Shown piece by piece: positions 1 through 12,577 of a stretch of DNA of 12,577 bases; position 1 is the stretch's first letter, and the number at the start of each line of letters is the position of its first letter. This stretch comes from Pseudomonadota bacterium (lineage in GTDB: Bacteria; Bdellovibrionota; FAC87; UBA2466): NCBI GenBank assembly GCA_043718025.1, contig JAYSWN010000067.1:1-12577 (forward strand), given 5' to 3'. The notes under the pieces were generated by a model. That model saw only the letters and a program-made list of their open reading frames with translations. It searched no databases and was not told where the DNA came from. The position numbers and the translations under genes were made by a program.

Positions 1-148
1 TTTTGCCGTGGGTCCAGCCTTGTTGCCGGTGCCCCACATTATAGAGTTCATTAAGTGCGGGGGGGGCGGCCAAGAGCTCCCGCGAGCCGATTAAGCAGAA
101 CAGCATAAGTAATGAGAATTTAAAGAGTTGTTTAAGGTGCGATAGCAA
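1..148 (-). CDS. 5' part of a probable exported protein, running off the left edge
   Basis: Manual translation from TTG at 148 gives MLSHLKQLFKFSLLMLFCLIGSRELLAAPPALNELYNVGHRQQGWTHGK, open to the edge. GGAGG (155-159, minus strand) lies 6 nt upstream and the N-terminus looks like a signal peptide. Not in the ORF track. Confidence 0.6.
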   Translation of the reverse strand, partial: MLSHLKQLFKFSLLMLFCLIGSRELLAAPPALNELYNVGHRQQGWTHGK

Positions 149-311
149 CGGGAGCCTCCGAACAAATGAATGACGCACCATACCGTAAAATGAGAAGTCG
201 GAGCAATTCCAATGTGAACCTAGCTCGCTGGTAAGGGGGGTAAATACTGTGCCCACATGCAGTCGCAGGAGAGCGGGTGACACTTATTGCATCTTGTTTT
301 CAAGGTAACCC

Positions 312-1325
312 TTGGATAGCTTGCCGCCCCAAACCATTTTCGGGGTAACCGTTTTGAATCTAGTTTTTGTAACTACATTGTCCTTACTCAGTCTTTCGCA
401 CGGGGCCTTTTCGCAGGCGCTGGAAACCGAAGTGGTGTTGCCTTTATCCAAACGAAAAATTGATTTTTCGTTCGCGCGAGAATTATCCAAATCAGATCTG
501 AAAACCGCAATCGTTAAGTTAAAGCTAAAAGGGGTTCGGGTTTTGCGTTGGAATGGCACAAAAGGGCTTTTGGAGAATGACGAAACTCAAATGCCGACCG
601 AAGAGAGAGTGCCCCTCGAAACGTTTCTCAGAGAGGCGACGACGAAGTTCAAAGCGACAACCTTTGCCAAGGGGCATCAGACCAAACATTTTACCGCCGC
701 CCATGATTACGTTGTATTGAACGCGCTTGACGGCGGAATTGATTCCGCCGCACTTGCCCACGAATGGTTGCACATAGCCCTCAGTAAGACTCCGCCGACC
801 CTTATGGGCGATAAAAAAACTCCCTCTTATATTGAACTGTCGAACACTCTGTCCGCACTAAAAAAACAAGTGGCCGATGAAGGGCTGAAAATCAATTTAA
901 CCGATCCAACTTCTGATTACGTGTTCAAAAACGCGGCCAGATACGAAACTCTAATTAAGTTTCAGTACGTTTACCTGCTGGGTCAGCTGGTCACTCTTTA
1001 CGACGAATGGGATATCCATGCGCAGATGGGACTCTCCGGAGTAAGTAAAAATAAGGTCGATGAGCTGGCGTTGGTAGCCCAACACCTCGAAAAGAGGCTT
1101 AATCTAGCGAGTGAATGGAACTCTGGCTACCGCGTGTTGCTCGCCCACCGTGAGTCATTGACTAAAGACACCGTAACCTACGGTAACGGCGCTCTCACTA
1201 TCGAACAGCTTTTAAAAGGGCTGGTGGACACCTACTTCGAGCAAGTAAAAACCGTGCTCTCGGACGTGGAAATTGCTGAGCTGGGCGAGCATAAAGCCGC
1301 CCGTCGTCTCTTTAATTTGAAATAG
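312..1325 (+). CDS. Hypothetical exported protein with HExxH (zincin-like) motif
   Basis: 337-aa ORF with a hydrophobic N-terminal segment ending AFS-QA and LAHEWLH (HEWLH at 759-773). Start uncertain (TTG 312 or TTG 354). Confidence 0.7.
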   Translation: MDSLPPQTIFGVTVLNLVFVTTLSLLSLSHGAFSQALETEVVLPLSKRKIDFSFARELSKSDLKTAIVKLKLKGVRVLRWNGTKGLLENDETQMPTEERVPLETFLREATTKFKATTFAKGHQTKHFTAAHDYVVLNALDGGIDSAALAHEWLHIALSKTPPTLMGDKKTPSYIELSNTLSALKKQVADEGLKINLTDPTSDYVFKNAARYETLIKFQYVYLLGQLVTLYDEWDIHAQMGLSGVSKNKVDELALVAQHLEKRLNLASEWNSGYRVLLAHRESLTKDTVTYGNGALTIEQLLKGLVDTYFEQVKTVLSDVEIAELGEHKAARRLFNLK

Positions 1326-1352
1326 TGGTTACCTTGCTTTGGGCTGTGGGTA

Positions 1353-2342
1353 TTGATGAGACTTATGGTTTCTAGAGATTTGTGGGCCAAATTCCTGTTT
1401 CTCAACTTAGTTCCCCTTATCGCCCTATCTAGCCGCTACGCCGTCGCCGGGGGGCCCGATTGGGAAGAGTGCAAGATTAAACTGCTGCGGCTGACCTCTT
1501 CCCAAACCGTTACCGGTTACTACGAAGAACTGAAACCAGAATTGAAGCGGCTGAACCGCATTTTGGTTAGGGATGGCTGGGTTCCTGCCGGAACTCAAGT
1601 GGGGGCGGATGGAGTGGGAGACTACACGCTCTACAGCGATCCAACTCACTTAGTGGGTCGGACCGTGTTCGGAATTCAGACCCCGGGCGGCGTGTTAATT
1701 GATGCCATTGCCGACGTGAAGGGGGACGCGGTTGAAAAGGTGCACCGACTTAACACCCTCCTCAAAGGGGCACCCACTTTGCGATTGTACGGTGGGCGGG
1801 TAAATGGGATCTCTCCGGTACGAACGAAAGAGGGGCCCGATATGTGGCACTTCGAATTAACGACTACCGAAGAAAAGACAGAGACTCTGAACTTCACCAC
1901 CGCTGGTAAAGTTCATGTCTTGCTTTCGCCCGGCGAACAATTTGGCACCGAGGGGTTTACCCGTTTTACCCCCCACGCCCTTCCCTTACAAAATGAGGTT
2001 TTGAAGGCAATGAACCTTGAAAATGGCGAGACTAGGCAAGTGGCGCTAAAAATTTTGATCAGCAAAGTAATTGGCGATGATTCACTTGGTTTGGCCAGTC
2101 AGGCTGAACTGGATGAACTTCAGACCTTCATGACGGCAGGCTCTTCCAGAAAGTTAGAAATTAGGCCGTGGATTTTGAAGCAATATCCGACGTTGGCGAT
2201 GGCCTGCACCAACCTTCCCAGATTGCATGCGCTCATTAAGCAGATAGGGCAGAAAGCCGGGAAAGAGCGGTGGTTGACCGAGCAGGCCGAAAATTTCGGC
2301 GCTTCCGTGCTTGAAGTGCATCGGCTGATTCAGTTTGAGTAA
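1353..2342 (+). CDS. Hypothetical exported protein
   Basis: 329-aa ORF 27 nt after the previous stop, with a signal-peptide-like N-terminus ending AVA-G. No recognisable domain. Confidence 0.7.
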   Translation: MMRLMVSRDLWAKFLFLNLVPLIALSSRYAVAGGPDWEECKIKLLRLTSSQTVTGYYEELKPELKRLNRILVRDGWVPAGTQVGADGVGDYTLYSDPTHLVGRTVFGIQTPGGVLIDAIADVKGDAVEKVHRLNTLLKGAPTLRLYGGRVNGISPVRTKEGPDMWHFELTTTEEKTETLNFTTAGKVHVLLSPGEQFGTEGFTRFTPHALPLQNEVLKAMNLENGETRQVALKILISKVIGDDSLGLASQAELDELQTFMTAGSSRKLEIRPWILKQYPTLAMACTNLPRLHALIKQIGQKAGKERWLTEQAENFGASVLEVHRLIQFE

Positions 2343-2438
2343 TCCTTTGGGAAGCAGTGAAAACTAAACCTCTCCAAAAGGCGCTATGAATTTTCACGCC
2401 GATGCGCTAAACCCCTGCCCTAAGAAAAAGGGCTGTTC

Positions 2439-2609
2439 ATGAAGTCGGTATTTAAAATGATCTTATTTGTCGCCATAGAGATGGCCATTTTTGTGTTGTC
2501 CGGCGTTGAGTTGCTGCGCGAACTACCGATCTTTGGCGAGAGTGACCACAACCATTCGCCGGTTCAACCCCGTCAAACCCCATTCCCCCCGCACGCACGG
2601 GTATTTTAA
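2439..2609 (+). CDS. Putative 56-aa single-TM small protein
   Basis: Manual translation MKSVFKMILFVAIEMAIFVLSGVELLRELPIFGESDHNHSPVQPRQTPFPPHARVF*. AAAGGG lies just upstream of the ATG. It fills an otherwise empty gap and is followed by a long hairpin. Confidence 0.45.
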   Translation: MKSVFKMILFVAIEMAIFVLSGVELLRELPIFGESDHNHSPVQPRQTPFPPHARVF

Positions 2610-2626
2610 AAAACTTAACCACTTGT

Positions 2627-2679
2627 GTGGCTGATCCTTGGGCTGTTTACGGAAAACGGCGGCGCCAAAGGTCAGCCAC
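2627..2679. terminator. Long imperfect hairpin between convergent genes (bidirectional terminator or palindromic repeat)
   Basis: Outer stem GTGGCTGATCCTTGG / CCAAAGGTCAGCCAC and inner stem GCTGTTT / AAACGGC. It lies 6 nt past the stop codon of the minus-strand gene at 2686. Confidence 0.55.
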
Positions 2680-2685
2680 CAGGAA

Positions 2686-3285
2686 TTACTTCTTGCGGTG
2701 GCCATAGAGCCCCGCCCCAAAAGAACGTTTATCGAGCCGTACTAAATTTTTGAGCATGGCTTTAGTCAGCAACGGGGTGTGAGCAATTTCGCAAAGATAC
2801 TCAGCGACGTACCAAACATTACCCTCGTGCGTCATCCATTCTAGCCGGTCGAAACGCGCTAAATTTACCGGTTGAGAGAAGTTACGTAGCGACCGTTCTC
2901 CCCTTAGGTTGAAGTAGCCTTCAAAATAGCTCAGCGCCAATTCGCGTAGTGAACGGTAAACGGGCGAACGAAATCTAACCCCAGAGTAGTTTGAGGTGGC
3001 CACCGCGCCCCAGGCACCCCCCTGGCGGTAAACCGCGATTACGTGATCGCTGTCTTGGTCGGCCTCTAAATCAACGATGAGTGGTGGATAACCGTTTGCG
3101 CGAAGGGCGGCGGCCGCAAAGAGGGCTCCTTCTAAACAGTGGGCGGTCTTTTCCCTAAGCACCAGGCGCGGCGACCAAGCGGTGGGGGCGATATGGTAGG
3201 GCACGTTGTCCAAAAACTTTTGAATCTTCGCCGGCGTATTCAAAGCTCTGAGCGCGCGCCTTTCGGAGGGGGTCCAGGGTTGCAT
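2686..3285 (-). CDS. Conserved hypothetical protein, transglutaminase/papain-like (Cys-His) fold suspected
   Basis: Motifs TPAKIQKFLD, AHCLEGALFAAAAL, DHVIAVYR, WGAVATSN and RSPVYRSLRELALSYF match a widespread conserved family as I recall it. ATG 3285 (MQPWTP, 199 aa) is preferred over 3342. Confidence 0.75.
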   Translation of the reverse strand: MQPWTPSERRALRALNTPAKIQKFLDNVPYHIAPTAWSPRLVLREKTAHCLEGALFAAAALRANGYPPLIVDLEADQDSDHVIAVYRQGGAWGAVATSNYSGVRFRSPVYRSLRELALSYFEGYFNLRGERSLRNFSQPVNLARFDRLEWMTHEGNVWYVAEYLCEIAHTPLLTKAMLKNLVRLDKRSFGAGLYGHRKK

Positions 3286-3365
3286 TGGCCAACAATACCA
3301 TGCCTCACGGCGCTTACTGAACCTGCAGTATTGCCAGACCATTCTGCGGGAGTATCGTGGGCACC

Positions 3366-4409
3366 ATGATTAAGACAAAAGGCTTTGCCGCCCAAAACGC
3401 AAAATCACCGTTGGCCCCTTTTTCTTTTGAACGCCGCGATCCCGGTCTGCACGATGTACTTATCGACATTAAATTCTGCGGCATCTGTCACTCTGACATT
3501 CATCAGGCGCGCGACGAATGGGGAAATGGCAAGTTTCCCATGGTGCCCGGCCACGAAATTGCGGGCGTGGTGGCGCAGGTGGGAGGCAAGGTCACCCACT
3601 TTAAAGTGGGCGATAAAGTTGGGGTCGGCTGTTTTGTAGATTCTTGTCGCAACTGCGACCCCTGCGAGCGCAGCTTGCAGCAGTACTGCGAGCAGGGCTC
3701 GTCGAGCACCTACAATGGATTTGAACAGGATAAGACCACGCCTACGCAAGGCGGATACTCTAACTGCATCGTCGTCGACGAGCATTACGTGCTGCGCATC
3801 CCCAACAACCTCCCGCTCGATGGTGCGGCTCCGCTGCTTTGTGCGGGTATCACTCTGTACTCGCCGTTAATGCATTGGAAGGCGGGCCCGGGAAAGAGAG
3901 TGGCCATCGTTGGTTTAGGTGGGCTGGGCCACATGGGAGTAAAGATTGCCAGCGCACTGGGTGCGGAGGTCACCGTGTTGAGCCAATCTTTAAAGAAGCA
4001 AGAAGACGGAAGGCGGCTGGGCGCCAAGCACTTTTATGCTACGTCTGATCCCAATACTTTTAAGGAACTGGCGGGAAGTTTTGATCTGATCATCAACACA
4101 GTCTCTTCACCCATGGACTGGAATCAGTACCTGACGCTGCTTAAGCTCGACGCCACCATGGTGGTGGTGGGCGTGCCAGAAAAACCCGTGCCGCTTTCTG
4201 CCTTTTCACTGGTAATGGGCCGTCGCAGCCTGGCCGGTTCGCTCATCGGCGGAATTGATGAAACGCAAGAGATGTTGGACTTCTGCGGTAAGAACAACAT
4301 CACCAGCGATATCGAAGTGATTCCCGTCACCAAGGTGAACGAGGCTTACGAACGAGTGCTTAAGAGTGACGTGCGCTACCGTTTCGTAATTGATATGGCG
4401 ACGCTCTAA
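3366..4409 (+). CDS. NAD(P)-dependent Zn alcohol dehydrogenase, cinnamyl-alcohol dehydrogenase (AdhC/YahK-like) family
   Basis: CGICHSD, VPGHE, structural Zn site CxxCxxCx7C, APLLCAG, GLGGLG Rossmann motif and C-terminal VRYRFVID. Start is ATG 3366 or GTG 3357. Confidence 0.95.
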
Positions 4410-4431
4410 TAAATTTGCTCTGCTTCTTTAA

Positions 4432-4469
4432 CGGCCTTTCTTTTTCTAAAGAAAGGCCGCTCTTTGTTT
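4432..4469 (+). terminator. Intrinsic terminator after the ADH gene
   Basis: Perfect 12-bp stem CGGCCTTTCTTT-TTCT-AAAGAAAGGCCG (4432-4459) followed by CTCTTTGTTT, 22 nt after the stop. Confidence 0.75.
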
Positions 4470-4573
4470 GGGAACCAAGCATCCATATGAGCGCCGAGGG
4501 TAGCGGCGAGCGAAACCCGAAAAGCGGCAGGAGAGGGGGCTCTTTCCTCTCTGAGCGGGCGCATTCTCGCCCT

Positions 4574-4604
4574 CGTCGTTGCGAGGCCGCAGGCCGAAGC
4601 AATC
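4574..4604 (+). repeat. REP-like palindromic element, left copy (GTCRTTGCGAG...GAAGCAATC class)
   Basis: CGTCGTTGCGAG-GCCGCAGGCC-GAAGCAATC with internal hairpin GGCC-GCA-GGCC. It is inverted relative to the copy at 4747-4779. Confidence 0.75.
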
Positions 4605-4605
4605 C

Positions 4606-4731
4606 TCACACGGTGGAATAAAGGTCATTCCATTGAGGGTTCAAACGGTCGATAAGCTCTACTTTTCTCCGCCGAGGTCCTGCCTTGAGCTGTTTTTCAC
4701 GTTGAATGGCTTATAAAACTCTGTCTCTCAT
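4606..4731 (-). pseudogene. Remnant of a small GIY-YIG nuclease family gene, internally deleted
   Basis: One frame reads MRDRVL*AIQREKQLKAGPRRRKVELIDRLNPQWNDLYSTV*. The tail matches the AIxREKQxKxxxRxxKxxLIxxxNPxWxDL C-terminus of small stand-alone GIY-YIG proteins, and the GIY/YIG core is missing. Confidence 0.8.
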
Positions 4732-4746
4732 CAATCATCGGCCAAA

Positions 4747-4779
4747 GATTGCCGCGCCACTTCGTGGCTCGCAAGGACG
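4747..4779 (-). repeat. REP-like palindromic element, right inverted copy
   Basis: GATTGCCGC-GCCAC-TTC-GTGGC-TCGCAAGGACG. CTCGCAAGGACG is an 11/12 reverse complement of 4574-4585, and GATTGC complements GCAATC. Confidence 0.75.
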
Positions 4780-4996
4780 GGTGGGGAGCGTACCGCCAAC
4801 TTTTAAGGGAAAGAGGCAGCAGGGGTAGGGTGCCTTTAGCACTAGCCCGCCCTGTCAGCTTGTGGGGGCTACGCGATTTATTTCTGGCGATTTAACCGTT
4901 TGAATTCAGGCAGCATTTGTTAAAACCGCAGGGGCGGTGACGTAGATTGTCTCTAGGCGTACGCCGCCAAAACTCTTACAATGCGCTTCTTCTTCA

Positions 4997-5950
4997 TTGG
5001 TAGGCGGGGGTCTTTTGCGATTCGCTTTATTACTACTCACTATCGGGCTGTGGTTTACGCACTTTCCTGCATTGGGCGTCGTGAGCAGCCAAGCCCAGAC
5101 TTCATTGGCTTTGAAGTCGGGTTTAAGTTGCGAGGGGCACGCGTGGGGCGACTTATCTAACTCTTTGCTTCCGATTATTTTGTTTGTCCACGGCACCGGA
5201 GCCTATCGCATTTCCGAATCGGGCCAGGGCTACTTAAATGCTCTTGCCGCTGAAAACAAAGCGGTGCTCGTTGGCTTTGAAAAGCCGGGCATCACTTCGA
5301 CGGGCATTTCTGTAGAGCAGTTTCAGGCCCACAAGCAGAGCGACTTGGTTGAATGCGCCCGCTTGGCCTTGAATTGGGTTACCCAAGCAAACAAGTCTCG
5401 CGGCCGCGTGATTTTAGTGGGGCATAGTGAAGGGGTAGAAATTTTAACCCGGCTGTGGTCACAGCTGGTGGCAGAAAACCATACCGTGCGATCCCAAATT
5501 GCGGGGCTGATTGCATCGGGCATTCCACTGGAGTCTTGGAAAGTGCGTCTGGAGCGTTCGCTCGAACAAGCGGAAGCTGATGTGCGAAAAGAATTTGAAG
5601 TGGCGTGGAAAAACCGAGACGAAGAGTATTTTCTACAAAAATCGATCGGCCAGATTCCGCTCGGTTATTTACAAGAGGTGATTTCTTTGCCTTCCACAGA
5701 ATCGTTGCTTCGCGAATTAATTGAATCAGAGGTTACCGCTCAAGTGCAAATATTTCACGGCGAGAAGGACGTACGATGCGCCGTTGCCCCCGTGGCCCGG
5801 GTTGCCGCTTGGGCAGCCGATCCTGCCCATGGCACTTCCAGCCGAGTCGTGGTTAGAACCTTTGCCAACCGAGGTCACGATCTTGGCTCTGAGTCATACC
5901 GCGAGATGCTTTTCTCGGTGCAGCAATTAATCAACGGCTTTAAGGAGTAG
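4997..5950 (+). CDS. Exported alpha/beta-hydrolase (serine esterase/peptidase-like)
   Basis: Signal-like N-terminus, FVHGTG oxyanion region, GHSEG nucleophile elbow, HGEKD acid and GHDL histidine. Start is TTG 4997 or TTG 5015. Confidence 0.85.
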   Translation: MVGGGLLRFALLLLTIGLWFTHFPALGVVSSQAQTSLALKSGLSCEGHAWGDLSNSLLPIILFVHGTGAYRISESGQGYLNALAAENKAVLVGFEKPGITSTGISVEQFQAHKQSDLVECARLALNWVTQANKSRGRVILVGHSEGVEILTRLWSQLVAENHTVRSQIAGLIASGIPLESWKVRLERSLEQAEADVRKEFEVAWKNRDEEYFLQKSIGQIPLGYLQEVISLPSTESLLRELIESEVTAQVQIFHGEKDVRCAVAPVARVAAWAADPAHGTSSRVVVRTFANRGHDLGSESYREMLFSVQQLINGFKE

Positions 5951-7037
5951 AGATACTCTTCGGCGTAAGACTCCACTTTCCATTCACTTTTTCGAAGGTC
6001 ATGATTTTTGGAATAGTGCTGGTAAGGCCCATGATCTCGGAGCTTCCGCTAGGTCCGTGAAAAGCAATTAGGTCGGGCATAGCCATCGAGCCGCTGAGCA
6101 TGGATGCTTTCTTTTGTCTGCAGGGACCGCACCATTCCGCACCTACGTAAACCGTTGCCAAGGTTTTATCGGCAGGTAGGTTGTTCAATCGCGCTAGTAA
6201 TTCTTCCATAGTGCCACCGGTTACCAGCTTTTGATCGAACTGCCCCTCGAAGTCGCCGGCTGCGGCGGGTGAGTGGCTAGATTTGCCCATAAGCATATCG
6301 ATGGCCAGCTTGTCTTTGGCGTCTAGCGTGAGCACTCCCATTCCCTTTTTATGAGTGTAAATGCATTCGTCTATAGATTTACAATCGCCGGTGAAGTTAT
6401 CGGGATGGGCTAAGAACTCTTTGACTAAGTCGGCTCGGCTTTCGAGCTCGAGTTGGGGGCGGCCATCGGCGCCGAGTAACCCCTTGCCGTCGTGACTTGT
6501 GTCTTTCTTGCCCAGCGAACCGAGTTTAAACTCAATGCCGTCACTTAATGCTTCGCCTTTTTTATCTAGGTCTAGTCCATAGACGGTGTTCAAAATATTC
6601 TTAGCTTCGGGTTCATCCGCGAAGCGATCTAGGAGGAGGCCGCCAAGCTCCTTAAGGGTGGTTCGGTCCAAGGCATCCTTTGGATTTAAAGCGCGACTGC
6701 CTACTTTCAATCCTGTTTTTTTATCAAAACTAACATCTCCCAAATTAAAGCCCCCTCCGTAGCGGGATTCAGCGGCGAAAATCCCGCCATCCTTTTTGAT
6801 AAATATTTGACTGGCTTGGGCTTTCTTTCCGGCAATATTCACGAAAGGGGCAACGGAACTTCCACCCGTCGAAACCACTTCGCCCTTTGCGGGGTCGGGT
6901 TTTATTTTTTTCAAAAAGGGAGTGGCTGCCTTTGTGGCGGCCTCAGTCATTGACTGGGGCGACTCCGCCACCACAATTGCGGAGCAGGTTAGTAGTATTG
7001 AAACAAGTAAAGCGTTCACCGTAGTAAAAGTTTTCAT
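5940..7037 (-). CDS. Exported protein with C-terminal thioredoxin-like domain (WCGPC)
   Basis: Signal peptide MKTFTTVNALLVSILLTCSAIVVA-E and GGGGG RBS. VYVGAEWCGPC (WCGPC at 6120-6134) is followed by a TIP cis-Pro-like motif. The 3' end overlaps the hydrolase gene convergently by 11 nt. Confidence 0.8.
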   Translation of the reverse strand: MKTFTTVNALLVSILLTCSAIVVAESPQSMTEAATKAATPFLKKIKPDPAKGEVVSTGGSSVAPFVNIAGKKAQASQIFIKKDGGIFAAESRYGGGFNLGDVSFDKKTGLKVGSRALNPKDALDRTTLKELGGLLLDRFADEPEAKNILNTVYGLDLDKKGEALSDGIEFKLGSLGKKDTSHDGKGLLGADGRPQLELESRADLVKEFLAHPDNFTGDCKSIDECIYTHKKGMGVLTLDAKDKLAIDMLMGKSSHSPAAAGDFEGQFDQKLVTGGTMEELLARLNNLPADKTLATVYVGAEWCGPCRQKKASMLSGSMAMPDLIAFHGPSGSSEIMGLTSTIPKIMTFEKVNGKWSLTPKSISTP

Positions 7038-7101
7038 GATCCCCCCAGATCAAATGGCCCGAAACTCTCATTCAATAAAATTGTGATTCGCGACTATCCG
7101 C

Positions 7102-7118
7102 TGCAACTGCTGATCCAA
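7102..7118 (-). promoter_or_regulatory. Candidate sigma54 (-24/-12) promoter
   Basis: Minus strand TTGGATCAGCAGTTGCA has exact GG-N10-GC spacing and a TTGCA -12 box, about 65 nt upstream of ATG 7037. Confidence 0.55.
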
Positions 7119-7124
7119 CGCCCC

Positions 7125-7137
7125 AATCAAGTACTTG
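7125..7137. promoter_or_regulatory. Candidate IHF binding site
   Basis: AATCAAGTACTTG is a perfect match to WATCAANNNNTTR, 6 nt upstream of the -24 element. Confidence 0.55.
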
Positions 7138-7222
7138 GATTCGTATTCAAAAAGGATTCTCACACAATGGCGTCTAAAGTTTAGTCACCCGTAGCTAACT
7201 TGCTTAACCATTTTGTAGTGGG

Positions 7223-7386
7223 AATGGGGCGATAGGAGAAGGACGCCCATTTTTACCGTTGGTCGCGTGGCCGTAGCCGGGCAAGGAAGGCAAGGGGCAC
7301 CGTAGGTACCCCCACCCCCGGCCAGTCAATTTGTCTACGCAATGGACAGCCGGCCGCCTCTCTTCCAACGTGAAGGTCAGGCCAAC
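7223..7386. other. GC-rich multi-stem non-coding element of unknown class
   Basis: Nested complementary segments: 7258-64/7380-86, 7267-73/7351-57, 7276-81/7317-22, 7294-7301/7305-12 and 7332-37/7343-48, plus a hairpin 7223-31/7244-51. Confidence 0.4.
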
Positions 7387-7448
7387 CCGGAAATTAGGGG
7401 CCCCAAATAAAAGCGCCTGTGCTAACAAGGGCTCAAAACGAGGTTTTT

Positions 7449-8477
7449 GTGCGTCTGATACAAATTTTAATTTTGGTTTTGGCCCTCGCCGGAAAGGCTG
7501 GGGGTGAACAAACTTCGCCTACTCTGCAGGAGAGCCGCCAGTGGTTGGTCGAAAAAAAGTTTCTTAAAGACGGTAGTGACCTTGAAAAGCAATCTACCCT
7601 CAAGCTGGTTGGGGCCAGTCTCAGCGACGAAGATCTGCGCTTCCTCATTCCCCTATGCGATCTCAAGAATTTGAAAGGGTTAGACTTAAGAAATAACGAC
7701 CTGCACGGTCCCGGCTTTGAGCGGCTAAAGCGGGAGTGTCCCCGGTTTGAAAGCGTGACTACGCTTGACCTGGCGGAGAACAAAAACTTAACCGACAAAG
7801 CCTTAGCGCACCTCACGCTGTTTCCAAATCTCAGAGAGGTAAATCTTGACGACAACCTACTGATTACCGGCGTGGGTTTCACGGGGCTTTCGCCGTCGTT
7901 GGCGAAGCTGGAAAAATTGTGGCTGGTTCGTTGCCCCCTTTCTAACGAGGGGCTCGATGCGATTGCCGCAATTGAATCGGTGAGAGATTTGGTTTTGGTG
8001 GAAACCAAAATCGGCAACGAGGCGGTGAAGCGGTTCAGTCGCAATCTAATGTCGCTCAATTTAAAGAAAACTCAGTTTGACGATGAAGGGCTTGCCCTTT
8101 TGGCCGGTCGCCTTTCTCTACGCTCGCTTTTGATTGGGGACACGCGTGTGACTTATGAGGGGGTTCGGGCCTCAATTGCCCGCATGAATGACCTTACCGA
8201 GCTTGACCTTTCGGGTTTGAAAATGGGCAAGCACGTTGCCGATCTGGCGGAGCTGCTTTCTAAGGGTAAAATAGAAACCCTGCACCTTAAAATGAGTGGG
8301 TTAACTTGGGAGTTGCTAGCTCCGATGGCAAAACTTGCATCACTAAAAAAACTTCACGTGTACGATCTTGATTTCGAAGTAGGAGAAAACAAGAACATTC
8401 TGCCGGCCAAGAACGATAAACAATTTCACGACTACCGTAATTCACTCAAGTTTAAACCGGTAGAGTTGACCTGGTAG
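7449..8477 (+). CDS. Exported leucine-rich repeat protein
   Basis: Repeated LxxLxLxxN/T units of about 24-27 aa (LKGLDLRNN, VTTLDLAEN, LREVNLDDN, LEKLWLVRC, LMSLNLKKT, LRSLLIGDT, LTELDLSGL). GTG 7449 has GAGG 5 nt upstream and yields a signal peptide; the track start is 7419. Confidence 0.85.
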   Translation: MRLIQILILVLALAGKAGGEQTSPTLQESRQWLVEKKFLKDGSDLEKQSTLKLVGASLSDEDLRFLIPLCDLKNLKGLDLRNNDLHGPGFERLKRECPRFESVTTLDLAENKNLTDKALAHLTLFPNLREVNLDDNLLITGVGFTGLSPSLAKLEKLWLVRCPLSNEGLDAIAAIESVRDLVLVETKIGNEAVKRFSRNLMSLNLKKTQFDDEGLALLAGRLSLRSLLIGDTRVTYEGVRASIARMNDLTELDLSGLKMGKHVADLAELLSKGKIETLHLKMSGLTWELLAPMAKLASLKKLHVYDLDFEVGENKNILPAKNDKQFHDYRNSLKFKPVELTW

Positions 8478-8498
8478 GGTAAACCAAATCAATCTTCT

Positions 8499-8906
8499 TC
8501 ACCGCACGGTTCGGCTGTGAAATGCTTGCCGCAAGGCGATGGCAAAGGGAATCCACCAGATCAGATCGTTAAATACAATGTGCCAACCAAAGGCCAAGGG
8601 CAGGGCGCCTTTCCAGATGGCTTGCAAAAAACCGATTGGGCCAAATACTTTTCCCAAAAAACCCACCAAGACAATCGGCCAATGACGATTTGGATCAAAG
8701 GCGGCAATTGCGTAGCCCACGCCGTAAACCCCCACGATCATGCCGATGCACTGCCAGAACTCAGGGTAGTTGGGTCGGGCCATGCCTATCCAATCAAATG
8801 AAGCGTTGGGAAACAGTACTGCCCACGCCCCCCACAGTAGATTGTAAACTGCGGCGGCAAGTAGAATGTACTTCACCGGTCGTGGGTCATTGAGCCAAGC
8901 AATCAT
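8499..8906 (-). CDS. Conserved multi-TM membrane protein (AAVYNLLWG...WQCIGMIVGVYG...HWPIVLVG family)
   Basis: About four hydrophobic helices. ATG 8906 overlaps the upstream stop (TGATG) and has GGAGG at 8913-8917, giving 135 aa. Confidence 0.8.
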   Translation of the reverse strand: MIAWLNDPRPVKYILLAAAVYNLLWGAWAVLFPNASFDWIGMARPNYPEFWQCIGMIVGVYGVGYAIAAFDPNRHWPIVLVGFLGKVFGPIGFLQAIWKGALPLAFGWHIVFNDLIWWIPFAIALRQAFHSRTVR

Positions 8907-9337
8907 CAAGTGCCTCCAAGCAGGTAGCATAGGATGAGACTGCGGCTCGTCCAAAGTATGGTACGTGGCCAGTTGGTAAGCACTAGGCGTTTGATGACGC
9001 TCGAATCGTATCCCGAACAAAGCTTTTTATGTAAGGGCATGCTCAAGACCCACGTACAAATCCAAATCGAAAATAGGGCCAATAAATTGCACAGCAGCCA
9101 ACCCCAAGGTTCAATGCGTGGATGAAAAAAGACCAACCAAAAAGCGGTGGCTGATTCGAGCAGCATGACCGGAACCACGAGAAAGGAAGTGCCCCGCTGG
9201 TAGGCTAGGGCAAACCTTTCAAAGCCTGAGCGTTCGCTGTGAATAAGGGAGGGGTAGTGCACCAGCTGTACGAACCAGATTACCCCGGTCATCAACGCGG
9301 TGCAAAAAAGGTGGGTTATCCAAATAATCGGCTCCAT
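8906..9337 (-). CDS. Conserved 4-TM membrane protein (GVIWFVQLVHYP...P-x-H...NWPRT family)
   Basis: Four hydrophobic segments with the conserved IWxVQxVHYP, PxH and NWxRT motifs. ATG 9337 sits 2 nt after the regulator stop, giving 143 aa. Confidence 0.8.
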   Translation of the reverse strand: MEPIIWITHLFCTALMTGVIWFVQLVHYPSLIHSERSGFERFALAYQRGTSFLVVPVMLLESATAFWLVFFHPRIEPWGWLLCNLLALFSIWICTWVLSMPLHKKLCSGYDSSVIKRLVLTNWPRTILWTSRSLILCYLLGGT

Positions 9338-9339
9338 GT

Positions 9340-10281
9340 TTACCTGCCTTTCTTGGTCCATGATTCTATAAGCGCATCAAATTCGCTCAAGGAAGACAGC
9401 GACCGGTGCGTGCGCCCAGGCATCACACTTCTTAGGTGAGGAATGGCGCCGGCGCCACCAATCCAAACTTCAACCTGTTTCGGCAACGCGTGGTGGAGTT
9501 TGCGCAGGTATTCTTCAAACGAAATTTTTCTCTCTTCGGCGGGAACGGGGGCGTTGCCGAGCAGCACGATATCGCCTCCCACCGCCCTTACGGCTAGTGC
9601 CAGCGCGTCTATCGGCAGATTGCAGCCCAAAAGGTGGGCCGGAAGGCCGTGGTGGGAGAGTAAGGCGCTGGCCATTAAAATGCCGAACTCATGAAGATCA
9701 TCTTCGGGCGTCGCCAAGACAAAGTGCGCGGCCTCGCTCGAACAGACTGATTGAGCGCCGTAACGCAGGGTTTGGTAAATCTGATCGCGTATTACCGCCG
9801 ATAGGGCGTGTTCGTGGGCAATCGAGAATTCGTTTTTTATCACCATTTCACCGACCCACTTCATGAGTGGAGTCAGTATTTTTAAAACGAAGTCGCGCGA
9901 CCCCAAACTGCTGCGGCGCTGGTCGAGCAGACTGGACACTAAATGAAGATCGAAGCGAGAGAGCCCTTCATTGAGCTGGTGTAAGAAGCGCGCAAAGTCA
10001 TCGCCGGCAACCGCTGGGCGTTGACCGGCGGCTAGCAACTTGTCGAGCTGGGGGTCAGTAAGCTTAGCCACTACCCCCACGTTGTGCCCACCGTTGACCA
10101 ACGCCAAAATTTTTCCTAAGCGCTCAACCTCATGCTCCGAGTAGAGCCGCTGGCCCGAAGCCGAGCGGGCCGGTTCCACGGCACGGTAACGGCTCTCCCA
10201 CGCCCTTAAGGTGTGCGGCCCAATTCCCAACTGCTTGCAGGTGGCCCTAACCGAATAACCGGCTGTTTGTTTCTGACTCAT
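9340..10281 (-). CDS. CarH/LitR-like MerR-family regulator with cobalamin-binding domain
   Basis: N-terminal MerR HTH (TLRAWESRY...PARSASGQRLYS), cap region SIAHEH, DLHEFG cobalamin motif and VWIGG. ATG 10281 has an AAAGGG RBS. Confidence 0.9.
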   Translation of the reverse strand: MSQKQTAGYSVRATCKQLGIGPHTLRAWESRYRAVEPARSASGQRLYSEHEVERLGKILALVNGGHNVGVVAKLTDPQLDKLLAAGQRPAVAGDDFARFLHQLNEGLSRFDLHLVSSLLDQRRSSLGSRDFVLKILTPLMKWVGEMVIKNEFSIAHEHALSAVIRDQIYQTLRYGAQSVCSSEAAHFVLATPEDDLHEFGILMASALLSHHGLPAHLLGCNLPIDALALAVRAVGGDIVLLGNAPVPAEERKISFEEYLRKLHHALPKQVEVWIGGAGAIPHLRSVMPGRTHRSLSSLSEFDALIESWTKKGR

Positions 10282-10317
10282 TTTACCCTTTTCAACTTTG
10301 ATAACAGACCTCAACGA

Positions 10318-10378
10318 TCTACAATACTAGCAAATGTCTAGCTTTTGTGTTGCATTTTATTAGACAAAATGTGATTAT
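10318..10378. promoter_or_regulatory. Divergent promoter region with putative CarH/LitR operator
   Basis: TnnACA-type boxes TCTACA (10318-23), TGTCTA (10335-40) and TAGACA (10361-66), with a second TGT 11 bp after 10335. The plus strand has TTGCAT-N17-GATTAT with TGn, and the minus strand has TGC-TAGTAT (10332-10324). Confidence 0.55.
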
Positions 10379-10413
10379 TGTTAGGTGGTACAGAAGAAGT
10401 GAGGTTTTTAAAC

Positions 10414-11070
10414 ATGTTACGATCGTCAGCGGGAAACGCCCCAATTTTGCTGTCAAACGAGGTTCTTAAGGAACTTGAAATTACGCCGACCGATTCCCAA
10501 AAGCTAGGTTCATCGCCACTTGATCTAGGTGAGCTGGCGGCCAGCCTCATCCTCAGGCAAGTGGGCGAAGACGCAACTAGGGAAGGGCTGATTCGCACTC
10601 CGCAACGTTTCGCTAAAGCGCTAAAAGAGATCTGTTCGGGCTATACCAAGACTTTGCCCGAAGTGGTTGGTGAAGGCGTCTTTGCGGCCGAGGGCAGTGG
10701 GCTCGTGGCGGTGCAAAACGTTGAGTTTTTTAGCCTCTGCGAGCACCACATGCTGCCGTTTTGGGGCAAGGTTAGCGTCGCTTACTTTCCTGACAAAAAG
10801 ATTTTGGGCCTTTCTAAAGTCGCCCGTATCGTTGATCTGTTCGCCAAGCGGCTTCAGGTTCAAGAGCGGCTGACCAATGAGGTGGCTTTAGGGTTGGCCG
10901 AAGCTATCTCTCCGCGTGCGGTAGCCGTGCGGGTGAAAGCCGCGCACACCTGCATGATGATGCGGGGTGTGCAGAAACAGGCCAGCGAAACGGTTACCGA
11001 ATATTTTGTAAACTTAGAAAATTTATCCCCACTAGAGCGAGAACGAATTTTAGTCTCGCTAGGAGAATAG
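10414..11070 (+). CDS. folE: GTP cyclohydrolase I
   Basis: GEDxxREGLxxTPxR, SLCEHHMLPF, GLSKVAR, RLQVQERLT and HTCMMMRGV. ATG 10414 has GAGG at 10401-04. Confidence 0.95.
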   Translation: MLRSSAGNAPILLSNEVLKELEITPTDSQKLGSSPLDLGELAASLILRQVGEDATREGLIRTPQRFAKALKEICSGYTKTLPEVVGEGVFAAEGSGLVAVQNVEFFSLCEHHMLPFWGKVSVAYFPDKKILGLSKVARIVDLFAKRLQVQERLTNEVALGLAEAISPRAVAVRVKAAHTCMMMRGVQKQASETVTEYFVNLENLSPLERERILVSLGE

Positions 11071-11074
11071 TCAG

Positions 11075-12436
11075 ATGCATTATTTAATCACCGGCGCCAC
11101 GGGCTTCGTTGGAAAACCATTGGTCTTAAAGCTTCTGGGCGAAGGCCACAAAGTTACGGTCTTAACCCGCGATCCCGCAAAATCAAAAGCTAAGCTACCT
11201 GCCAACGTAACCCTATTTGCCTGGGATCCCGAAAAAGAGCCGGCCCCGGCGGCCGCCTTTATGGGCGTAGATTCAGTGATTCATCTGGCCGGCGAGGGCA
11301 TTGCGGAAAAGCGGTGGTCGCAAAAGCAGAAAGATAAAATTTATAGTTCACGTATCGTGGGCACGCGAAATTTGGTGCAAACCATTAACCAGCTGGCCAC
11401 GTCGCCCAAATCGCTGGTGAGTTCTTCGGCCATTGGTTTTTACGGCAACCGGGCCGATGAGGCCATCACTGAAACTTCGGCACCGGGCTCTGGTTTTCTT
11501 CCCGACGTTTGCAGAGATTGGGAAAGTGAAGCGAAAAAGGTGGTGGCGCAAGTGCGTTGCGTATTGTTGCGAACGGGGATTGTGCTTGAAAAGGGTGGCG
11601 GCGCATTAAAACCTTTGGTTCCCCTCTTTTCACTTGGCGGCGGTGGCCCCGTGGCGGACGGAAAGCAGTGGATGAGCTGGATCCACCGCGACGACCTGGT
11701 GGATCTTTTGATTCACGCCTCGCGCACCGAAACTTTATCGGGCGCGGTGAATGGCACGGCGCCAAATCCGGTTCGCAATTCGGAGTTTACCAAGGCATTG
11801 GGCAGGGCCCTAAAGCGTCCGGCTTTTCTACCGGCACCGGCCTTTGCTTTGAAAATGGTGATGGGCGAGCTGTCTTGTTTAGTGCTCTTTAGCCAGAATG
11901 TACTTCCCCAAAAAGCGCTGGCCTCGGGTTTTGTCTTCCGCTTTCCGAGCATTCAGGGGGCGCTCGATGCCATCTGTAAAAAAAAAGTGAATTTTCTGCG
12001 TTGCGAGCAACTGATTCGATTGCCGGTTGAAAAGGTGTTTCCCTTTTTTGCCGACGCAAAGAATTTGGAGGCGCTCACTCCGCCCTGGCTTAATTTTAGG
12101 GTGCTCAACAAGACTACGTTGAGTATGCAGACCGGCACGCTAATCAATTACAAATTGGCGGTTCACGGAGTGCCGTTGAGATGGCAATCGGTGATTGAAG
12201 ATTGGGTGCCCAATAAACGCTTTGTTGATCGGCAAGTAAAAGGGCCTTACAGCCATTGGCATCATACCCACACTTTTACCCCTCACGCCGAAGGCACGCT
12301 GATGACCGACGTGGTGGAGTACCGCGTGCCCGGCGGGGCGTTAGGCCAGCTCTTGGCGGGTTGGTACGTAAAACGTGATTTGAGTAAAATCTTTGAATAC
12401 CGACGCCAAAAAGTAGAAGTTCTGTTTAAGGACTAA
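11075..12436 (+). CDS. TIGR01777-family (YfcH/SDR39U1-like) NAD(P)-dependent epimerase-like protein fused to a C-terminal SRPBCC domain
   Basis: ITGATGFVG, HLAGEGI..KRW, SAIGFYG, LRTGIVL, GKQWMSWIH and NGTAPNPVRN, then about 145 aa with VFPFFADAKNLEALTPP...FVDRQVKGPY..WHHTHTF. AGGAG RBS lies inside the end of folE. Confidence 0.92.
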   Translation: MHYLITGATGFVGKPLVLKLLGEGHKVTVLTRDPAKSKAKLPANVTLFAWDPEKEPAPAAAFMGVDSVIHLAGEGIAEKRWSQKQKDKIYSSRIVGTRNLVQTINQLATSPKSLVSSSAIGFYGNRADEAITETSAPGSGFLPDVCRDWESEAKKVVAQVRCVLLRTGIVLEKGGGALKPLVPLFSLGGGGPVADGKQWMSWIHRDDLVDLLIHASRTETLSGAVNGTAPNPVRNSEFTKALGRALKRPAFLPAPAFALKMVMGELSCLVLFSQNVLPQKALASGFVFRFPSIQGALDAICKKKVNFLRCEQLIRLPVEKVFPFFADAKNLEALTPPWLNFRVLNKTTLSMQTGTLINYKLAVHGVPLRWQSVIEDWVPNKRFVDRQVKGPYSHWHHTHTFTPHAEGTLMTDVVEYRVPGGALGQLLAGWYVKRDLSKIFEYRRQKVEVLFKD

Positions 12437-12439
12437 CTA

Positions 12440-12503
12440 GTTCCTGTCGGGAAATGAAAATATCCGCCCGAAGGGCGGGCCTAAATTTCTTCCCGACCGG
12501 AAC
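12440..12503. terminator. Long hairpin closing the folE operon
   Basis: Outer stem GTTCCTGTCGGGAA / TTCCCGACCGGAAC and inner stem CCGCCC-GAA-GGGCGG, starting 3 nt after the stop. Confidence 0.6.
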
Positions 12504-12531
12504 GTGTCCTGAGGCGCAGCCGAAGGATCTC
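12504..12531 (+). repeat. REP-like element (TCCTGAG...CGAAGGATCT class)
   Basis: GTGTCCTGAG-GCGCAGC-CGAAGGATCTC has the same stem/GAG/hairpin/GAA/stem layout as 4574-4604 with a different stem sequence. Confidence 0.55.
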
Positions 12532-12577
12532 GTTGTACCCGGCAGAGCCGTTCTTGAGGCACGCTCGCCTGTGCCCA

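Follow-up and report, generated by a model that had tools for sequence, protein, structure and literature searches.

A deleted GIY-YIG nuclease gene between CGTC-tagged hairpins, enclosed in ISL3-type ends and likely copied in trans

In the RAYT/REPIN systems, an HUH (Y1) transposase is paired with GTAG-tagged REPs. Hairpins are also found beside genes of another kind, the Ssn nucleases (cd10448), which are associated with NTS/SRM hairpins; in the available part of Chenal et al. (2025), mobility of the hairpin-ssn-hairpin unit was hypothesised and not shown (PMC11893778). As to CGTC-tagged REPs, which have stems of 8-9 bp and loops of 4-5 nt and are grouped into families 1-4, the available part of Di Nocera et al. 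(2013) states that no transposase was found for the CGTC repeats, and that the CGTC dimers of H. neapolitanus were always within a longer palindrome (PMC3733652).

The locus described here lies in the window, i.e., the whole stretch of 12,577 nucleotides analyzed from genome G000 (assembly GCA_043718025.1, contig JAYSWN010000067.1). It consists, in this order, of an ISL3-type end, a hairpin, a deleted GIY-YIG gene, a second hairpin and another ISL3-type end (Table 1). A zinc alcohol dehydrogenase gene, which ends at 4409 and is followed by a terminator at 4432-4459, lies on one side of the element, and an alpha/beta hydrolase gene on the other. The original prediction, made from the letters of the window, was of two inverted palindromic repeats around about 140 nt; these are CGTC-tagged hairpins spaced 142 nt apart. 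Folding showed that the hairpin stems were interrupted and that the CGTC tag was terminal and unpaired, in a doublet arrangement. The hairpins were also predicted to bracket the unit, and here only the hairpins themselves stood, since the limits of the unit were found 36 and 38 nt further out. The spacer next to the upstream hairpin was probably a piece of the original nuclease unit. The fold of the whole element was weak (z=-1.9) and an Rfam scan of the window gave no match. The runs containing the window stretch were sediment metagenomes of one study, with no RNA dataset among the runs listed. No empty site was found, the synteny in five relatives stopping at the alcohol dehydrogenase gene, and no joint skipping the element was found in four runs.

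Table 1. Coordinates of the window element, its candidate target duplications and two further doublet families of the same genome
Feature	Position	Strand	Basis or remark
Whole non-autonomous element, 280 bp	4538..4817	-	flanks of genomic copies diverge sharply at both points; run contigs likewise
Terminal repeat matching ISL3 downstream end (IRR) of the same bacterial family	4792..4817	-	window copy has 1 mismatch to the shared pattern
Spacer with GCTCCCC-type motif	4780..4791	-	related motif 5' of homologous genes; same position in G022 and G031
Upstream CGTC-tagged hairpin, tag outward	4747..4779	-	sequence and fold; 23 genomic matches
GIY-YIG gene 5' remnant, codons 1-9, true start codon at 4738	4713..4738	-	comparison with C124
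GIY-YIG gene 3' remnant from codon 63 to the stop, shifted out of frame	4606..4712	-	comparison with C124
Downstream CGTC-tagged hairpin, tag outward	4574..4604	+	sequence and fold; 23 genomic matches
Outer arm with second ISL3-type terminal repeat (about 4538-4563)	4538..4573	+	other copies fit the ISL3 upstream-end pattern
Candidate target-duplication 9-mer, right flank	4529..4537		agrees with left flank at 6/9 only
Candidate target-duplication 9-mer, left flank	4818..4826		C missing at -9, as in no other of the 15 left flanks
Second doublet family	G000 C2:20578-20769, C37:570-750, C51, C67, C87, others
Fourth family, hairpin doublet in perfect 15-bp terminal repeats	G000 C173:39658-39913, C189:1-256, C80

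The nuclease gene had been predicted from a minus-strand tail of 34 amino acids (AIQREK...YSTV), whose stop (4608-4606) indeed lies 1 nt from the left hairpin. Searches of Pfam and NCBIfam with the tail alone gave no match; contig C124 of the same genome nevertheless encodes an intact GIY-YIG protein of 97 amino acids that ends in this tail. The gene is internally deleted, as had been proposed, 161 nt being absent from the window copy relative to C124. The deletion sits between 4713 and 4712, from codon 9 to codon 63, and removed Y10, Y21, R31 and H35; the window copy is unable to make the nuclease. The 5' stretch from the hairpin to the junction was identical to the C124 copy (34/34 nt), the 3' remnant differed at three positions in 108 nt, and the junction showed no microhomology. 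The reading frame given in the original prediction was wrong at its start. The ATG at 4731 is an out-of-frame codon, the gene starting at 4738 in another frame (MIDERQSF...) that gives 13 amino acids and then a stop, and the TAA read ahead of the tail is a codon created by the deletion junction.

The C124 copy was the intact paralogue with the same flanks that had been looked for. Its gene, the only stand-alone one among three GIY-YIG matches in this genome, lies between inverted CGTC-tagged hairpins and encodes 97 amino acids with a PF01541 domain (E=6e-16) and no other domain. Y10, Y21 and E68 of the protein are spaced as Y6, Y17 and E64 of SsnA, a comparison of spacing only and not of an alignment. 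A sequence search of the PDB with the intact protein found no relative at E<=0.01. Judged by sequence, the protein is Ssn-like: its size, domain and residue spacing fit, and the qualified name was chosen because its hairpins do not conform to the SRM pattern as published, from which they depart by at least 4-5 substitutions and out of register. An exact match to the SRM pattern was present somewhere in 10/80 metagenome homolog loci. It was also observed that the C124 copy (L001 2031-2092) carries a 62-nt duplication of the gene's 3' end and the downstream hairpin, joined at a point 2-3 nt beyond the CGTC tag on its outer side.

The repeats were expected to be multi-copy, and 23 genomic matches were obtained for each hairpin. 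The hairpin matches formed 24 clusters on 22 contigs, 11 of them at contig ends, and therefore correspond to about 20 loci. Both hairpins were visible in 17 units, 16 of which were internally deleted. With the C124 copy as the reference, although it is not necessarily ancestral, eight units on six contigs shared one junction (one unit shifted by 1-2 nt), four units on four contigs shared another, and four units, the window copy included, had unique junctions; microhomology was 0-1 nt across all 16 deleted units. An intact copy together with at least six different internal deletions in one genome bears out the predicted collapse of a repeat-nuclease-repeat unit into non-autonomous doublets. Different target duplications were found among members of both shared-junction classes, and spread after deletion is the simpler explanation of identical junctions at separate loci. 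Both shared junctions were also present in run contigs; altogether, three family junctions and the sharp ends recurred in independently assembled run contigs. Head-to-tail arrays occurred on C49, C163, C200, C27 and C66, and flanks were swapped between C66 and C49 and between C200 and C163, by recombination between copies or by mis-assembly. When the element was removed in silico from seven sites, no long reading frame ran across, which is consistent with intergenic insertion.

The copies remained alike for 38 nt past the upstream hairpin and for 36-37 nt past the downstream one, with a GG(C/T)TCT terminus on both sides. Genome G007 has an intact ISL3 element (428-aa transposase, PF01610; C6:431329-432773), and between its downstream end and the majority form of the family's left end only 3/24 nt differed. 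A single 26-nt pattern recognized the family at either end, with 24 matches in G000, as well as ISL3 ends in G007, G023 and G030. At the right end the ISL3 match was at pattern level only; no ISL3 with an upstream end close to the right arm was found. In the metagenome and genome collections, scans of which may omit records of the element's own genome, the exact right-end pattern had no matches and the left-end pattern had one, an ISL3-type end in a family member. In a sample of the phylum, the left-end pattern was present in 8/33 genomes of the bacterial family versus 2/367 others. The outer arm of the window copy at 4538..4573 was more decayed, with 5/36 nt different from C124, and was absent among the listed pattern matches. 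Two other sources of the ends were rejected. The PF01609 gene on C61, the sole one in G000, has no such ends, and the ends are not native to Ssn units, as 0/83 homologous loci had them within 250 nt. In G023, only 6 nt separate two adjoining ISL3 ends, an arrangement resembling the junction of a circle or of a tandem (L270, C6:5833-5890).

Further, the 9-mers flanking the eight complete copies that have both ends on one contig were compared. They matched at 9/9, 9/9, 8/9 and 8/9 positions at C53, C99, C100 and C207, while the other four copies had no clean duplication (6/9 in the window, 6/9 in C124, 4/9 and 3/9). Among 202 flank pairs drawn across contigs, two were perfect and no other exceeded 6 of 8 free positions. 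The 9-mer opened with C in 14/15 left flanks (-9) and in 14/14 right flanks (+1). True ISL3 ends in G007 behaved in the same manner: five of seven had a partner end, and all five carried an 8-9-bp duplication with a leading C on the same side. ISL3 transposases were found in 17/33 other genomes of the bacterial family. None was found in the G000 assembly (92.4% complete, 234 contigs) or in three congeneric genomes, and a 50-nt ISL3 end remnant was present on C18 of G000. A search of G000 for IS256-type transposases found none.

We proposed that the window stretch is an internally deleted, non-autonomous hairpin-GIY-YIG-hairpin element in ISL3-type ends that was likely copied in trans by an ISL3 transposase. 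This enzyme, rather than the nuclease, is held likely to have spread the unit because of the ISL3-type ends, the target duplications and the recurrent deletion junctions. The self-moving, RAYT-like unit of the original prediction was not supported, as the mobile termini are found beyond the hairpins, agree with those of ISL3 and have ISL3-type target duplications beside them. An Ssn-like unit would have come between the ends of an ISL3 that had lost its transposase gene; an ISL3 enzyme would have moved both full and deleted forms in trans, duplicating 9 bp with a leading C, and deletions would have stripped the nuclease from every copy but one. The nuclease would be cargo and not the motor. 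Its predicted activity is the nicking of single-stranded DNA immediately beside the hairpins, on their outer side, and some truncations and tandem arrays may stem from it. That ISL3 enzymes may act in trans on such ends is suggested by analogy with MITEs, MICs and TIMEs, as far as these are treated in the available parts of the literature (PMC4133298, PMC10969869).

Other hairpin families were present in the same genome. A second family of CGTC doublets, about 190 bp long, had 51 ends adjoining hairpins in G000 and a conserved TTTCCTNAG context, and was often nested in further repeats. A transposase fragment of IS5 type (DUF4096) on C117 has an end that matched the termini of this family, and a different doublet within the same IS5-type termini was found in the congener G003. 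The inner part of this family was weakly like the 3' flank of the intact G022 homolog (score 59 versus a shuffle maximum of 53). The end of a third hairpin family, of the GTCCTGAG...GAAGGATC type and with a long outer hairpin, occupies positions 12437-12577 of the window. Its 15 genomic matches fell into two subtypes, and since nearly all of them lay where contigs end, its body is unassembled; similar ends adjoin GIY-YIG homologs in G008, G030 and G004. The termini of a fourth family were also found in G012 and G029, and no transposase was identified for them when one was looked for. In G000, hairpin doublets are enclosed in three ways: by ISL3-type ends, by IS5-type ends and by the 15-bp termini of the fourth family. 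On C209, C180, C102 and C35 of the same genome, a gene of about 310 amino acids with a C-terminal motif, which we take to be HNH-like, was present in at least four copies.

Homologous nuclease genes of other genomes were examined at 83 loci with full flanks, 10 of 93 having been dropped for short flanks. As expected from the original prediction, intact homologs were also associated with hairpins, and inverted hairpins, recognized by our own pattern, stood on both sides of 43/83 genes. A GCTCCCC-related motif lay upstream of 11/83 genes, eight of them in the same bacterial family. It was observed that in this bacterial family a GCT(C)CCC-type motif lies about 40-75 nt 5' of the nuclease genes, inside or outside the hairpin (L015, L014, L016, L017, L018, L019, L020, L023 and L025). 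The sampled hairpins of the relatives (up to 13 loci per genome) were mostly without conserved arms or IS ends, and IS ends are therefore not the general route. Genome G005 had a single intact homolog and 142 hairpin matches, many of which formed tight doublets whose flanks varied; it is a better genome than G000 for testing IS-free spread.

Several other readings were weighed against the spread by an ISL3 transposase. It is conceivable, though rather unlikely, that the cassette depends on two enzymes, the ISL3 transposase inserting it and the hairpins with the Ssn-like nuclease being needed to build cassettes or promote their movement. Contrary to what would be predicted for passive cargo, the hairpins varied less than the sequence between them: variable columns numbered 9/64 in the hairpins versus 22/55 in the cargo (p=0.0016, calculated post hoc for related copies that were found via their hairpins). 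Stem repair, host selection or the very method of finding copies may explain this conservation as well. In addition, 4 of about 9 outer-arm junctions (C27, C38, the C124 duplication and C17) lay 0-4 nt outside the CGTC tag, close to the cut of SsnA as given in the available part of its description (PMC11893778); the tally was made by eye, the numbers are small and the p value of about 0.02 is post hoc. Some of these junctions had microhomology, and the activity of the nuclease is predicted. The enclosure of doublets by three kinds of ends in G000, and by IS5-type ends in the congener G003, also speaks for the second enzyme. Together, the hairpin conservation and the junctions near the tag hint at a role for the nuclease. 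A more specific model, in which Ssn-like nucleases make hairpin-carrying MITEs, is considered doubtful: nicks beside the CGTC tags would fuse the unit to available IS ends, and the IS transposase would amplify the product.

It is improbable that the GIY-YIG protein itself moves the unit in a RAYT/REP-like manner, with the ISL3-like arms as inert hitchhikers. In favour of it, no other intact gene for a candidate enzyme than the GIY-YIG gene was found in the assembly, relatives such as G005 abound in bare doublets whose flanks vary, and an IS-like origin was suggested in the available part of Chenal et al. (PMC11893778). However, the breakpoints and duplications fall at the tips of the ISL3-type ends, at a distance of 36-38 nt from the tags, and follow the same C rule as true ISL3, and SsnA is described in that part as cutting, strand transfer not being shown there (PMC11893778).

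We give little credence to the reading that the 161-nt deletion at the window locus arose in assembly or belongs to some strains only, in which case the locus could hold a full-length gene and the family would stand as described. In runs X1 and X2, the sole contig through the gene core had the alleles of the window copy and continued into the core, and the 161-nt joint of the window copy was not listed in the run contigs, while three other family joints were. Word-graph assemblers need microhomology for a mis-join, however, and this junction has none. Moreover, run contigs drop variants and prove presence only, and both loci with their flanks exist in X1 and X2; graph simplification could be the cause of the missing window junction in these contigs. 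Finally, full-length copies may have inserted first and gene conversion may later have spread the shared deletions, with the deleted forms never transposing, and the arrays and swapped flanks could reflect such recombination (or mis-assembly), but this is hard to credit, as the same junction would have to be converted repeatedly into 4-6 loci and transposition of short forms is simpler.

Carriage by ISL3, the reading preferred here, would provide a route of multiplication for CGTC/SRM hairpins, giving them amplification without a mover of their own. The G000 series comprises an intact gene, nested deletions, near-bare doublets and arrays, with defined ends and target duplications, and as a candidate transposase can be named in a relative, the question of mobility becomes simply testable. 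The ISL3-based explanation leaves the bare doublets of other genomes unexplained. The results extend Ssn-like genes to a hairpin class missed by the published pattern, a possible source of new specificities of single-stranded DNA cutting. If the hijacking of IS ends were true, CGTC repeats would lack a dedicated transposase since they would repeatedly use the enzymes of other families, in a life cycle with two enzymes.

No report of ssn genes or CGTC doublets inside ISL3 ends was found in a literature search that covered few subscription journals and ran without ISfinder. The following comparisons refer to the available parts of the cited sources. The mobility of such units was originally said to be poorly characterised; the pairing of gene and repeat is already known from Ssn, whereas its mobility was indeed only hypothesised there (PMC11893778). 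Like an ssn locus, the unit has a single-domain GIY-YIG gene of about 95 amino acids between two inverted CGTC-tagged hairpins, with the Tyr/Tyr/Glu spacing of SsnA (PMC11893778); it differs in hairpins off the SRM pattern and in being multi-copy in ISL3-type ends, with target duplications and nested deletions. The outward CGTC tags and heterodimeric doublets are those of CGTC-tagged REPs, but the present doublet goes back to a nuclease gene, and an IS family is identified as the source of its outer arms (PMC3733652). With IS-derived MITEs and mobile insertion cassettes such as QMITE2 (PMC5896051) and TIMEs (PMC4133298), the element has in common that it is short, transposase-free and, on the reading preferred here, moved in trans, and that it has terminal repeats of about 25 nt and variable duplications of 7-9 bp; QMITE2 of Coxiella likewise carries a REP within a MITE and has REP-like short forms (PMC5896051). 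Unlike these MITEs, the element carries a complete nuclease-hairpin unit, of which both an intact founder copy and a series of deletions exist, and QMITE2 has a GTAG REP and is described without such a nuclease gene (PMC5896051). As in RAYT/REPIN systems, a gene between inverted repeats yields non-autonomous doublets; however, the enzyme here is GIY-YIG with no HUH, the tags are CGTC and not GTAG, and the limits of the unit are IS-type termini with duplications, 36-38 nt beyond the hairpins, and not the REPs. The element is not a RAYT/REPIN system; it works like an IS-derived mobile cassette with an Ssn-like unit as its cargo.
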